A stretch of 64,000 bases of DNA, from contig JAWOEX010000028.1 in NCBI GenBank assembly GCA_046482545.1, positions 128,001-192,000 on the forward strand, written 5' to 3'. Made by a program: the position numbers and the translations under genes. Origin of the DNA: Candidatus Thorarchaeota archaeon. GTDB lineage: Archaea > Asgardarchaeota > Thorarchaeia > Thorarchaeales > Thorarchaeaceae. The notes beneath the pieces are model-generated. The model did not search any database and had not been told where the DNA came from. It worked only from the letters and a program-made list of their open reading frames with translations. Every line of letters begins with the position of its first letter. Positions within the stretch are counted from its first letter, which is position 1. This document shows positions 1 through 64,000 of this stretch, one piece after another.

Positions 1-8
1 ATAGAGAA

Positions 9-779
9 TTGTCTGAAATTTTGGACGAAAACAGTGAGATAGAATACAGAATCGAAGCTGCTTTCATACGAGAGTGGAATTACACAGTCGAGGGAGATCA
101 CATTCGAACTCATAATGGGACCCTTTTCTATGAAGCAAAAGTGGATAATGAAATATCAATCACTATTGATATCGTTGAAATAGATGAACGAATCACCCTT
201 CAGGTACATTATGAAGCGAACACCCCCACCGGATACTACATAGACACCTCATATATAGTGGAACTCAATCCTGAAACTGGTTATTGTATCATTAAGAACG
301 GTCCACTGGAGGGTTTTTATGGCCGTTTGAGTCTTTTCTTCAATTATGAATATCCAGATATCGGTATGTCCATATCCTCGATTGCCGAAAAGGAAATCGT
401 TGTGACAGGTTTCGGTGGTAAGAGAGGGATTGAAATAATGGAAGAATACCAGACTGCTCAACGATACAATTGCTCTTATAACGACACTGTTGATGGTGAG
501 GTTACACATGACAGGTACTATGAAGAAGATACTTCATTACTTTGCAGGGGTTTTGGTGCAATTAGTGATTTGATACTTCTTGGTATGGCGAATATCTCCT
601 ACGCACATGGATTCATGTACCTTGAAGACACAAATATCGAACTCGGAGATCCTTTCTGGGTTCCCTTTGATCCAGGAGCTTATGCTCTGCCCATTCTGGG
701 TGTTGTTGGTATTGGAATCTTCGTGGTTTTCTATATTCTGATCTACAAAGCACAGAGAAGGCAAGACCATCATTCGTGA
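9..779 (+). CDS. Extracellular protein with C-terminal membrane anchor (probably 5'-truncated by the window edge)
   Basis: Acidic, Tyr-rich ORF ending in a hydrophobic helix (ALPILGVVGIGIFVVFYILIY) and a basic tail. Confidence 0.65.
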   Translation: MSEILDENSEIEYRIEAAFIREWNYTVEGDHIRTHNGTLFYEAKVDNEISITIDIVEIDERITLQVHYEANTPTGYYIDTSYIVELNPETGYCIIKNGPLEGFYGRLSLFFNYEYPDIGMSISSIAEKEIVVTGFGGKRGIEIMEEYQTAQRYNCSYNDTVDGEVTHDRYYEEDTSLLCRGFGAISDLILLGMANISYAHGFMYLEDTNIELGDPFWVPFDPGAYALPILGVVGIGIFVVFYILIYKAQRRQDHHS

Positions 780-1082
780 GGGTGTCTAAGAAGGAGCATG
801 CCGAGGGGTTAATTCTGGGCCATCCTACGGTGCTTTGTGGGGGCTGAGCTATAGTCCTTCCTGATGGCTCGCAGCGGGTGCATAGTTTAAACTCAGTATG
901 TGCTATGCAGTAGATATCACTTGTATCCAATTGCTACGAGATTTTGACGAAGAAATTATCGTCCAACACAAACACTAGCGCATTCAAATCGCATTGCAGA
1001 AATCTCAAACATCTTTTTGCAAAGGAAGTAGCGAAATTCTGTTGCATAGAGTTGCTTGTTTCTTATGTCTTAAGAGAGCGTT

Positions 1083-2465
1083 ATGCAGCGAAAAACACAG
1101 AGGTTAACAGCACTGAATGTATCTGATGAATCCATCCACAGTGATAGCACAAGGAACCAACATGGCTCTAAGTCTGTTCGTTCTTTCGCTGTGATGTGGG
1201 GTGGTCAGGCCGTTTCTCTTTTTGGTAGCAGACTTGTACGATTTGCGGTCATATGGTGGTTAACTCTCGCTACGGGTTCCGCCACAGTCTTGGCAACTGC
1301 AACAATAATGTTCTTGCTTCCTCAGATCTTGGCGGGGCCATTTGCTGGTTCCTACGTTGACCGATGGAATAGAAAACGCGTGATGATGGTAGCAGATTCC
1401 CTTATTGCTGCGGCTACTGGGATACTTGCCCTTCTGTTCTTTTTGAATATCCAAGAAATCTGGCACATCTATCTGATAATGTTGGTAACCTCTCTCATGG
1501 GGTCTTTCCATTGGCCAGCAATGCAGGCCTCTACCACGCTATTGGTCCCTGAAGAACATTATTCCCGAATTGGAGGGATCAATCAGTCTCTACAGGGCAT
1601 GGTTAATATCCTTGCACCGCCACTCGGGGCTTTACTCTATGCGCTATTCCCACTAGAGAATATTCTCTTCATTGATATTGCAACTGCTTTTATTGCCGTC
1701 GCTTCGGTCGGACTAATCCATATACCGCAACCTAAGAAGCCTCCGGACTCAAAAGAGCAATCTCCACTCAGTGACATGGCTGACGGAATTCGCTTTCTTC
1801 GGGGGTGGCCAGGCGCCTTGCTCCTTATTGTATTTGCCATGATTCTGAACCTTATTGCCACTCCTGCGTTTTCTTTGCTACCTCTACTCGCAACAAATCA
1901 TTTTGGGGGGGATGCCACCACCCTGGCCCTCATGCAGTCATCAAATGCAGTCGGCATGATTGCCGGGGGCGCCGGAATGGGTATATGGGGGGGAGCTGAA
2001 AGTAGGTCGAAAACTGCAATGGGAGCCTTGGTTGTTCAAGGAATTGCTCTCTTCCTGATTGGATTAGTCCCGGGTAATTCTGTTGAGTTAGCTGTGGGGC
2101 TACTGCTCCTCGCTGGTCTGATGAGTCCAATATTCAACGGTTCAGTCATAGCGGTGATGCAAGCCACGATACCGCCTGAAATGCAGGGCAGAGTTTTCTC
2201 GCTTATCGGTAGTGGAGTTAGTGCTGCGACACCAATTGGTCTTGTAGTTGCAGGTCCGGTAGCAGACACGTTTGGTGTGCCAATCTGGTTTGTGGTCTCT
2301 GGGTTCGTTACGGCAACCTTAAGCATTGTATCCTTCTTTGTTCCTGCACTAATGCAGCTAGAAGAAAGAGCGAAGGATATGTCGAAAACCGAAGACACCA
2401 AAGATGATTCGACGGTTTTAATGACAGAAGAGGAGGGTACATCTAATTCCACCATCAAGAATTGA
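1083..2465 (+). CDS. MFS transporter (MefA/DHA3-like efflux)
   Basis: About 12 hydrophobic segments; MFS motif GSYVDRWNRKRVM; PPEMQGRVFS in the C-terminal half. Confidence 0.9.
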   Translation: MQRKTQRLTALNVSDESIHSDSTRNQHGSKSVRSFAVMWGGQAVSLFGSRLVRFAVIWWLTLATGSATVLATATIMFLLPQILAGPFAGSYVDRWNRKRVMMVADSLIAAATGILALLFFLNIQEIWHIYLIMLVTSLMGSFHWPAMQASTTLLVPEEHYSRIGGINQSLQGMVNILAPPLGALLYALFPLENILFIDIATAFIAVASVGLIHIPQPKKPPDSKEQSPLSDMADGIRFLRGWPGALLLIVFAMILNLIATPAFSLLPLLATNHFGGDATTLALMQSSNAVGMIAGGAGMGIWGGAESRSKTAMGALVVQGIALFLIGLVPGNSVELAVGLLLLAGLMSPIFNGSVIAVMQATIPPEMQGRVFSLIGSGVSAATPIGLVVAGPVADTFGVPIWFVVSGFVTATLSIVSFFVPALMQLEERAKDMSKTEDTKDDSTVLMTEEEGTSNSTIKN

Positions 2466-2640
2466 GCGTGCGAAGAGCAAAATGAGAGATGCTCTTCAGA
2501 GTTCAAATGATTTCTTCTCATGTACTATAATCAGAGATTTGGATTACTTGAGTGTCAAATGCGGTGAGATTTCTGGAGCCTGAATAGCTTGGTTTCATCT
2601 CACAAATCATCGGATAACGCACTGTTCAGCCAATCCAGTT

Positions 2641-3402
2641 CTATGATATCTTAATCATGAATTTCGCCATCCGATCAAGTGCAAGGTCGACTATCTCTTC
2701 CCCTTTCTCGATAGTCGCCTTGGTTGAAAGACCTACTACCCCCGAATCTGTGAAATCCTTCATAGTGAATGCAGAAGACACAGTCGGCGCTTTCTTACGC
2801 ATATCAGGTTCGATATAACCCGGCAGAGGTTTCTTTCCGGGTTCGTCAATTCGCTTGTCAGCCAGAACACGCTGCCCAAGGTACCAAGAGACACTCGTCT
2901 CCATGTCACATGCATGGAATATCGGCCCCTCAACAATGTCGGGTACTCTGTCCATCGCCTGACTCCACCAGTTCATGCTGTATACTCTTGCCGATATCTC
3001 GTTATGCAGAATATGAAGTGCGTTCTGGATAGCAGTCTCATTGCCTCCATGGCCGTTCAGGAGCACGATATTCTCAAACCCATGATGGGCAAGAGATTTA
3101 CACACATCAACAACCATGCTCGCAAGTGTTGATTCCCGGAGCGTAATGGTACCCTTGAAATCCATATGATGCTGAGACTGACCGAATGCAATCGTTGGTG
3201 TTACAACGAGTTTCATTTCGTCCCAGATCCGTTCAGCAAGTCTGTAGGCAAACTGCGTGGCAACGAAATGATCATTATCAACTGGAAGAGCAGGGCCATG
3301 CTGTTCCGTGGATCCAATAGGAACAAGAACAGTTTTGCATCTTTCCAAGCGTTTTTCCACTTCGGGCCAAGTCATCTTTGAGAGTAAGTACTGTTTCTCC
3401 AT
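2641..3402 (-). CDS. Creatininase/creatinine amidohydrolase family protein
   Basis: PIGSTEQHGPALP, NGHGGN and HACDMETS motifs. Confidence 0.92.
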   Translation of the reverse strand: MEKQYLLSKMTWPEVEKRLERCKTVLVPIGSTEQHGPALPVDNDHFVATQFAYRLAERIWDEMKLVVTPTIAFGQSQHHMDFKGTITLRESTLASMVVDVCKSLAHHGFENIVLLNGHGGNETAIQNALHILHNEISARVYSMNWWSQAMDRVPDIVEGPIFHACDMETSVSWYLGQRVLADKRIDEPGKKPLPGYIEPDMRKKAPTVSSAFTMKDFTDSGVVGLSTKATIEKGEEIVDLALDRMAKFMIKIS

Positions 3403-3560
3403 GATGCATCCCGTGGTATGAAGAAGCTACGGTCCCTGATACATGCTTCGAAATGAGACTGGTAGTCTGAAGCGGTAGATTTCATATAAAAAATATATAA
3501 GGAAGTTATCGATATAGTATCCGAAAATCACACTTGCTGTAATAACTGGGGATTTCGTAA

Positions 3561-3987
3561 ATGGAAACTACTAGCAGAAACGTAGAATTCATACGCACAG
3601 AACCTTTTGAAATTGGTGAAGAGAGATTCAAACAAATCAGAATCGACAATAGAAGGATTGTTGCCATAGGAAACGAGACCAGATTTGAACTGCTAATATC
3701 CTTCATAGGGGGGTCATGGATGAAGAGGTGGCGGCACTTCGGAGACAAAATCCTTGGTCTTGGGCTTGTTGTCATGTTCTTTGGAGTTTCCTTTTCCACA
3801 ATAGGTCTAGTTGGTGTGCCTTTTTTTTGTAGGTGGAATCCTCATAATCCTTCTCGGGATCTTTCTGAAACGTGAAGCAATTGTGATATACTGTCCCGGC
3901 CAGAAGTTCAAGATTGAAGGTTCGTCCGATTTTATTGAGGATGTGTGGGACGCCATTATAGGTGCTCACAGTAGAAAAGAGCTGTAA
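3561..3987 (+). pseudogene. Small two-TM membrane protein interrupted by a frameshift in a T8 run (3821-3828)
   Basis: After the T8 tract the +1 frame reads VGGILIILLGIFLKREAIVIYCPGQKFKIEGSSDFIEDVWDAIIGAHSRKEL* to TAA at 3985-3987, completing a TM hairpin. Confidence 0.65.
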
Positions 3988-4077
3988 ATCGTAATCGACG
4001 AATCGAACCTCCAGAAGAAGGCCATTTTTCAACCTAAACAACCAGTATTTATGTTGTAGCATCCACATGTACAAATC

Positions 4078-4392
4078 ATGACGGAGTATAAGCTCGCGAT
4101 AACAACCTGTCCATCCGAGGAGAGCCACAAACTGGCAAGAATCATCGTGGAATCCAAGAAAGCTGCTTGTGTGAATGTAATTGATAACGTATACAGCATC
4201 TACCAGTGGAAAGGTGATGTAGAGACCGCTAAAGAATCGATTCTTTTCATGAAGACAACTGAAGAACTCATTCCAGACCTGCAATCTGTTGTAGAGGAAG
4301 CTCATTCCTATGAAGTGTCAGAATTCGTGGTTCTGCCTATCGAGCAAGGAGCTAAAAGCTATCTGAAATGGATACTTCGTGTTGTGGAGTAG
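4078..4392 (+). CDS. cutA: Divalent-cation tolerance protein CutA
   Basis: AACVN, SIYQWKG and HSYEVSE motifs; 104 aa. Confidence 0.92.
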   Translation: MTEYKLAITTCPSEESHKLARIIVESKKAACVNVIDNVYSIYQWKGDVETAKESILFMKTTEELIPDLQSVVEEAHSYEVSEFVVLPIEQGAKSYLKWILRVVE

Positions 4393-4575
4393 GACTTACG
4401 CGAAAGGCTTTTGAAAGGCCCTGCTCGTCGGCATAGATGATCCGGATTCGTATTTAGGAGAACAAAAAAGGAGTAAGCAGTTTTGCTTCCCCTTTTCTTA
4501 ACCTGTTAAATCAGCACCCTTATTAGGCCGGTGACATTCACTATAGTGAAGAGCAACCGAATGAGATGAATCGCC

Positions 4576-4998
4576 TTGCCAAGACGTAGGAAAACAAGAA
4601 CATGGTTGATGCCGCAGGAAGTTGAGGTCTGGTATATTATACCGGCTATACGAAGAGAACTTACGCGTATAATGATTGAGAAGAACATCGCTCAGAAGAA
4701 CATAGCGAAGATGCTTGGTGTAACTGAACCCGCCGTTACACAGTACAAGCTTGAGAAATCGAAGAGATCGCGAGGCGACCAGGTCGAGATACCCCCGAAC
4801 GTTCAAGACGAGATAGAAGTGTCAGCAGACCGGATACATGAGGCGTGGCTGACCAAGGAAGAGGACCAGCATGTGTACGAGCTCATGACTCGAGAAATTA
4901 ACCGCATCATCGACATCATGCGGGACGAAGGCATCATATGCGAAGTCCATAGACAGCACTGTGAGAATGTAGCAGAGGATTGCAGCGCCTGTAAGTAA
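4576..4998 (+). CDS. Archaeal HTH transcriptional regulator with C-terminal Cys/His cluster
   Basis: PQEVEVWYIIPAIRRELT...QKNIAKMLGVTEPAVTQY HTH; CEVH...C...CSAC tail. Confidence 0.85.
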   Translation: MPRRRKTRTWLMPQEVEVWYIIPAIRRELTRIMIEKNIAQKNIAKMLGVTEPAVTQYKLEKSKRSRGDQVEIPPNVQDEIEVSADRIHEAWLTKEEDQHVYELMTREINRIIDIMRDEGIICEVHRQHCENVAEDCSACK

Positions 4999-5099
4999 TG
5001 AGAGTAGTTGTTCCGAATTTCCTAATGACACTAACACAAGGAAAGCCTATATCAGAACAAGAGAATAACTGATCAACATCCTCAGGAAAGTGTTAGGCA

Positions 5100-5834
5100 A
5101 TGACAGGAAGCATCGAAGTAAGCACGGATGGCTCTATTGTGACCCTTATCATCTCAAGGCCAGATAAGTTGAATTCTGTGACAAAGAGCATGTTGAATGA
5201 CTTCAGCGAGAAAGTTGAGCAGTACACAAACGACCCTGAGGTCACTGCCATTATATTCACCGGAGCCGGTGATAGGGCTTTTTCTGCAGGTTTTAACATG
5301 GACACTATCAAAGGATTGAAGGGGCAAGATAAAGAGGATTTCTTCAAGACACTAGAAGATATTATACGAGTTATCAGGACTGCCAAAAGCTGCCTCACGT
5401 TAGCAGCCGTCAACGGATATGCAGTTGGCTTCGGTTCGATAGTCGCAAGTGCATGTGATTTTAGATTCTTCTCCGAGGATGCCAAGTTTCGCCTTCCGGA
5501 GGTTCAACTAAGCATATTCCCTGGTGCAGGGGCAACCTCTAACCTGCTTCATCTTGTAGGTCCATCACACGCAAAGGACATCCTGCTTACCGGGAGGTCA
5601 GTTCCAGCCAGAGAGGCGAAAGCCATGGGCCTTGCTAATCGCGTTTATCCCAAAGACGAACTAATGCCTCAGGCCAAGGAATTTTTGAAAGAGTTACTGG
5701 AGAAGGACTGCAGAATCCTGCTGAATACTAAGAATCTGATTGACGCCATGACTGGTAAAGACATAGGTGATGCTGCAGAACTCGAAGCAGCTTACCTTGA
5801 AGAATGGCTCCTGAATGAAGCAGATGAAGAGTAG
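5100..5834 (+). CDS. Enoyl-CoA hydratase/isomerase (crotonase) family
   Basis: RPDKLNS, AFSAGFN, AAVNGYAVGFG, ACDFR, PEVQLSIFPGAG. Confidence 0.92.
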   Translation: MTGSIEVSTDGSIVTLIISRPDKLNSVTKSMLNDFSEKVEQYTNDPEVTAIIFTGAGDRAFSAGFNMDTIKGLKGQDKEDFFKTLEDIIRVIRTAKSCLTLAAVNGYAVGFGSIVASACDFRFFSEDAKFRLPEVQLSIFPGAGATSNLLHLVGPSHAKDILLTGRSVPAREAKAMGLANRVYPKDELMPQAKEFLKELLEKDCRILLNTKNLIDAMTGKDIGDAAELEAAYLEEWLLNEADEE

Positions 5835-5933
5835 AATTCGAGTGCCGCCGGTCATGCAGATTGATTCTGGCTACGGTAGGAGTGAAGAAGATTAACAATA
5901 AATGCCCGGGATAGTATTCAGTATACGAGAATC

Positions 5934-7214
5934 ATGTGTGATACGGTAATCGTCCTGCCAGAAGCAGCAGCTGATTCCAGAGCATTGTTTGGCAAGAACT
6001 CAGATAGACCCCCGAACGAGGCCCAAATTGTAGAGTATATTCCGAGAAAGAAGCATGAAGAGGATGAAGTATCCTGCACCCATATTAGCATTCCACAGGT
6101 AGAAGAAACCCATGCAGTCTACATCTCCAGACCATTCTGGATGTGGGGAGCAGAAATGGGTGCTAACGAGATGGGGGTAGTCATTGGGAATGAGGCAGTA
6201 TTTTCAAAAGAGGAAGTTCCTGAAACAGGCCTTCTAGGAATGGATCTGTTACGACTTGGACTTGAGAGAGGAAGAACAGCGGAAGAAGCCCTTGATACCA
6301 TAGTCAACCTTCTCGAAACACATGGTCAAGGAGGCGCCTGTGCGAGAGACGCTGCGCTTGCTTATCAGAACAGCTATATGATAGCCGACTCTACCGAAGC
6401 ATGGGTTTTGGAGACTTCAGGACGGCAGTGGGTGGCACAGCGAGTCAAAGGAGCACGAGCCATATCAAACGGCTATACGATTACTGATGAATGGGATAAG
6501 GCCTCAGAAAAGGTAGTTGAGCATGCCATCGAAATGGAATGGTATGATGGTAAAAACGAGTTCTCATTTGCTGCGGTGTACGAAAATGAAGCTATGAGAT
6601 ACATCGCTCGCTGCGATGATAGGCTTTCTACAACTAGCAGTATCCTGCAGGACAACCTCGGTACAATAGACTTCAGTATGATTGCAGGGCTTCTAAGAGA
6701 TCATCCCGAAGAGTGGAAACCATGGAGTCAAGGCAAAGCAGCCGTATGCCAGCACGCAGGGCATGAGAATTCGTACGTAACAGCGGGAAGCCAGATATCT
6801 CAACTTGGCGATAATCCTCTTCATTGGTTCACTGGTTCTTCAAATCCTTGTACCAGTGTTTATTGGCCCTTCACCTTTGACTCTCCAGGCGTATACAGCG
6901 GTTTCGACAATGCCTCAAAACAGTATTCAAGTAAATCATATTGGTGGAATAGAGAAAAACAGAATCGAGCAATATCGAATAGATTTGACAGAATCACGAC
7001 AGAAGTTCAGTCCATTGTAGCTAAACACCAAGACATTGTCTACAGGCTGACAAGCAGAAAGATGAGCCAACAAGCAATTGAAAAGAAAATTACAGAGCAT
7101 ACCAGGCAGCTGCAAGATATTATTGATCATACCAAAATTGCTGAGAACCTCCCACCCGAATTTGTTAAGTATTGGCAAGAAAGGAATGCCGAAGCTGCCG
7201 TAGATGTGGACTAG
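5934..7214 (+). CDS. Peptidase C69 / secernin-like Ntn hydrolase
   Basis: N-terminal MCDT nucleophile; FGKNSDRPPNEAQ, WMWGAEMGANEMGVVIGNEAV, GLLGMDLLRLGLER. Confidence 0.9.
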   Translation: MCDTVIVLPEAAADSRALFGKNSDRPPNEAQIVEYIPRKKHEEDEVSCTHISIPQVEETHAVYISRPFWMWGAEMGANEMGVVIGNEAVFSKEEVPETGLLGMDLLRLGLERGRTAEEALDTIVNLLETHGQGGACARDAALAYQNSYMIADSTEAWVLETSGRQWVAQRVKGARAISNGYTITDEWDKASEKVVEHAIEMEWYDGKNEFSFAAVYENEAMRYIARCDDRLSTTSSILQDNLGTIDFSMIAGLLRDHPEEWKPWSQGKAAVCQHAGHENSYVTAGSQISQLGDNPLHWFTGSSNPCTSVYWPFTFDSPGVYSGFDNASKQYSSKSYWWNREKQNRAISNRFDRITTEVQSIVAKHQDIVYRLTSRKMSQQAIEKKITEHTRQLQDIIDHTKIAENLPPEFVKYWQERNAEAAVDVD

Positions 7215-7218
7215 ATTA

Positions 7219-7824
7219 TCATTGATTAACAGATTGTGAAATCTCTTCCAAACTCCTTCCAGTCATTACTGATGCTGGTTCTTCCTCCAGGATGTCCCGT
7301 TCTGGTTCAGCCTTTTCATCCTTCATTTTAATCAGAAGCCACCTTGCATTCTCTCCACTCCCGGTTCGTATCAGGACGTATCCCCCTTCCAGTTTGTTAC
7401 CCTCCAACCAGACCTCAACCTTTCCGTCCTTCAGGCTCTCAGTCATGTTCTTACGGGCTTCCGAATCCTCCTTTTCAGCTCGGAGATTACGATACGTTCC
7501 ATAATCCCAGACCATTACCGTTCCTGCGCCATACTCTCCCTCGGGGATAACTCCCTCAAAATCTCCGTATTCTAGGGCGTGATCTTCGGTAGGCACCGCC
7601 AAACGTTTAGTTGACGGGTCGGTGGACGGCCCTTTTGGAACAGCCCACGATTTCAGCACGCCTTCAATCTCAAGCCTGAAATCATAATGCAAATTGCTCG
7701 CATCGTGCTTTTGTATAACGAAAATTGGTTTCTCTGATGAGCCACTCCTACCTCCTTCAGGCTCGGGAGTTTTTGAAAAATCTCTTTTGCTACGATACTC
7801 TGCAAGCGGGTCTTCTTCATCCAT
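7219..7824 (-). CDS. Stand-alone DNA ligase D 3'-phosphoesterase (PE) domain protein
   Basis: YRSKRDFSKTPEP, FVIQKHDASNLHYDFRLE, SWAVPKGPS, EDH, YGAGTVMVWD. Confidence 0.93.
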   Translation of the reverse strand: MDEEDPLAEYRSKRDFSKTPEPEGGRSGSSEKPIFVIQKHDASNLHYDFRLEIEGVLKSWAVPKGPSTDPSTKRLAVPTEDHALEYGDFEGVIPEGEYGAGTVMVWDYGTYRNLRAEKEDSEARKNMTESLKDGKVEVWLEGNKLEGGYVLIRTGSGENARWLLIKMKDEKAEPERDILEEEPASVMTGRSLEEISQSVNQ

Positions 7825-7856
7825 CCTCTGTTTCTCCGGCTAAAAGGCTCCCAGTA

Positions 7857-9935
<2,079 letters not shown>

Positions 9936-10042
9936 CTATCACTGTTGCAAAGCACTATATCAAGTTCCCCCAAAGGAGGAGTTTTGTACACACCAGACCC
10001 TTTAATTAGGAGGAACAAGGCACGTTTCACCTCTAGTGTAAG

Positions 10043-11002
10043 ATGGAGTTGATTATGACGAGTCGCAGAGCAGTCGTAGCAATAGGCGGAAATTCTCTAA
10101 TTAAGGACAAGCAACACCAATCCATTCCAGACCAGTATACTGCAGCAGCTGAGAGTTGTCATCATATTGCAGATATGATTTCAAAGGGCTGGGACGTTGT
10201 ACTCACATCAGGCAATGGACCGCAGGTTGGGTTCATCATGAGGCGTTCCGAACTAGCCAAGCATGAATTACACGAGGTCCTGATGGACTATGCAGGAGCG
10301 GACACTCAGGGCGCAATCGGATACATGCTGCAGAGGGCCCTTCATAATGAATTCAAGCACAGAGACATAGATAAGCACGCGGCGACAATAATCACACAAA
10401 CACTTGTAGACAAAGACGATCCAGCTTTTGAGAATCCCGCAAAACCAGTTGGCACCTTTATGGACAAAGAAACAGCACAAAAGAGAGCTAACCAGCAGGG
10501 ATGGGAAATCGTCGAAGACGCTGGTCGAGGCTGGAGAAGAGTTGTTCCATCTCCAATTCCAAAAGAAATCATCCAGCAGCCAGCTATCGATGCACTCATC
10601 AAAGAGGGTATCGTTACTTACGCAGTTGGCGGCGGGGGGATTCCTGTAATCAGGGAGGAAGATGGTACTCTAGAAGGGGTTGAAGCAGTGATAGATAAGG
10701 ACAGAGCTTCAAGCTTGCTTGCAAGCGAGATGGGTATGGATCTCTTGCTTATTTCGACTGCCGTTGAAAAGGCATATCTCAATTTCGGCACTGAAGAGGA
10801 AGAACCCATAGATGAGATGACGCCCTCAGAAGCGGAGAAGTATATTGAGGAAGGTCACTTTGCTCCAGGAAGTATGCTACCCAAGGTAGAGGCTTGTGTT
10901 GATTTCATCAAGAACGGCGGCGACCTAGCCATAATCACTAATCCGCCCAATATCACTAACGCCTTAGCAAGAAAGACTGGCACAAGAATCGTACCCGAGT
11001 AG
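10043..11002 (+). CDS. arcC: Carbamate kinase
   Basis: VVAIGGNSL, GNGPQVG, NPAKPVG, GWRRVVPSP, GGGGIPV, EAVIDKD, GSMLPKV. Confidence 0.95.
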   Translation: MELIMTSRRAVVAIGGNSLIKDKQHQSIPDQYTAAAESCHHIADMISKGWDVVLTSGNGPQVGFIMRRSELAKHELHEVLMDYAGADTQGAIGYMLQRALHNEFKHRDIDKHAATIITQTLVDKDDPAFENPAKPVGTFMDKETAQKRANQQGWEIVEDAGRGWRRVVPSPIPKEIIQQPAIDALIKEGIVTYAVGGGGIPVIREEDGTLEGVEAVIDKDRASSLLASEMGMDLLLISTAVEKAYLNFGTEEEEPIDEMTPSEAEKYIEEGHFAPGSMLPKVEACVDFIKNGGDLAIITNPPNITNALARKTGTRIVPE

Positions 11003-11128
11003 ATTTGTTTCGGTCATGGAACGCAGAATAGATCTGCTTCCCGATAGTATATCGGGGCACTTCTACGACCTTGTCGGAAGAGACATATTAATAGACGTTC
11101 CACGAATACAAAGCTGAGAGAGGATACA

Positions 11129-11509
11129 ATGAAAAGAGAGGTAGTTCATTCTAAAGATGCGCCGCAGGCTGTTGGGCCGTACTCCCAAGCCATAAAGACG
11201 GGAGACTTCGTCTTCTGTTCGGGTCAAATCCCTATGGAGCCCGAGACCGGAGAGATTGTAACAGGTACCATAACCAGCCAGACAAAACAATGTCTCAGCA
11301 ACATACAAGCTGTTCTCAAGGCTGCTGGTTCCTCAATGGATAAGGTGGTCAAGGTGACCATCTTTCTGAAGAACATGGACGATTTCGGCGAGATGAACGA
11401 AGAATATGCCACCTGGTTTGGGGATGACCCACCTGCCAGAGCAGCGGTAGAAGTGCGAAGGCTTCCTAAACATGTAGGCATTGAGATTCAAGCTATAGCA
11501 CTCCAGTAG
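11129..11509 (+). CDS. ridA: RidA/YjgF reactive-intermediate imine deaminase
   Basis: [32 protein letters not shown]. Confidence 0.93.
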
Positions 11510-11536
11510 CAACCTAATTGATTTGAAAAAAATGGA

Positions 11537-12319
11537 ATGGGGAAAATCCTGTTGAGACAGCTGCTTTCCCGGGTCGGTACTTCACTCGTAATACTGTCAG
11601 GATTCCTGGTCGCTTTGACCGTTATCGGCGATGTCATGCTGGGTTTTGAAGTTCCTCAAGCTCAGGCTCCATTCATGATTTTAGCTTCTCTTGCGTTCAT
11701 TATCGGCGGGACAGCATGTTTCAATGCTCAAGTCCAGGACCGGTCACTTCTCATAACAGCGGGGCTTGTCGTTATCGCGATTTCACTCTACTTAGTCGAG
11801 CCTTTCATCTTGTCACTTTTTACCCTAGCTTCAGGTGCAGTTGTCATGTCTGCTGGATTCGTGGGAAGGCACCAACCACCAGAGACCCCGTTTGCTTTTG
11901 ATCTTTCGAATGACTGGCATTTTCGGAATGCCAAAGGAAACGAGAATCGCGGTAGCCTTCAAGCAGCAACATTTGTTGACGACAATCTTGTCGTTTACCT
12001 GCTGATGTGGAACAAATCCGACAGATATGTTGACGATGCGTTCCATAGAATCAGACAAGAGGTCATGGAACCGAGGTCTGAAAATATCAGCTCTGGCTCT
12101 GCTGAAATCTACGGACACGATGCGGAGTCATTCAGTGGAACGAGCACTGACGGACATTACTTTGAAGTGTACAAGTATCATTGCAGACCCTCTGAAATGA
12201 ATATACTTCTGCAGATTACCTCTCAGGGAGGAGAAGCAGCAGTAAGGGAAGGCCAAGAGAAGGTTATATGTCATGGATCGTTTGACGACAGCGGAGAGAA
12301 ACAGAGACAGGATTCGTAG
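11537..12319 (+). CDS. Hypothetical protein: four N-terminal TM helices plus a soluble C-terminal domain
   Basis: Hydrophobic first ~110 aa followed by a globular domain; no family recognised. Confidence 0.7.
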   Translation: MGKILLRQLLSRVGTSLVILSGFLVALTVIGDVMLGFEVPQAQAPFMILASLAFIIGGTACFNAQVQDRSLLITAGLVVIAISLYLVEPFILSLFTLASGAVVMSAGFVGRHQPPETPFAFDLSNDWHFRNAKGNENRGSLQAATFVDDNLVVYLLMWNKSDRYVDDAFHRIRQEVMEPRSENISSGSAEIYGHDAESFSGTSTDGHYFEVYKYHCRPSEMNILLQITSQGGEAAVREGQEKVICHGSFDDSGEKQRQDS

Positions 12320-12374
12320 TCAGGTCGCAATCAGCCACATCAAGAGCGACCAAGCATAACAGATTGTCAGTCTT

Positions 12375-12875
12375 CTTCTGTTTATCTCCTTTCAAGATAA
12401 CCTGTTTCTTACAGTTTTAGGAACTGTGTGAAACTTCTGTGTTCCACCCTTCCCCTGCCAGCGTCGCCGCTCCCAAGGTACCCGTAGGCCTTGAGTCAGC
12501 AGGGGCTTTGTCCGTGTTCACTGGAATAGGATTCCTCCCTCGGTCCAGGCTTCTGTCTGCTGTCGTCATCCTGGGTCATCACTCCCGGCAACAGCGAGGT
12601 CTTCCACAGTTCTTGCCACGGCGTGGTCATGATCACCCACCTCAGCTTTGTCGCCGCCGCTGAGGAGGTCATTACAGACGAGGTGAACAGCCGCGGACGC
12701 CCCAGAGCTCGATGAATCTCCTGTATGGAGAGTGGGAACTTCTGTTTAGAAGAGCCTGTCTTCCTTGCAGCTTTCGGCCGCGTGCGTCACGCTACAGCGC
12801 TAGCCCACTTGCCTAGTCCTACTAGACCGGACTCCCGTACTAGGCCTAATGAACGCCCCCTGCTTGAAAGATAAT
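12375..12875 (-). ncRNA. Putative large structured non-coding RNA of unknown family (ends approximate)
   Basis: GC-rich intergenic island with many nested helices; C(UACG)G and GCGA/GAAA loops read correctly only on the minus strand; four ACAGAAG motifs; BRE/TATA-like GAAAAGTGTAAAATAT at about 12897-12912 on the minus strand. Confidence 0.7.
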
Positions 12876-13049
12876 CGTTACGGGAAATCTTACAGATATT
12901 TTACACTTTTCCACTCGGATTTTTTTAGGATTCTTGTAAAACTTATCCTTTCAAGAAATCAAAGCTATTAGGTATGCTCCAACCTATTCCCCAAGCTATA
13001 TATCCCGCTACGAAATGCTTGACGATACATATCGTTGCGGTGTAGAAAA

Positions 13050-14525
13050 ATGTCAAACAATCCAGATACCAAGAAAGTGGCTGCGTTTATTGTTGTTGTA
13101 CTTGTGATAGCTGGAGCTGCATTTAGTGTCATCATATTGATGGAACCAAGTGTGCAACCGGGTGGTCCAGAAGTTCAAATCGCCACAGCAGGTGAAACTT
13201 TGGCAATCACATTGAACGAAATCAAAGCAATGGAATCCCTAGAAGGATCTACATCATTTCAGAACACATACGGAAATGTAAGAGGACAGGGAAATTACAG
13301 TGGTGTCAAAGTTGCAGACTTAGTTGAGCTAGCTGGCGGTATGGAAAGTGATCAGATACTTACAGTTAATGCGACAGATGGATACAGCGTTACCTTCCCA
13401 TATTCCAAGGTCTTTCCAAATTCTACAGCTCGAACGATTCAGGGTGATATGATCCTTGCATACGAGTACAATGGAACCGAAGTTCCTGACTGGGAAGATG
13501 GCTACAGAATTGTGTTCCTCACTGATGACGGGTACTACTCCAACGAGGATGCTCAACAAACCACTCCGTCCGAATACTTTGCAGGAGCGGCGGGGCCAAC
13601 CTGCATCACAAATGTTGACACACTGAGAATTGAAACACCGGAACCGACAGCACTCAGTATCGCACGGGAAGAAGGAACTACTGAATTCACCATGAAGGAA
13701 TTGAAGCAGATGGATACCATAACCGGACTGGGAGGTTACAAGAGATCCTCAGGCTCTCTTGAGGGGCCGCACAACTACACGGCCGTAACAATGGAGACCA
13801 TTCTGAGTTCTACAGGAACATTGCCCGTCAACTATACCATAGAAGCAATGGGTAGCGACGGATATACTACCTACTACAACAGCACACAAGTTGAATCAGG
13901 TACTTTCCAAGGCTACGACCCTGACACAGGTGAAGATATTGGAACGATAGTCTGTAATCTCTCAATCGCTTACGCCGAAAACGGAGAGCCGCTTCCTTCA
14001 GACATAGGTCCACTACGCGTTGTCACCATCCACGAAGACGGCTATTTCACCGACGGTCACTTCTGGAATAAAGAAATCGTGCAGCTGACCGTGGTTGATG
14101 AAGTGCCAGATTGGCAAATCGAGCTGGATGGCGTGGAACATCTCAACATGACGCATGACGATTACTATGCCGGTGCTTCGTGTAGCCACCACACAACAGA
14201 AATAGAGATGAATGGCGACACCTTCAAGGGTTTGCCATTGTACGTCCTTGTCGCGGCTATGGATGGTGGTAATGATACCCACTACACATTCAATTCAAGC
14301 CTAGCTCTAGCAACCCATTACAATGTCACCCTCTATGATGGTGAAGGCAATAATGTCACTTTATGCATTGATCAGATTGCGGACAACACCAGCATTGTCG
14401 TGGCAGGCTGGAAGAACGGGCAGCTGCTTGAAGGAGATGAATGGCCTATCAAACTCGTCACGCCCAATGCTACGGCTGTACTTGACAGCATAACCAAGAT
14501 TGAAATGATTGGCTGGGATGAATAA
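13050..14525 (+). CDS. Membrane-anchored extracellular protein with three tandem molybdopterin-oxidoreductase-like domains
   Basis: N-terminal TM; repeated Y-x-G/A-V...A-x-DGY...LAY/IAY-x-x-NG...GPLR/WPIK blocks. Confidence 0.7.
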   Translation: MSNNPDTKKVAAFIVVVLVIAGAAFSVIILMEPSVQPGGPEVQIATAGETLAITLNEIKAMESLEGSTSFQNTYGNVRGQGNYSGVKVADLVELAGGMESDQILTVNATDGYSVTFPYSKVFPNSTARTIQGDMILAYEYNGTEVPDWEDGYRIVFLTDDGYYSNEDAQQTTPSEYFAGAAGPTCITNVDTLRIETPEPTALSIAREEGTTEFTMKELKQMDTITGLGGYKRSSGSLEGPHNYTAVTMETILSSTGTLPVNYTIEAMGSDGYTTYYNSTQVESGTFQGYDPDTGEDIGTIVCNLSIAYAENGEPLPSDIGPLRVVTIHEDGYFTDGHFWNKEIVQLTVVDEVPDWQIELDGVEHLNMTHDDYYAGASCSHHTTEIEMNGDTFKGLPLYVLVAAMDGGNDTHYTFNSSLALATHYNVTLYDGEGNNVTLCIDQIADNTSIVVAGWKNGQLLEGDEWPIKLVTPNATAVLDSITKIEMIGWDE

Positions 14526-14534
14526 GTCTCGATT

Positions 14535-14607
14535 AGGGGTATTCAAGGGGTTGAGGTAATTCTCGCTCCTCCCCCGAGACTGTAGTCCCCAATCAACACC
14601 CTTTTTT
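14535..14607 (+). terminator. Probable terminator: G/C-rich stem followed by a T7 run
   Basis: ggggttga...tcaacaccc followed by ttttttt (14601-14607) just after the stop at 14525. Confidence 0.4.
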
Positions 14608-14666
14608 GTGAACAATTACCGCTCTACACCAAACAGCGAAAGCCACGAGTCTTAGGAGCAAGATGA

Positions 14667-15275
14667 TTGATGACCGATAATACACCTCGGAGCCAGCAAA
14701 CGGGGAATTCCTTGGAAGAGGCAACGGCTTTAATCAACAGATCGAAGTATAGCGAGGCCGTAAATACACTCGAGAAGAGCCTTAAGGTCCAACCCAATAA
14801 TACAGAAGCATGGAAGACGCTGATAACCTGTCAGATTGAAATGAAGCAACCCCAGCAAGCCATTGATGCCCTGGAAAATCTACTGAGGATTGACCCAAGC
14901 GCGCAGCGAGCATGGGCAGATAAGGGGTATCTGCACCTTCTTCTCAATCAGCAATCAGAGAGCATAGAGTCTCTCAAGAAGAGCTTAGAATTGTCCCCGA
15001 GAAACTGGCGACACTGGCTGCTTCTAGCAGCGGCACATCTCTTGGATCATGAATGGAAAGAAGCCCTTTTGTCTCTTGAGAAGGTCCTGTTACTCAATCC
15101 AAGTCATGCTGAAGCATGGTACAACTGCGCTGTATGCCATTTGATGCTGGGAGACGAAGAAGCCGCAACAATAGCACTTGAGTATGCCACATCGCTAGAC
15201 CCGAATTTTGAAGACCTCATAGAAGAGTGGTCTGACGGAGAAGACGAAGTAGAGGACCTAGCAGAGGCGTCTTAG
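14667..15275 (+). CDS. Tetratricopeptide repeat (TPR) protein
   Basis: About four 34-aa repeats (P-x-N/S/H...AW...) and an acidic tail. Confidence 0.88.
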   Translation: MMTDNTPRSQQTGNSLEEATALINRSKYSEAVNTLEKSLKVQPNNTEAWKTLITCQIEMKQPQQAIDALENLLRIDPSAQRAWADKGYLHLLLNQQSESIESLKKSLELSPRNWRHWLLLAAAHLLDHEWKEALLSLEKVLLLNPSHAEAWYNCAVCHLMLGDEEAATIALEYATSLDPNFEDLIEEWSDGEDEVEDLAEAS

Positions 15276-15471
15276 AATGGCGGCATATTTACTACAGGAC
15301 TTCTGGCGTCAGGATATGTGGATTGGCAATTGTCTAGTTCACAATACAAGCTTAATTAAACGCAAGTACAGGAGATAAACCACAGAAGTAGGTGTACTAT
15401 TTCAGAATGTTGGGCATTTATTATACTAAATTGAAAGGAAATTAGTGTATTCGCGAAATAGACTTTAATAC

Positions 15472-18210
15472 ATGCTTGACAAGTCTGAACAAGACAACCA
15501 GGAGGCAGGCCCATTGGATACTCATGAATGGAGGCGAGAATTGGATAAACTCTCTGAAGCGAAGAGCACACTGGTGCACTTAAATCCCAAAGCTGATGAG
15601 AAACTGAAACGGCCAATGCGCCATTTGTACGACGTGTTCGCCAAGCTGAGTCAGACTGAAGAAGAAATCGAAGAAACCTCAGGCATAAACATTCTCAAGA
15701 AGAGGCGTTTGTCAGATCAAATTGAAAAGGTTTCTGGAGAGCTTAGAGAGGACTTCATGAGAGTTGTTAGAGATTTGGCCGACGAGGTGCGACAAGAATA
15801 CCATCAGACTACTCAGATGGCTCAGCGCCTCCAAAACATATCTCCGGCCAAAACCAAGTCAATAAAAGCACTTGAATTTCCTCCTGTTGGAGCTGGAGAC
15901 GTAAAAGATTTCCAGAGACTCTACAGTTTCCTCAAGGAATATTCTGAAAAATATACATCATTACATAGAGAAGTCGCAAGACAGGTAGGGGCATTACTTG
16001 ATGAAAATAAACGTACACTTGAGACCTATGAAAGACATATCACCATAGACCGGGGCGAAATCTCTGCAACAGTATCAATAGACAGCGTTGAAGGATTACA
16101 CATTGCAGATCTTGTCGAGGCAATGGAGAAACTCAAGGCTGAGAAGGCATACCTTGACGGACGGAAAGACGAAGTGAGCAGAATGCTCGCAGCCTCTCTT
16201 GTGTCTGAAGTTGAATCATTGCAGGCCTCAGTTGATACGGCATCTCGATTGGGATTGGAACTTCCAATTGACTACCCAAAGGAAATCAGAAGTATTGCCA
16301 GGGATGCCACACAAACGAACAATCTCACCTCCCTTGTGAGCTTGGAGAGTCAACTGCACTCTTCCAAACAAAAGATAGCGAACATGCTTAGAGACAAAAT
16401 CATCAATATCAAACATAGTGTGACCTCAAGGATTGTTGAAGGAGGCATACCTACCAGTTCGGATATTATTCCAGAAACTCCGACAGCGGTTCCTGAAGGT
16501 GATGACGTAGCTACTTTGCTTTCCGCCTATCAAAAAATGATTGAGTGGCAAGGGCAGGTCAAGATTGGGCTAAAAGATCGAATACAGGAAGTACTCGAGG
16601 AAATCGAGAAAGCAACTGAACGGCCTGAAGACGTAGGGATTAAGGATATCCTAACGGTCAGAGAATTTCTTGCGAATTCAAAGAAGAAGTTAGAGAAAGC
16701 CCAAATCGATGATATGATCAAGATATATCTGAAAGCTACCAACATGCAAGAGGAATATCGAAAAACAGTCACTGAGAAAATTCGAGAGTACTTGCAGCGT
16801 TTCAATGAACTTGCAACTTCAGCTGATAGAGTACTTGATTATGCACAACTCAGCAAGAAAGCACCAAAAGTGGATGAACTACAGGGTGGGTTGGTGTACT
16901 TGCTAAAGTCCCTAGACAACCTTCGGGATGCTGTTGAGAGTGGCGTGACTACATTTAGAGACGCAGCAAAGCAAGAACTCGAGGCCATTATCAACGACCT
17001 CCAAACTATCAAGCCAGAATATGCCGAGCTATTCCTTCCGATAATAGTTGACTTGGAAGATGGCGCTACGACAATAGAAGAACTTGATGAATTTGGTGCA
17101 ATTCGTTCTGAGATGCGAACAATCAAAGACAGTATTCTTGTGAAGGCCAAGGAGGCACTAGAAAATCTCAGGTATAGGCTTGGTGTCAAGATTCGTCTTG
17201 CTGCAGCTAAACTGATGGGTGCTGGAGTGACAATTCCGGGCGAGGTACAAGATTCAATCAGTGAACTGAACAATGTCGGTGTCGCAGCTGATTCTGTATT
17301 GAAATTGCCATCAAGAGCAAGAAAGATGATTGAAATCTATCAGAATGATATTTCCGGCGAAATTGTTGAGTTACTAGTCGACGAAGTCGATGAACTCATA
17401 GAATCATTTGACCAGGCTGCCAAGGTCGGCGTGCCGATGGATAAAGAGCTATCCAGATTGCGGAATATCAAACACAATCCCCCTCGGGAATTGGAAGCAG
17501 CAGCAGAGACATATGACGAACTGCGTACCCTAACCTCTTCAGAAGCACTTCAGAAGAAAATCCGCAGCAGGGCTGATCAGGCGTATGACCAGCTCAAAGA
17601 TGCAATCTCTATTTTCGAGCAGGAAGGGATGACTGATTTTGTACAGCGTTTGAATAATTTGCTGGATCAAGTCCCTGAAGAGATAGCAAGCGATGATACC
17701 GAAATCACTGAGACTCTTGATGTATGCCTTACTATGGCGAATATTCAAGAAGAGATGCTTGATGTGATTAAGAATATAGCAAACAAAAACCAAGAAACAT
17801 TACATGAAAATCTTTCAGAAGAGAGCAAGTACTACTCCACAATACGTCGAGTTTATGAAAGACATCCAAAAGAATTCAGCCAGAAAGTTTTCCCGCTTAG
17901 TCGCATGGAATCTCTTCAGGAGGAACTTCAGAATGCAGAAATGCTGGACACAGCAATAGCAAGATTCAACGAAATGAACGATCTCCAGACTAGGTGGGGG
18001 CAACAAGCGAAGAAAATGGATGATTGGCATAAATCACTGCGCATGTATATGTCAGGCTTTACCCCTGGGGCACCAGTTGATGACAGGAACAAGTTCATTG
18101 AGGACGCTAAGAGAGAAATCAAGGACAATTACAGCAAGGAAGACATAGTTTCTTATCTCTCTTGGGCGATGGACGTCATAGCTGACACAATGGTAAAGAA
18201 AAGAGAATGA
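15472..18210 (+). CDS. 912-aa all-alpha coiled-coil / helical-repeat protein
   Basis: E/K/L/R-rich amphipathic helices broken by Pro-containing linkers; recurring A-x-x-(L/V)G(L/V)x(L/I/M)P/D turns; no TM and no Walker motif. Confidence 0.85.
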   Translation: MLDKSEQDNQEAGPLDTHEWRRELDKLSEAKSTLVHLNPKADEKLKRPMRHLYDVFAKLSQTEEEIEETSGINILKKRRLSDQIEKVSGELREDFMRVVRDLADEVRQEYHQTTQMAQRLQNISPAKTKSIKALEFPPVGAGDVKDFQRLYSFLKEYSEKYTSLHREVARQVGALLDENKRTLETYERHITIDRGEISATVSIDSVEGLHIADLVEAMEKLKAEKAYLDGRKDEVSRMLAASLVSEVESLQASVDTASRLGLELPIDYPKEIRSIARDATQTNNLTSLVSLESQLHSSKQKIANMLRDKIINIKHSVTSRIVEGGIPTSSDIIPETPTAVPEGDDVATLLSAYQKMIEWQGQVKIGLKDRIQEVLEEIEKATERPEDVGIKDILTVREFLANSKKKLEKAQIDDMIKIYLKATNMQEEYRKTVTEKIREYLQRFNELATSADRVLDYAQLSKKAPKVDELQGGLVYLLKSLDNLRDAVESGVTTFRDAAKQELEAIINDLQTIKPEYAELFLPIIVDLEDGATTIEELDEFGAIRSEMRTIKDSILVKAKEALENLRYRLGVKIRLAAAKLMGAGVTIPGEVQDSISELNNVGVAADSVLKLPSRARKMIEIYQNDISGEIVELLVDEVDELIESFDQAAKVGVPMDKELSRLRNIKHNPPRELEAAAETYDELRTLTSSEALQKKIRSRADQAYDQLKDAISIFEQEGMTDFVQRLNNLLDQVPEEIASDDTEITETLDVCLTMANIQEEMLDVIKNIANKNQETLHENLSEESKYYSTIRRVYERHPKEFSQKVFPLSRMESLQEELQNAEMLDTAIARFNEMNDLQTRWGQQAKKMDDWHKSLRMYMSGFTPGAPVDDRNKFIEDAKREIKDNYSKEDIVSYLSWAMDVIADTMVKKRE

Positions 18211-18222
18211 ACAAGGAGGACA

Positions 18223-19614
18223 ATGACAATGCAAGGAATGGGATCACCAAGCTCTGAAGGCGATTCAGCGCGAGCTGCCGAGATATTTGCAATAGGAATA
18301 GGCGAATGCGGCTCAAATATCGTTGGTTCATACCTGCAATCAAGTAGAGACAAGAAGCTGCCCTCCAGAGTCAGAGGTTACATGCTCATCAACACAGATA
18401 GAGCAGACTTGACAAAAGTGCGGGATAAATACGGAATTCCCAAGGATCACACGCTCTTGTACGGAGCGAGCGAAATCGGTGTTGGTGGCAGATTCATGGA
18501 TGGTTATGAAGCTGTAATGAATTCGAAAGACATCATCTTCGATCAACTTGCCGGACTCGGCTTTGAAGGAGTCTCGGGATTTTGCATCTTTACCAGCCTT
18601 GGTGGGGGTACAGGATGTGGAGGTACCCCGGCGCTCATCAAACTCTTGAAGCAGAGATTCCAAGAAGAAGAAGGCAGGCGAATATTCGTCTATGTCATAG
18701 GAGTGCTTCCATTCGAAGGACAATCCAGCGAAGCTCTCAACTCGCTGTGGGGAATGTCCAAACTGCTTAGAGAACAGCTGCAAGAGCGTGGCGCTGATTT
18801 GACTATTCTTCTTAGCAATCGTACTATGCTGAAGCGAATCCTACAGTCGAGGAGAACAGACAGCGTAGACTACCTTCAGCGAGAACTTGAGATTGATATT
18901 GCCAACATAAATTCAATCGAGACAATGGTTCCTTCCACCCTAGAGTCCGCCGCTCCACAGGATGTAAGGACCGAACAAGCATTCGTAGAACTTGTCAATC
19001 CCATGGCGCTTGATGTAATTGATGCTATGCTTTCTCCCGGTGTTTACGAGCCTGAGAAAGATGTGTTTCCAACTACTGACTTGGCAGATTACAGTCGGCG
19101 TCTCGACCCTGTAGTAATACCTGCACTCTATCGGGACGCGGGCTTGATTCCTGATGCCGGTAACATGCAAAACCAACTCAAATCCATGGTGAATTATACG
19201 GCGACACAGCAATCATATGCTGATATAGGAGAGCAGCCAAATGCTGAATCGGTCTTCTATGTTTTCAAAGGGTCACGTCGAATCGCAAAAGCAGAGTATG
19301 GATCGTATCTTAAGGAGGCGTTGAGCCAGTTCACTGCACCAGGTGCGGCTATCACTCCATGCTATGTCAAATACGAAAATGAAACACCCACCGATCTATT
19401 GCTTCTTTTTGGCCTGCCTAAGATTCCCGAACTTGTCGAAATTGTCAAGGAAGCTACACAACTGGTAAATCTCCATAGCGGTAAATCGCCGCTCAAGCAG
19501 TCGTGGTTCAAGCGGTCAAAAGGTGTTGAACGGAGAGAATTGGTTAACGCCATCAACGACATTCGAGAGCTGTTCGGCTACTACGCTGATTTCCAAACCC
19601 AACCAACTGAATAG
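18223..19614 (+). CDS. Divergent tubulin/FtsZ-superfamily GTPase, tubulin-like
   Basis: EIFAIGIGECGSNI, INTD, GVGG, GFCIFTSLGGGTGCG signature, VLPF, T7-like TDLADY, tubulin H11'-H12-like C-terminus; AGGAGG RBS in a 12-bp gap after the upstream gene. Confidence 0.9.
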   Translation: MTMQGMGSPSSEGDSARAAEIFAIGIGECGSNIVGSYLQSSRDKKLPSRVRGYMLINTDRADLTKVRDKYGIPKDHTLLYGASEIGVGGRFMDGYEAVMNSKDIIFDQLAGLGFEGVSGFCIFTSLGGGTGCGGTPALIKLLKQRFQEEEGRRIFVYVIGVLPFEGQSSEALNSLWGMSKLLREQLQERGADLTILLSNRTMLKRILQSRRTDSVDYLQRELEIDIANINSIETMVPSTLESAAPQDVRTEQAFVELVNPMALDVIDAMLSPGVYEPEKDVFPTTDLADYSRRLDPVVIPALYRDAGLIPDAGNMQNQLKSMVNYTATQQSYADIGEQPNAESVFYVFKGSRRIAKAEYGSYLKEALSQFTAPGAAITPCYVKYENETPTDLLLLFGLPKIPELVEIVKEATQLVNLHSGKSPLKQSWFKRSKGVERRELVNAINDIRELFGYYADFQTQPTE

Positions 19615-19990
19615 ATAAGAAAGAGTGAATCACTCCTGCAATAGAGATATCCAATCTCCGGGAAATTTGCAGTCTCTAATCAGAAGGTCTGTGATGCACA
19701 CCTTCTGACTCAAACCTGACAATCACACTTACAAAGCACTTGGAGACATCAATGAACTTTCTTTCGATACACAATATGAAATCCAAGAACTTCAATTTCT
19801 TTGATTATCGTAAAATCTTCGAGTAACGCATCGATTCGTGGGATTAGAAATAAGTATTCATAGCCCATTTAAGAGGTCAGCAAAGTACCTATATGATAAC
19901 TGACCATGAGCTAGAAATCTTGATATTGATGCTCACATCCTGATGCATAGCCGCCAGTCAATCGAATGACTACTTTGGAGGAACCTTTGA

Positions 19991-21046
19991 GTGAGTGAAC
20001 CCCTACGAACAGATGAACTCGTCGAGAGATTGTTGGTTATCTCGACCCTGAACTCAACCCTCATACACTTCCTCCTCAGCTCGGAAATCGAGGGCAGAAT
20101 AGACCCCGACCGGGTCGACTCGTTAACGCAAGGTCTCAAGCGGACAAGAAAGTGGATGGAGAACGCTACAACCGCAAATGGTATTTCTGACTCGGAAGCA
20201 AACATTATGGGTCTCATCATAAAGCGGCTATCCCAAATTGAGAATCTTCTACCGAGACTGGCTGAACGCGAGAAGCTTGCAAGAATCAGAGGGAGACCTG
20301 CTACGGAAATCCTTTCTCTACTGGAAGGAGAAACCATGCGTGAGCCAGAGCGTGTTGCATCTCATGTTTCATCCACTTCGGATGCGATCCAAGTCACAGA
20401 TGAAATCCAGCCCCCAGAGGAAGAACCATACAGAAGAGTTGACATAGAAGATGACGAATGGGGGCTTATCGGTAGCACTCAACGTATGATTAACCAGTAC
20501 GCTAAGCGGTGCCACATTCTACTGCCTGCATTCTGGCTGGAAGTCCTGAAAGAACTCCATCGGTACAAATCAAATTCGCCATACATCGGCGATGTCATCG
20601 AAATACCGGCGAAAGTTATTGTACGAATCATACGGGGCTTGCTCACGGAGGCACCAGGAGCTAGACTGCTTCAAGACCTTCACAAGAAACGACCACCTGA
20701 AAAGGAGCTTATGCCAGAGGAGCTCGAACGAATTGAACGCGCAGTTGCGATATATTTCTCAGGGGTAGAACCCGTTCTGGTTGAAGAGGATGTTAATGTC
20801 AGGGAGAAAGTGCTTCAAGCCCAGACTACTTTTGATAGTTTTGATTGGGGCGGACCAGACCTAGAGAAGCGTATCATCAAGCGGCTTAATCAACGGTGTG
20901 AAGAAACACTCAGAAATGCAGAGACCGATACTGATGCTACAAGACAAATCATCTATGCTGAAACATCCAAGCTCCTCTGCAAACTTGAGCTCGCTCTCCT
21001 AGCTGAGCACAGATTCAGAGAAGTACTCGCTCAAATGAAACCATAA
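19991..21046 (+). CDS. Hypothetical alpha-helical protein
   Basis: 351-aa open frame with protein-like composition; no family recognised. Confidence 0.75.
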   Translation: MSEPLRTDELVERLLVISTLNSTLIHFLLSSEIEGRIDPDRVDSLTQGLKRTRKWMENATTANGISDSEANIMGLIIKRLSQIENLLPRLAEREKLARIRGRPATEILSLLEGETMREPERVASHVSSTSDAIQVTDEIQPPEEEPYRRVDIEDDEWGLIGSTQRMINQYAKRCHILLPAFWLEVLKELHRYKSNSPYIGDVIEIPAKVIVRIIRGLLTEAPGARLLQDLHKKRPPEKELMPEELERIERAVAIYFSGVEPVLVEEDVNVREKVLQAQTTFDSFDWGGPDLEKRIIKRLNQRCEETLRNAETDTDATRQIIYAETSKLLCKLELALLAEHRFREVLAQMKP

Positions 21047-21141
21047 AATGTCTGCATCATTCTTTTGGATATTAGGCCTCTATAGATAGCACCGAGCGTA
21101 ATTCCTCCCGTGACTGATTTGCACTCCACATCCGCCGGAAT

Positions 21142-22692
21142 TCATGGAAGAGGTGGCGTGATTTGTGTATCCTTCTCCCATTCAACCGAGTAGGTATAAT
21201 CGATGGCGGTCTTTTCCTCGGCAAGAATTTCAAACTCCCATTCTATGACACCTAGCTCAATGCTCTTGTACTCGCGATTGACATCTTCGAGTTCTACGCT
21301 GATTCGATCTGAGTCGCTGTGTGGAATACGATCGATGATTCGTACATTGATAGCTTCTTTGGCAAAGCTCTCGAGTTCCAACCGATAGGTGTACTCCCGT
21401 TGTTTCTTGCCTCTTGTTAATCCAGCCCGCTCAGTCTCTTTCTCAAGCATCTTTTTCTCACCCTGCACGTCATACGCTCCTCGGGTACCCAGATAGAATT
21501 CCTCCCGCGGAGCCACTGTCGAAATTGCAGTTTCACTTAGGAAGTCACCGTCAGAATAGACCTTCATCTTTCCAGGAATGATTAGCGAGTCACCATTGAT
21601 GATGCGATTCTGAATGACAAATTCATCCATAGCATATGCGTTCCAATAATAGACTTCTTCGCTGTCAAATTCCTCTTCGAGCAAGGTGACTGGATGCTGG
21701 TCCCTATCGGCAGGAATCGACACCTCTCCGGGAACTTGAAACACCATACCTCCGCTTGCAGTCTCAGAAACTCTTGCAGAGGTGGTCCTCATTTCTTCAA
21801 GGTTTCCGTACGATTTCTCCATATGCGCGATTACATCTTCAACTCTATCGAGAGGTCTTTCCGTATCCGATCGCCTGGTCTGGATGTAGAGGGGGTCAGC
21901 CTCGACTCTGCTTACAGGTTTGGCCGACGCAGTTGATACTGTCAGTTCTACTTCAGCCCAGTCTTCGAGGCTATGATTCCATACCAGAGCAAGTCTCTTC
22001 AAGGCGGTTTTATTGCTCATGAGGTCTATGTCATACTGAGGTAGCCATCGAGCTTCCCGAACTTGATATGTCACCTTGAAGTGAACGACGCATTCTTCTT
22101 CTACGTCCAAGCCTATTCTCACTTCTTTTGTCGATTCTATTTTTCGTTCTCCCTCGATTCGTTGTAAAGAAGATCTGACTGCGGCTATCTTGGCATCAAT
22201 CTCTTTCATTTTTGCCCTTGACTCTCGGAGACTTGCATGTGCTTCGGTACGCATAGCGGTGGTTTTCTCATCAATGGCTGCCATTGCACTGATTTCACTA
22301 TCACCAAATGCATATCGCTTCCCAAACTCTTCAGAGAAAGTATTTAGCATAATCTGTAGACGCTCTATCCGCCCCTCTTCGATGGCAATTTCTTCACTAA
22401 TGCCGTTTCTCTCATCTTCGAGCTTTCTTAGCTTGTTTCTGAGCGTCTCTGTATCACCTCCTGGCTGAAAGATTTCCTTGCGCGTATCTACCTTTATCCC
22501 ACGGATAGTTGCCTTCCCGGTCCCTTTCAGACGGAAGCTATCGTCTTCAGCAAAGTGTGTTATTCCACCTACTACGATTTCCTGCTTTCCTTGACTAAGT
22601 GATGCTTCTCCCATTCTTGTTATTCGGGCCCCATCTACAAATACCGTGACTCTCTCAACTGGTGCTTCTACAATCGTAGCCAAATCATTCAC
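21142..22692 (-). CDS. DUF4139/DUF4140 (MuiA-like) protein, paralog 2
   Basis: VERVTVFVDGARITR, central coiled coil, ARWLPQYDI, N-x-S-x-EDW...VSTA, IIDRIPHS. Confidence 0.88.
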   Translation of the reverse strand: MNDLATIVEAPVERVTVFVDGARITRMGEASLSQGKQEIVVGGITHFAEDDSFRLKGTGKATIRGIKVDTRKEIFQPGGDTETLRNKLRKLEDERNGISEEIAIEEGRIERLQIMLNTFSEEFGKRYAFGDSEISAMAAIDEKTTAMRTEAHASLRESRAKMKEIDAKIAAVRSSLQRIEGERKIESTKEVRIGLDVEEECVVHFKVTYQVREARWLPQYDIDLMSNKTALKRLALVWNHSLEDWAEVELTVSTASAKPVSRVEADPLYIQTRRSDTERPLDRVEDVIAHMEKSYGNLEEMRTTSARVSETASGGMVFQVPGEVSIPADRDQHPVTLLEEEFDSEEVYYWNAYAMDEFVIQNRIINGDSLIIPGKMKVYSDGDFLSETAISTVAPREEFYLGTRGAYDVQGEKKMLEKETERAGLTRGKKQREYTYRLELESFAKEAINVRIIDRIPHSDSDRISVELEDVNREYKSIELGVIEWEFEILAEEKTAIDYTYSVEWEKDTQITPPLP

Positions 22693-22695
22693 ATC

Positions 22696-24294
22696 CTAGG
22701 GCAGAGGAGGATAAACCGCTCTGCCTCGTTTCCACTCTATCACATACTCGTACTCAATGATGTGTTTCTCCTCACTTGGAATTTTTAGATGCCAAGTGAA
22801 TACTCCTAAGCGATGTTTGTCCGGATTAACCTTCTTAAGGTCAGTTTTAACTCTAAGGTCGGGTTCATTACTGTGGGGAATGCGATCTACCACTTCAATC
22901 TCGATAGTTCTCTTGGATAAGTTCTCTATCGTCAGCCGATACACGTATTCCCTTCTGAGCTTGCCTCTAGTCAGGCCAGCTTTCTCAATGTTTTTGTCTA
23001 TCAATTTCTTCTCAGCTTTGACGTGATGTGCGATCCGCGTCCCAAGAGTCCTCTTCTCGCGAGGTGAAGTGAAAGGTATGCTTGTTTCACCAACATATTC
23101 ACCATCGGCGTAGATTTTGGCCGTTCCGGCCATCAAGGCACTGTTTCCATTAACAACCTCATTCTCTGCTACAACTTCCATCATGCCATCTGGATACCAG
23201 TAGTATATGGTCTTTGAATCAAGCTTCTCAGTACTTAGGTCTACAGGTTTCTTCTCTCCCGCTTCTATAGTGACTGGAGAAGGAAGCTCATAGCGTGAGA
23301 TGCCACCTTCCACTTCTTGGAATTCAGCCTCCTCAATTGCCATTTCAGCTTCCGGAGGGGGAGCTGCAGCCTTCTTTGGTTCTGCTGCCGGCATTGCAGC
23401 CCTGACACCACCTCCACGTGCCGCCATTTTCTTCTTCGATGGCCTTGGAACAAATTCTCTCAGAATCAGGGGTCTTCCTTCTACCGCATCTACCGGCCTT
23501 GCTTTTGCACTCGAAACAACCAGATCAATATCCTGCCAGTCCTCACCAGTTTGGTTATGAACAACTGCAATCCTTCTGACTTCTGCTTCGGATTCAATTA
23601 GGTTGATATCGTAGTTTGGCTCCCAAGATGCAGAAGAGCACTGGTAAGAAACATTCAGCACAATATTAGTGGTCTCTTGTACATCAAGATTGACTCGTAC
23701 CTCATACGTGTTTTCGGTCAATTGTTCCGCCGACTTGTCAGCGATCTTATGCTTGAGAACCTGTATTTGGCTGATTACGTCCTTTCTTTTCTTTGACAAA
23801 TGATTGAGCTCTTCCTTAATGGCTCGAATCAATTTCAGAGACTCTGCCTCCATCTCAGTGAGTTTCTGGATTCCCACTTCTCCTCCGGCGAACGTACGGC
23901 CAAATGTATCATAAAAGTCACCAATAACAGCATTCACCACACTTAACCGGGCTTCGTTAATCTCGATTTGATCATCGATTTCATTCAGCTTTCTCTCAAG
24001 ACCTCGAAGCTCTTCTCTCAGAACAGATACATCTGCTTCAGGGGAGACAACTTTGGTTTGTTTAATCACCTCGAAATTGGAGATTGTTGCTGCCCCCGTT
24101 CCTGTTACTCGAAAACTGTCTCTTGACGCATCGATGGTTATACCCCGCATCCAAATCTCACGCGAGCCAGTCTCAAGTTTCGTACTGCCGGTTCTGGTTA
24201 CTATAGCACCATCTAACAGGACGCTGACCCTAGTAACCTCAGTCTTCAAGTCGGTCAAAATAATCTGCCTGTTGTTTTTAGACATAGGCGACAT
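22696..24294 (-). CDS. DUF4139/DUF4140 (MuiA-like) protein, paralog 1
   Basis: VTRVSVLLDGAIVTR, coiled coil, ASWEPNYDI, NQTGEDW, VVDRIPHS; same YPPLP/TPPLP C-terminus as paralog 2. Confidence 0.88.
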   Translation of the reverse strand: MSPMSKNNRQIILTDLKTEVTRVSVLLDGAIVTRTGSTKLETGSREIWMRGITIDASRDSFRVTGTGAATISNFEVIKQTKVVSPEADVSVLREELRGLERKLNEIDDQIEINEARLSVVNAVIGDFYDTFGRTFAGGEVGIQKLTEMEAESLKLIRAIKEELNHLSKKRKDVISQIQVLKHKIADKSAEQLTENTYEVRVNLDVQETTNIVLNVSYQCSSASWEPNYDINLIESEAEVRRIAVVHNQTGEDWQDIDLVVSSAKARPVDAVEGRPLILREFVPRPSKKKMAARGGGVRAAMPAAEPKKAAAPPPEAEMAIEEAEFQEVEGGISRYELPSPVTIEAGEKKPVDLSTEKLDSKTIYYWYPDGMMEVVAENEVVNGNSALMAGTAKIYADGEYVGETSIPFTSPREKRTLGTRIAHHVKAEKKLIDKNIEKAGLTRGKLRREYVYRLTIENLSKRTIEIEVVDRIPHSNEPDLRVKTDLKKVNPDKHRLGVFTWHLKIPSEEKHIIEYEYVIEWKRGRAVYPPLP

Positions 24295-24495
24295 TTATCT
24301 TTTGAGTCTGGGGTTTTATTGGAGTCACTCGTGAAAAGCCTGTAGTTATGAATATATCTAGGCATGAAAACGGAAATATTTAGAGATTTGGCATTTTCAA
24401 ATTTGAATACTTCAGATTCTTACTTCTCTGTTCTCTTTTCACACAGGACACTTGTTAACCGAGTATTTATATGGATTCATGTATCTAGATGATTA

Positions 24496-24516
24496 ATATG
24501 TAGACAATCTACATAT
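24496..24516. promoter_or_regulatory. Inverted repeat operator ATATGTAGA-CAA-TCTACATAT, probable PadR site
   Basis: Perfect 9-bp arms between a TTTATA box (24466-24471) and the ATG at 24529; a PadR-family gene is second in the unit. Confidence 0.6.
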
Positions 24517-24528
24517 GGAGATGATGAT

Positions 24529-25020
24529 ATGGCTAATCTAATCGTTTTGGTTCTCGTACGATTCTTCCATAACCTATTCACAGTCATGTGGATTGGAGGC
24601 ATGCTGATGCTGGCTATTTGCGTAATGCCCGCTATTCGTAAGAATACTGAAAAACCAGGAAGATCCAAGCTCTTGTCGGCGATACAACAACGCGTGAATA
24701 AGATAGTAGGTATCAGTATCTTGGGCCTTTTTGTCACTGGAGTCTTGATGAGCAATTTCGCTCCCCTTTTCCAAGGCTATCTTTCTATTGCAAATCAGTA
24801 TTCATTCATACTCACTTTGAAACACGTGACAGTAGGCCTTATGATCATAATTACATTCCTAAGAAATTGGCTTACATCTGCTAAGAAAACAAAAGAGAAA
24901 CCTGGACAACCGAGAATTACAGCGATTCTTTTGATTGTAAACCTCTTCCTTGGTCTTGTGGTGCTGCTGCTAAGTGGCTGGACAGCTGCCCTCACTTCAA
25001 TCCTAGCTAGTTCCAGTTGA
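24529..25020 (+). CDS. Four-TM membrane protein (CopD-like)
   Basis: HNLFTVMWIGG, LFVTG and LTLKH motifs. Confidence 0.7.
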   Translation: MANLIVLVLVRFFHNLFTVMWIGGMLMLAICVMPAIRKNTEKPGRSKLLSAIQQRVNKIVGISILGLFVTGVLMSNFAPLFQGYLSIANQYSFILTLKHVTVGLMIIITFLRNWLTSAKKTKEKPGQPRITAILLIVNLFLGLVVLLLSGWTAALTSILASSS

Positions 25021-25090
25021 TTCACGTCTAACTCTTTCCGGAAGACAACGGAGAACGTTTCATCTTGAAAATCAGAGGAATTTACGAGGC

Positions 25091-25465
25091 ATGAATGACG
25101 CAAGTAACAGCGAACCAACAGATTCACTAGATCCGCTGCCTTTAGTTCGGGCAATACTCCTTTCGGAGATATGGGCTAATCCGGGCTCTTCAGGGTATGA
25201 TCTGATGAAGCTGAGCTCTGAGCTCATAGATTCATACGTGCCAATACAATCCGGTACTGTGTATGGAGAGCTTCGTAATATGCAGAAAGAGGAACTAGTA
25301 ATCTCCAAGCAAGAAGACTCAGGTAGGCGTCGACGCGAATACAGAATCACGGAAAGAGGGAAGAAGACTCTGGAAAGGCTCTATACGCAAATCAAGTCAA
25401 GAGTGGAATATGTACTCACACCATTGCTCTCGCTGATTCAATCACTCACACAAGGTGGTTCATAA
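25091..25465 (+). CDS. PadR-family transcriptional regulator
   Basis: SGYDLMK, GTVYGELRNMQKEELV, RRRREYRITERGK. Confidence 0.9.
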   Translation: MNDASNSEPTDSLDPLPLVRAILLSEIWANPGSSGYDLMKLSSELIDSYVPIQSGTVYGELRNMQKEELVISKQEDSGRRRREYRITERGKKTLERLYTQIKSRVEYVLTPLLSLIQSLTQGGS

Positions 25466-25578
25466 TAACAACTAGAATCAGGCGGTAAGCGATTAGCTTC
25501 TGCGTTTGACGGAGTAACACCGGCAAAGTAATTGACTATCAGATTCACCTGCTGTGTCGATTTAGGGGGCAATGGGCT

Positions 25579-26142
25579 TTAATGCTCGGTCGCCCTCTGA
25601 AATGCTGCTATTTTTTCCGGATGCCACGGGATATTGCTTAGAGTGGGTGGATTGGATTTCACCAATGCGGGAAGGATACACAACTCAGACGCAGCTAGGA
25701 GCGCCTGTATTTTTGTTCTGACATCGCCTACAGAATCGTTTCTTTGAATAGGCTCAAGATTGGCGATCCCAAAGCCTTCAAGCAGAGACGGATAGTTGAG
25801 AGTCTCAGAAGTAGTTTGCTGATGCCCTGTTGTAGCATATTCGTTATTATCGAGGACTAGAATCCTCAGATTCCGCGGACGCACGAAAGAAGTAGTTGCT
25901 AGAGAGCCTAATCCCATCAACAAATTGCCATCTCCAGCAATAACGAGAACTCGTTTTTCAGGGCAGGATAGTGCCACTCCTAGACCAACTGGAATCCCTA
26001 ATCCCATACTCCCCCGCAAGTAGATTTGGGGTCGCGGTAAGTAATGATAGACTTGCCTGCTAATATTTCCGTTTGTACTGACTATTACGTCATCTCCAGT
26101 TAGGAATTGTGCAATCTCTTGGATTATCTCATAGCCATACAT
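25579..26142 (-). CDS. TPP-binding decarboxylase beta subunit (sulfopyruvate/phosphonopyruvate decarboxylase, ComE-like)
   Basis: GSMGLG, GDGNLLM...LDNNEYATTGHQ TPP motif. Confidence 0.88.
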   Translation of the reverse strand: MYGYEIIQEIAQFLTGDDVIVSTNGNISRQVYHYLPRPQIYLRGSMGLGIPVGLGVALSCPEKRVLVIAGDGNLLMGLGSLATTSFVRPRNLRILVLDNNEYATTGHQQTTSETLNYPSLLEGFGIANLEPIQRNDSVGDVRTKIQALLAASELCILPALVKSNPPTLSNIPWHPEKIAAFQRATEH

Positions 26143-26144
26143 GG

Positions 26145-26651
26145 TTATCCCACTACTCCCTTCCTTACTATTAGAGCTACAGGTCTCGATGTTTCCTCTA
26201 GTTTGACGATTGCTTTCTCCAGAGTCTGTCGCCAGCCTTTCTCTTCAAGATTCCAGAACGGAACACGATAGCACTCCAATGCATCTTCAGTCAATTCACC
26301 CATTAGGGAGTGTTCAGGAAAGCCATTATCAGGTTTGAGGCCTCGATAACTGACAATCAGTAACATTGGCAATTTATACAGCTGAGCGAGAGAAGTCAAC
26401 GCATCACCAATTGTGGCATATCCTGAATTTTGCATTACTATAAAGGCCCTTCCGCCGCCTAGCGCCACTCCTGAGGCAATTCCTACTGCTTCGTCCTCTC
26501 TTGTGGCTGGCACGTATTTGACCGAGTCTAGTTCGCCAAGTTCGTTTAACAACGGAGCGAAATATGAACAAGGCACGCCAGTGCCAAATGAAAAGCCATT
26601 CTCGAGTAGGAACGTCAGGAAATCTCTTGCGTCAATCATCACTATGGTCAT
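26145..26651 (-). CDS. Decarboxylase alpha subunit (sulfopyruvate/phosphonopyruvate decarboxylase, ComD-like)
   Basis: GVPCSY, TREDEAVGIASG, MQNSG, SYRG...PEH. Confidence 0.88.
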   Translation of the reverse strand: MTIVMIDARDFLTFLLENGFSFGTGVPCSYFAPLLNELGELDSVKYVPATREDEAVGIASGVALGGGRAFIVMQNSGYATIGDALTSLAQLYKLPMLLIVSYRGLKPDNGFPEHSLMGELTEDALECYRVPFWNLEEKGWRQTLEKAIVKLEETSRPVALIVRKGVVG

Positions 26652-26798
26652 GAGGTCACTATTCTTTAAGTATACTGCTTGAGAGGCGCATATTCATCAG
26701 CTGTTTTGTGGTCGCCGACTAATTTTCTCTAGGTTAGGAGGGGCATTTAATATAAGGAACTGTTTCATAGAAACCTCAATACATTAAGAGGATGAACC

Positions 26799-28202
26799 AT
26801 GCTAAATCTGGAAACTATGCTCAATCCTGAATCCGCTGCTGTACTCGGAGTATCAACAACAAATGCATTTTCACCAGGCTCAGTGATTTTCAGGAAGCTC
26901 GCTTTCGAAAACGACCTACCAACATATCCCATCAATCCTAAGGGCGGCAAAGTAGAAGGTAGAGAGGTGTACAAGTCAATAGGCGATGCGCCGGATGTTG
27001 ATTTGGCGGTCATATCAATCCCCGCTAAGTATGTCCCTTCGGCGCTTGAAGATTGCGGAAAGAAAGGGATAAAGGCGGTCATAGTGGTTTCTGGTGGGTT
27101 CAGTGAAACTGGGGAGACTGGGAAGACTCTGCAACATGATATTGTCAATATTGCCGATAAGTACGAAATGACAATGGTTGGACCTAACTGCATCGGTGTT
27201 TATGTTCCGAACATGCTCGATACGTTCTTTTTGCCCTCTGAGCGAGTAGCTAGACCTCGTAAAGGATCGGTTGCGATAGTATCTCAGAGTGGTGGTTGGC
27301 TCATTGAAAGACTGGAAGAATTCGCTCACCGCGACGTTGGTATAGCCGCAGCCGTTTCAATTGGAAATGCAGCACAAACCAATGTCACTGACCTAGTAGC
27401 CCATTTTGGTTCAAAACCGGAAGTGAGCACGATTCTCGCTTATCTAGAAGGATTCAGCCCAAGCGGTGGGAGAAAATTTGTTAAGAAATGTAGAGAGGTG
27501 TCTCCTGAGAAACCTGTCATTGTGCTCAAAGGAGGGGATTCAGACGCGGGCCAAAGAGCGACACAGAGCCATACTTCTTCTCTTGCAGGCAATAATCGAA
27601 TTGCCGTCTCGGCATTCAAGCAATATGGAGTGCTCGATGCTGTAGATGAAGATGAAGTCATGGCATATTCGAAAGTGTTCTCGTTCAAGCCAAATCGTAT
27701 GAGAGGACCAAAAGTGGGGGTTCTCAGCGTGAGTGGTGGGCACGGTGTCATCGCCTCAGACGAAGCTGAACACTACGGACTAGAGTTTCCGCGTTTCCGC
27801 AAAGAACACCAAGAAGCCATGAGAGAAGCCATGACCCCCGCTTATCGAGATATATCGTCATTTATCAATCCGTGCGATCTCACAGGTAGCGCTTCCGATA
27901 TTGATTATGAGCGTGTTCTGGATGTTATGTTGGAAATCGAGTATATTGATGCTGCGCTCCTCCTCCTGTTACCATATGCACCCGGTATATCGCTGCAAAT
28001 AGGTGCGAAAGTAGCCAATGTAGCAAAAGAACACGATAAAACTGTAGTAGCCTATGTGCCAAATCTCAGGAAGTATGAGGTCATAATTCGGGGATTCGAG
28101 CTTAACGGAATTCCGTGTGGTGACACAATTGAAGAGGCAGTTCAAATGCTGAATGGTATCAGACAGCATTCCGAATTCCTGCAACGCATAGGGCATCTAT
28201 GA
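26799..28202 (+). CDS. acdA: Acyl-CoA synthetase (ADP-forming), alpha subunit
   Basis: CoA-binding N-terminus, GPNCIG, SQSGG, SHTSSLAG phospho-His motif, NPCDLTG. Confidence 0.88.
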   Translation: MLNLETMLNPESAAVLGVSTTNAFSPGSVIFRKLAFENDLPTYPINPKGGKVEGREVYKSIGDAPDVDLAVISIPAKYVPSALEDCGKKGIKAVIVVSGGFSETGETGKTLQHDIVNIADKYEMTMVGPNCIGVYVPNMLDTFFLPSERVARPRKGSVAIVSQSGGWLIERLEEFAHRDVGIAAAVSIGNAAQTNVTDLVAHFGSKPEVSTILAYLEGFSPSGGRKFVKKCREVSPEKPVIVLKGGDSDAGQRATQSHTSSLAGNNRIAVSAFKQYGVLDAVDEDEVMAYSKVFSFKPNRMRGPKVGVLSVSGGHGVIASDEAEHYGLEFPRFRKEHQEAMREAMTPAYRDISSFINPCDLTGSASDIDYERVLDVMLEIEYIDAALLLLLPYAPGISLQIGAKVANVAKEHDKTVVAYVPNLRKYEVIIRGFELNGIPCGDTIEEAVQMLNGIRQHSEFLQRIGHL

Positions 28203-28231
28203 CTCACATCAGTAACTAAACTGTAAGATAT

Positions 28232-29362
28232 TCAGTAGATGTGCATATAGCTGCGATAATCAAGCCCTAGAGCTTTCAAGAGCTCGAATAGGCTCCCGCC
28301 AAGAATCAATCGTGACCTTCTCAGCTCCTCTACTGTCTGCGCTCCAATCAGATACATGCTGACTCGTATAGATTCGATCATTTGCTCCAGTAGTTCGACG
28401 AGGTCGTGGGAGGTTCCTCTTACAGCCGCATCTAATAATGGATGGGCCAATCCTGCCGCAACAGCTCCTAGCGAAACACATTTGGCCACATCAAGGCCGC
28501 TTCTAATGCCTCCTGTAGCCATAATCGGAATCTCAGTACCTTCCAAAGCCATGATGAGGCTCAGGGCCGTTGGAATGCCCCAGTCCCAGAACTCCTGGCC
28601 CAAGTGAGCCTTTGTAGAATCCCCATCTCGTAAGGCTCTATAGTATTCCACCGCAGACCAGCTTGTCCCACCAGCACCACCAACATCGATAGCGGCTACT
28701 CCCGCCTCCTGAAGAGACCTTGCTGCATCGGCGGATATGCCTGCGCCTGTTTCTTTGACAATCACGGGGACTTCTACAGCATCTACTATTTCTCTTATGC
28801 TTGCAAGAACACCACGTGAATCGCAATCACCCTCTGGCTGGACCGCTTCTTGTAAGGTATTCAGATGAATCGCCAGCAGGTCAGCATCAATCATATTGAC
28901 TGCATCAGACGCGTTACGAACATGGGTCGCGCCTATATTGGCAATTATCGGGACAGAAGGTGCTGATTCCCTGACAACTCTAAATGTGTCCTCGAGCGAT
29001 GGATTCTCCAGAGCCGCACGTTGACTTCCTACACCGATGGGCAAGCCAACTGTTTCAGCAGCTTCGGCAAGCCGCTTGTTTATTGTGTAGGTTTTGGGGT
29101 GACCACCAGTCATCGCAGCTATCACGATTGGTGCTGCCGCTTCAAGACCGATGAAATCGATTGTCAAGTCAATATCGTCTTTGCTAATCTCTGGAATTGC
29201 ATTATGAATGAATGAAACGTCTTCCAGAAGCGTTGGTCGAGTATATTGAACATCTTCCTCAAGACAAATCTCGATGTGCTCCAATTTTCGTTTCTGAGTC
29301 GCTCTAGCTTCAGGTGAATCTGAATCTAATCCATGTTCCGGCTTGGATTGATCTTTCGCCAT
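28232..29362 (-). CDS. fni: Type 2 isopentenyl-diphosphate delta-isomerase
   Basis: RKLEHI, AMTGG, GVGSQR, HLNTLQEAVQPEGD, VKETGAG, GAGGTSW; start placed at ATG 29362. Confidence 0.95.
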   Translation of the reverse strand: MAKDQSKPEHGLDSDSPEARATQKRKLEHIEICLEEDVQYTRPTLLEDVSFIHNAIPEISKDDIDLTIDFIGLEAAAPIVIAAMTGGHPKTYTINKRLAEAAETVGLPIGVGSQRAALENPSLEDTFRVVRESAPSVPIIANIGATHVRNASDAVNMIDADLLAIHLNTLQEAVQPEGDCDSRGVLASIREIVDAVEVPVIVKETGAGISADAARSLQEAGVAAIDVGGAGGTSWSAVEYYRALRDGDSTKAHLGQEFWDWGIPTALSLIMALEGTEIPIMATGGIRSGLDVAKCVSLGAVAAGLAHPLLDAAVRGTSHDLVELLEQMIESIRVSMYLIGAQTVEELRRSRLILGGSLFELLKALGLDYRSYMHIY

Positions 29363-29512
29363 GGTGATTCTCCGGAGAAACCAACTAATACACCATACAT
29401 AGCGGTTTTGGTTATAGCCAGTTAGGAACGTATACATGCATACGAAAGGAAAACTTGCGCCATGCGAAGCCTTTATCCAAGAGACGTGCATCTCTTACAA
29501 AGGGATTCATCT

Positions 29513-30031
29513 ATGGATGATGATGAAACATATCGGCTAGAGGAGGCCGATGAAAGAGAACAAAGGACTGGAATCTCAAAGCCCCTTCCAGAAGCACCAA
29601 CGAAAAAGGGAAAGCCCATCGTAAACTTCCTTGGAATTTCTATGGAAGAGAATCGAAGAGATTTACTCGTTTTTGTTATAACACCGATAATAGTAGGACT
29701 TGCTGATGCTGCTATTTTTGCTAGGATAACAACAGGTACTATCGCCCAAAGTCAAGTATTCATTTTCGTATTGCCGATGTTCGCCGCTATTCCTGTTGGA
29801 TTGTTACTGCCCAGGGCAGGCAGGGCTCTGATCGGTGGATTTCTCTCTGCAATATACTTCGCAATTTTATTCGTCCTGTTTCTCATCAGCCCCGCATTCT
29901 ATGACCCAACGAGTGGAATAGGGAGTTTCTTCATTTCCGCTGTCGCCATAACCGCTGGATACTTCTTTTTCGTGAGCATGGCATCCCTTCTGGGAGTGTT
30001 TATTGGACTTCTGTTGCGGGAATTCTTCTAG
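29513..30031 (+). CDS. Hypothetical four-TM membrane protein
   Basis: Four hydrophobic segments; GAAGCCTTTATC BRE/TATA-like element at about 29466-29477 favours the start at 29513. Confidence 0.7.
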   Translation: MDDDETYRLEEADEREQRTGISKPLPEAPTKKGKPIVNFLGISMEENRRDLLVFVITPIIVGLADAAIFARITTGTIAQSQVFIFVLPMFAAIPVGLLLPRAGRALIGGFLSAIYFAILFVLFLISPAFYDPTSGIGSFFISAVAITAGYFFFVSMASLLGVFIGLLLREFF

Positions 30032-30349
30032 ATAACCCTGATTCTTCTGAGTAAATCTGATTGCTTCTGATGATGCGCATATCGAGAGAGTACCGGGGTA
30101 GCGGAAGTACAGGACAAAGACCGGTGGGCACTGGGGTTTCTAGTTGTTGTGGCGATCTCCGTGGAGCGGATGGGTCCTCGGACAAAGGATTCACCCTATG
30201 ACTGAAGTGAAGAGGTTTCTAGTAATTCCTAAGCAAAAGCGGCTGAGATTATGCTCTGGAGTAATCTGCACAAATTGTTGGAATGAGTGCATCATGCTCG
30301 TTTATCCGCTTGTAGAGGTGGAGATGTACCCTATCTCCACCGATTCTAG

Positions 30350-31102
30350 CTAGAAGCGCTCCTGAAGCGTCCGTTGGTGGACTGAGCAGGCAAGAAGCCA
30401 CAGCGCTATCGCTGCCAAAGTAATCACGACCAAACTCACAAATGGCGACACGAAACCTCTGCCAAACATGGCAGTGTTCTGAATATCAACGAGATAGGTC
30501 AGTGGTGAGAGCAGTGTTAGGGGCAATAGGAACTCAGGCATGGTCTCAAGAGAAACAAAAACTCCGCTGATAAACACAAGCGGAAACTTGACCATGGTCG
30601 ACAGCATCATTATGGTGGATGTCTGGTCGGTTGCAGGAGCGGATAGCAATAATCCAAAGAAAGAGAAACACACACACCCAACTGTGACTCCTGCTAACAT
30701 GAGTGCAATGTCATAGAGTGTCATCTCCACTACTAGGAGAGCCAGGATGATCGGTGTCGCACAAGAGATGAGCGAGAAGATGGTTGATGATAGCGCATCA
30801 CCTAACAGGATAGCCCAGAAGGGGACAGGTAGTGTCACCAAACGCTCCAATGTGTGCCCCCTTGTCTCCGTGGGTATGATGACAGGGCCAACGGCTGTGG
30901 ACGCAAAGAAGACCACCATTCCCAATAGTCCAGGCATCAGTTGCGCAGGTTCGACATTTCGGCCTAGAACAAATGAAAGGAAGAAAAAGAAAGGGAAGAG
31001 AAGACCAAATATCAACGTTGGACCTCTGCGATAGTATACGGTCATATTTTTGCGGGCTATTGTGAGAATGCTTCGTAAACTGGCCGGAGAATCAATCTTC
31101 AT
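30350..31102 (-). CDS. ABC-2 type exporter permease
   Basis: Six TMs; ETRGHTLERL...P, FISGVF, SPLTY. Confidence 0.9.
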   Translation of the reverse strand: MKIDSPASLRSILTIARKNMTVYYRRGPTLIFGLLFPFFFFLSFVLGRNVEPAQLMPGLLGMVVFFASTAVGPVIIPTETRGHTLERLVTLPVPFWAILLGDALSSTIFSLISCATPIILALLVVEMTLYDIALMLAGVTVGCVCFSFFGLLLSAPATDQTSTIMMLSTMVKFPLVFISGVFVSLETMPEFLLPLTLLSPLTYLVDIQNTAMFGRGFVSPFVSLVVITLAAIALWLLACSVHQRTLQERF

Positions 31103-31115
31103 ATCATATCAACTC

Positions 31116-32048
31116 TTAGTCTCGATGAGTTCGCACTATGTGAAGGAACACTTCTTCAAGCGTTGCCGACTCTGTGCTCGCAGCCACTATTCGAACCCCC
31201 TGGTTTCTAGCAACCTCGACGATTTTCATGAGAACAGCCCCGGGTTCAGGAGTGAAACATCGTGTCTGGGTACCTGAGACCCTGACCTCGCTTACGGACG
31301 AAATTCCTTCCAACAGTTCCATTTCAAGAGGCTCGGAAAACTCGACCACGACACTCTGTTTCTCAGTGAATGCCTTCCGAAGGTTTGTCGGTGTGTCCAC
31401 CGCTGCAATCTCGCCGCGATTCATGATTGCCACTCGAGAACACAGCTCATTGGCCTCCTGCATGTTATGTGTCGTTAGCATCACTGTAATACCACTGGAG
31501 GCTAGCTCGTGAACCATGTCACGGATGTCACTTGAACTGTCAACATCTAGGCCTCCGGTAGGTTCATCTAGGAATATAATTTCAGCGTCGGACATGAGTG
31601 TCATACAGAGGCTTAGCTTTTGCCGCATTCCTTTTGAATAGAATTTTGCCTTCTTTTTCCGGTTCTCGTATAGCCCCATCCGCTTCAAAAGACGTTCAGC
31701 CTTTTTTTCATAGGTACTTCTAGGGAGGCCATAGAGATTGGCAAATAGGTGAGTGTTCTGTTCACCTGTCATGTCCACATACACATCCGCCTCCTCAGGG
31801 AGAACTGCGATTCTCCTTCTGATTTTGAGGGGGGTATCTTCAATATCCATTCCAAGAATGTTGACTGTACCATTTGTGGGGGGAATGAGACCCGTCATCG
31901 TTCTTATTGTAGTCGTCTTCCCAGCGCCGTTAGGTCCCAGAAGACCAAAGACTTCCCCCCTCCGAATTTCAAAGCTCACGTGATCAACAGCCCTGAGGGG
32001 GCCATAATCCTTTGTCAATCCATCAATTGTAATCACAGTATCAGTCAA
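31116..32048 (-). CDS. ABC exporter ATP-binding subunit (DrrA-like)
   Basis: GPNGAGKTT, YSKGMRQ, FLDEPTGGLD, TTHNM. Confidence 0.95.
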   Translation of the reverse strand: MTDTVITIDGLTKDYGPLRAVDHVSFEIRRGEVFGLLGPNGAGKTTTIRTMTGLIPPTNGTVNILGMDIEDTPLKIRRRIAVLPEEADVYVDMTGEQNTHLFANLYGLPRSTYEKKAERLLKRMGLYENRKKKAKFYSKGMRQKLSLCMTLMSDAEIIFLDEPTGGLDVDSSSDIRDMVHELASSGITVMLTTHNMQEANELCSRVAIMNRGEIAAVDTPTNLRKAFTEKQSVVVEFSEPLEMELLEGISSVSEVRVSGTQTRCFTPEPGAVLMKIVEVARNQGVRIVAASTESATLEEVFLHIVRTHRD

Positions 32049-32083
32049 TAGATATCCTCCACTTTTTTGTTGAAATGAATGAA

Positions 32084-32416
32084 CTATCTTGTGGCTCCAA
32101 TCTCGTCAAGACCGCTTCTTATGCATTCCATCCTCTCAATTACGTCGCCAAGGCACTCTTTAAGATGCTCAAGTCGCGCTTCCTCTGACATCTCTTTGTG
32201 ATGTTCAGAATCTCCGCAATTGCATTTACCCACTTTATATCCTGGAAATGAAGTTTTACCCAGACAATATAAACTCGCGCTAAGGACATCTGCAGTTCCT
32301 TCGACATGTTGAAGAGCTCTTGCCATTTGACTACACTTGGTGGCTGTCCAGATACCCGGGAACTAGCAGTCATCTCGGATGGAATTCTTGCACAGGCTCG
32401 TATCGACGCCCATCAT
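32084..32416 (-). pseudogene. Small Cys-rich ORF upstream of the ABC operon with an in-frame TAG
   Basis: ATG at 32416 is in frame with the 32084-32326 ORF but interrupted by TAG at 32365-32363. Confidence 0.35.
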
Positions 32417-32674
32417 TGCTGGAAGAACTAGTTGAGAAAATCAGACAATTCGTGATATCGAAGTAGAGGCGGGTATCAAAGAGACTGATTCAGACCTTTG
32501 AGACGTGATGTTCGATCCCTCAATGATGTATGGGTCGCCCTCTACTCCACTCCTAGGTCACCCCTCAGTCAAAGTCGGCATCAGAGATTATCATAATAGG
32601 AGCAAGTTCTTCCTATGTGACACGGGCAGCTACTACACAAAAAATAAGGGCAGTCTCGGTAACGTGAGGATGAA

Positions 32675-33823
32675 ATGCCAGACAAACTAGCCTATCCGTA
32701 CTCTGACGAACTCCTCCACTACGAGTTCAGCAAAACTCACCCACTCAAACCCGAACGATTAAAGCTCACCTATCTGCTCACCAGAATGAAGGGATTGCTT
32801 GAGTACGTAGAGGTTATCAGACCGCGGGTAGCTTCAAGAAGCGATTTAGAGCTGTTTCATACTAGCGATTTCATTGAAGCGGTGAAGAAGTGTAGTGTTG
32901 GGAAGTGCAGAAATGCGCGCTATGGTCTTGGTATTGCTGATAATCCTGTATTTCCCAAAATCTACGAGGCGGCATCACGTTACGTTGGTGCAACCCTTGA
33001 AGGGATGAAGCAGATAATAAAGGGATGTGGACGGGCATTCTGTATTTCTGGGGGTCTTCATCACGCCCAGAGGAGTGAAGCTGCTGGATTCTGCATATTC
33101 AACGACGTCGTCATCGCCATTAAACATCTACTACAGAAAAAAGACTGCAAAGTACTATACTTCGATTTTGATGCTCACCATGGTGATGGTGTACAAAACG
33201 CGTTTTATCGCCAAAAGAACGTGCTGACTATCTCAGTACACCAAACTGGGAAGACTTTGTTTCCAGGAACGGGATACGTCTACGAGATAGGCGGTGGTGA
33301 TGGCCTTGGCTATTCAGTCAATATTCCGCTCCTACCAGGTGCTGGTTCATCAGAGCTCATCAAAGTGCTGAAAGAAGTTGTTGTTCCCCTTTTCGAGTCA
33401 TATGAACCTGCCCTTCTGGTCACCCAGCTGGGAGTCGACGGTCACTATATGGATCCATTGGCGCATCTGGCATATACGACATATGGCTACGAGGTTGTTT
33501 TAAACAAGCTCAAGGAGCTGCAGGAAGAATACTGTAACTTGGGATGGCTAGCGGTCGGCGGTGGAGGTTACAACCCGATTAACGTTGCACGCCTTTGGAC
33601 CTTGTTCCTCTCAATAATGCTGGGGCAAGGTATTACTTCAGATATTCCCCCCAGATTCAAGAAAGAGTGCTCAAATCTGGGATTTGACCAGTTTCCAACG
33701 TCTATGCGAGATGATGAAGAGGTTGTCCAAATGTACAACTCCAGAGACAAGATTGAGCTGGACTTGGAGAGGACGCTGAGACGGGTGCGAGAGATGGTCT
33801 TCCCATATCACGGGCTGGAGTAG
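32675..33823 (+). CDS. Class I HDAC-family / AcuC-like deacetylase
   Basis: HPLKPER, GGLHHA, GFCIFND, DFDAHHGDGVQ, FPGTG, DPL, GGGGY. Confidence 0.93.
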   Translation: MPDKLAYPYSDELLHYEFSKTHPLKPERLKLTYLLTRMKGLLEYVEVIRPRVASRSDLELFHTSDFIEAVKKCSVGKCRNARYGLGIADNPVFPKIYEAASRYVGATLEGMKQIIKGCGRAFCISGGLHHAQRSEAAGFCIFNDVVIAIKHLLQKKDCKVLYFDFDAHHGDGVQNAFYRQKNVLTISVHQTGKTLFPGTGYVYEIGGGDGLGYSVNIPLLPGAGSSELIKVLKEVVVPLFESYEPALLVTQLGVDGHYMDPLAHLAYTTYGYEVVLNKLKELQEEYCNLGWLAVGGGGYNPINVARLWTLFLSIMLGQGITSDIPPRFKKECSNLGFDQFPTSMRDDEEVVQMYNSRDKIELDLERTLRRVREMVFPYHGLE

Positions 33824-33824
33824 C

Positions 33825-34433
33825 TTATTGAATCCGGGTATCAATCCATTTCTTAACCATCTTGGTTGCGAGATCAGAAGCAGCAGCCATGATGACGGAA
33901 TCAGCATCTTCCGAAAGTAGGGATGTTGGGTCGACTCCAGATCGCGCCATTCGTAAGAGTGCGGGTAAGCAGAGAAGACCAAGAGCTTCTATGACTTGAG
34001 AGGGAGTCTCTCCAGTAACAATCAATTCGTCGCCCAGAATTTCGACAGGCAAGAGCTTTGAATCAGGATCCAGTAACTCCACGAGAGGTTCTTCAGGGCA
34101 TCTGATTCTCACATCTGAATCAGTGCATCCTTTGTACACAACTGATTCGCCTCCAGTGAACGCGAAAGTGTACTGTTGGGACGTATCTACTGTCTCGAAA
34201 CAGATATCCAAATCTCGAAAGGAATCCTCAGCCAGATGCATATAGTGCTCAAACTTGGAATCGGACATACTGTCCAATGCTGTGGCATCTTCAATACTGA
34301 CATTCATTGCAGCTTTGCAGCCGTCAACCACAGGCCCCAGATATTCCATAAGCATGTAGGAGTCTTCATTTGCCTCGGCGGATAGTGATTTCAGACTTGA
34401 TTTCAGACTCGTAGGCTTTTCAGACTCATTCAA
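33825..34433 (-). CDS. Hypothetical protein, possible SCP2-like lipid-binding fold
   Basis: Pattern FTGGESVVYKG...DVRI...LVELL...GDELIVTG resembles SCP2 strands and helices. Confidence 0.5.
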   Translation of the reverse strand: MNESEKPTSLKSSLKSLSAEANEDSYMLMEYLGPVVDGCKAAMNVSIEDATALDSMSDSKFEHYMHLAEDSFRDLDICFETVDTSQQYTFAFTGGESVVYKGCTDSDVRIRCPEEPLVELLDPDSKLLPVEILGDELIVTGETPSQVIEALGLLCLPALLRMARSGVDPTSLLSEDADSVIMAAASDLATKMVKKWIDTRIQ

Positions 34434-34499
34434 AGTGATTCACGACTCGATTACAGTATTACACACATTGTTTATCAATCATTGCGCCCAGTAGGGCAT

Positions 34500-35255
34500 A
34501 TGACCACCGATATCCACACCCACTTGGGAAGAAACCGAATGGAATACACCGAGGTGGATAAGCACAATCTAGCCGAAGTCGTGGATACACATGTACGGTA
34601 CATGGACCTGTTTGGTATCGAAACGGCGGTGCTGACACCTGTCGAGCCCAATATCCCGACCAGTCTTTACAAAGAAGCCGCAGCAATATATCCAGACCGG
34701 TTTTTCTGGGCCTGTTCCATACCGCCAAGACCTATGGACCGCGCAGATAAAAAGCTTAGTCGATACCAAGATGAGGGTTGCATCGCCATTGTTCTTGACG
34801 AATCGCAGTACCATCCTAATGACCCAGCAGTAGATGTCCTCATCCAGAAAGCAATCCAATTCGATTTGCCTGTTTTTTTCCGCCAAGACGCAGTAACATC
34901 CCAAACTGCATCGTTTATTGATGAAGTATCTAGAACACATGAAAAGGGCAATTTCGTTATCCTGAAAATGGGAGGCATATTTGGCTTTCATAATGTCTTG
35001 CCCATGATAAGAAGAAAGAATATCTGGCTGGAAATATCAGTTACCCTCCCGCGCTTGGTTGAATCTCCCCTTCGAGTCTTTCTTGATGCGCTTATTCAAG
35101 ACGAGGGGATCCGGAGTCTTGTCTATGGCTCTGAGCACTGGAGTGAATACTCTAATCTCTCTGCAGCGATGAACATGATTGATCTCAATATCGAAACTAA
35201 TCGTGCCATAAGAAAGCAGAACGCAAGAGAGATTATTGGATTGTTTGCTTACTAG
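34500..35255 (+). CDS. Amidohydrolase_2 family protein (degenerate metal site)
   Basis: DIHTH, YPDRF, LPVF, NIWLEIS, LVYGSE. Confidence 0.8.
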   Translation: MTTDIHTHLGRNRMEYTEVDKHNLAEVVDTHVRYMDLFGIETAVLTPVEPNIPTSLYKEAAAIYPDRFFWACSIPPRPMDRADKKLSRYQDEGCIAIVLDESQYHPNDPAVDVLIQKAIQFDLPVFFRQDAVTSQTASFIDEVSRTHEKGNFVILKMGGIFGFHNVLPMIRRKNIWLEISVTLPRLVESPLRVFLDALIQDEGIRSLVYGSEHWSEYSNLSAAMNMIDLNIETNRAIRKQNAREIIGLFAY

Positions 35256-35331
35256 ACCAGAGAGTGTGAAGAATAGCTACGAGAGAATGTTCCATTCATT
35301 TGCTCAAAATTTTCTGAGACATAATGTACTA

Positions 35332-35670
35332 CTATTGAATATCAGCACCACAATGAGGAATACTATCCCGAAGAATCTCAGCTAGCTCACTTCGGGTTGG
35401 GAGGCCAGTAATCTGCGTATTTCCAACAACGAGCGTGGGCAAGGCAAGTATGTTTTGTTCTTCGCAGTCTTTGATAGATTGCATTCTCACTTTGATTCTA
35501 TGCCCATAAGAGGATATCTCTTGAGCTACATTCTGCACCAGTCTCATTGTTTCGTCATGAAACATACAGGTGTCGTTAGTAAAAACGTGTAGCTCGATTA
35601 GGTCTTCACCTCTGCTGTATTCGACGGGATGCAGCTTTTTCGGCAGGTGAACTGATGATTCCATTCTCAT
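35332..35670 (-). CDS. Thioredoxin-fold protein with CxxH (KaiB/MJ0307-like)
   Basis: VFTNDTCMFH...ILALPTLVV...ITGLP. Confidence 0.7.
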   Translation of the reverse strand: MRMESSVHLPKKLHPVEYSRGEDLIELHVFTNDTCMFHDETMRLVQNVAQEISSYGHRIKVRMQSIKDCEEQNILALPTLVVGNTQITGLPTRSELAEILRDSIPHCGADIQ

Positions 35671-35687
35671 GGTGATGCTCTCCGTTT

Positions 35688-35921
35688 CTATTCAGCGAAC
35701 TTAGGCGGTTTAAGGCGGATTTGCTGTTTGATGGAATGCACAGCGCGCAATGGGATGGTTTCCCAGCTCATGTTGTTGTTGGTACTTGATGGGCGTTCAA
35801 CGATAACCAATGGGCCATGCTCTTCATCATACCAGACTCGCTTTACTCGACCTATTGGAAAACCTCGAAAATCGCAGACAAGCTTATTCTTTAGAAGCCA
35901 GTTAGTGTCGTCGTTCTTCAT
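35688..35921 (-). CDS. Single PRC-barrel domain protein
   Basis: KLVCDFRGFPIGRVKRVWYD...IPLRAVHSI. Confidence 0.75.
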   Translation of the reverse strand: MKNDDTNWLLKNKLVCDFRGFPIGRVKRVWYDEEHGPLVIVERPSSTNNNMSWETIPLRAVHSIKQQIRLKPPKFAE

Positions 35922-36006
35922 TGCTCCTCAATCATTTGCATGAGGAACAAGACTAAGAGCCTATGTAAGACCCGGATTAGTTCGACATAACACTCGGTCT
36001 AAGCTC

Positions 36007-36588
36007 TTAATCTCCTATTTCCTGCTCATAGCCCCAGTCGACTATGGCTTCCTCCCCTGTTCCTAAGAGATTGCCACCCACGCAGTATCCGACAATACAC
36101 ATCACCAGCCCAATGATGTTCAGAGAACCCCCTGTCACGATAAAGAGACGTGAATCGCTAATCTGTTTGTAGCCGATGTCTATAATCGTTGGACCATCAA
36201 TATTGGCAAGGAGTATTGTGTAATTCCCAGGTTCCAGATCTATGGTCTCTCTATCAACATACTTCGGCGGATCGCTATCTTCTATTCTGTCTTGTTCATC
36301 CAACGTCATATTGATTATTTTTGTCTCGGAAGTTGCGTTATTAGTAATCAGGAAATCCACATACATGATATTGGAACTGACATTCTCAGCGTTAATGCTG
36401 ACTGATACTTCAAACTCTGGATAGTAGCCAGGACGGTCCCAGATTTCGAAAGTGCCAACATGCCCTTCTCTAGCCATCAGCCCCACATAGTGATACGGGG
36501 CCATCAGCACGATTGCTCCACCAAAGAGGATTACAAAGGCACCGCCAAAATACAAAAAGGCCTTCAGCTTGTTAATCCGACTACTCAT
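36007..36588 (-). CDS. Hypothetical protein with N- and C-terminal TM helices flanking an extracellular beta domain
   Basis: Two hydrophobic ends; several N-x-S/T sequons. Confidence 0.7.
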   Translation of the reverse strand: MSSRINKLKAFLYFGGAFVILFGGAIVLMAPYHYVGLMAREGHVGTFEIWDRPGYYPEFEVSVSINAENVSSNIMYVDFLITNNATSETKIINMTLDEQDRIEDSDPPKYVDRETIDLEPGNYTILLANIDGPTIIDIGYKQISDSRLFIVTGGSLNIIGLVMCIVGYCVGGNLLGTGEEAIVDWGYEQEIGD

Positions 36589-36847
36589 CGGTATTCATGA
36601 GGTTAGGTGTAAGTAGCAGTTATAATTTTAGTGAACCCCGTGACGTAACCTTCAAGCTAGATAGACCCCTTTGCTATATTCAACAAAGGAGTATGATTAT
36701 AGTATCCCAAGAAGTTTTGGTATAATGCATTCGAAGGAGACCAGTTTACTGCTATTTCCTTTTGTGACAGACTCGACGCAAACGTAGACCGTAGCCTTTA
36801 TAGGCCATTCTTGTCGGGGAAATGATGTAAAGCTGGTGTGACCGGAA

Positions 36848-37237
36848 ATGTGGTTTGAAATAATGCTCATTCCTTTTATAGTTGTAATGTTCCTATTCGT
36901 AGTCTTTTTCATCGTGCAAGAAGGTACCACTTGGCAGAAACATCCGTACCTCGGTCCGTTTGCCAGATTCATTCAGGCTTCAGCAGCCCGAGGCTTCTTT
37001 ACATTTTTCGCTCTAACGATTTTGAGTATACCGACACTTTTTGGCGTGATGCAGGGATACTGGCTTGATCGCTTCATTAGTGGTAACTTACCAAGCAACA
37101 ACGTATTCGTAGTGAATACTCTTCTCATCATGTTCCTCATCTTGGCCATGATGTTGCCAGTCATGTGGGGTAGGTTCAGAGCGTGGCGGCAAGCTGTCAG
37201 AGCCAAGTCAGGAGTTACAGTCCGTTCATCGGCCTAA
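36848..37237 (+). CDS. Hypothetical three-TM membrane protein
   Basis: Three hydrophobic segments. Confidence 0.7.
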   Translation: MWFEIMLIPFIVVMFLFVVFFIVQEGTTWQKHPYLGPFARFIQASAARGFFTFFALTILSIPTLFGVMQGYWLDRFISGNLPSNNVFVVNTLLIMFLILAMMLPVMWGRFRAWRQAVRAKSGVTVRSSA

Positions 37238-37534
37238 AGAGCTTGGCTATTCCAGCCCGCTTCCCGCCCGTATGGTCAAATACTTATCGTAAGTAGCTCA
37301 AAACGAATCGGGCCCACCAGCTGCTTACCAATCTGAGAATCTACACCAGAATTCAAAGCATTTCTATTTCATAACTGGAAACTGTACTTAGCTCCATTCA
37401 ACTGATGCTCAGAAAAACCCATGGAAACCCACTTCTTTCTTCGATATCAATAATCGCATCACTAGGAGAGCCAAGCCAACTTCACATTCAAGATTCTCGG
37501 CACGTAGTTGATGGCAAATGTTTATCTGTAACCG

Positions 37535-37548
37535 TTAACAATTGTTAA
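37535..37548. promoter_or_regulatory. Perfect palindrome TTAACAATTGTTAA, possible operator
   Basis: Lies between a TTTATC element (about 37521) and the ATG at 37568. Confidence 0.4.
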
Positions 37549-37567
37549 AAGGTAGCGGAGATATATT

Positions 37568-39670
37568 ATGACTGCTAGAAGGAAGAAGAGAGCAAATCAT
37601 CTCATCAACGAAAAGAGCCCGTATCTGCAACAACACGCATACAATCCAGTAGACTGGTATCCTTGGAGCAGCAAAGCATTCGAGAAGGCCAAGAAGAAGG
37701 ACATACCCATTTTCCTGTCTATTGGTTATTCAACATGTCATTGGTGCCACATTATGGAAGAGGAGTCCTTCGAGGATGAAGAAGTTGCGAAGCTGCTAAA
37801 CAAGCATTTTGTTAATATCAAAGTTGACCGTGAGGAGAGACCCGATATTGACAGTCTGTATATGCAGGTAGCTCAGATGATGACCGGTAGGGGAGGATGG
37901 CCTCTCACCATAATCATGACGCCTGATAAAGAACCCTTTTTCGCCGCTACGTATATCCCGAAGGAATCCGCTCGGGGAGCGCTCGGTATGGTCGATCTCC
38001 TGCCAAGGCTTGCTGAAATCTATGAATCTGAAGATGATAGAATAGAATCAATCACTGCCAAGGTGAAAACTCGCCTGAACAAGGTACAAGAGAAAATACA
38101 GGATGATACACCAGACAGAGAAGTCATTGAAGCCGCTACAAGTCGCCTCTCAAGGGCATTTGACGAAAAGAACGGAGGCTTTGGCAGCGCACCTAAATTT
38201 CCATCGGCTCAGAACCTCATGCTCCTGCTTAGATCCTGGAAAGAGACAGGAGAGGAAAGGCATCTTCACATGGTTGAAAAGACGCTACAGCAGATGAGGA
38301 AAGGGGGGATTTATGATCAGATTGGCTTTGGTTTCCATAGATATTCTACAGACAAGGACTGGCTACGACCTCATTTTGAAAAGATGCTCTATGATCAAGC
38401 GATGCTGGCCTATGTTCTAATCGAGACATATCAGGCTACAAAAGACAGATTCTATGCAGAGGTAGCCTCTGAAACAATTGAATACGTTTTGAGAGAAATG
38501 ACATCAGATGAAGGAGGGTTCTTCTCGGCTCAAGATGCTGATAGTGACGGTGAAGAAGGGAAGTACTATGTTTGGACATTTGATGAGATACGCTCTCTCT
38601 TGGAGAATCACGAGTTCAAGGTTGCTGTCAAGCTCTACGGAATTAAGAAAAAGGGCAACTACTTGGATGACTCTACGCACAGGAGAACAGGCAAGAATAT
38701 CCTGCATATAAACAAAGAGGCCAAAGAAGTAGCAGCGGACTTGGATAGGGATAGGCAGGAAATTAACAGAATAATTCAATCAATAAATTCGAAACTTCTT
38801 GCCCACAGAAAAGAAAGGATTCCCCCCCATACAGATGATAAGATACTGACAGACTGGAACGGACTCATGATTGCAGCAATGGCGAAAGCGGGTCGAGTTT
38901 TGAAGAACTCGGAATATGTTCAGGCTGCTCGAAAGGCGGCAGACTTCATTATCGAAGAGCTAAGAACAGAGGAAGGCGGATTGCATCATCGCTACCGTGA
39001 CTCTCAGGCAGCGATTGATGCATTTTCTGGAGACTACGCATTTCTGCTGTGGGGTTTAATGGAGCTCTTTGAAAGCACCTATGACCCGAATTACCTCTCA
39101 GTGGCTAGACAACTGCTCAGCTTCATGAAAGCACATTTCTGGGATAGCAATGGTGGAGGGTTCTTCTTGAGTGCAGACTTCTCGGAATCTCTCTTAACAA
39201 GACAAAAGCCTACGTCTGATGGTTCAATTCCTTCAGCCAATTCAGTTGCATCTTTTGTCTTTATCCGCCTTGCCAGACTACTCGGGGACGTAGAGCTGGA
39301 AAAAGTGGGTGAAAAGACCTTGAAAGCCTCTGCTAGGCAAATTGAGAGGGCGCCTAGCTCGCACACGATGATGCTTGTAGCTCTGAATTACCTACTCGGG
39401 CCATCAAGGGAAGTGGTCATAGTCGGACCCCATGTTAGCTCAGATCTGCTGGAGATGATTGATGCTATCGAACAGGAATTCTTCCCAGCTGTATCGGTAA
39501 TCGTGAAGAGCGATTCAGCTGTTTCAGAACAGCTAGCGGAGCTTGCACCCTTCACAAAGCATTTTGAATCCATTAACTCGCAGCCAACAGCTCACGTTTG
39601 CATTAATCAGAATTGCAAGCTCCCGACGACCGATAAAGAAAAGATGCTGTCAATTTTGAAAGAAGGCTAA
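37568..39670 (+). CDS. Thioredoxin-domain / six-hairpin protein of the YyaL (SSP411/SPATA20, DUF255) family
   Basis: [52 protein letters not shown]. Confidence 0.95.
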
Positions 39671-39924
39671 TGGCGACGAAACGGATAGGACAATTCATCC
39701 AAAGAGTGGGAGTTTCAGCAACTACACAAGGTATATTGGATATCTCAAGACTCCAAATGTGAATGAGGTAAGTATGCTGGCAACAACTGAAAGGAATTGT
39801 TCATCTTAGCATGAAGAGCCATATCGAAGAATCAAAGGAAGGTCGTGGTATGCTTCAATGAGAAATCTCCGAAAGAGTGACCCCCAAAAAAAAGAAATTC
39901 GCGTTCCCCGTACCAACCTACTTC

Positions 39925-40460
39925 CTAGCGAAATACATCGTAATTGTAAGAAATCCATTTAGTCATGTCACTCCTCTAGCCAAGCAGGATATCGTTTTGG
40001 AAAACCTGAGGCATGAAAATCCACTATTACGAGATTGGACGAAAATCATTGGGCATAGAGATCTCGGCAAATTTGTATCAACTTAGATGATTCGGATACT
40101 GTCGAATCAATTCGGAACCTTTGGAATCACAAGGATACGTACATCAGTGGATGGGCTTTGTACTGGAAGCATATCTATTTGTACATTGACGATAGATCAC
40201 GAGATGATAAGAGCCTAAGAGACAATTCGTTGGTTGTAAAATATGCGGAGTTGTGTGGTTCGCCAGAAGATACAATTGATGACATCTTCGGCCATATAGA
40301 CATACTCGATGAGAATTTCGAAAGAGTGAAAGGAACGTACCAGAGAGTATTACACGAACCCTCATACTATAGTGTGAAATTCTCTGATAAGGAGAAGAAG
40401 GATATCATTGAGACCGCTAATGCCGAAGCAGAAACCTTTGGGTATTCGATTGGAAGGTAA
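39925..40460 (+). pseudogene. Sulfotransferase-family remnant (N-terminus lost, internal frameshift)
   Basis: AKYIVIVRNP in one frame and GWALYW...LVVKYAELCGSPEDTI in another; frame change near 40065-40085. Confidence 0.55.
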
Positions 40461-40619
40461 TCCAGTTCCTAATTGCTTAAGGCAAGATTGAGACGAATAT
40501 TGCTTGAAGAGTATGGATTAATTATCCCAGTTTTTTGACTACGAACACCAGCCTTAATACTTGGGTCCATGAGTTCGCATCTGCGATTCTTTGGATGACG
40601 AGCCAGAGTGCTGATTTCA

Positions 40620-42767
40620 ATGACGAGTGAGAGATTCACCATAATGGCGTTCTTTCTAATAATGATGGGGCTGCTTCCGGGAATGCAGATTCTCACCTCC
40701 GGCAATCCACAGGTCATGGCAATCCATAGTATGGAGAATCATGTTGCCGATTCGAATTTCCCCCGCATATATCATGAAGGAACAGTTGAAAGCATAGAGA
40801 CCATAGAATACCAGTCAATTGAAGAGGCATTGATAGCGTTGAATGATGGTGAGATAGATATCTACGGTCATCCCATCAATGCATCAGATTATGCACTTGT
40901 TGATTCATACACAAATATCGAAAAGCAGTGGGCACATGATAACTGGATTTACACTTTGGCCATCAATACGAGATTCTATCCTCTCGGAAGCACGTATCTC
41001 CGAAGGGCTATCGCCTATGGAATTTCCAAGATTGACATTGTAGAGGTGGCCATGAATGGTACGGTTGATGCTGTGGATTTTGCCGTTCCACTGAATAACG
41101 AATACTCGATAGAAGGAGAAGAAGGAGGGCGCTACTACGAAGACGATTTAGCCAATGCAACAGACATGCTGGCTCTAGCAGGGATGCTGGACGTTGATGA
41201 CGACGGGATGGTTGAAGCACCAAATGGTAGCGATCTTTGTTTGAATCTGTGGTATCCCTCCGATGTATCAGGTCTCTCAGACACGGCATCTTTGATTTCA
41301 GATGATTTGTTTGCCATTGGCATCAATAACACTCTCATTGGTATGGATCAGTCAGTCCTGCAATCTGAAATCAGGAACCATAACCTAACCTATAGCCTTG
41401 CACTCTATCACCAAGAATTTCCTCCTTTCAGCCTTGAATGGATTTCAACTACATTCAAAGAGGAAAACTGGCTGGTGCCGGGAGAAAATATTGCTAATAT
41501 CGATAGTAGTGAACTGAACAATATAGCAGATGAATACGATGATAATCTAGATCTTTCTCAAGCAGGAAAAATCGGTCAAGATGCAATGAGAACTGTGAGA
41601 AATCTCTGCCCAGTTGTTCCCCTTTTTGAAGGGCGTTGGCTTTCTGTATATTCTGAAGACAATTTCAACGGTTGGTTAAACGAAACCAATAGCGGAAGCT
41701 ATAGCATATGGAATCCCGTATCAGTTCAGCCAATTGGTAGCCGAAATGAGCTACGGATAGGAGTGCTTCCTTCGTTCTTCGATGATTTTTTTGTATCAGT
41801 CAATCCATTTGAGGGAAACCCTACAATAGATCACAACTGGATCAGTCGAAACTGCTTTAATCCATACATGCTTGTTTTCGATAGCCCTCTTGCCACATTA
41901 CCAAATGGCGAGGCTGTACCCAGACATGCTACATCGTGGGAGATGTTTTTCGTAGGACAGGTTCCTCAAATCAACAAAACCCAGTCCAGAGCCAGGTACT
42001 ATTTGAGTCCCTCTGCAAATTGGACCGATGGGAAGCAGTTTGACGCGCAAGACTATAGCTTCACCTTCGCCTATTATGGAAACTATTCTCTGGTAGAAAA
42101 CCCTGAATTGATTGAGAAAGTAAAGGTAACAGGAAATTACAGAGCTGGTATAACATATAATGCACCGGACATATTTGCATATCGTAAACTGGGTGAGTTG
42201 CCAATTCTTCCTAGTCACATAATTGAAGGAATGGCCCCAGACAGCTGGAATCTTACGGATAGTAGTTTGGTTGGCTCAGGCCCATACATGATTTCTGATT
42301 TTATCCCTGGAGAATCGCTGACTTTAGAGAGAAATCCGGATTATTATCCCGAGGTTGATATTCAAGCGCCAACACTCAAATCCAAAACAATTGTTCCCCA
42401 GGATCCAATACCAACTGAAAGTGTGCTCATTCGGGTACTTATCGATGATAAGAGTCGATTGACCAGTGTTACGCTTGACTACATCTACGAAGTTGGTTCT
42501 ATAAACTTCACCGAGCACCAAGCCATGATTGAGACTGCTGCCGGGTTTGAAGGAACAATCCCAGCTCGATCAACAGCTAACTCGGTATACTATGAAATAA
42601 CCGCTACTGATTCATGGGGTAACTCAGCTGTTGTTCTAGAGGGTTCATATAGCCGCATCACAGATGATGAGAATAATGAGCTACAAGGTGACCTTTTGAT
42701 CACGATGGGGGTCATTGGAGTGGTAGTGATAGTCGTCGTGGCGACAGTATTGAGACGCAGGCAGTAA
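40620..42767 (+). CDS. Family 5 ABC substrate-binding-like protein with C-terminal beta domain and TM anchor
   Basis: LRRAIAYGI, WTDG...AQDY-x-FT, VGSGPY...GESLTLERNPDYY; C-terminal TM followed by RRRQ. Confidence 0.85.
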   Translation: MTSERFTIMAFFLIMMGLLPGMQILTSGNPQVMAIHSMENHVADSNFPRIYHEGTVESIETIEYQSIEEALIALNDGEIDIYGHPINASDYALVDSYTNIEKQWAHDNWIYTLAINTRFYPLGSTYLRRAIAYGISKIDIVEVAMNGTVDAVDFAVPLNNEYSIEGEEGGRYYEDDLANATDMLALAGMLDVDDDGMVEAPNGSDLCLNLWYPSDVSGLSDTASLISDDLFAIGINNTLIGMDQSVLQSEIRNHNLTYSLALYHQEFPPFSLEWISTTFKEENWLVPGENIANIDSSELNNIADEYDDNLDLSQAGKIGQDAMRTVRNLCPVVPLFEGRWLSVYSEDNFNGWLNETNSGSYSIWNPVSVQPIGSRNELRIGVLPSFFDDFFVSVNPFEGNPTIDHNWISRNCFNPYMLVFDSPLATLPNGEAVPRHATSWEMFFVGQVPQINKTQSRARYYLSPSANWTDGKQFDAQDYSFTFAYYGNYSLVENPELIEKVKVTGNYRAGITYNAPDIFAYRKLGELPILPSHIIEGMAPDSWNLTDSSLVGSGPYMISDFIPGESLTLERNPDYYPEVDIQAPTLKSKTIVPQDPIPTESVLIRVLIDDKSRLTSVTLDYIYEVGSINFTEHQAMIETAAGFEGTIPARSTANSVYYEITATDSWGNSAVVLEGSYSRITDDENNELQGDLLITMGVIGVVVIVVVATVLRRRQ

Positions 42768-42768
42768 T

Positions 42769-44292
42769 CTAGTTGGACTTCCGTTTCATAGACCACCAAT
42801 AAACAGTTATGCCAAGTAGTACTAGCCCCACCATCCCGAGAAGCAGGTAAGGTGCATACAGTATCAGAGAGTCATTTGGCCAAATATCTGCAAGCGCTTC
42901 ACCGGCGCTCAGCCATGAGTCAGATATTGCCTGTAGATGGTTAGAGATGTTTGTCAAATCATCCTTGAAGACGGCAAGTGTATTTTCGAGGGCACCTGAC
43001 TGGTTCAGCTCTATTGACATATCACGAAATACATCAGCAACATACCCCTCAGCTGCACTCACATTCCCGGGAAATAGCAGAGTGGAATTATCAGATAACA
43101 CACTAAAAGCGTTCAGTGCTTCTTCGGCAGAAGCTGTAAAGGCAGACAGATTGTATTCGCTTAGAAAGGAAGGCAAACTGGACAGAGCGTTACGATATGA
43201 CAGATACTGTAGCGTTACCTGAGTCTGTAAGCCCAACCCGATGAAGTTCAACACTTGAGATTGGATTTCCGTGGCATCAGGAGCACCAGAGAAGACACTG
43301 AGATATTCCGAGAGGGCATCCGCAGTCATGTCAGAAGCCATCTGCTCAAAAGCCTTTCCACCGTAATCGAATAGATACGCACTTGCGCTATTTGGATCAT
43401 ATGATGAGCCCACACCAAGCAAGCGGTCACGCACATAAGGCCCAAGGCGATCTCCGAAATCTGGAGCCTTACCGCCTTCATCTGGTTCCAATAGCATGCT
43501 GATGTAATACCGATTGCTCCAAGCTTTGTTTAGAGCAGTATAGCTGATTTCTGTATAGTTGCCTCGCCCGTCTTCAGGATAGCTGTAATTTTCTCCAAAG
43601 GCTCCTACACCCGGATCCAATATTGTTGCCTTGCCACCCGCGTCATCATATCCAACTATAACAACAGCATGAGCTCCACCAGTTAATCCTTGTTCCCTTA
43701 GAACATCATAATCGGCAGTCGGCAACCATGAAGGGTCAACACTTACGACAAGAGGATATCCCCTATCAATTGCCGCTCTCATGATATCCAAAGCAGCGGA
43801 ATCTTCCTCCAGAAGACTAACGCTTGTTCCTTGGCTTCTCCACACTTCCGCTTGGTCTTCGGCACCATCCAACTCTCCAGACATGTACACGCTGAGATTG
43901 AGCCCATAAAGGTCCGCAACAAACTGGGTCGGTTCAACCTGTTTATAGAGTACTCCGGGAAACATCGTTAGAGTGTCGTTGTACTGGATATAGACGAAAG
44001 AAAAACCGGTACCGGTCAACGCGAATAGGCTATGAAGGTCCACATCAACACCAGCATAGTTCAAAGCGCTAGTCAATGACGCCCATGCACAGAATCCATT
44101 AATCTCCTGCCACACATAAGGCACACCAGATAGAAGCTTGGCAGACTCGCCTTGTGCACGAGCCATATCTGTTGGCTGTGTATCTGTATCTTCTACGGTT
44201 GTAGAACCCACTATCAACAAAATAATGACGAATAATGAAACAATATGCTGCTTCATCGAAACTCTGGATAAGAATGAGTGGGTTCGTTTCAT
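42769..44292 (-). CDS. Membrane-anchored C39-like (papain-fold) peptidase
   Basis: VPYVWQEINGFCAWAS (Q/C), HAVVIVGYD (H), ILDPG (D); signal peptide and C-terminal TM. Confidence 0.8.
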   Translation of the reverse strand: MKRTHSFLSRVSMKQHIVSLFVIILLIVGSTTVEDTDTQPTDMARAQGESAKLLSGVPYVWQEINGFCAWASLTSALNYAGVDVDLHSLFALTGTGFSFVYIQYNDTLTMFPGVLYKQVEPTQFVADLYGLNLSVYMSGELDGAEDQAEVWRSQGTSVSLLEEDSAALDIMRAAIDRGYPLVVSVDPSWLPTADYDVLREQGLTGGAHAVVIVGYDDAGGKATILDPGVGAFGENYSYPEDGRGNYTEISYTALNKAWSNRYYISMLLEPDEGGKAPDFGDRLGPYVRDRLLGVGSSYDPNSASAYLFDYGGKAFEQMASDMTADALSEYLSVFSGAPDATEIQSQVLNFIGLGLQTQVTLQYLSYRNALSSLPSFLSEYNLSAFTASAEEALNAFSVLSDNSTLLFPGNVSAAEGYVADVFRDMSIELNQSGALENTLAVFKDDLTNISNHLQAISDSWLSAGEALADIWPNDSLILYAPYLLLGMVGLVLLGITVYWWSMKRKSN

Positions 44293-44342
44293 AAGGATGA
44301 CGATGGTGGAGATTCAAGCCCACAAATTCTCAAGAACAGGCA

Positions 44343-45140
44343 CTACTTCGAAATGAGAGAATCCAATTGAGATTTTGCCTTTCGGATTTCATCGATGGCT
44401 GAACAATCAGATGCATAATCAAGCGGAGCTCTTCCCTTTCGTCCCGCAGTACGGACATTTTCATCATCAGGTATCATTCCGATAAGTGAGAAACCTCTAG
44501 CAGCAACTTCCTCTTCGATGAAGGTTTGATCCTGTTCACCACGAACCTTATTGCCGACTACAACAGCTTTGCTGTGGCCAATATCTCCCGCAAGACCAAC
44601 GATTCTGTTAAGTGTGCGTATGGAACTCATACTAGGCTCTACAACCACAACAAGTGCATCCATCCCCTTTGTCGTCCCTCTGCCTAGGTGTTCTATTCCT
44701 GCATCCATATCCATGAGGAAGGCTTCGTCTTCGGCAATAATGAGATGTCTAATCAATGCTTTGAGCAACGCGGCTGAAGGACACATACATCCTGACCCGC
44801 CCACATTCACTGTTCCCGCTACAAGTAATCGCACATTGTCTGGACAAGTCACAGCAAATCTTTCTGCTAAATCTGCTACCCGTGGATTCTTCCTGAAAAA
44901 GCCTCCAACAGCCTTTACCCACTCGGTTTTTGTTCGCTCTTCTACGACCTCATCCTGCTCAAGAAGAGGTACAATTCCCTTAGCCTTGTCCTCCTCTAGG
45001 CCCAACGAAACCCATAGGTTGTAGTTAGGATCCGCGTCAACTGCAAGCATGTCAACACCATCACGGCCCCAGAGTCGGGCGAGTGTGCCGGCAATAGTCG
45101 TTTTTCCACAGCCGCCTTTTCCAGTCACTGCTATCTTCAT
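44343..45140 (-). CDS. cooC: CooC/AcsF-type nickel-insertion ATPase
   Basis: KIAVTGKGGCGKTT, VDADP, GSGCMCP, DMDAGIEHLGRG. Confidence 0.88.
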   Translation of the reverse strand: MKIAVTGKGGCGKTTIAGTLARLWGRDGVDMLAVDADPNYNLWVSLGLEEDKAKGIVPLLEQDEVVEERTKTEWVKAVGGFFRKNPRVADLAERFAVTCPDNVRLLVAGTVNVGGSGCMCPSAALLKALIRHLIIAEDEAFLMDMDAGIEHLGRGTTKGMDALVVVVEPSMSSIRTLNRIVGLAGDIGHSKAVVVGNKVRGEQDQTFIEEEVAARGFSLIGMIPDDENVRTAGRKGRAPLDYASDCSAIDEIRKAKSQLDSLISK

Positions 45141-45452
45141 ACTTTGTTCTTCTCTGATGATTGATAATGAATCTGTCGAACTTACGAACATGGCTCGCGA
45201 AATTAAATGGTAACTCTATACCCCATGATCACAATTTGTGGCTACTGATTGTGACACCATGTAGTGACTTTCTATTATATACTGAATCCGAGTGGTTTAT
45301 CGTGTGAAACAAAATGGCACGAATTGATTACGACCAACTCGGAATTAACAGAAGAAACGGAAAAAAGCACCAGTCAACTGACACTATCGTCTATGCTTAT
45401 GCGACACGAGTGAGATGAAATTGCGAGAGGCCCAGTTTATATACTCGGATGC

Positions 45453-46364
45453 ATGAAACATACAAAGCTAGAGGAGATGAGTTGTTTGTCAGATGATTCG
45501 AATTTGACACCACATAGGCAGTCCTCAGAAGAAGAGGACGAATTGCTGAAAGGCCCAGAAGATGTAGTTGAGGTGAGGCAAATGACACCACACGGCCGGC
45601 GCAAAAGCATGCATCACAAGAGCAACGCTGCATTTGGTGGGTTCTTATCTTGGGTTGTTTTTGTTATCATATGGCTCTTCTTTTTTGCAGGAGGGTTCGG
45701 AATCTTCGAGAACATGGCTGTAGTGCTTTCATCCTTCTTTGTGACAGGAGGGGTCATAGGAGCGATTTGGTCGCCAGGTGGTACCGGTTCTCAAGGTACG
45801 GGTTGGCGGATTAACGTATCAATTATGAGTGGAGTAATTTGGTTAGCATTCATAATCTTGTGGCTGCCATTCTTTATGGAGGGTTTCTCGCTCTATCAAA
45901 ACATCGCTGTAATTGTGGGCTCAACGTTACTACTCCTGCTTGTGAACAGCAGCTCTTGGGTTAGTGCTGCGCCTACAATAGACAACATCAAGAAACGGAC
46001 CTCAGTTGGATCTGCGGTTTTCTTCATTTGGATAGTGATTAGTATCTACTGGTTATGGTTCCAAGCTGACGCATATGTCTGGGAACAAAACTTCGCACTC
46101 GGACTGCTTTCTACTCTAATTGTGCTTTTGATCGAAACAGGTGTGTTCAGATCAGCCATTGGTACCTCCAAGGACATGATCAATCCATACATCCCGATAG
46201 GACTGCTATTTGTATGGATGGCGGTCCTGTTTGTATGGTTCTGGTTCTTTGGGGAACCTTACAACGTATATCAGAATTTCGCGGTCTTTCTTGCATCCAT
46301 GATGCTTTTTGCTGGAATCGGGTATTTATATACCAGAAATAGCGGGATTCTATTGAAGATCTAG
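45453..46364 (+). CDS. Polytopic membrane protein built from repeated two-helix units
   Basis: Four repeats of W...W(L/F)xF...(Y/F/W)(Q/E)N(I/M/F)A(V/L). Confidence 0.8.
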   Translation: MKHTKLEEMSCLSDDSNLTPHRQSSEEEDELLKGPEDVVEVRQMTPHGRRKSMHHKSNAAFGGFLSWVVFVIIWLFFFAGGFGIFENMAVVLSSFFVTGGVIGAIWSPGGTGSQGTGWRINVSIMSGVIWLAFIILWLPFFMEGFSLYQNIAVIVGSTLLLLLVNSSSWVSAAPTIDNIKKRTSVGSAVFFIWIVISIYWLWFQADAYVWEQNFALGLLSTLIVLLIETGVFRSAIGTSKDMINPYIPIGLLFVWMAVLFVWFWFFGEPYNVYQNFAVFLASMMLFAGIGYLYTRNSGILLKI

Positions 46365-46705
46365 ATTGGGAACAGTAAAGTGAGATTCATAGGTTGTGTC
46401 AGCATGTTGCAATTGCGGCGGATGACCTTCCCTTTGTCTTAACTTGAATTTATACAGAGAGAGAAGCGGTAGAATATGGGGCGCATAGACGATAAATATG
46501 AACCAATTGTCTATTGCTTTATCAGATACTTTCAGAGTTCGTCAGTTTCTATAGATAGGCCCCATAGGCTGTAAGCTCAACAGACGTTATTGAACGGTCG
46601 GTAGCTGCAGCTATTGTTATGGGGTTTGGGATGCTAGGTCGATCAGTTCATGTCAAATCTTACACTCTGACATGCCGATTTGTTTTGGGTTTTGTAGGAT
46701 TTGCA

Positions 46706-48031
46706 TTATTCTAGAGTTTGCTCACCCATTACATTCGAGCTTCCGCGTTCAAATTGCAGTCGAAACAACGTCCCAACTACTTGTTCATCCTCAACAACGT
46801 CTTGAGCTTCCATTGTTATATCGCAAATCTCGGCAAGACCTCGGATGAGAATGATACCAAGACCTACTCCCGGCGCAGACCGACTAGAAAGCGAATCAGG
46901 GTTGTTGAGAAAATCTTGAACCTCAGTAGGTAGGCCCCCAGCTCTATCTAGAATCTCTACCATCACATGTTTCTTCGATTTTCTGAATGCTCTCACTGTG
47001 AGGCTTTTTGTTCCATGTTTGAATGCATTGTCGAAGATATTCCAAAACATCTCTTTGACTAACTTACACGAGAGAATGTACACATTTTCTTCAATCTCGA
47101 CTGTTATCCTCTCAGGTTCGATATCATACTCACGTATAACTCTCTCAGAGACTCCTTCTAGAATTCCTGCAAGATTCAGGGGGGTCTCCATAGCTTGTAC
47201 ACGTGTTACTGTTGCAGTTAAGTACCGAATTTCCTCCAGAAAATCCATCATGTCCTTGACAACCTCAGATGCCATTTCAAGCCACATTTCATGATCAGTC
47301 TCTGAGGTAATAGCTTGATCAATAGCTCCATTAAGATTGCCCGCATAATTACGAATATCATGATTTAGAATGCTCCCCAGCAATTGAGAGATCTGATGTT
47401 GAGCACTCAAATTTTCAGCCGTGGTCTTGATAAAGAATGATAAGAGACCCGAACCAGTTGCCATGACACTAATTGATAAAAGCAGGACGTGAACACTCAA
47501 TAGGTTCAACAATGAAAACGGTATAAAAAGTAGTGTTGAAACGCCCCAAAGGACAAATCCAACATATGCAGTCCAAAAATCTAAGCTTTCCGCATCGTTA
47601 TCTCTTCTAAATTGTTCTGCTGAATACCAACATGATAAGGCTGAAGGCACCCCGACAACTGTATAGGCAATATCATAGGAAACATCAAGTACAATTCCAA
47701 CGCCTACTATGGCAAGTCCAATTCCTACGGCTAGAATGTACATCAACAAGCTACTGCCTTCTCTCTGATGTTTATTCGCTCCATCAAATAGAAAGATGGA
47801 TCCTAGTAGAATACCTGAGGTAGCTAAGCTATCGGTTATTTCAAGACCAGCAGTACCTATCATAATACTGAGGGCAGTTGTAATACTGTAAACCATCCAG
47901 CCTGCTGCCCATAGTTTGTAGCGAACTCCGGTTGAATATCTATACAGCCCATATGATACTAATGCGATGAAAGCAACAAGGCCTGTAAACGATATCACCA
48001 CTGCAGGCTCAAAAACAGGAACAGTCTGCAA
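46706..48031 (-). CDS. Histidine kinase with N-terminal seven-TM sensor region
   Basis: LNHDIRN H-box, NIFDNAFKHG, DRAGG, GVGLG; start uncertain (TTG at 48031, or the longer ORF to 48187). Confidence 0.85.
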   Translation of the reverse strand: MQTVPVFEPAVVISFTGLVAFIALVSYGLYRYSTGVRYKLWAAGWMVYSITTALSIMIGTAGLEITDSLATSGILLGSIFLFDGANKHQREGSSLLMYILAVGIGLAIVGVGIVLDVSYDIAYTVVGVPSALSCWYSAEQFRRDNDAESLDFWTAYVGFVLWGVSTLLFIPFSLLNLLSVHVLLLSISVMATGSGLLSFFIKTTAENLSAQHQISQLLGSILNHDIRNYAGNLNGAIDQAITSETDHEMWLEMASEVVKDMMDFLEEIRYLTATVTRVQAMETPLNLAGILEGVSERVIREYDIEPERITVEIEENVYILSCKLVKEMFWNIFDNAFKHGTKSLTVRAFRKSKKHVMVEILDRAGGLPTEVQDFLNNPDSLSSRSAPGVGLGIILIRGLAEICDITMEAQDVVEDEQVVGTLFRLQFERGSSNVMGEQTLE

Positions 48032-48568
48032 GAAATAATCATCTCCGGAATTGCTTTTTTTTAATGTAATAATTGAATAAAAAGGCTTACACTTTTTTAG
48101 TTGCGATTGTGTTATTCTTCCATATGTACTTTTTGGGGAGGTAGGCTCTGTGTGAAAAGTCAACAAGGAAGTAAGGAAACGGAGCAATCAAATTACAAGA
48201 TGCCTGATTTCTAACTTCATTTCCCTGTTTTGCGATCAGTCACATTCATCGCTAAAGACTTTTCACACAGCACCGGGGAGGTATGAACCAAACATAAATT
48301 TCTGCAGGTCATTTGGAATAGGCAAGGTGATAGTACTACTATCACAAGATGACTGTTGTAACAAAATTTGGAATCGTAATTGATAGTTGCTATGAAGAAA
48401 CTCAGGGGTTAGATTCTCTATCAGGGGGCACCAGACCCTCGACCTTTCCGCTAGATTATCGCCTTCTCTTTCTACCACCAGGGTAACAAAATGAAATTGA
48501 AGTGTCGAAAAGAAAACTACTTAGGAACCATCAGAAGGAAAGAATTCACCAACAAAAGGTTCTCAAGG

Positions 48569-49648
48569 ATGAATTACCATATCGTGCTTACAAGACGCTG
48601 TAATCTCAACTGTTCATATTGCCATGGGGGAGAGCAGAATGAAGATACCGAAATAACGTATTCTCTCGATGAGATTGATTCATTCTTAGAGCAGGACAGA
48701 GACCCGCAGCTCATGCTCTATGGAGGGGAGCCAACTCTTCGCATCCAAACCATGATTGAAATGATGGAGAAATTTTCTGATGCGCGATTCATGTTACAGA
48801 CCAATGCTCTTCTCCTTAATAAGATTCCACAGAAGTATGTTAAGAGAATCCATTCCATTCTCGTCTCAATTGATGGCCGAAAATACGTTACCGACGGCTA
48901 CAGATCAAGAGGAGTCTACGATAAGGTTTTGGAAAATGTCAGATGGCTTCGCGATATCAACTATCCTGGAGATGTCGTAGCTAGGATGACGGTCTCACAG
49001 CAGAGCGATATCTATCGGGATGTCAACCATCTGCTTGATTTTGAAGACCCATCATTTGATTATGTTCACTGGCAGCTGAACGTTATCTGGGATGCGGAAG
49101 GAAACTGGCAGAACTTCGACAAGTGGGTAGAGGAATCGTACAATCCCGGTATCACGCGTTTAGCGTCAGAGTGGGTAGAAACCATGGAATCTGGAGAGGT
49201 GAAGGGGATAGTTCCGTTCATGCCAATTATGTACACTCTTCTGACGGGTGAACCTTCTAGACTCCGATGTGGTTCAGGAATAGATACCTTTGCAATTCAC
49301 GTGGATGGAAGAATAGGAATATGTCCGATATCACCAGACTGGGACTTCTCGATTGTTGGAGATATCTACAACACTAAGCCTAAGGATTTACGAGACGTTA
49401 TGACAGCCGATGAGCCCTGTCCATCGTGCGAGGTATACGACGTATGTGGCGGAAGGTGCCTATTTTCCAACAAACAGCGTCTCTGGGGAGAAGAAGGTTT
49501 CAACAAGGTCTGTACTACCGTCAAACATCTCATCAAAGAACTGGAGAGTTGTATTCCCAGAGTGCAAAAACTAGTTAATCAAGGCGTCATTGACATTGAA
49601 CAACTCAATTATCCCGAGTTCAACAACGGTTGCGAAATCATTCCATAG
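48569..49648 (+). CDS. Radical SAM/SPASM protein (AF0577/TIGR04084-like)
   Basis: CNLNCSYC, YGGEP, QTN, VSIDG, SPASM cysteines CGSG...C...CPSC...CGGRC...C, C-terminal EIIP. Confidence 0.85.
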   Translation: MNYHIVLTRRCNLNCSYCHGGEQNEDTEITYSLDEIDSFLEQDRDPQLMLYGGEPTLRIQTMIEMMEKFSDARFMLQTNALLLNKIPQKYVKRIHSILVSIDGRKYVTDGYRSRGVYDKVLENVRWLRDINYPGDVVARMTVSQQSDIYRDVNHLLDFEDPSFDYVHWQLNVIWDAEGNWQNFDKWVEESYNPGITRLASEWVETMESGEVKGIVPFMPIMYTLLTGEPSRLRCGSGIDTFAIHVDGRIGICPISPDWDFSIVGDIYNTKPKDLRDVMTADEPCPSCEVYDVCGGRCLFSNKQRLWGEEGFNKVCTTVKHLIKELESCIPRVQKLVNQGVIDIEQLNYPEFNNGCEIIP

Positions 49649-49776
49649 GGAGATACAGGATTACGGTAAATACAGAGTTCTGAGCCACCAACAATGCAAA
49701 TCAATTCGATTCCACGAAGAAGCAATAGAATACATTATCTAAACAAGGAAGTGTGTAAGAAGTGCGGGAACATCAT

Positions 49777-50301
49777 TCAGATTCGCATTTCCTCTTCTTC
49801 ATCAATCGTTTCATCGCAAAGATCTTTTCTCATTACGATGATTTCTTCTCCTGCCCGTTCCGTTCGGTTCACTTCCTTGTAGCCCATGTTATTATAGAAA
49901 TCAACTTGGTAATCGATACTGCCATAGACTTCGAGTTCTACACACTTCGCGTTTTGATGGTCAAGCAAATTATCTGCATATTCCACCATTATGGTGCCTA
50001 TGCGTCGGTTCCGGAATTTCTTACGTACGGCCATACGGCTAACTACACCTATTTGGCCACGCATACCGACTCTCATGGTCCCTGCTATCTCATTGCCAAC
50101 GAGCGCAACATACTGATTGCCCATCTGGATGTGTCTTGCGATCTTATCCAATCCTTCCGTCAGCGCACCGGGCATCCGTGAAAGTTCTTTTTCGATGGGG
50201 GTGTATGCCTCTCGAAGGATGGCCTTGATAGCATCAACTTCTGAAAGCTCTGCTTTTCTTATCCTAATCTCAGCATAGTTGTACATGGCTTCCACTACCA
50301 A
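49777..50301 (-). CDS. GNAT-family N-acetyltransferase
   Basis: MAVRKKFRNRRIGT motif A; FYNNMGY. Confidence 0.9.
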   Translation of the reverse strand: MVVEAMYNYAEIRIRKAELSEVDAIKAILREAYTPIEKELSRMPGALTEGLDKIARHIQMGNQYVALVGNEIAGTMRVGMRGQIGVVSRMAVRKKFRNRRIGTIMVEYADNLLDHQNAKCVELEVYGSIDYQVDFYNNMGYKEVNRTERAGEEIIVMRKDLCDETIDEEEEMRI

Positions 50302-50471
50302 ATGGAGTATTCATTTTCTATATAGATAGGGGTCAGTCATAAGTTATTTGTTTCGTCAACAAGAAGATACCAGAGCTAGTCCGGATCGATTCTCTTAGGC
50401 AAATCAATGCTCCTCTGAAAGGCTAAATTTAATACAATCAGGGATATGCTTCATAGATGAGAGATTTACTT

Positions 50472-50618
50472 ATGCCCGATGAAAATAACGAAGAGATTGC
50501 TGAGTCTGACAAGCTGACAGAAAAGGATAAGCAGGAAATCCAAGAGGGTGCTTGTGTCAACTGTGCCATCGCTGTGTTCCTTTTAGCAGTAGCTACATTA
50601 TCCGCAATGCTTCTTTGA
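50472..50618 (+). CDS. 48-aa small protein: acidic N-terminus, CVNC, C-terminal TM helix
   Basis: MPDENNEEIAESDKLTEKDKQEIQEGACVNCAIAVFLLAVATLSAMLL*; TTTAATA upstream; abuts the next ORF. Confidence 0.55.
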   Translation: MPDENNEEIAESDKLTEKDKQEIQEGACVNCAIAVFLLAVATLSAMLL

Positions 50619-50619
50619 A

Positions 50620-51012
50620 TTGGTCGATCTCAGAATGACATTCCTGATTGATCCGCCGCTCCTCGTTGGACTAGCCATGTTATCTCAGTATCTAGGGTCG
50701 AAGATTACATCCGGGAATAGCCGAAAAATTGGCCAGCTTCTCGCCCTCTTCAGCTTGTGTACTATCATGTTTACAAGCAGCTCGTTGTATCTGAATATGT
50801 GGTATATGGACTGGTTCTGGTGCCCATTCCAACCTCTTGTTGCGTCCGGCAAAGACCTTATGATCAATTCTGGGATTTTTTCTTTCGAATCCGTTAACAC
50901 TGCAGGTCTTATTGATGCACTTGCAGCGTTTCAAATCATACTCTATCCTGTGTGGATATACCTTGGTTATAGGATATACTACTGGCTATTCCCCTCTTCA
51001 AAGGGTTCATAA
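50620..51012 (+). CDS. Hypothetical membrane protein
   Basis: IDPPLL...; three hydrophobic segments. Confidence 0.7.
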   Translation: MVDLRMTFLIDPPLLVGLAMLSQYLGSKITSGNSRKIGQLLALFSLCTIMFTSSSLYLNMWYMDWFWCPFQPLVASGKDLMINSGIFSFESVNTAGLIDALAAFQIILYPVWIYLGYRIYYWLFPSSKGS

Positions 51013-51043
51013 TCCTTCTCAATTCTGAGCAAGGTGGGGAGTC

Positions 51044-52480
51044 CTACTCCTCTTCTTCCTCATCTTCTCCTAATCGTTTGCCCGGCTTGAATCGTGCCTT
51101 CTCTCTGTCCACTGAGAGCCGACTCGGGTCAGGTGTAGATAAATCATGCCCAAGTTTTCCTTCTTTGATTCCCTGAGCGTGCTCACTCGGCCACGCTTCA
51201 CCTTCTTCGGGGGCTGCCTCCAGAATATCTTCGTCCACTTCGCCCCGCTCAAAGGTTTCACCTTCTACTTTTGCTTGCTCAATTATGCGTTCGAGTCGTT
51301 CTTCACGCAGATAATAGAGGATAGTGAACATGGAGACAATCGGGAATGCCATCAGCTTTGCAACATCTCTGAATATGAAAGTAGCATAGTTCACAGCAGC
51401 ATTCCAATCGGCAAAAAACCACTGGCCCAGTATGGAGCCAGCATCGCTTGTAACAGCAATTATGCTATCCACGAAGAAGAAACCACTTGCAAGAAAGAAT
51501 GTAAACAGCGGGCCAAAATCACGTAGGCGGGAACGAGATTCCTCAACAGTCTCTGTGACGGTTCGACCAATGCCGCTCATAGCATAAATCAAGAAGAAGA
51601 ACGCCATGCCAATATCCACTACTGACATTGTTGGTGCTCCAGTTCTTCGCAAAATGTTGAAAAGAAAGTATCCGCCATAGACGGCAACGAATAGAGTCAG
51701 GAGAGATATATTCAATGCCGCTCCTCTTCCACCATATTTTAGAAATGCAGCAAGGACTGCGAGTCCAAAGAGTCCAAAGAATCCATAGGCAATCAGTATG
51801 AAATTGTACTGGATCTGTATGTTTTCCATGGCCATCGGAAACAATGTCTCGATGAAAGTACCAAGTCCCATGAAATCATTGGGAATCAGATAAAGGGCTG
51901 CTAATGCTTCAACCGCGATGAGACCCAAACCAATAAGCATGATGAGGAAGCTCCCAATCCCCATTACCAGGCTACCCTTCTTTGGTTCACTTATGGTGGC
52001 CAATCTCAAGCTAGTACGGGCTGAAAGATATGCCTGAAAAGCAATCCACCCTACCCAGCAGAAAACAGCAAAGAACAGAAGTGCTAGGGGTCCCAAGAAC
52101 AAGGAAAGGAAAACTGAAATGAAGAACGACACTGAAATCCAAGCTACACCTTTCAATTCTGTAGCTCGTCCTCTTGCCCTTCGAGTTATCCATAGACTAT
52201 CCAAACCTAATCCCGTGAACAAAGAACCAAGCATGAAGTAGATAGTACCAGTAGCACCTAGATAGACAAATACGTTCACCAAGATAGCTTCAATTGCTGT
52301 TCCTACGAAATATGTGAGTAAGAACGATACAAAGAAAGACAGGAAAATGCTGGTTACGAAAACAATCAAGTACGCTACGTATCTCCGTGTTTTGAAGAAT
52401 GTTTTCAGGCCTGTTATGATGCCAGAGAGAATAGGAATCTGAATTAGGAACTCCTCCGTTTTGTTTTCATGAATACCCAT
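51044..52480 (-). CDS. Polytopic membrane protein with acidic cytoplasmic tail
   Basis: About 10 TM segments; charged low-complexity C-terminus. Confidence 0.8.
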   Translation of the reverse strand: MGIHENKTEEFLIQIPILSGIITGLKTFFKTRRYVAYLIVFVTSIFLSFFVSFLLTYFVGTAIEAILVNVFVYLGATGTIYFMLGSLFTGLGLDSLWITRRARGRATELKGVAWISVSFFISVFLSLFLGPLALLFFAVFCWVGWIAFQAYLSARTSLRLATISEPKKGSLVMGIGSFLIMLIGLGLIAVEALAALYLIPNDFMGLGTFIETLFPMAMENIQIQYNFILIAYGFFGLFGLAVLAAFLKYGGRGAALNISLLTLFVAVYGGYFLFNILRRTGAPTMSVVDIGMAFFFLIYAMSGIGRTVTETVEESRSRLRDFGPLFTFFLASGFFFVDSIIAVTSDAGSILGQWFFADWNAAVNYATFIFRDVAKLMAFPIVSMFTILYYLREERLERIIEQAKVEGETFERGEVDEDILEAAPEEGEAWPSEHAQGIKEGKLGHDLSTPDPSRLSVDREKARFKPGKRLGEDEEEEE

Positions 52481-52614
52481 CAGGATTTAAGCTTTCCATT
52501 GATGGACCCTCCAGAGTAGGCTTTGACGCTATTTGCTACACATAAACCAGAAGGATTTAATATATCCCATTATAGCATTAAAAGGTTGAAAGCCCCACCT
52601 GAAGAAGATATAGC

Positions 52615-54048
52615 ATGGAGGGAATGGTACTGGGCAGCAAAATCCTGTACGTAGGCCAGAACGAATCTCTCCGTTCAACGGTAGAGAATAGACTCGGAAA
52701 GCCACCATTCAACTTTGAAATCATTCAAACACCCTCGATAGAAAGTCTAGATTCCCTTTTGGACAATGATGAGTATGTTGGCGTGATTACTGATAGCCCC
52801 GTATCTAATTGCCGCCTTGTGCAGGATATTTGCGATATGTGTCAAGGGCGTGAAATATGTGCCGTTGTAATCTTGATCGCAAATGACAATGAGAAAAGAA
52901 ATCAGCAAATCCCTGTTACCGAACCGAACAGCCTATTCATCATTACAAATCAAAGCAAGTTGTGTGATGCGGCGTCCAAAGCAACAGACATAATCATCAG
53001 TTACATCATGCCAGAAAAAGGCCTACCTCTACATACGGGATTGCCAAGGAATTATTTCAGAATTGTTTTCGAAAATGCGCGGGTCGGCATTACTTTGGTT
53101 GGTCTTGATGACAGGATTATTGAAGTCAATCCTGAATTCCAGCAAATGGTTGGCTATTCCGAAGAAGAGCTAAAAGACATGACCATCACTGATATCATCC
53201 ATCCTGACGATATCAGTAAAGATTACAATCTTCTAGAACGCATGCTTTCTGAAAACGAAGACAGATATCAGATGGAAAGACGATATATTGCGAAAGATGG
53301 AGAGATAGTGTGGGCTAATCTAACCGTAACAGTGGTAAGGGATGACAATGGAAATCCCTTGTGGACACTTGGAATTGTACAAGATATAACCAAACAGAAA
53401 AAGGCACAACAGGAACTAAGAAAGCAAAAAGAGGAGCTTAGCGATTTCGCCCACGAAATGAGCCATGATTTGTCAAATGGATTGCACCAAGTCAGTGGAT
53501 ATCTGGATCTGTACCATGAGAATCATGATAAGGAGATGTACGAGAGAGCACAACGCATTTTGTTAAACATGGGAAGCCTGCTGAAATATAGTGTAGAACT
53601 CGCGGACGCCGGACAGATTGTTCAGAAGGAATCAGATGTTGATTTGAACGAGGTGGTAATGGACGTAGCCACCACAATTATACCAAGATGCATCGAGTAC
53701 ACACAGGACGAACTTCCATCGGTTCCTGCAGATAGAACGAAATTGCTGCAAGTGTTTCGAAATATCTTCGACAATGCGCTAGAGCATGGTAAACCAGACA
53801 ACATTGAAGTCAAAAAGAGAATGACGGAAGATGGAATGCATCTGCAGATAGTGAATGACGGTGAGTCCATACCCTCGGAACATGCTTCCAATCTGTTCAA
53901 GCGAGGTTTCACTACCAGACCCTCAAGTACTGGATTCGGCCTTACCATAACCAAGAAGATTGTTAAAGCACACGGCTGGGAAATCTCCCTAGCATCTACT
54001 AATCCGCCCATATTCGATATTTTTATACCGCGGAATTTTCTTGATTAG
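52615..54048 (+). CDS. Cytoplasmic PAS-domain histidine kinase with degenerate N-terminal receiver-like domain
   Basis: PAS (VNPEFQQMVGYSEEEL...IIHPDD...KDG...QDIT), SHDL H-box, NIFDNALEHG, GFTT...TGFGL. Confidence 0.92.
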   Translation: MEGMVLGSKILYVGQNESLRSTVENRLGKPPFNFEIIQTPSIESLDSLLDNDEYVGVITDSPVSNCRLVQDICDMCQGREICAVVILIANDNEKRNQQIPVTEPNSLFIITNQSKLCDAASKATDIIISYIMPEKGLPLHTGLPRNYFRIVFENARVGITLVGLDDRIIEVNPEFQQMVGYSEEELKDMTITDIIHPDDISKDYNLLERMLSENEDRYQMERRYIAKDGEIVWANLTVTVVRDDNGNPLWTLGIVQDITKQKKAQQELRKQKEELSDFAHEMSHDLSNGLHQVSGYLDLYHENHDKEMYERAQRILLNMGSLLKYSVELADAGQIVQKESDVDLNEVVMDVATTIIPRCIEYTQDELPSVPADRTKLLQVFRNIFDNALEHGKPDNIEVKKRMTEDGMHLQIVNDGESIPSEHASNLFKRGFTTRPSSTGFGLTITKKIVKAHGWEISLASTNPPIFDIFIPRNFLD

Positions 54049-54159
54049 CGGTATTAAGAATCGGTGTGGAGATAGAGAGACTTACTAGATTTCAGCATAT
54101 TTAATTGAAGCCAAGAACATACACCATTCAGCTCGAAAGAGGAACACGAATTTCGGAGC

Positions 54160-54558
54160 TTGATTATCTTGAAGGTTGTTGTAATTGGTGAAACGAATAG
54201 AGATCTCGTTGAAATCAGCGATTTGTTGAAGAAGCAAGAAACAGATGGTGAAAGCGAAGATTCCGCAACTCAGTGGGCAGGAGAGATATCCAAGGCCCGC
54301 ATCTTGAATGAGGATAATCCTGACTTCGAGGAAAAGCTAACCGATGCAAATCCCAATGTCACAATCATAGTGTTAGACTCCGAGAAGGAATACGTCATGA
54401 AATCGAAACAATTAGTCAAAAACATCAGGAATAAGATTCCCGGGGTTATCGTAGTTGGTCTTGTGAATGAGGTGGAAGGAGACGACTCGCTTGCAATTGA
54501 TAGGATTGAATCGCTTCTTGGCGTAACATGTTATGAATTCCCAAGCCCGGAAGATTGA
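54160..54558 (+). CDS. Degenerate small-GTPase-like protein lacking the P-loop
   Basis: LKVVVIG start, IIVLDS, VVGLVNE at the G4 position, IESLLGVTCYEF; no GxxxxGKT or DxxG. Confidence 0.55.
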   Translation: MIILKVVVIGETNRDLVEISDLLKKQETDGESEDSATQWAGEISKARILNEDNPDFEEKLTDANPNVTIIVLDSEKEYVMKSKQLVKNIRNKIPGVIVVGLVNEVEGDDSLAIDRIESLLGVTCYEFPSPED

Positions 54559-54624
54559 AGAGGTATCATCGAATTCTGTTTATTAGTCACAGTTCCCGTA
54601 ATCAGCGAGAACTCGTGATTCACA

Positions 54625-55686
54625 ATGGCATCACCGACACTTGTCGCGCTACTCTTCAGCTCTGCGGCCATTAGCCTGATTGCAATGGTTGTTATCTTTC
54701 GGTCTTGGTGGAAGAACCGATTGCTCACCTCTTTTCTGTATGTGCTGGCCATTGCTTGTTTTGCGGGTATGGCTCTTGACATGTACTTGGATCAGGTCTT
54801 CATGCCATTTCGGAACTGGAGTCTTAACATCGGTGGCGAAACAATTTGGGTGTCCAACCTCCTCCTCGCCCTTCTTCTTGTAGGGGGATTCATCTTCTGG
54901 TACTTTGCGGTGCTCTATTCACAGTACGAGTCTCTTCCGCCACGCTCAAATGCTATTGCATTCCTTGCTGGCGCAGCTTTGCTAGCTGAACTTGAAGCTC
55001 AGAGTTGGTCCGCCCTTTTCCCGCTCATAATCGAAGCGATTGCGTTCGGAACGTTCATAGTCGAGATTATTCGATATGGTAGACGAGTGAGTCTGGCAAG
55101 CCATCATGATAACAAGAGACAGATACATCTTCATTTCTCAGGTTTTCTCGTGTGGCTTATGGCCGGTCCGTTGGGAGTTATTCTCGGAAATACTCCGGGT
55201 GTGCCGAGGTGGATTGGAGATTTGTGGCCGATACCCTACGGAGTTGGCTTACTTATGGTAGCCTACTCGGTCGCTGTGAATCCGCGACTATTAATACTCA
55301 GCGAAGCCAAACCGCTGGATTTACTCATACTTGACAAGAATGGAAATCTAGTAGTCGCGCAGAGATTCGAGCAATATCCACAGAGCGTGGATTCTGAGCT
55401 GATGGGTTCAGCGTTGTCGGGCGTCCTCAGTCTGATGCAGGACATGCTTGCTTCCAAGAAGGATTTGGAACGGATTGACCATGGAGATGTGAAAATCATT
55501 CTGGAGCATGGCATTCTGACTACATTCATTTTAGTGGCTACGCTTGAAACACCCGGCCTTCGACAATCTCTCCGCAACCTCCTCATGGAGTTCGAAACAA
55601 ACTACCGTGATGAGCTGTTGGAAGATACCGGCCTAGTTAGTTCATATGATGAGTTCAAGGATAGAACCAAGCGAGTATTGCTCTGA
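54625..55686 (+). CDS. Seven-TM membrane protein with C-terminal longin-like domain
   Basis: Seven hydrophobic segments, then LLILDKNGNLVV...DSELMGSALSGV...IDHGDVKIILEHG...LRQSL...FETNY. Confidence 0.7.
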   Translation: MASPTLVALLFSSAAISLIAMVVIFRSWWKNRLLTSFLYVLAIACFAGMALDMYLDQVFMPFRNWSLNIGGETIWVSNLLLALLLVGGFIFWYFAVLYSQYESLPPRSNAIAFLAGAALLAELEAQSWSALFPLIIEAIAFGTFIVEIIRYGRRVSLASHHDNKRQIHLHFSGFLVWLMAGPLGVILGNTPGVPRWIGDLWPIPYGVGLLMVAYSVAVNPRLLILSEAKPLDLLILDKNGNLVVAQRFEQYPQSVDSELMGSALSGVLSLMQDMLASKKDLERIDHGDVKIILEHGILTTFILVATLETPGLRQSLRNLLMEFETNYRDELLEDTGLVSSYDEFKDRTKRVLL

Positions 55687-55721
55687 AGAAATCTACAAAT
55701 GAGCATGGTCAGAATAATAAG

Positions 55722-56786
55722 ATGCCTAGACATGTCGCTTGTAGAGGTGTTGAAATGAGAAACTCGGCCACTAATGTTCTTTTCATTTGGGATGTTCGCG
55801 AAGAACTTCGGGATTACATCACCGAAGGCCTTGCAGATATGAAAGGTATCAATCTCATCTTCCCCGGCAGCTCGAACGAGGAGGATTATATGGAATACGC
55901 TCCTGATGTGGATATCATCGTAGGATGGAGGCCAAGCGAAAATCTACTTGAGCGTGCCCAGAAACTCCGCCTTTACATCAATCCGGGGTCTGGCGTACAG
56001 CACCTGCTAGATAAGTTCCGTTCCCTCGACCCGTCTCGAGACATCACATTGATCAACGGTCACGGAAATTCCTATTTCACCGCTCAGCATGCAGTGGCTC
56101 TTTTGTTAGCACTGACAAACAAGGTTATCCCCCATCACAATTGGATGGCACAGGGCAAGTGGCGAATGGGCGATGAAGAAGCTCGGTCAACACCTCTACG
56201 CGAAAGACATGTCGGATTGTTGGGTTACGGAGCAGTAAACAGTAAGGTACATCGATTCCTCAGCGGTTTCAGGCTAAGCTTCTCTGTCCTCAAGACAAGC
56301 TGGGAAGAAGAAACCGATTTGCCGACGCCAGTTACGAGATATACGCCTTCTAATCTTCATGATTTTCTCGAAGTGACCGATATCCTCATCATAGCATTCC
56401 CTCTTACAGATAAGACTGAGGGGCTTATTGGAGATGATGAACTCGAACTTCTTGGAAACCAAGGGGTCTTGGTAAATATGTCGCGGGGGGATGTTGTTGA
56501 CGAAGGGGCACTATATCGAGCCCTAGACAATGGGATCGTACGAGGTGCTGCAATAGATGTCTGGTATGATTACAAACCAGAACCTGATGAAGAGGGGCGT
56601 AAGTTCCCCTATGACGAAGAGCTACACCATTTCCATAAGCTAGAGAATATCGTGCTTTCACCGCATCGGGGCGCATCGCCCATGAACGACCTGAAAAGGT
56701 GGAACGAAGTGATAGAAAACATTCGAAGATTCTCAGTAGACCGAGATGATTATCTCAATATTGTGGATATAAAGCGTGGATACTAA
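55722..56786 (+). CDS. D-isomer-specific 2-hydroxyacid dehydrogenase family
   Basis: GLLGYGAV, PLTDKTEGLIG, VNMSRGDVVDE, IDVW, SPHRG. Confidence 0.9.
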   Translation: MPRHVACRGVEMRNSATNVLFIWDVREELRDYITEGLADMKGINLIFPGSSNEEDYMEYAPDVDIIVGWRPSENLLERAQKLRLYINPGSGVQHLLDKFRSLDPSRDITLINGHGNSYFTAQHAVALLLALTNKVIPHHNWMAQGKWRMGDEEARSTPLRERHVGLLGYGAVNSKVHRFLSGFRLSFSVLKTSWEEETDLPTPVTRYTPSNLHDFLEVTDILIIAFPLTDKTEGLIGDDELELLGNQGVLVNMSRGDVVDEGALYRALDNGIVRGAAIDVWYDYKPEPDEEGRKFPYDEELHHFHKLENIVLSPHRGASPMNDLKRWNEVIENIRRFSVDRDDYLNIVDIKRGY

Positions 56787-56837
56787 CACAGCTGAGATTT
56801 ATTAGGCATGATGTTCTTACAGTGTATGTCAGAAGAC

Positions 56838-56964
56838 ACGCCAGAAACCTACCTTATCAGAGAACAAAGAGTCTCCCTGATGAGATACTCATTCGTCAGG
56901 GAATACCGGCATTGTGAGTCCGGAGTCGCTGAGTGTCTCTTTCCACTGAGGGTAGAATTGGTGT
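56838..56964 (+). promoter_or_regulatory. Putative structured 5' leader RNA upstream of the surface-protein genes
   Basis: Four nested helices closing a junction with two hairpins; ends about 27 nt before a GGAGGAGG RBS. Confidence 0.45.
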
Positions 56965-57004
56965 TTCAAGACAACAATCAAAAGAAAATTGGAGGAGGAG
57001 ATGT

Positions 57005-60000
57005 ATGAGATCCCGCGTATTCGCTATGTCAATCGTAATAGTACTCATGATACAACCATTCATTATTATCGGCACCATTATGCAACCAGAGTCACGGCCT
57101 GTTATTCAAGAAAAATCAACTAGCTCGCAGGAACCCGGAACTCGCCTTGAGCCAGACGAACACACGGCCCATGTGCCCATCCTCATTGATGAGGAGAGCG
57201 ATTTCGAAGCACAGGGATGGCCGGGGTCAGGAACCGAGAGCAGTCCGTATGTTATATCAGATTTAAACATTACATACAATGTTGATCAAGTTCTAATTAG
57301 AGTATACAATACCGACTCGTATTTTGTTATCAAGGATTGTTATCTTGGGCAATTGTCGGCTCGCAGGGCTATACACCTCGAGAATGTAACAAATGCAGAC
57401 ATAGAATTCGTAACTGTATCTTCAGCGGGAGATGGTATCAATGCAGTCAATGCGAACGCTTCAACTATTTCTCACGTTGATGCCCATGCAGAATCTTCTT
57501 TCAGCATGGAAATTACTCAGTCCGCGAATATTGAAATAGAATCAAACACCCTTTCAGGATACGGTCTATACCTCAGAGATAGCAGCGGTATTCATGCACA
57601 CGACAACGAGATTATCGACACGACTGGTTTGGGGGCACTTGTACTCAGATCAAATGGGACAATATTCCAGTCAAACGCAATAAAAGACACAACCGGTTAT
57701 GGGCTCCAGCTAGATAATAGCAGCCTGTGTGACATTGACGCAAATCATATCGAGAATACGGGATTTGATGGAATTTACTATAGACTCTCAGAGAATGTGA
57801 CAATAGTAGACAATGAAATTATCGAATCTGGATCTTCTGGAATTAATTTTGTGAGCTATGAATGGACAAGTATAATTGGAAACATCATTAATAACAGCAA
57901 TGCCTTTCCTATTGAGACTTGGGACCCCACTAATGGAATTATCTCAGAAAATGAATTGCTAAACAGCCCAACCCACTCAGGTATTGCTTTTCATTCATCC
58001 GCAGAGAACTTCACCATCACCGAAAACTACATCGAAAACTTTTGGAATGGCGTGTATTTCGTGAGTGGTTCTGAAATCGAAGTTTCTAGGAATACCATCA
58101 TTGATGTTGACAATTACTTTATCTACCACCAATCTATACCAAATGGAAGCGTAGTCAACAATACTTGTGTTAATTCGGCTAGGTCAGGAATCTATGCTTT
58201 TAATTCTCCAGGAACAAATATTTCTGGAAACGTGATAAATAATACTGGAAATCGGGCCATTTACACAAATTCTGCTAATCTTACCATAAGCAGCAATACC
58301 ATGTATGATAACGCTGTCGGAATACAAACGCTCTTCGACGCAGACAATATTGAGACCCATGATAATCAAATCGAACTGGCTGATGTGGGAATAAGAGTAT
58401 CAGGAGATGATGCGACGGTTGATTCCAATGATATCTACAACTGTCAAATTGGAATAGAGATTGCAGGTAGCGCTAATGAAGCCGAAATAAGCAACAATCA
58501 AATCATTGATGTTGAGGATAAAGGAATCTACGTAACAAATGCGAATACATCACTTGTTGCAAATACCATAGCAAATGCCTATACAGGTGTCTTCGTTGAG
58601 GATGCATCTAGCCCCACCCTTGAGAATAACACTATTCACAGTTCAACAATCGGGATTCACATCGTCACATCCTCTGGAGGTTTATTCGAAAACAACAATA
58701 TGACAGACTGTGGGTTATATTTCCCCAGTGGGCAATCAATAGCCAATCTAAATCATACCTTCATTGGGAATCATGTAAATGCAAAGCCACTGTTCTATGC
58801 TCTATCTGAATCAGGGCTTACTCTGGACGGAAATGAATACGGTCAAATAATCTTGGTGAACTGCTCAGATTCCTCCGTAAATGGGGGAGAGTTCACACGG
58901 TCAACGTCATCTTTTCAGGTATATCATTCAGAAAGGGTTGAGATTTCAAGTATCCATGTTGTGGATCAATGGCATGCTATGTCTATCTACGAATCAGTAA
59001 ACCTAACGATTGCAGACTCTGTGTTCGAAGGCACATCGGACAATGATGCCATCACGGCAAACTATGCAGATGGGTTTACGGCAGATAATGTCACCCTTAC
59101 TGATATCAACGGAATCGGGATATACGTCCAGAACGCAAATCCGTCTGTCGTCAAAAATAGTCATTTTGAGAATATTGCTGATTCAGCAGTGAGCTTCTAT
59201 GCTGTCGACGATGGAGTGATACAAGGCAATGAGCTCATTAACGCAACAAGAGGTTTGCATCTTCAATACACCATCAACACACTGATTGACGACAATCATC
59301 TCATGTGGAATACATATGGTATCCATTCAAGCTTGGAGTCTGATAATAATAATGCAACCTTCAACAATATCCATGACAATCAGTACGGAATAAGAATGGA
59401 TGATTGTTGGTCTTGGTTCATATACAATAACAGCATACGCTGGAATTCTGAAGGACTATACATTACGAATACCAATAACGACCAATGGATATACAACAAT
59501 ACATTTGCACTAAACACGGTCCATAACGGCTATGACACTGGCGATGACGATTGGGATGATCGCGTTGATGGAGGAAATTATTGGAGCGATTATTCCGGTT
59601 CTGGCGTTTACAATATTCCCGGTGGCATATCGATGGATCGCTGGCCCTACAAATACATCGTAACTGAGCCAGAGATCAACAATCCAAAGGATGTTTGGTA
59701 TGCTGAAGGGTCTGAAGGGAATGAGATAGTCTGGTTCCCAATTGATGATAATCTCAGAGATTGGACTTTTGAGATAGGTGATTACGTACGGGATTCAGGA
59801 CCTTGGAATTTCGATAATATAACTGTCAATATTGATGGTCTGAACTACGGAGTACACCAAGCCAAAATCACGGTAAGAGATCTCGATGGTAACAATGTCA
59901 CAGATACAGTCATGATTCACGTCTATGATGATACCCCCCCTCAAATCAACCACCTCCCCAATCGGATTGCATTTGTTGATGGAACAGATCAAACGCTCTC

Positions 60001-60595
60001 ATATGAGGTATCTGATCTCAATCCTGCCACCTATCATGTATATGTGGATGATAGTGAGTTCGAAGAAGGTAGCTGGACATCAGGAACTCTTGAAGTGGAT
60101 ATTGATGGCTTCGAAGCTGGGATTCATGAATTCCGTATCGTGATTAAAGATGACGATGGAAACGAAGCTACTGATACTGTGGAGGTAAGATTCATTGATG
60201 ACGATCAGGGGCCAACTATCGATAGCCCACCGGACATTATGTACGTTCAGGATACAACCGGGAACTCTATCGTTTGGTCGCCTTCTGATGAGTATCCAGA
60301 TCATTACATCATTACCAGCAACGATTCAGTCCTAGTGGAGGGTTCTTGGGGAGGCTCCCGAATAGCACTCAATGTGGATGGTCTTGATGTTGGTACTCAT
60401 GAGTTCACCTTAACGGTCTTCGATGGAAGTGGTTTGACTGCTTCAGATTCTGTGAATGTGACAGTTCTACCCACGCAGCCAACATCACCACAACAACCGG
60501 TTGACCTTCTAACGATTTTAATCATTGGAGCTGCAATAGGAGGGGCAGTTCTTGTGATTGCGGGTGTTCTTTACTATAGGAGGGAAAAGCAATGA
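57005..60595 (+). CDS. Large surface glycoprotein: right-handed beta-helix (NosD/PbH1) repeats, Ig-like repeats, C-terminal TM
   Basis: Signal peptide, GWPGSGT...PYVI, many N-x-I...GI repeats, GNYWSDY, C-terminal TM followed by RREK; RBS at 56991-56998. Confidence 0.9.
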   Translation: MRSRVFAMSIVIVLMIQPFIIIGTIMQPESRPVIQEKSTSSQEPGTRLEPDEHTAHVPILIDEESDFEAQGWPGSGTESSPYVISDLNITYNVDQVLIRVYNTDSYFVIKDCYLGQLSARRAIHLENVTNADIEFVTVSSAGDGINAVNANASTISHVDAHAESSFSMEITQSANIEIESNTLSGYGLYLRDSSGIHAHDNEIIDTTGLGALVLRSNGTIFQSNAIKDTTGYGLQLDNSSLCDIDANHIENTGFDGIYYRLSENVTIVDNEIIESGSSGINFVSYEWTSIIGNIINNSNAFPIETWDPTNGIISENELLNSPTHSGIAFHSSAENFTITENYIENFWNGVYFVSGSEIEVSRNTIIDVDNYFIYHQSIPNGSVVNNTCVNSARSGIYAFNSPGTNISGNVINNTGNRAIYTNSANLTISSNTMYDNAVGIQTLFDADNIETHDNQIELADVGIRVSGDDATVDSNDIYNCQIGIEIAGSANEAEISNNQIIDVEDKGIYVTNANTSLVANTIANAYTGVFVEDASSPTLENNTIHSSTIGIHIVTSSGGLFENNNMTDCGLYFPSGQSIANLNHTFIGNHVNAKPLFYALSESGLTLDGNEYGQIILVNCSDSSVNGGEFTRSTSSFQVYHSERVEISSIHVVDQWHAMSIYESVNLTIADSVFEGTSDNDAITANYADGFTADNVTLTDINGIGIYVQNANPSVVKNSHFENIADSAVSFYAVDDGVIQGNELINATRGLHLQYTINTLIDDNHLMWNTYGIHSSLESDNNNATFNNIHDNQYGIRMDDCWSWFIYNNSIRWNSEGLYITNTNNDQWIYNNTFALNTVHNGYDTGDDDWDDRVDGGNYWSDYSGSGVYNIPGGISMDRWPYKYIVTEPEINNPKDVWYAEGSEGNEIVWFPIDDNLRDWTFEIGDYVRDSGPWNFDNITVNIDGLNYGVHQAKITVRDLDGNNVTDTVMIHVYDDTPPQINHLPNRIAFVDGTDQTLSYEVSDLNPATYHVYVDDSEFEEGSWTSGTLEVDIDGFEAGIHEFRIVIKDDDGNEATDTVEVRFIDDDQGPTIDSPPDIMYVQDTTGNSIVWSPSDEYPDHYIITSNDSVLVEGSWGGSRIALNVDGLDVGTHEFTLTVFDGSGLTASDSVNVTVLPTQPTSPQQPVDLLTILIIGAAIGGAVLVIAGVLYYRREKQ

Positions 60596-63500
60596 AGAGA
60601 AATGCAATATCTATTCTTATGTTGACAATTCTAGTAATGCAACCGCTTCTGGTAATGGGCATTGGATTGCCAGGTTCTGAATCAGTGACTCAAACCGAGA
60701 AGCCTTTTGCGATGGCACAGGAGCCCGGCTCGCGATTAGAACCTGGTGAGTATACACCGCATGTACCCATTGCAATCGATGAAACATCGGACTTTGAAAC
60801 ACAGGGATGGCCAGGTTCAGGAACCCCTGGAGATCCGTATGTGATTTCCGAACTGAACATAACCTATGATGTGAATGAATTCTTGATAAGCATCGTAAAC
60901 ACAAATGCGTCGTTTGTGATACGGGACTGCTATCTTGACCAGGGTTCGTTAGAGTGGGCGATTAGATTTGCTAACACAACAGCGGCCACGATTGAGTATA
61001 CAACCATCGATTCAGCTCAGGGCGGCGTCTATCTGGAAAACAGCAACAACACGCATATCCTGCACGCCGATATGAAATCTCATACAAGCAACTCTGATGT
61101 AGCATATACGTTACTTCTAGAACAGTCGATAGGATGCTCTCTCGAGAACAACAGACTAGAAAGCGAGTATCGAGTAGTATTCGGAGTTGAAAGTAACAAT
61201 CTGACCTTGACACAGAACACACTCTATGGGAAATCTGGTTGGCACATTATCGTGCTCTCCTCCTGCAATTACACGACTAGTTCATCAGACACACTCTATG
61301 GTGGGTACAAACTAACTACCGCTCGGTGCCACCACCTAAGTTTCGATAACTTGCACATAGATGCCAGAGGGGGACTAAGTGTATTCAATGGAACTGATGT
61401 GCAAGTAGAGAGTACAACAATCAGCTGTGAAATTGACCGTGCATTTCTGCTACAGCTAGTAGATGGAGCTTCTGTTAAGAGCAGCATCTTCAGTTCTGAA
61501 GATTCCTCAGGTATTGATGTGATCACTAGTAGTAATGTTGACATTGAAGGATGCAATGTACATGATGTTGCAGGTCTTGGTATGTACTTCTCCAGCGCAT
61601 CAAACCTTTCGGTATCCACGTCCTCAGTATCTGACTCTGACGGGGAGGGCGTCTATGCCCTCAATTGTCCCAGTATGACATTCATTAACAACTACATTAC
61701 TAATACGGGAGATAACGGCTTTCATTCGGAAGGAGCCGAAAATCTCACTTTGACAGATAACAATGTTGAGCATGCGGATGGTTACGGTTTCTATCACGAT
61801 GACGGAGAGAACTTGATACTCCATCGGGACACGGTGAGCCATGCAACCGACGACGGGATTCGTGTTGATGTTGCTGATGACGCATCAATCATGGACAATG
61901 AAGTAACCTATTCCGAAGGAACTGGATTGTCCGTTAGTTCTAGCGATAGAGCTCTTATTCAAGGCAATGTTATTGATGATTGTGAGGGAGGCTTATCAGT
62001 TGATTCTTCAACCAACGTCACAATCTATGATAACCATGTATCAGATGTCACCCAAATAGGAATCGATTTGTACGACATGAAGACATCGGTCATAAGCGGT
62101 AATTCAGTAGATGCAAATGCAAGAGAAGGAATGACCTTGGATCTACTTGACGACTGCAACATCACAGATAACGCCTTAGAAGGCTGCGGATTCTATTGGG
62201 AACCAGATTTGGCAATTGGATACTATGAGCATCTCTTTGAAAACAATACTGTAAACGGCAATGATGTCTACTATGGTCTGCATGAGGAGGGTCAGGATAT
62301 AATTGCTGATGATTGGCCGCAAGTCTTTTTGATCAATTGCACCAACATGGATATTCACGACGGAACCTTCAACCAAATTACGGTTCCGGTGGAGCTTATT
62401 CACAGCGACAATTGCGAGATTTGGAACCTTGTTTCAACAGGCAATGAATATGGATTGCTCATATACCAAAGCGAGAATACGTCAGTTTATGATGTTGACA
62501 TAACAGGGCTTCCGTATGGCCATGGAATCATTGCATACTATGCTGATGGGTTCCAGCTTGTCAATTCATCCATTGAGAATTACAGAGCTATGGAAGGCCA
62601 TGGCTTGTTTCTTGGTTTCTCTGATCATACAGAAGTAGATGGATGCAAATTTGATTCTAACTACGTTAATCTGGGCATCAAGTCTGTGTTTGATATGACA
62701 ATATCAAACAATGAAATACTGAACGCAGCTGATGATGGTATTCGGACTGAGGCCCGATTCATGTTTGAACCAATATCAGAATATATTCGCATTGTAAACA
62801 ACACAATTCTCAATGCCACATATGGAATCTACATGGATCAGGCAAATAACATCACTATACTGGAAAACACGATAAGATACTGCAGTCTGACCGGTGTATA
62901 TTATGGTAGTTCTGAAATCAATGCTTTGAATGTCACTTCGAACACTATAGAGAATAATCGAGATGGAATCTGGATAACCAATGATGCAGGCTCCTTGGTC
63001 AATAATAACACTATTCGCTGGAATTATCGCTATGGAATCTATGTTGATACACCGGCGATTCCCGACATATACTATAACATCATCGCTCTCAATCACGAGG
63101 CCAACGGCGAAGACGAAAACGCAGGAACATTTTGGGATGATGGCGTCGATACCGGGAACTGGTGGGACGACTACAATCCTCCGGGAGCCTACGATGTGGA
63201 TGGTGATACCCAAGATAGGTATCCAATGCAGTACCTGCCCACTGAGCCAATCATAGACCAACCTGCCGACATCTACTACGCAGAAGGTTCGACAGGCAAC
63301 GAGATTATGTGGTATGCTCATGATGACTATCTAAGTGACTGGTCGGTCACTATTGATGGCGACACATGGGATTCCAACGCATATAATTATGACAACATCA
63401 CCGTAAACGTGGATGGCCTTGAGTATGGCACGCATACGGCTGTCCTTACTGTGTGGGATACTGAAGACAATTCAGCAAGCGACACGGTGCTTATTCATGT

Positions 63501-64000
63501 CTACGATGGAACCAAACCGACAATCAGCAACACCCCCAACACGGAGGCTTTTGTCGATGGTTCAGAGCAAACACTCTCGTGGAAGGTATCAGATCTTCAT
63601 CCGGACACCTACACTGCATATCTTGACGACGAGGAATGGGATTCGGGTTCATGGTCCACTGGGACGCTTGAAATCAACATCGATGGCATGTCAGAAGGAG
63701 AACATACACTGAAGACCGTAATCAGAGATATTGATGGAAACCGCGCATCAGATACTGTCATCGTCCTTGTGATTGATGATGATGCATCCCCGACAATAGA
63801 CAGTCCAGCAGACATGGCCTTCATAGAAGGTACGACAAACAATCGAGTCGTCTGGAATCCAACCGATGAGTATCCCGATCGATTTGAGGTAATCAGCAAC
63901 GATTCAGTCCTAGTGGAGGGTTCTTGGGGAGGCTCCAGAATAGTTGTCACTGTAGATAACTTGGAAGTCGGAACACATTCGCTCACTCTGACAGTCTATG
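60592..64000 (+). CDS. Second paralogous beta-helix surface protein (runs off the window end)
   Basis: ATG overlaps the upstream TGA (ATGA); MKRNAISILMLTILVMQP...GWPGSGTPGDPYVI; frame still in register at 63901; same architecture as 57005-60595. Confidence 0.88.
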   Translation, partial: MKRNAISILMLTILVMQPLLVMGIGLPGSESVTQTEKPFAMAQEPGSRLEPGEYTPHVPIAIDETSDFETQGWPGSGTPGDPYVISELNITYDVNEFLISIVNTNASFVIRDCYLDQGSLEWAIRFANTTAATIEYTTIDSAQGGVYLENSNNTHILHADMKSHTSNSDVAYTLLLEQSIGCSLENNRLESEYRVVFGVESNNLTLTQNTLYGKSGWHIIVLSSCNYTTSSSDTLYGGYKLTTARCHHLSFDNLHIDARGGLSVFNGTDVQVESTTISCEIDRAFLLQLVDGASVKSSIFSSEDSSGIDVITSSNVDIEGCNVHDVAGLGMYFSSASNLSVSTSSVSDSDGEGVYALNCPSMTFINNYITNTGDNGFHSEGAENLTLTDNNVEHADGYGFYHDDGENLILHRDTVSHATDDGIRVDVADDASIMDNEVTYSEGTGLSVSSSDRALIQGNVIDDCEGGLSVDSSTNVTIYDNHVSDVTQIGIDLYDMKTSVISGNSVDANAREGMTLDLLDDCNITDNALEGCGFYWEPDLAIGYYEHLFENNTVNGNDVYYGLHEEGQDIIADDWPQVFLINCTNMDIHDGTFNQITVPVELIHSDNCEIWNLVSTGNEYGLLIYQSENTSVYDVDITGLPYGHGIIAYYADGFQLVNSSIENYRAMEGHGLFLGFSDHTEVDGCKFDSNYVNLGIKSVFDMTISNNEILNAADDGIRTEARFMFEPISEYIRIVNNTILNATYGIYMDQANNITILENTIRYCSLTGVYYGSSEINALNVTSNTIENNRDGIWITNDAGSLVNNNTIRWNYRYGIYVDTPAIPDIYYNIIALNHEANGEDENAGTFWDDGVDTGNWWDDYNPPGAYDVDGDTQDRYPMQYLPTEPIIDQPADIYYAEGSTGNEIMWYAHDDYLSDWSVTIDGDTWDSNAYNYDNITVNVDGLEYGTHTAVLTVWDTEDNSASDTVLIHVYDGTKPTISNTPNTEAFVDGSEQTLSWKVSDLHPDTYTAYLDDEEWDSGSWSTGTLEINIDGMSEGEHTLKTVIRDIDGNRASDTVIVLVIDDDASPTIDSPADMAFIEGTTNNRVVWNPTDEYPDRFEVISNDSVLVEGSWGGSRIVVTVDNLEVGTHSLTLTVY

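What the first reader, a model, noticed from the sequence alone, without database searches (positions are those of the whole stretch)
12375..12875. Large, highly structured, unassigned non-coding RNA on the minus strand
Seen (plus-strand coordinates): a GC-rich island with a 17-bp interrupted helix 12502-12521/12683-12703 and hairpins at 12811-12845, 12640-12665 and 12559-12595. A multibranch domain is closed by 12731-12736/12804-12809. A three-way junction closed by 12452-12458/12499-12505 carries a C(UACG)G hairpin (12474-12493) and a GCGA hairpin (12460-12471), and there is a CGAAA loop at 12767-12781. The stable tetraloops read correctly only on the minus strand, and a BRE/TATA-like element precedes it at about 12897-12912. 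The loop GGGA-GUGAU-GA-CC resembles an L7Ae-binding K-loop. I could not fit RNase P, SRP, 5S, group I/II intron or riboswitch consensus sequences. Inference: a possibly novel large archaeal ncRNA.
Basis: partly seen in the sequence, partly recalled or inferred. Interest (0 to 1): 0.8.

Follow-up and report, generated by a model that had tools for sequence, protein, structure and literature searches.

The report
Gene-less TnpB guide-RNA jumping element
The folded RNA is real, but it is not a free-standing cellular RNA: it is the unusually long guide-RNA scaffold of a barely studied Asgard-archaeal jumping gene (a Cas1-like integrase plus a TnpB nuclease), carried here by a 553-base gene-less copy, one of about 30 in this genome.

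Summary
Window 12398-12950 (minus strand) is a 553-bp mobile element flanked by a duplicated TCTTGA, absent at the same site in two congeners, with 32 full-length copies in this Thorarchaeota genome. Its 8.3-kb parent has the same ends and encodes a TnpB (rearranged RuvC, D243/E404/D438 invariant) head-to-head with a 1655-aa protein whose N-terminus has the Cas1 fold: the published but untested aCas1-TnpB loci. The finding is the left end fused to the ~390-nt RNA that overlaps the tnpB 3' end. The RNA fold is supported by compensatory changes and by G-U bias for the minus strand, and holds a canonical K-turn (84/91). RNase P and SRP lie elsewhere in the genome; no Rfam match. In ~30 of 32 tnpB loci the RNA's 3' segment matches, and co-varies with, a site abutting the tnpB TATA box, suggesting a fixed internal guide for self-repression; this copy has lost half of that segment. 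The scan found orphan scaffolds, aCas1-TnpB elements and the promoter-guide idea before on other DNA. Verdict: new variant of a known kind.

The parts
12951..12956 (-). Left copy of the duplicated target core (TCTTGA)
   Evidence: Identical 6-mer at both ends here; left and right cores identical in 25/34 copies vs 6.2 by permutation
12885..12950 (-).
   Evidence: Shared with the 8.3-kb parent and 58 left-end hits in the genome; protein-binding role is inference
12572..12884 (-). Fossil 3' codons of tnpB (about residues 445-543 of the parent), with stops and a frameshift; overlaps the RNA
   Evidence: tblastn 44% and 87% pieces; three-frame translation
12435..12820 (-). Conserved ~390-nt omega-RNA-like scaffold, about 20 helices; this copy keeps 120 of 134 consensus pairs
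   Evidence: 5' end is a conservation boundary, not a mapped transcript end
12510..12545 (-). Canonical K-turn (GA 12537-36; bulge AGU and GA 12522-18; C-stem 12535-31/12527-23)
   Evidence: Tandem G-A in 84/91, U at L3 in 83/91; C-stem holds the two top covarying pairs; L7Ae binding inferred
12452..12505 (-). Three-way junction with variable hairpin and conserved GNRA hairpin
   Evidence: Closing helix 95% canonical, GNRA stem 94%
12437..12609 (-). Long-range helix CUGUG 12609-05 / CACAG 12441-37 closing the 3' domain just before the putative guide slot
   Evidence: 99-100% canonical, all five pairs with two-sided changes
12417..12434 (-). Putative internal guide slot, truncated in this copy (GUUUC-ACA-CAGUU kept; the GUUCACUC part replaced by a 5-nt loop)
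   Evidence: role as guide is inference
12398..12416 (-). Right end of the element (AACTG-TAA-GAAAC-AGGTTA); can fold back on the guide slot
   Evidence: Sharp boundary in about 65 copies; 88 right-end hits
12392..12397 (-). Right copy of the duplicated target core (TCTTGA)
   Evidence: removing element plus one core gives a sequence colinear with two congeners

Best explanation
A non-autonomous (MITE/PATE-like) deletion derivative of the Thorarchaeota aCas1-TnpB transposon. SHOWN: it shares both ends with an intact 8.3-kb element, is an insertion at a TCNNGA site that is duplicated, and carries a conserved structured RNA that in the parent overlaps the last ~250-320 nt of tnpB and runs to the right end. 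INFERRED: (1) the giant Cas1-fold/PD-(D/E)xK/RecA-like protein recognises the ends and moves such copies in trans, Cas1-type strand transfer giving the 5-6 bp duplication (p~0.75); (2) the RNA is the scaffold that TnpB binds, processed from the tnpB mRNA in the parent, with L7Ae on its K-turn (p~0.85 for scaffold, ~0.6 for L7Ae); (3) the scaffold ends after the CUGUG/CACAG helix and the next ~23 nt are a fixed internal guide that pairs imperfectly with a site touching the BRE/TATA of tnpB, next to a conserved CTGACCT motif, so the RNP binds without cutting and represses its own gene (p~0.45); (4) this copy, lacking the tnpB promoter and half of that guide, is most likely a passenger or at most a decoy for TnpB.
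For: Copies and ends. Parent with matching CAGGA at both ends. TnpB: PF07282 E 2e-12, PDB TnpB/Cas12f hits; D243, G346, E404, D438 invariant in 58 homologs, the RuvC-II E-to-G rearrangement of PMC10691335. Partner: top 12 structural hits all Cas1/casposase, Z 8.6-12.6, next 6.4; RecA-like fold 634-937; head-to-head with tnpB in 23/30 loci. Empty sites. Duplication. Structure. K-turn. PMC10691335 describes aCas1-TnpB loci with a downstream GTTCACTCA motif; present in the parent and 47/51 relatives. Promoter match at 22-32 nt from the start codon in about 30/32 loci, cognate 26.6 vs non-cognate 24.0 vs shuffled 17.1; 18 shared non-consensus letters vs 7.1 by permutation; site abuts TATA.
Against: No transcript ends, RNP or activity data. 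Scaffold is about twice the usual TnpB omega-RNA length (own knowledge) and matches no Rfam omega-RNA family. Only one pair passes my tree-aware all-pairs test at E<0.05, 16 in the structure-restricted test. Cas1 identity rests on a predicted fold (rmsd ~4 A; Foldseek E 0.03; Pfam Cas1 in only 2/56 members at E 0.0075). Promoter permutation tests are not corrected for kinship, and many changes are one-sided (54 guide-only, 38 site-only). Gene-less copies break pairs more often than tnpB-linked ones (271/631 vs 215/847).
Confidence: 0.8

Rival explanations
1. Same element and scaffold, but classical homing: the scaffold runs to the right end, the guide is the host flank, and each gene-less copy programs TnpB in trans to cut its own empty site (rival to steps 3-4).
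For: This is the rule for IS200/IS605 TnpB, including omega-RNA-bearing PATEs (PMC10055086). Gene-less copies arose repeatedly (label needs at least 10 changes on the tree) and most keep the whole scaffold (32 copies of 535-584 bp vs 6 shorter).
Against: No conserved motif 5' of the duplicated core; if TCNNGA itself were the TAM, the filled right junction would carry TAM plus target and be cut. Relaxed pairing in gene-less copies.
Confidence: 0.3
2. The promoter match is a DNA-level inverted repeat bound by the aCas1 protein or a host factor; the guide position is unknown and the gene-less copies are inert passengers (rival to step 3).
For: The same AACTG-N3-GAAAC-AGGTYA motif recurs in the right end itself; GAGT-NN-ACTC is quasi-palindromic; co-variation of two binding sites can arise without RNA pairing.
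Against: The inverted match co-varies (p<2e-4) while the direct matches do not (p 0.31 and 0.06); solo tnpB loci do not break at the upstream site, so it is not an inner transposon end.
Confidence: 0.3
3. A domesticated, free-standing cellular ncRNA.
For: Strong fold, K-turn, family present in metatranscriptome contigs (weak).
Against: Absent at this site in two congeners, 92 family hits at scattered sites, target duplications, fossil tnpB codons.
Confidence: 0.04
4. The extra length hides a catalytic or splicing module (IStron-like intron or a processing ribozyme) that removes the element from transcripts.
For: Size, long-range helices and conserved single-stranded purines; IStrons join TnpB RNAs to group I introns (10.1101/2023.11.20.567912, abstract only).
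Against: No intron or ribozyme family at E<=1 or 10; this copy is intergenic; no joint skipping the element precisely in RNA contigs (absence not proof).
Confidence: 0.05

Closest known systems
aCas1-associated TnpB loci of Asgard archaea (Cas1H-Asgard-1/-2; Altae-Tran et al. 2023, PMC10691335; aCas1 from Makarova et al. 2020, CRISPR J, not held, cited through PMC10691335 and PMC8730458)
   Same: Asgard host, Cas1-like protein next to TnpB, repeats at the ends, hypervariable stretch followed by GTTCACTCA downstream of tnpB, proposed there as a possible guide.
   Different: The paper gives no RNA structure, length, K-turn, target for the guide, target duplication or gene-less derivatives in the text I could read (supplement not held). 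I could not confirm which of the two groups this is. This copy has lost both genes and the GTTCACTCA motif.
TnpB omega-RNA/reRNA and omega-RNA-bearing PATEs of IS200/IS605 (ISDra2, ISGst; PMC10055086; archaeal sotRNAs RF02656/RF02657, PMC12558985)
   Same: Structured RNA overlapping the tnpB 3' end and reaching the right end; gene-less copies mobilised in trans.
   Different: ~390-nt scaffold overlapping ~100 codons; K-turn; 5-6 bp duplication (IS200/IS605 make none); partner is a Cas1-fold giant, not Y1 TnpA; no TAM upstream of the insertion site; no Rfam match; guide possibly internal.
Casposons (Cas1 casposase + PolB; review PMC9939771)
   Same: Cas1-fold integrase, inverted ends, target duplication, some copies beside tRNA genes.
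   Different: No PolB; Cas1 lacks the N-terminal beta domain and is fused to nuclease and RecA-like domains; 5-6 bp instead of ~15 bp duplication; carries TnpB; dozens of dispersed mini-copies.
CRISPR-like regulatory RNAs (crlRNA; tracr-L of Cas9) and TldR repressors
   Same: Imperfect guide directing an RNA-guided protein to a promoter to repress it (10.1101/2024.10.29.618823 and 10.1101/2023.11.30.569447, abstracts only; tracr-L from PMC8730458 reference list and own knowledge).
   Different: Here the nuclease looks catalytically intact, sits in a transposon, and the guide is part of a single long RNA; repression is only inferred.

Membership tests
RNase P RNA / SRP RNA | Match to RF00373 / RF01857; single copy | tested here: not met
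   No hit on the window; both genes found elsewhere in the genome at 156.5 and 103.5 bits
Non-autonomous transposon (MITE/PATE-like) | Short, non-coding, multicopy, shares both ends with a gene-bearing element | tested here: met
   32 copies of 535-584 bp; ends shared with C28 8.3-kb element
Non-autonomous transposon (MITE/PATE-like) | Target duplication and empty orthologous site | tested here: met
aCas1-TnpB (Cas1H-Asgard) | Cas1 homolog adjacent to tnpB in an Asgard archaeon | tested here: met
   For the parent: Cas1 fold, adjacency 23/30, Thorarchaeota homolog names
aCas1-TnpB (Cas1H-Asgard) | GTTCACTCA motif after a variable stretch downstream of tnpB | tested here: met
   Parent and 47/51 relatives; 19/44 own copies; NOT in the window copy
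aCas1-TnpB (Cas1H-Asgard) | Placement in group 1 or 2 of the published TnpB tree | not testable with these tools
   Supplement and Makarova 2020 not held
TnpB omega-RNA | Overlaps tnpB 3' end and reaches the transposon right end | tested here: met
   Stop codon lies 252-321 nt inside the RNA in 38 of 40 loci
TnpB omega-RNA | Conserved secondary structure on the tnpB sense strand | tested here: met
TnpB omega-RNA | Cognate TnpB with RuvC triad and zinc finger | tested here: met
   D243, alternative E404, D438 invariant; RuvC-II E replaced by G; two CxxC
TnpB omega-RNA | Guide taken from the flank beyond the right end, TAM at the left flank | tested here: inconclusive
   No conserved TAM upstream of the core; an internal guide candidate competes
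TnpB omega-RNA | Pseudoknot next to the guide | tested here: inconclusive
   No covarying pseudoknot pair among top scores; motif too conserved for power
TnpB omega-RNA | Binds TnpB and directs DNA cleavage | not testable with these tools
   Needs RIP-seq and cleavage assay
IS200/IS605 | Y1 TnpA partner and insertion without target duplication | tested here: not met
   Partner is the Cas1-fold giant; duplication present
Casposon | Family B DNA polymerase gene within the element | tested here: not met
   Only three ORFs in the 8.3-kb parent, none with a Pfam/NCBIfam polymerase hit
K-turn | C-stem, 3-nt bulge with U at L3, tandem G-A/A-G, NC-stem | tested here: met
   12545-12510; 84/91 tandem GA, 83/91 with U; both stems covary
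   Fits only the GGAA-GUGAUG variants; this copy has GGGA; loop varies in distant loci

The most novel reading that the evidence does not exclude
A TnpB system whose ~390-nt K-turn-bearing (L7Ae-binding) RNA carries a fixed internal guide aimed at the tnpB promoter instead of borrowing the flank, inside a PolB-less Cas1 transposon whose single polypeptide unites Cas1-type strand transfer, a PD-(D/E)xK end-cutter and a RecA-like domain; dozens of gene-less copies per genome would act in trans as repressing or decoy RNAs that tune the nuclease.
Probability: 0.25. Interest if true: 0.8.

Novelty: new variant of a known kind. Interest (0 to 1): 0.5.

Why it matters
The aCas1-TnpB loci were flagged in 2020-2023 as a probable new transposon family with an unexplained downstream RNA region, and nobody appears to have tested them. 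This analysis gives the testable pieces: exact ends and target core, evidence of recent movement (empty sites, dozens of mini-copies that serve as natural minimal substrates), a covariation-backed RNA model with a K-turn, and a specific guide/target/TAM prediction. If the internal guide is real it is a natural self-limiting TnpB and a link between Cas1 transposition and RNA-guided nucleases, the two halves from which CRISPR-Cas is thought to have been built. As a single locus, the finding is ordinary selfish DNA.

Tried and rejected
RNase P or SRP: rejected. Circularly permuted RNase P, U3-like or C/D guide RNA, hammerhead, group I/II intron: considered from motif resemblance, no Rfam support. 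Folding energy as evidence: no signal on either strand. A longer (8-12 bp) duplication or homology-guided target choice: the window shows 11 matching bases and two other copies 10-11, but over 34 copies matches beyond the 6-bp core equal the permutation mean (59 vs 59.8; the window copy was missed by that pattern), so left unexplained. Guide equal to the last ~22 nt of the element: direct match to the tnpB upstream region not significant (p 0.06). Analogy of the TCACTCAC motif with the ACTCAT end of TnpB elements of family f5: dropped, those elements have their own inverted ends around CATG and no aCas1 was found there. Sequence searches for the giant protein gave nothing (Pfam, NCBIfam, PDB profile, ESM Atlas); only the fold did. 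Expression: only assembled contigs were available; two RNA-library runs cover the scaffold far deeper than the flanks and barely cover the left end where DNA runs continue, but depth sums all copies and DNA is present, so this is a weak hint and says nothing on this copy. Makarova 2020 and the PNAS supplement were not held. No covariance model was built (502 columns exceed the limit). No complex prediction was run.

Full report
Observation. The region is a GC-rich island (0.565-0.595 against 0.454 for the genome) between two plus-strand genes, 11537-12319 and 13035-14525. Rfam has nothing at gathering score or at E up to 10, and the genome has its RNase P and SRP RNAs on other contigs. Folding energy alone is no better than shuffles on either strand.

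It is a repeat. The stretch hits many places in its own genome and in 24 of 36 genomes of the same family, none of the 24 others searched. Profile searches give 58 left ends, 88 right ends and 32 full-length copies of 535-584 bp; 92 hits cover 28.7 kb. Boundaries are sharp. Each copy sits between two TCNNGA-type 6-mers; the two are identical in 25 of 34 copies against 6.2 expected; here both read TCTTGA (12956-12951 and 12397-12392). Whether the first T belongs to the element (5-bp duplication) or the target (6-bp) cannot be told. Removing the element and one core gives a sequence colinear with two congeners, which lack it. So the unit is 12398-12950 and it is a recent insertion.

The parent. 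An 8.3-kb element on contig C28 has the same two ends and a matching core on both sides. It encodes a 544-aa TnpB/Cas12f-like protein (PF07282 E 2e-12; PDB TnpB and Cas12f hits), a 224-aa unknown and a 1655-aa giant on the other strand. Homolog names place the host in Thorarchaeota. In 58 TnpB homologs D243, E404 and D438 are invariant and the RuvC-II glutamate is always glycine, the rearranged site that PMC10691335 predicts to be active. The giant lies head-to-head with tnpB in 23 of 30 loci. Its first 254 residues fold (pLDDT 92) like the helical catalytic domain of Cas1: the top 12 of 48,161 chains are Cas1 or casposase, Z 8.6-12.6, the next 6.4; E74, H186, D193 and D196 are invariant and are my candidates for the Cas1 metal site (inference). 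D438 and K462 mark a PD-(D/E)xK-like motif and 634-937 has a RecA-like fold. The domain was found in 36 of 59 family genomes and 2 of 191 others. This fits the aCas1-TnpB loci of PMC10691335, down to the GTTCACTCA motif downstream of tnpB, present in the parent and 47 of 51 relatives. The genome holds five open tnpB frames, four beside an open giant, so both proteins could act in trans.

The RNA. The window copy is the left end joined to the tnpB 3' tail (fossil codons) and everything after it. In tnpB-linked loci the stop codon lies 252-321 nt inside the conserved block in 38 of 40 cases, the position of an omega-RNA, but the block is about 390 nt (12820-12435). On 91 sequences (mean identity 65%) a 134-pair consensus is 90% canonical; a structure made from own-genome copies alone is 86% canonical in 49 relatives against 39-43% when slid; G-U outnumbers A-C 1337 to 407, fixing the minus strand. 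On a separate 52-row alignment 72 of 91 pairs have two-sided changes, 0 of 500 shuffles reach that. My tree-aware test is more sober: one pair at E<0.05 over all pairs, 16 when only the proposed pairs are tested. Helices after the stop codon covary too, so this is not only coding constraint. Gene-less copies arose repeatedly (at least 10 label changes) and break pairs more often than tnpB-linked ones (43% vs 25%), so their own function is doubtful; this copy still keeps 120 of 134 pairs.

Where is the guide? The classical answer, the flank beyond the right end, lacks a TAM: nothing is conserved 5' of the core. In about 30 of 32 loci it matches in inverted orientation at 22-32 nt from the start codon: about 5 matched bases, a 3-5 base mismatch, then 13-15 mostly matched bases; the site is preceded by CTGACC(T/C) in 24 of 31 and abuts the BRE/TATA. 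Cognate pairs score higher than non-cognate (26.6 vs 24.0; shuffled 17.1), and guide and site share 18 non-consensus letters against 7.1 expected; direct-orientation matches show no such effect. These tests ignore kinship; by eye about ten independent lineages show matched changes, and many changes are unmatched. A bound, non-cutting TnpB there would block its own promoter. A DNA-level repeat for a protein is the main alternative. The window copy keeps only GUUUC-ACA-CAGUU of this segment and lacks the tnpB promoter.

Mechanism, in order of certainty. Shown: mobile, non-autonomous, derived from the aCas1-TnpB element, conserved minus-strand fold. Inferred: moved in trans by the giant protein; RNA is the TnpB scaffold; K-turn binds L7Ae; internal guide represses tnpB; this copy is a passenger or decoy. 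Expression evidence is limited to assembled contigs and is a weak hint for the family only.

Comparison and verdict. It works like an omega-RNA-bearing PATE of IS200/IS605 (PMC10055086) but is not an IS200/IS605 member, nor a casposon (no PolB). It belongs with the aCas1-TnpB loci, described computationally and, as far as my searches went, untested. The scan has reported orphan scaffolds in this genome and aCas1-TnpB elements in others; those notes are leads, and the points used were retested here. New variant of a known kind; interest 0.5, carried by the RNA model, the K-turn and the promoter-guide prediction rather than by this locus.

Noticed in passing
window 46655-46707 (G000:C9:174655-174707), minus strand: A lone left-end fragment of the same element family with no RNA or right end after it.
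   Followed up: no
G000:C32:32738-34212: A left end with the start of the RNA and a 3' RNA piece with a decayed right end enclose an intact 388-aa membrane-protein gene: cargo capture, or a gene that landed in a mini-copy.
   Followed up: no
L034 (G000:C28:70485-72274): A 1.8-kb internally deleted copy keeping the 3' end of the giant gene and a frameshifted tnpB 3' half: an intermediate between parent and mini-copies.
   Followed up: partly
L045:1246-1317; also L047, L060, L062 and G000:C23 near 124230: Several full aCas1-TnpB or solo tnpB elements end right beside a tRNA gene, as casposons do.
   Followed up: partly
L033:5367-6041: A 224-aa ORF with no Pfam/NCBIfam hit precedes the giant gene in the parent and in L037 and L041.
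   Followed up: no
L067-L077, L083, L084 (family f5 genomes): Related TnpBs (34-39% identity) lie without aCas1 or any adjacent transposase, in short elements with inverted ends bounded by CATG and a different ~250-300 nt downstream region.
   Followed up: partly
window 12387-12397 and 12946-12956; G000:C18:4632-5191; C20:228517-236742: The flanking direct repeat runs to 10-11 bases in these copies although the family rule is 5-6; not significant over all copies, unexplained.
   Followed up: partly
L079 (G006:C23:1649-5606): Two tnpB genes back to back, each with its own scaffold and no giant gene between them.
   Followed up: no
window 7219-9914, minus strand: By sequence reading only: an NAD-dependent DNA ligase-like ORF (685 aa) followed by a LigD phosphoesterase-like ORF (201 aa), unusual for archaea.
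   Followed up: no
window 15472-19614, plus strand: A 912-aa coiled-coil-like ORF followed by a 463-aa tubulin/FtsZ-like ORF with a GGGTG motif (reading only).
   Followed up: no

Follow-up and report, generated by a model that had tools for sequence, protein, structure and literature searches.

A probable three-gene cytoskeletal module of Asgard archaea with a helical rod protein and the tubulin-family GTPase Asg.Tub

Through analysis of a 64-kb stretch of DNA (hereafter the window) from a Thorarchaeote, Candidatus Thorarchaeota archaeon, a unit of three neighbouring genes has been delineated, encoding a long helical rod protein, a tubulin-family GTPase and a third, smaller protein. The best reading is a filament bound along its side by a spacer that is probably anchored in the membrane, and it is reasonably probable that the three genes constitute a chromosomal cytoskeletal module of Asgard archaea acting in the steps outlined below. 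The original prediction was a two-gene cytoskeletal operon. Both of its ORFs, their 12-bp spacing and the AGGAGG between them were found as described, but the unit comprises three genes, the conserved third one having been overlooked. The features are as follows:

15276..15513, + strand: AT-rich upstream region (GC 35.7%), probable promoter
15472..18210, + strand: rod gene; 912 aa as the longest ORF, 898 aa from the probable start at TTG 15514
15676..15717, + strand: putative membrane-anchoring tip of a hairpin in the rod, basic and hydrophobic (residues about 69-82; family consensus G-F-x-K-K-R)
18022..18147, + strand: rod surface predicted to bind the GTPase (residues 851-892, with the near-invariant W852)
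18214..18219, + strand: AGGAGG, SD of the GTPase gene, fitting ATG 18229
18223..19614, + strand: GTPase gene (Asg.Tub), 463 aa; PF00091 69.6 bits
19615..19990, no strand: gap of 376 bp between the GTPase gene and the third gene
19991..21046, + strand: third conserved gene, 351 aa

The true start of the rod is more likely TTG 15514 than position 15472, since an AGGAGG at 15500-15505 provides an SD ahead of this TTG, rod homologues have 895-898 aa, the Atlas record of the rod begins at residue 15 of the 912-aa ORF, and residues 1-13 have a pLDDT below 50 in the AF2 model. Rod residue numbers given here follow the 912-aa ORF. For the GTPase, ATG 18229 is the more likely start, because it lies 9 nt past the SD and P0001 has 461 aa. 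As to the promoter-like region noted ahead of the rod gene, its AT-richness is evident (35.7% GC vs 45.2% in the whole window) and TATA-like words were spotted by eye at about 15415-15425 and 15463-15471, while the promoter role itself is probable; the sigma-70 promoter scan was set aside as inapplicable here. The gap before the third gene is unusually long compared with -35 to +43 bp in other genera, and its sequence has no second copy in the genome and no Rfam match.

The inheritance of the three genes as a unit is apparent from their distribution. Among 301 Asgard genomes, a sample dominated by Thorarchaeia in which kin are not independent, the GTPase occurs in 115, the rod in 119 and the third gene in 114; each of the three is present in 32 of the 90 high-quality genomes, and all are confined to the same 9 of 30 Asgard families. 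The module is thereby found in 38% of the genomes sampled, and in 19 of the 21 genomes of the Hodarchaeales-type family. There are 104 distinct GTPase loci, 5 of which end at a contig edge; the rod gene immediately precedes the GTPase gene in 95 of the 99 assessable ones, and the remaining four have it either no more than about 5 kb away or broken up by frameshifts. The rod and GTPase trees (unrooted) are congruent, grouping by lineage and sharing a joint duplication in Hodarchaeales. The module is chromosomal in the closed genomes L099, L106 and L145. The dedicated pair that had been proposed is thus borne out by synteny across Asgard MAGs, where the genes might have proved unlinked, by the matching distribution and by the congruent trees. 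Contigs from salt-lake RNA libraries cover all three genes, one of 982 nt spanning the rod-GTPase junction; as intergenic DNA is covered too, they demonstrate neither transcription nor co-transcription.

Judged by its sequence, the GTPase is a member of Asg.Tub. Its PF00091 score lies well over the cut-off of 33, and the motifs T1 GECGSN, T2 NTD, T4 GGGTGCG and T7 PTTDLAD have been identified, GGGTGCG being near-invariant and D286 and D289 of T7 invariant in the family. In the published alignment (PMC9871819), these two residues correspond to the alpha-tubulin T7 acids that act in catalysis; the Asn of the T7 NxDxxD/E motif is replaced by Thr. Residues 305-329 are the counterpart of the M-loop and H9. 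The clade is defined by OLS26264.1, PWI48967.1, KXH77455.1 and OLS30664.1. The first of these, recovered as hit P0088 and one of the four Asg.Tub sequences of that paper, shares 53% identity over 94% with the GTPase, which is 77% identical to the AB_25 copy (L096); its C-terminal blocks match the published Asg.Tub MSA. The accession of rod P0157, KXH77454.1, precedes by one number that of the Asg.Tub sequence KXH77455.1 from the same paper. On the family profile, CetZ and tubulin structures align only within positions 12-200 of 455, and the C-terminal half of Asg.Tub has no match to other tubulin-family proteins. The protein does not score as FtsZ (TIGR00065, 34 bits vs a cut-off of 295); the host genome carries two stronger FtsZ-like genes elsewhere together with SepF, and 1-2 FtsZ-like genes were present in 10 of 10 other carriers checked.

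The novelty that had been claimed holds for the operon and the rod, which are undescribed, but not for the GTPase family, named Asg.Tub in 2023 by Santana-Molina, del Saz-Navarro and Devos (PMC9871819), who noted in a general way that such genes have unknown coiled-coil neighbours. In the literature outside subscription journals, neither a functional study of Asg.Tub nor a paper on the three-gene operon was found.

The rod is composed of an N-terminal helical bundle (residues about 15-165), a middle part made of small helical bundles in a row, where Gly turns lie at 261, 325, 389, 585, 653 and 719, and a conserved C-terminal domain (residues about 786-911). Its description as soluble, nearly all helical and free of an ATPase motif is upheld: neither a Walker A motif nor a TM segment was found (maximum 19-residue hydropathy 1.25), and the AF2 model is all helix. 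The AlphaFold2 model suggested as a check yields small bundles arranged head-to-tail in a string, with a repeat unit of ~64/128 residues made of long plus short helices; its pTM of 0.41 leaves the overall shape uncertain. The repeated turns were also recovered. The 243/635 motif pair is the top ungapped 23-mer self-match of the rod (BLOSUM 42, 9 identities), equalled in 1 of 60 shuffles, and the hhalign self-repeat probability is 48% vs 0.6% in the reversed control, so the repeat is real but weak within the single sequence; it is clearer at the family level. In the iterated repeat HMM, drift had set in by round 3 (reversed sequences scoring up to 15.8), and only rounds 0-1 were therefore used. 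Rods of 1140-1405 aa carry tandem copies of the middle module with both ends retained, and the repeat expands in Hodarchaeales.

The hairpin tip of the N-terminal bundle is the most basic 10-residue window of the family, with at least 3 basic residues and a hydrophobic residue before the basic pair in 110 of 110 aligned rods; these counts exclude one non-rod row in each of alignments A1 and A3, the 1202-aa ORF of L055, which was rejected as a rod. A second conserved basic patch lies at residues 566-582. The tip is a candidate membrane anchor, and it is this one short motif that suggests a membrane role for the rod.

The likeness to spectrin, EzrA or PRC1/MAP65 put forward by the original prediction found no significant match. 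At E 0.01, none of 43 alignment rows hit the spectrin, EzrA or MAP65 models, these proteins did not match the rod among PDB sequences, and the unit of ~64/128 aa differs from the 99-122-aa spectrin unit. The rod matched no known family, and no solved relative was found. The best Foldseek row (dynein tail, E 0.035, TM 0.12) carries no claim of homology, and the best VIA row (Z 11.7) is a generic five-helix bundle under the mark for helical proteins; spectrin entries are missing from the top rows of both, an absence that does not exclude spectrin likeness. The EzrA row (Z 6.5, rmsd 15.9, 191 aligned) compares the whole rod, not single modules. Among 1.84 billion representatives no relative outside the family was found; the 51 rod hits look like family members or fragments, and 4 of 4 checked adjoin, just upstream, a tubulin-family gene. 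No fused rod-GTPase protein was found, which is weak evidence; a 1458-aa "open frame" in G097 was discarded as a fusion owing to a TAG between the two genes. The third protein consists of an N-terminal three-helix bundle, a flexible linker and an all-helical C-terminal domain. It has no Pfam hit, no match to a known family and nothing in Foldseek or Atlas; the fold search, by which the C-terminal domain was barely covered, returned generic three-helix bundles only (Z up to 10.6).

Direct binding of the rod to the GTPase is supported by the predicted complex, which scores 0.61 vs 0.02 for the best of 3 controls, so that the AlphaFold-Multimer-type check of the pair predicts an interaction. The mark applied is reached by 58 of 80 solved pairs and 2 of 110 mismatched pairs, a calibration that holds only roughly for a model built on custom alignments; the docking covered the GTPase and the rod beyond residue 355. 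The runs share at least 65% of contacts with a partner pLDDT of at least 78, and recall of a like complex by the predictor is unlikely, since the rod lacks a solved relative. In the model, the conserved C-terminal domain docks on the M-loop/H9 face of the GTPase, covering the face of lateral filament contacts and leaving the polymerisation (longitudinal) faces free. The interface is conserved at 0.64 on the rod vs 0.48 for residues 691-911, and at 0.62 on the GTPase vs 0.69 for its domain, i.e. without extra conservation. Covariation between the two proteins gives no significant signal at these contacts, 7% of random sets doing as well (Neff 15). The predicted site would be just as compatible with a tether as with an anti-bundling factor.

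Within the proposed mechanism, Asg.Tub would very probably polymerise head to tail with GTP and hydrolyse it via the T7 aspartates, as its motifs and knowledge of the family suggest. The C-terminal domain of the rod would then probably bind the M-loop/H9 side of the subunit, limiting or organising lateral bundling; binding on this side would allow the rod to decorate a filament without capping it. More tentatively, the helical bundles may serve as a spacer of variable length, with the basic, hydrophobic tip anchoring the rod to the membrane, which would make the rod an EzrA-type, non-homologous tether. The third protein may be an accessory regulator or adaptor. The module likely serves in shaping the cell or organising its envelope and not in division. 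A bolder and rather doubtful extension is a membrane-anchored filament system peculiar to Asgards. In it, a rod able to expand by repeats would hold the M-loop face of a tubulin-family polymer and set the distance of that polymer from the membrane or the next filament. Such a system would be an analogue of microtubule-associated spacers that evolved independently, is far commoner than true tubulin among Asgards and underwent a duplication in Hodarchaeales.

It is unlikely that the rod instead forms a dimer linking two Asg.Tub filaments at a fixed distance, in the manner of PRC1/MAP65. PRC1 has one binding domain at the end of a long rod, a layout also predicted for the rod described here, and cross-linking requires a dimer or a second binding site. 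PRC1 appears among the weak fold rows (Z 6.9, rmsd 20.4, 365 aligned, for the whole rod and not single modules), but within the range of common helical arrangements. A Prc1-like gene is reported beside OdinTubulin in PMC9871819, whereas no rod family member matches the MAP65 or spectrin Pfam model and the rod profile finds nothing in family f3 genomes (1.3-1.4 Mb). Clearly less probable still is DNA segregation or positioning as in TubZRC, with the filament moving DNA via the third protein or the rod basic patches. The three-gene layout with a tubulin-like GTPase and the conserved patches at 69-82 and 566-582 would suit it; however, the module is chromosomal in the closed genomes, its trees group by lineage, no tandem iteron-like family occurs in 14400-21300, and all three proteins are net acidic.

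Membrane remodelling or trafficking, with the rod as a BAR-like coat or tether and the GTPase shaping the membrane, is very improbable. Such a role has been proposed for the haloarchaeal CetZ-like protein of Halo_adaptin ESCRT loci. Halo.Tub is tied to an ESCRT locus (PMC10936438) and is the sister of Asg.Tub in the published tree (support 62), where Asg.Tub falls outside the supported CetZ clade. All BAR matches of the N-terminal bundle (arfaptin E 0.15; Z 7.4-7.8) are nevertheless sub-significant, the Cdc48 and Arf-like genes near the Hodarchaeales copy are restricted to that lineage, and no ESCRT gene lies in the neighbourhoods examined. Least credible of all is a rod that keeps Asg.Tub unpolymerised as a negative regulator or chaperone, or a GTPase that is a non-polymerising switch. 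The rod does sit on the lateral face, EzrA blocks FtsZ bundling (PMC4243239), and the T7 Asn is replaced. Against this, the longitudinal faces are free in the model and an expanding rod of 900-1400 aa would be excessive for sequestration.

To our knowledge, accessory proteins that bind the filament side have been described for few tubulin-family filaments of prokaryotes, and since the predicted interface names residues, this system can be tested in vitro without culture. The Hodarchaeales-type lineage has been put forward as the one closest to eukaryotes. About 1% of Asgard genomes carry true tubulins (10.64898/2026.02.15.705738), as against 38% of the sample for the module; given its presence in nearly all Hodarchaeales-type genomes, the module may be, FtsZ aside, the more common tubulin-family cytoskeleton in this lineage.

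Among known systems, the published Asg.Tub is the same family, represented in the text of PMC9871819 by four sequences without operon, rod family, third gene, interaction or function; the "CetZ-related Asgard clade" (bioRxiv 10.64898/2026.02.15.705738) is probably this family too. The best solved relative of the GTPase is Haloferax CetZ1 (PDB 4b46, E 3e-13), but only the N-terminal domain and a 0.9-bit fragment align, and full-length similarity including the C-terminal domain was not found. CetZ, like Asg.Tub here, is an additional tubulin-family GTPase beside FtsZ, and we know of no fixed partner operon for CetZ1. The M-loop of CetZ1 matters for assembly and envelope association (10.1101/2024.04.08.588506), whereas that of the GTPase is short and predicted to be partner-bound. 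TubZRC and PhuZ likewise pair a tubulin-like GTPase with dedicated neighbours; in contrast, the present module is chromosomal, follows lineage in its trees and shows no centromere-like repeats. AtubAB, BtubAB(C) and OdinTubulin are also Asgard tubulin-family operons, BtubC and the Odin neighbours being accessory helical proteins. These GTPases are near eukaryotic tubulin and mostly tandem A/B, whereas the module has one GTPase gene per operon, matching tubulin at E 1e-6 and AtubA at E 2e-5 over 100 positions. EzrA differs from the rod in its TM helix, five ~100-aa repeats and N-terminal binding repeats, as opposed to no TM helix, a ~64/128-aa unit and a predicted C-terminal site, with no detectable homology. 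Nevertheless, EzrA is a linear string of three-helix bundles, comparable to the string of small helical bundles in the rod model, and regulates a tubulin-family filament (PMC4243239), and thereby offers the analogy for a membrane tether.

Three genes on the forward strand of the window are considered here:

15472-18210 (+), open reading frame (ORF) of the 912-aa helical rod protein
18223-19614 (+), ORF of the 463-aa tubulin-like GTPase
19991-21046 (+), gene of a third protein of 351 aa

The first two ORFs lie 12 bp apart with an AGGAGG motif in the gap, as originally described. The probable starts are TTG 15514 for the rod (898 aa) and ATG 18229 for the GTPase, each preceded by a well-spaced SD sequence; residues are numbered by the 912-aa and 463-aa ORFs. 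Close homologues carry Thorarchaeota names. Two tandem DUF4140/DUF4139 genes (21142-24294, -) are convergent with the operon, and the pair is likewise present in genomes G001 and G002. In one genome (L046:8081-8095) the rod and GTPase are in frame, with a single TAG and four codons between them; the other genomes give no hint of read-through. Elsewhere in the window, an intergenic section (12500-12930) has a contig depth of about 90-500x in four RNA libraries, against about 1-16x in other places; divergent contigs supply part of this depth. It has no tRNA and no Rfam match, and may be an abundant RNA of unknown kind or a piece of a structural RNA.

The GTPase matches PF00091 (69.6 bits) and does not reach the FtsZ model (34 vs 295). 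CetZ1 is its best solved relative, in the N-terminal domain only. It is a member of the already named Asg.Tub family (PMC9871819): its match P0088 is OLS26264.1 of the alignment in that paper, and the rod homologue P0157 (KXH77454.1) precedes the paper's KXH77455.1 by one accession number. According to the same study, the placement of Asg.Tub is unstable between CetZ and tubulin, and unknown coiled-coil proteins neighbour such genes. In 98 GTPase sequences the GTP-binding loops and D286/D289 of T7 are fully or almost fully invariant. The published alignment places these two aspartates opposite the catalytic T7 acids of alpha-tubulin; residues 300-329 fall there on the end of S7, the M-loop and H9. 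The same genome also encodes two FtsZ-like genes and SepF.

Among 301 Asgard genomes, 115 carry the GTPase, 119 the rod and 114 the third protein, all confined to the same 9 of 30 families; each gene occurs in 32 of the 90 high-quality genomes. The named carriers are Thorarchaeia, Hermodarchaeia, Sif/Borrarchaeum, Hodarchaeales, Baldrarchaeia and Ca. Asgardarchaeum. None of the three was found in the other 21 families, two of them large (68 and 28 genomes). The rod lies directly upstream at 95 of 104 distinct GTPase loci, five end at a contig edge, and at four the rod is frameshifted or 0.5-5 kb distant; a further locus carries a 10-kb insertion. Of 74 assessable loci, 71 have the third gene directly after the GTPase; the other three are the second Hodarchaeales copy. 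The spacing of the third gene is loosened in this genus (376 bp in the window, some 160 bp in G002 and 8 kb in G001). Unrooted rod and GTPase trees contain the same groups, with a joint duplication in Hodarchaeales. As kin are not independent, these data show a co-inherited, stable unit and are not a statistical test.

In two Hodarchaeales genomes, an unrelated large ORF is inserted directly before Asg.Tub, between rod and GTPase (L148:5355-8963, -, 1202 aa; L146:13069-15390, +, 773 aa); the two share 61% identity in their first ~750 aa, and neither has a Pfam match. The main Hodarchaeales copy (L047, L148, L151, L153) adjoins CinA-like, Cdc48 and Arf-like GTPase genes, and the second (L048), lacking the third gene, two small-GTPase-like genes (P-loops judged by eye). 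A divergent WD40 gene (~640 aa) lies between a TPR gene and the rod in many Thorarchaeia (e.g. L149:7576-9480); it is absent at window 14667-15471, and tblastn found no copy in the genome of the window.

No Pfam or NCBIfam model matches the rod over cut-off, and it lacks both a Walker A motif and a transmembrane segment. Its AlphaFold2 model (112 sequences) is all helix and only locally confident (pLDDT 85.8, pTM 0.41); fold-search rows, none significant, map to separate small bundles (about 15-165, 229-310, 361-437, 491-615 and 690-766). The repeated turns noticed earlier proved real: with a profile of residues 230-352, further tandem copies emerge in expanded rods of 1140-1405 aa, scoring 14-31 bits in round 0 against no more than 7.5 for reversed controls, and residues 627-737 of the window's own rod score 13.6 bits as another copy. 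The central part of the rod differs in length among homologues, both ends being kept. The autocorrelation of the profile has its peak at a lag of 128, some 3.2 SD over the mean, and conserved Gly turns, picked after the fact, lie at 261, 325, 389, 585, 653 and 719. Residues 786-911 are the most conserved region. The N-terminal hairpin tip, hydrophobic and basic in 110 of 110 rods and the family's most basic window, may by analogy with similar motifs have a membrane role. The otherwise acidic rod has another conserved basic patch, with K573 and R575, at 566-582 (window about 17167-17217). Rods of Baldrarchaeia and a related lineage (L040:860-3949, L057:4957-8028, L039) carry an extra insertion of ~150 aa after the hairpin, resembling the repeat module.

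The suspected rod-GTPase interaction is predicted for GTPase 15-456 with rod 356-912: the score is 0.61, against 0.02 for the best of three controls; the mark was attained by 58 of the 80 solved complexes and by 2 of the 110 mismatched pairs. Runs share at least 65% of contacts, and partner pLDDT is at least 78. The model supports binding. Predicted contacts link rod 851-892 to two parts of the GTPase, 305-329 (M-loop and H9) and 208-211. Rod interface residues are more conserved than their surroundings (0.64 vs 0.48); those of the GTPase as a set are not, although D305, G313, Q318 and Y325 individually are, and rod-GTPase covariation is not significant. Lateral assembly in tubulin and CetZ1 uses the M-loop/H9 face, and a CetZ1 M-loop mutant leaves the envelope (10.1101/2024.04.08.588506). 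The GTP and T7 faces are free in the model, so that the rod could decorate a filament. The third protein, without family or fold match, is modelled (pLDDT 85.8) with a three-helix bundle joined by a flexible linker to a helical domain, in which D155, P179, P222, L226, G287, E292 and R294 are invariant.

We consider it somewhat probable that the GTPase polymerises into filaments, that the C-terminal domain of the rod attaches to their side, that the rod bundles keep filaments at a distance, probably from the membrane, and that the third protein is a regulator or adaptor. Of this picture, the co-inheritance, the family membership, the conserved motifs and the expansion of the repeat are shown by the data; the folds and the interface are predictions, whereas polymerisation, membrane anchoring and the role in the cell are inferred. 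Cross-linking of filaments by the rod, proposed in the original prediction, appears rather unlikely; a role in DNA segregation is improbable, membrane remodelling slightly more so, and pure inhibition of the GTPase very improbable. The papers searched contained no functional study of Asg.Tub and no description of the operon or of the rod and third-protein families. In its mode of working, by analogy and not by any claimed family membership, the system may be likened to EzrA or to a MAP.

Follow-up and report, generated by a model that had tools for sequence, protein, structure and literature searches.

Does a seven-helix membrane protein encoded beside a small-GTPase-like protein in an archaeal genome form a signalling pair of the receptor-G protein kind? 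Such a pair had been proposed in the initial annotation of this locus, in which a membrane sensor would signal through a C-terminal longin-type domain to the neighbouring (pseudo)GTPase. The window, the whole stretch of 64,000 nucleotides that was analysed, lies on contig C9 of genome G000 (completeness 98.9%) and is that of an Asgard archaeon of the Thorarchaeota, as homologues of both genes are found in Candidatus Thorarchaeota and close relatives. The open reading frames, the 66-bp gap between the pseudo-GTPase gene and the receptor gene, and a PAS histidine kinase gene preceding both on the same strand are all located where they had been placed (Table 1); a gap of 111 bp separates the kinase gene from the pseudo-GTPase gene. 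As called, the pseudo-GTPase frame runs from 54160 to 54558 (+) and codes for 132 aa from a TTG, and the start at 54169 is likelier because homologues begin at residue 4.

The 353-aa protein and the small protein themselves have no match in Pfam. Both are real proteins kept by selection, with dN/dS values of 0.02–0.12 for the receptor gene in comparisons inside the genus and mostly 0.05–0.34 for the pseudo-GTPase in informative pairs; the latter values, which resemble those of the kinase and exceed those of the receptor, indicate a maintained protein under purifying selection. A promoter and terminator scan with bacterial-type models gave results at chance level. Contigs of salt-lake metatranscriptomes agree with the region at 99% or more and in one case bridge the gap between pseudo-GTPase and receptor, but the contigs also include intergenic DNA and so do not prove an operon or a transcript. 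The divergently oriented membrane-protein gene at 51044–52480 codes for an unannotated protein that is 58–65% conserved across genera, and is adjoined by a gene for a small membrane protein without Pfam match (50620–51012, +). On the other side of the locus, the gene at 56933–60595 (+) encodes a beta-helix/PKD surface protein of 1220 aa, anchored at its C-terminus, which occurs as tandem copies downstream of the receptor gene in many genera.

Table 1. Genes and protein domains of the locus, in window coordinates except where residues are given
Feature	Position	Strand	Description
Multi-helix membrane protein	51044..52480	-	478 aa; divergently oriented; no Pfam match
Soluble PAS histidine kinase	52615..54048	+	PAS, HisKA and HATPase_c; N-terminal alpha/beta domain diverged
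Pseudo-GTPase	54169..54558	+	129 aa; Arf/Rag-like G domain reduced to strands 1–6
7TM-longin fusion gene (receptor)	54625..55686	+	353 aa; single copy in the window genome
Seven-helix membrane domain, residues 4–218	54634..55278	+	AlphaFold model, VIA structure search, K+R loop counts
Receptor TM helices (AlphaFold)	residues 4–31, 34–58, 76–100, 108–123, 131–158, 161–189, 202–218		end at AVNP
Longin-type domain, predicted cytoplasmic, residues ~228–353	55306..55683	+	element order, AP-2 sigma chain match, profile matches
Longin elements (AlphaFold; E, strand; H, helix)	residues E230–237, E242–247, H257–275, E289–295, E299–305, H310–326, H338–352		model
D-2-hydroxyacid dehydrogenase	55722..56786	+	most consistent neighbour of the receptor gene

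The seven hydrophobic helices ending in AVNP that had been read from the sequence are confirmed by hydropathy, which gives seven segments matching the helices of an AlphaFold model built on an 18-sequence alignment (mean pLDDT 72, pTM 0.63). When this model was submitted to the VIA structure search, microbial rhodopsins and GPCRs were returned together, at Z 12–15 and an rmsd of about 4 across about 200 residues (3.6–4.4 for Z 13–15). Matches included a microbial rhodopsin (Z 15.1, rmsd 3.9, 204 aligned; in a second search Z 15.4, rmsd 3.9, 210 aligned), the GPCR MAS1 (Z 14.6, rmsd 3.9, 210 aligned) and MRGPRD (Z 14.3), with Z values of 13–15 being close to what mostly helical models attain through their common arrangement. 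As judged from the model, the resemblance is one of shared arrangement and proves neither descent nor function. Loops 1, 5 and 6 have on average 2.8, 5.2 and 0.06 lysines plus arginines and the C-tail has 1.8, and by the positive-inside rule this distribution predicts an N-terminus outside and a tail in the cytoplasm, the same seven-helix topology as that of GPCRs and microbial rhodopsins. Unlike those proteins, with which its identity is 4–14%, the receptor does not have the retinal lysine: none of 18 orthologues has a lysine in helix 7 (positions 200–217), so the receptor is not a rhodopsin. The class A GPCR motifs DRY and NPxxY are also absent across the orthologue alignment, the invariant NP of the family being located past helix 7, and the output domain is a fused longin in place of a heterotrimeric G protein.

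Prokaryotic HisKA_7TM kinases and 7TMR-DISM proteins likewise join a seven-helix input to a cytoplasmic output domain. The receptor has a similar architecture, but its output is a longin and membership of its membrane domain in these families was not supported, as the HisKA_7TM and 7TMR-DISM Pfam profiles gave zero matches up to E 1 among the 18 members tested; Pfam profiles of transporter families gave no match either. The window also codes for a second kinase (46706–48187, −) whose N-terminal membrane domain has multiple helices, about seven, and no detectable homology to that of the receptor. Among the conserved positions of the receptor, the invariant acidic residues D52, D56, E122 and E137 fall in the predicted outer half and, on the model, suggest a pocket for a cationic ligand, while invariant sites as a whole are only slightly enriched in that half (32/122 vs 17/97). 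No longer version of the receptor, fused to further domains, turned up when such proteins were sought, a result of little weight.

The C-terminal domain also proved to be of the longin type, as had been claimed. In the AlphaFold model, residues 230–352 are arranged as strand-strand-helix-strand-strand-helix-helix, the canonical longin order with the exception of the third strand, which is unmodelled and would fall at 278–286 within a stretch of low confidence (273–286). Foldseek matched the tail to the AP-2 sigma chain (E 0.026, prob 1.00, 123 columns), and homologues of the receptor gave weak Pfam matches to Fuz_longin_1 (5/19, best E 0.0015), Intu_longin_1 (2/19) and Sybindin (1/19, E 0.0007). 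A profile of the receptor longin matched TRAPPC1 at E 0.3 and retrieved about 17 other longin-like proteins of the window genome, including those that form part of longin-GTPase fusions. PDB sequence searches with the longin and pseudo-GTPase profiles returned nothing significant; a single-sequence fold of the longin alone reached a pLDDT of 46, and the VIA lists for the whole model were filled with 7TM proteins. Conserved features of the receptor longins are the small residues of helix 1 and a DHGD hairpin. In the GAP longins FLCN, NPRL2 and SMCR8, a GP motif precedes strand 2 (PMC12290439). This motif is not present in any of the 18 orthologues, whose DKNG-like loop between strands 1 and 2 has a conserved G that is never followed by P. 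On the features tested, the receptor falls outside the rhodopsins, the class A GPCRs, the HisKA_7TM sensors and the GAP longins, and nonetheless may work like a receptor.

The fold and the conserved helix 1 align the receptor longin with the eukaryotic longin platforms TRAPPC1/C4, Mon1-Ccz1, Fuzzy-Inturned and the SRX domain of SRalpha (PMC3747258), and the Fuz_longin_1, Intu_longin_1 and Sybindin matches add a weak profile kinship. The receptor longin, a putative platform, differs from them in being fused to an integral seven-helix domain and in having no partner longin gene nearby. Longins have likewise been shuffled onto signalling modules in the NPRL2-like longin fusions of Asgard archaea (bioRxiv 10.1101/2020.10.19.343400; PMC10933270). 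By its sequence, the 353-aa protein is one of a family of 7TM-longin fusions that extends across the Asgard archaea and is represented by Atlas clusters of 65–313 members from Loki- and Thorarchaeota and by 15 diverged paralogues from the 14 loci examined, in which the membrane domains are very diverged and the longin is conserved. A literature search found no published description of 7TM-longin fusions (figures and tables of Liu et al. aside), and the main texts of Liu et al. and Tran et al., figures and supplements aside, mention neither such a fusion nor a shortened pseudo-GTPase; a 2026 preprint names '7TM proteins' among previously reported Asgard families without detail. The longins closest to the orthologue group from outside it end proteins of 720–770 aa in other Asgard families (L022, L024, L025, L028, L029), which share the DHGD hairpin and have N-terminal parts that look membrane-embedded. 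In a genome of the same order, 7TM-longin genes form a tandem pair (L096:4190-6365); the Thorarchaeota loci examined carry single copies. Finally, a 655-aa longin-GTPase-linker-longin-winged-helix protein of the window genome (G000:C9:267645-269612) is a candidate longin partner, and its orthologue lies on the receptor gene's contig, 14–85 kb away, in at least 9 genomes.

The small protein had been described as an Arf/Rab-like GTPase without G1 and G3. The motif losses hold and extend further: of G1 (GxxxxGK[ST]) the first G alone is kept, the GKT being replaced in 11/11 homologues; the glycine of G3 (DxxG) is lost; G4 (NKxD) is down to its N; and the chain stops after strand 6, with no G5, no helix 5 and no longin. 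Descent from a GTPase holds as well. HHalign aligned the protein to the G domain of its parent over 129 columns at 97.8% and 29% identity, and in a profile search it matched the parent gene (G000:C20:74563-75438) at E 3.6e-12. This parent, a protein of 291 aa in which a longin is fused to a GTPase and the Arf-like motifs are intact, is of the type described by Liu et al. and Tran et al. (PMC10933270), and the pseudo-GTPase profile matches one such gene in nearly every genome of the family. An Atlas model of the pseudo-GTPase is similar to a Thorarchaeota Arf-like cluster (TM 0.75). A receiver-type fold was considered and rejected, with HHalign giving 4% to the genome's receivers against 97.8% for the parent G domain, no PF00072 match and no lysine ahead of the final proline. 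The Rab part of the description did not stand, a Rab origin being disfavoured (AU p 0.045, with a long-branch caveat); the sequence comparisons and the tree mark the protein as Arf/Rag-like in origin. Under the scheme of PMC5593906 it is predicted to be a class i, nucleotide-free pseudoGTPase. It resembles p190RhoGAP pG1/pG2, CENP-M and the AAGAB psGD (PMC5593906, PMC12490416) in having degraded G motifs kept by selection, and differs from them in being archaeal, stand-alone, shorter (no helix 5), recent and confined to one genus.

In the tree, the pseudo-GTPase was grouped with degenerating duplicates of the parent gene from the same genus (support 97/97), and taking it out of this group was opposed at an AU p of about 0.04; the stem branch is long (2.3–2.4), leaving its exact position uncertain, so that placement among partly degenerate parent duplicates has moderate support. 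The duplicates form a series from intact genes through forms cut after strand 6 and forms with a dead P-loop to the minimal domain of the window, which has no longin. Closest in the tree is a genus-level longin-GTPase duplicate that has a dead P-loop, is cut after strand 6 and continues into some 470 aa of helical repeats (G000:C17:298-2508, L108; orthologue G002:C176, L109). Further diverged copies are present in two other genomes (G001:C84, L110:3422-4186; G079:C281, L120:245-2362), one of which stops right after strand 6 and one of which lies inside a 705-aa ORF. The longin-GTPase gene seems to give rise to degenerate copies again and again. On an unrelated metagenome contig, a 118-aa stand-alone pseudo-GTPase (P0033, L055:1516-1872) that is possibly of independent origin has the same end after strand 6 and adjoins a gene for an FAD oxidoreductase.

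The two genes have very different distributions. Orthologues of the receptor occur in 24/86 family genomes and 12/16 genera; the pseudo-GTPase occurs in 3/86, all of one genus, and a search of 1.8 billion proteins for it returned a single close cluster. Linkage is therefore confined to one genus and to 3 of the 24 receptor-carrying genomes, an outcome that the initial annotation had named as counting against its proposal. The N-terminal domain of the kinase was found in the same 3 genomes as the pseudo-GTPase (61 searched). By eye this domain resembles a decayed receiver (HHalign to receivers, 1%); the window kinase has 477 aa and one PAS domain, its relatives 591–595 aa and two. Every locus seen in the genus has one and the same gene order (kinase, pseudo-GTPase, receptor, dehydrogenase, beta-helix protein), which is kept across saturated synonymous distances. 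Outside the genus the genes upstream of the receptor vary, and in another genus the counterpart of the membrane gene at 51044–52480 lies directly upstream of it (L018, L069, L066), suggesting that kinase and pseudo-GTPase were inserted between the two. As the kinase N-terminal domain and the pseudo-GTPase are restricted to the genus alike, they look like one insertion, and the simplest history suggested by these comparisons is that both entered as one cassette before an older receptor gene. By the distribution of its N-terminal domain, the kinase is tied to the pseudo-GTPase no less closely than either gene is to the receptor.

What, then, might the receptor do? Because no nucleotide pocket is left, the pseudo-GTPase could not serve as the substrate of a GEF, and a GPCR-like coupling of the receptor to its neighbour is unlikely. 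The genus-only linkage also speaks against that part of the initial proposal; of the broader path from membrane sensor through longin to (pseudo)GTPase, both domain assignments stand and conserved linkage does not. The explanation that we hold to be probable, if not strongly so, is that the receptor longin docks an intact GTPase encoded elsewhere and that the pseudo-GTPase is a dispensable adaptor without a switch. The receptor would be a membrane sensor or anchor, sensing a ligand outside or simply anchoring, and the outer-half pocket formed by the four acidic residues together with aromatic residues would bind a small, probably cationic ligand. Its longin would pair with a second longin, either its own kind or one of the ~17 others, including those of longin-GTPase fusions, and the pair would give an intact small GTPase a platform at the membrane; longin dimers are known as platforms for small GTPases, which dock through helix 1 (PMC3747258). 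The pseudo-GTPase, having arrived together with the PAS kinase, would act as an adaptor or decoy, and the receptor would not need it. Against this explanation stand the identity of the receptor's steadiest neighbour, a metabolic enzyme, the gene order always kept in the genus, and two residue changes in longin helix 1 that are described below. A bolder version, in which 7TM-longins are GPCR-fold, ligand-gated receptors controlling small GTPases and the pseudo-GTPase of the genus is an adaptor or inhibitor linking such a receptor to the histidine kinase, seems decidedly improbable.

The constant order, shared strand and 66-bp gap in the genus could also mean that the receptor longin binds the pseudo-GTPase there and relays signals to or from the PAS kinase, thereby joining a 7TM sensor to two-component signalling. 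The sole hint beyond adjacency comes from K272 and E273, where helix 1 of the longin, the GTPase-docking helix, ends: otherwise invariant, they are replaced (K272Q/E273D) in the two aligned sequences from the genus, a change compatible with a new partner of the longin. There are precedents in the AAGAB pseudoGTPase, which binds AP1/AP2 sigma subunits as a chaperone (PMC12490416), and in Asgard longin fusions with two-component domains (bioRxiv 10.1101/2020.10.19.343400). AAGAB, however, uses the strand 6-helix 5 loop, which is mostly missing here; 21/24 receptor genomes do without the pseudo-GTPase; unrelated GNAT, radical SAM and beta-helix genes are equally syntenic inside the genus; and the longin of the window genus has diverged from outsiders no faster than the membrane part (identity 0.54 vs 0.53). 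A complex prediction for longin and pseudo-GTPase scored 0.06, which weighs neither for nor against binding. Such a relay is on the whole unlikely. Doubtful, too, is the proposal that the pseudo-GTPase serves the kinase or decoys partners of its parent, the receptor being an unrelated neighbour whose longin is a docking tail with no GTPase client. The genus-only pattern common to the kinase N-terminal domain and the pseudo-GTPase agrees with it, as does the location, remote from the switches, of the half of the pseudo-GTPase that is still parent-like (strands 4 to 6, with about 40% identity). Of 14 paralogous loci no more than 2 have a GTPase gene within about 5 kb, and of 12 orthologous loci outside the genus 1 has one within 10 kb; other longins of the window genome tail large surface proteins and winged-helix proteins. 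Yet in most of the cases studied, dimers of longin or roadblock domains serve as platforms for GTPases (PMC3747258). The genome encodes about 18 small GTPases, and gene distance says little about partners in trans. A dehydrogenase gene follows the receptor gene at 12/21 orthologous loci, and the wall of a translocation path could be formed by the buried acidic residues, as would suit a transporter or passive anchor tied to the 2-hydroxyacid dehydrogenase. This we regard as very improbable, given the 9 orthologous loci without the dehydrogenase, the lack of any transporter-family match, and paralogues that combine a diverged membrane domain with a conserved longin in the manner of sensor families.

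The coupling proposed for this locus is not supported by conservation, and the locus itself is no demonstration of receptor-to-G-protein signalling. The architecture does exist and merits testing. In place of a link to a GTPase, the locus offers a single-copy receptor with a conserved candidate pocket. The gradation that leads from an intact longin-GTPase, by way of half-dead copies, down to the minimal dead domain provides a clear example of the birth of an archaeal pseudo-enzyme. Beyond this locus, the 7TM-longin fusion is a candidate answer, open to direct test, to two questions: by what path 7TM receptors gained control of GTPases, and how the small GTPases of Asgard archaea get to membranes in the absence of lipid anchors (PMC10933270).
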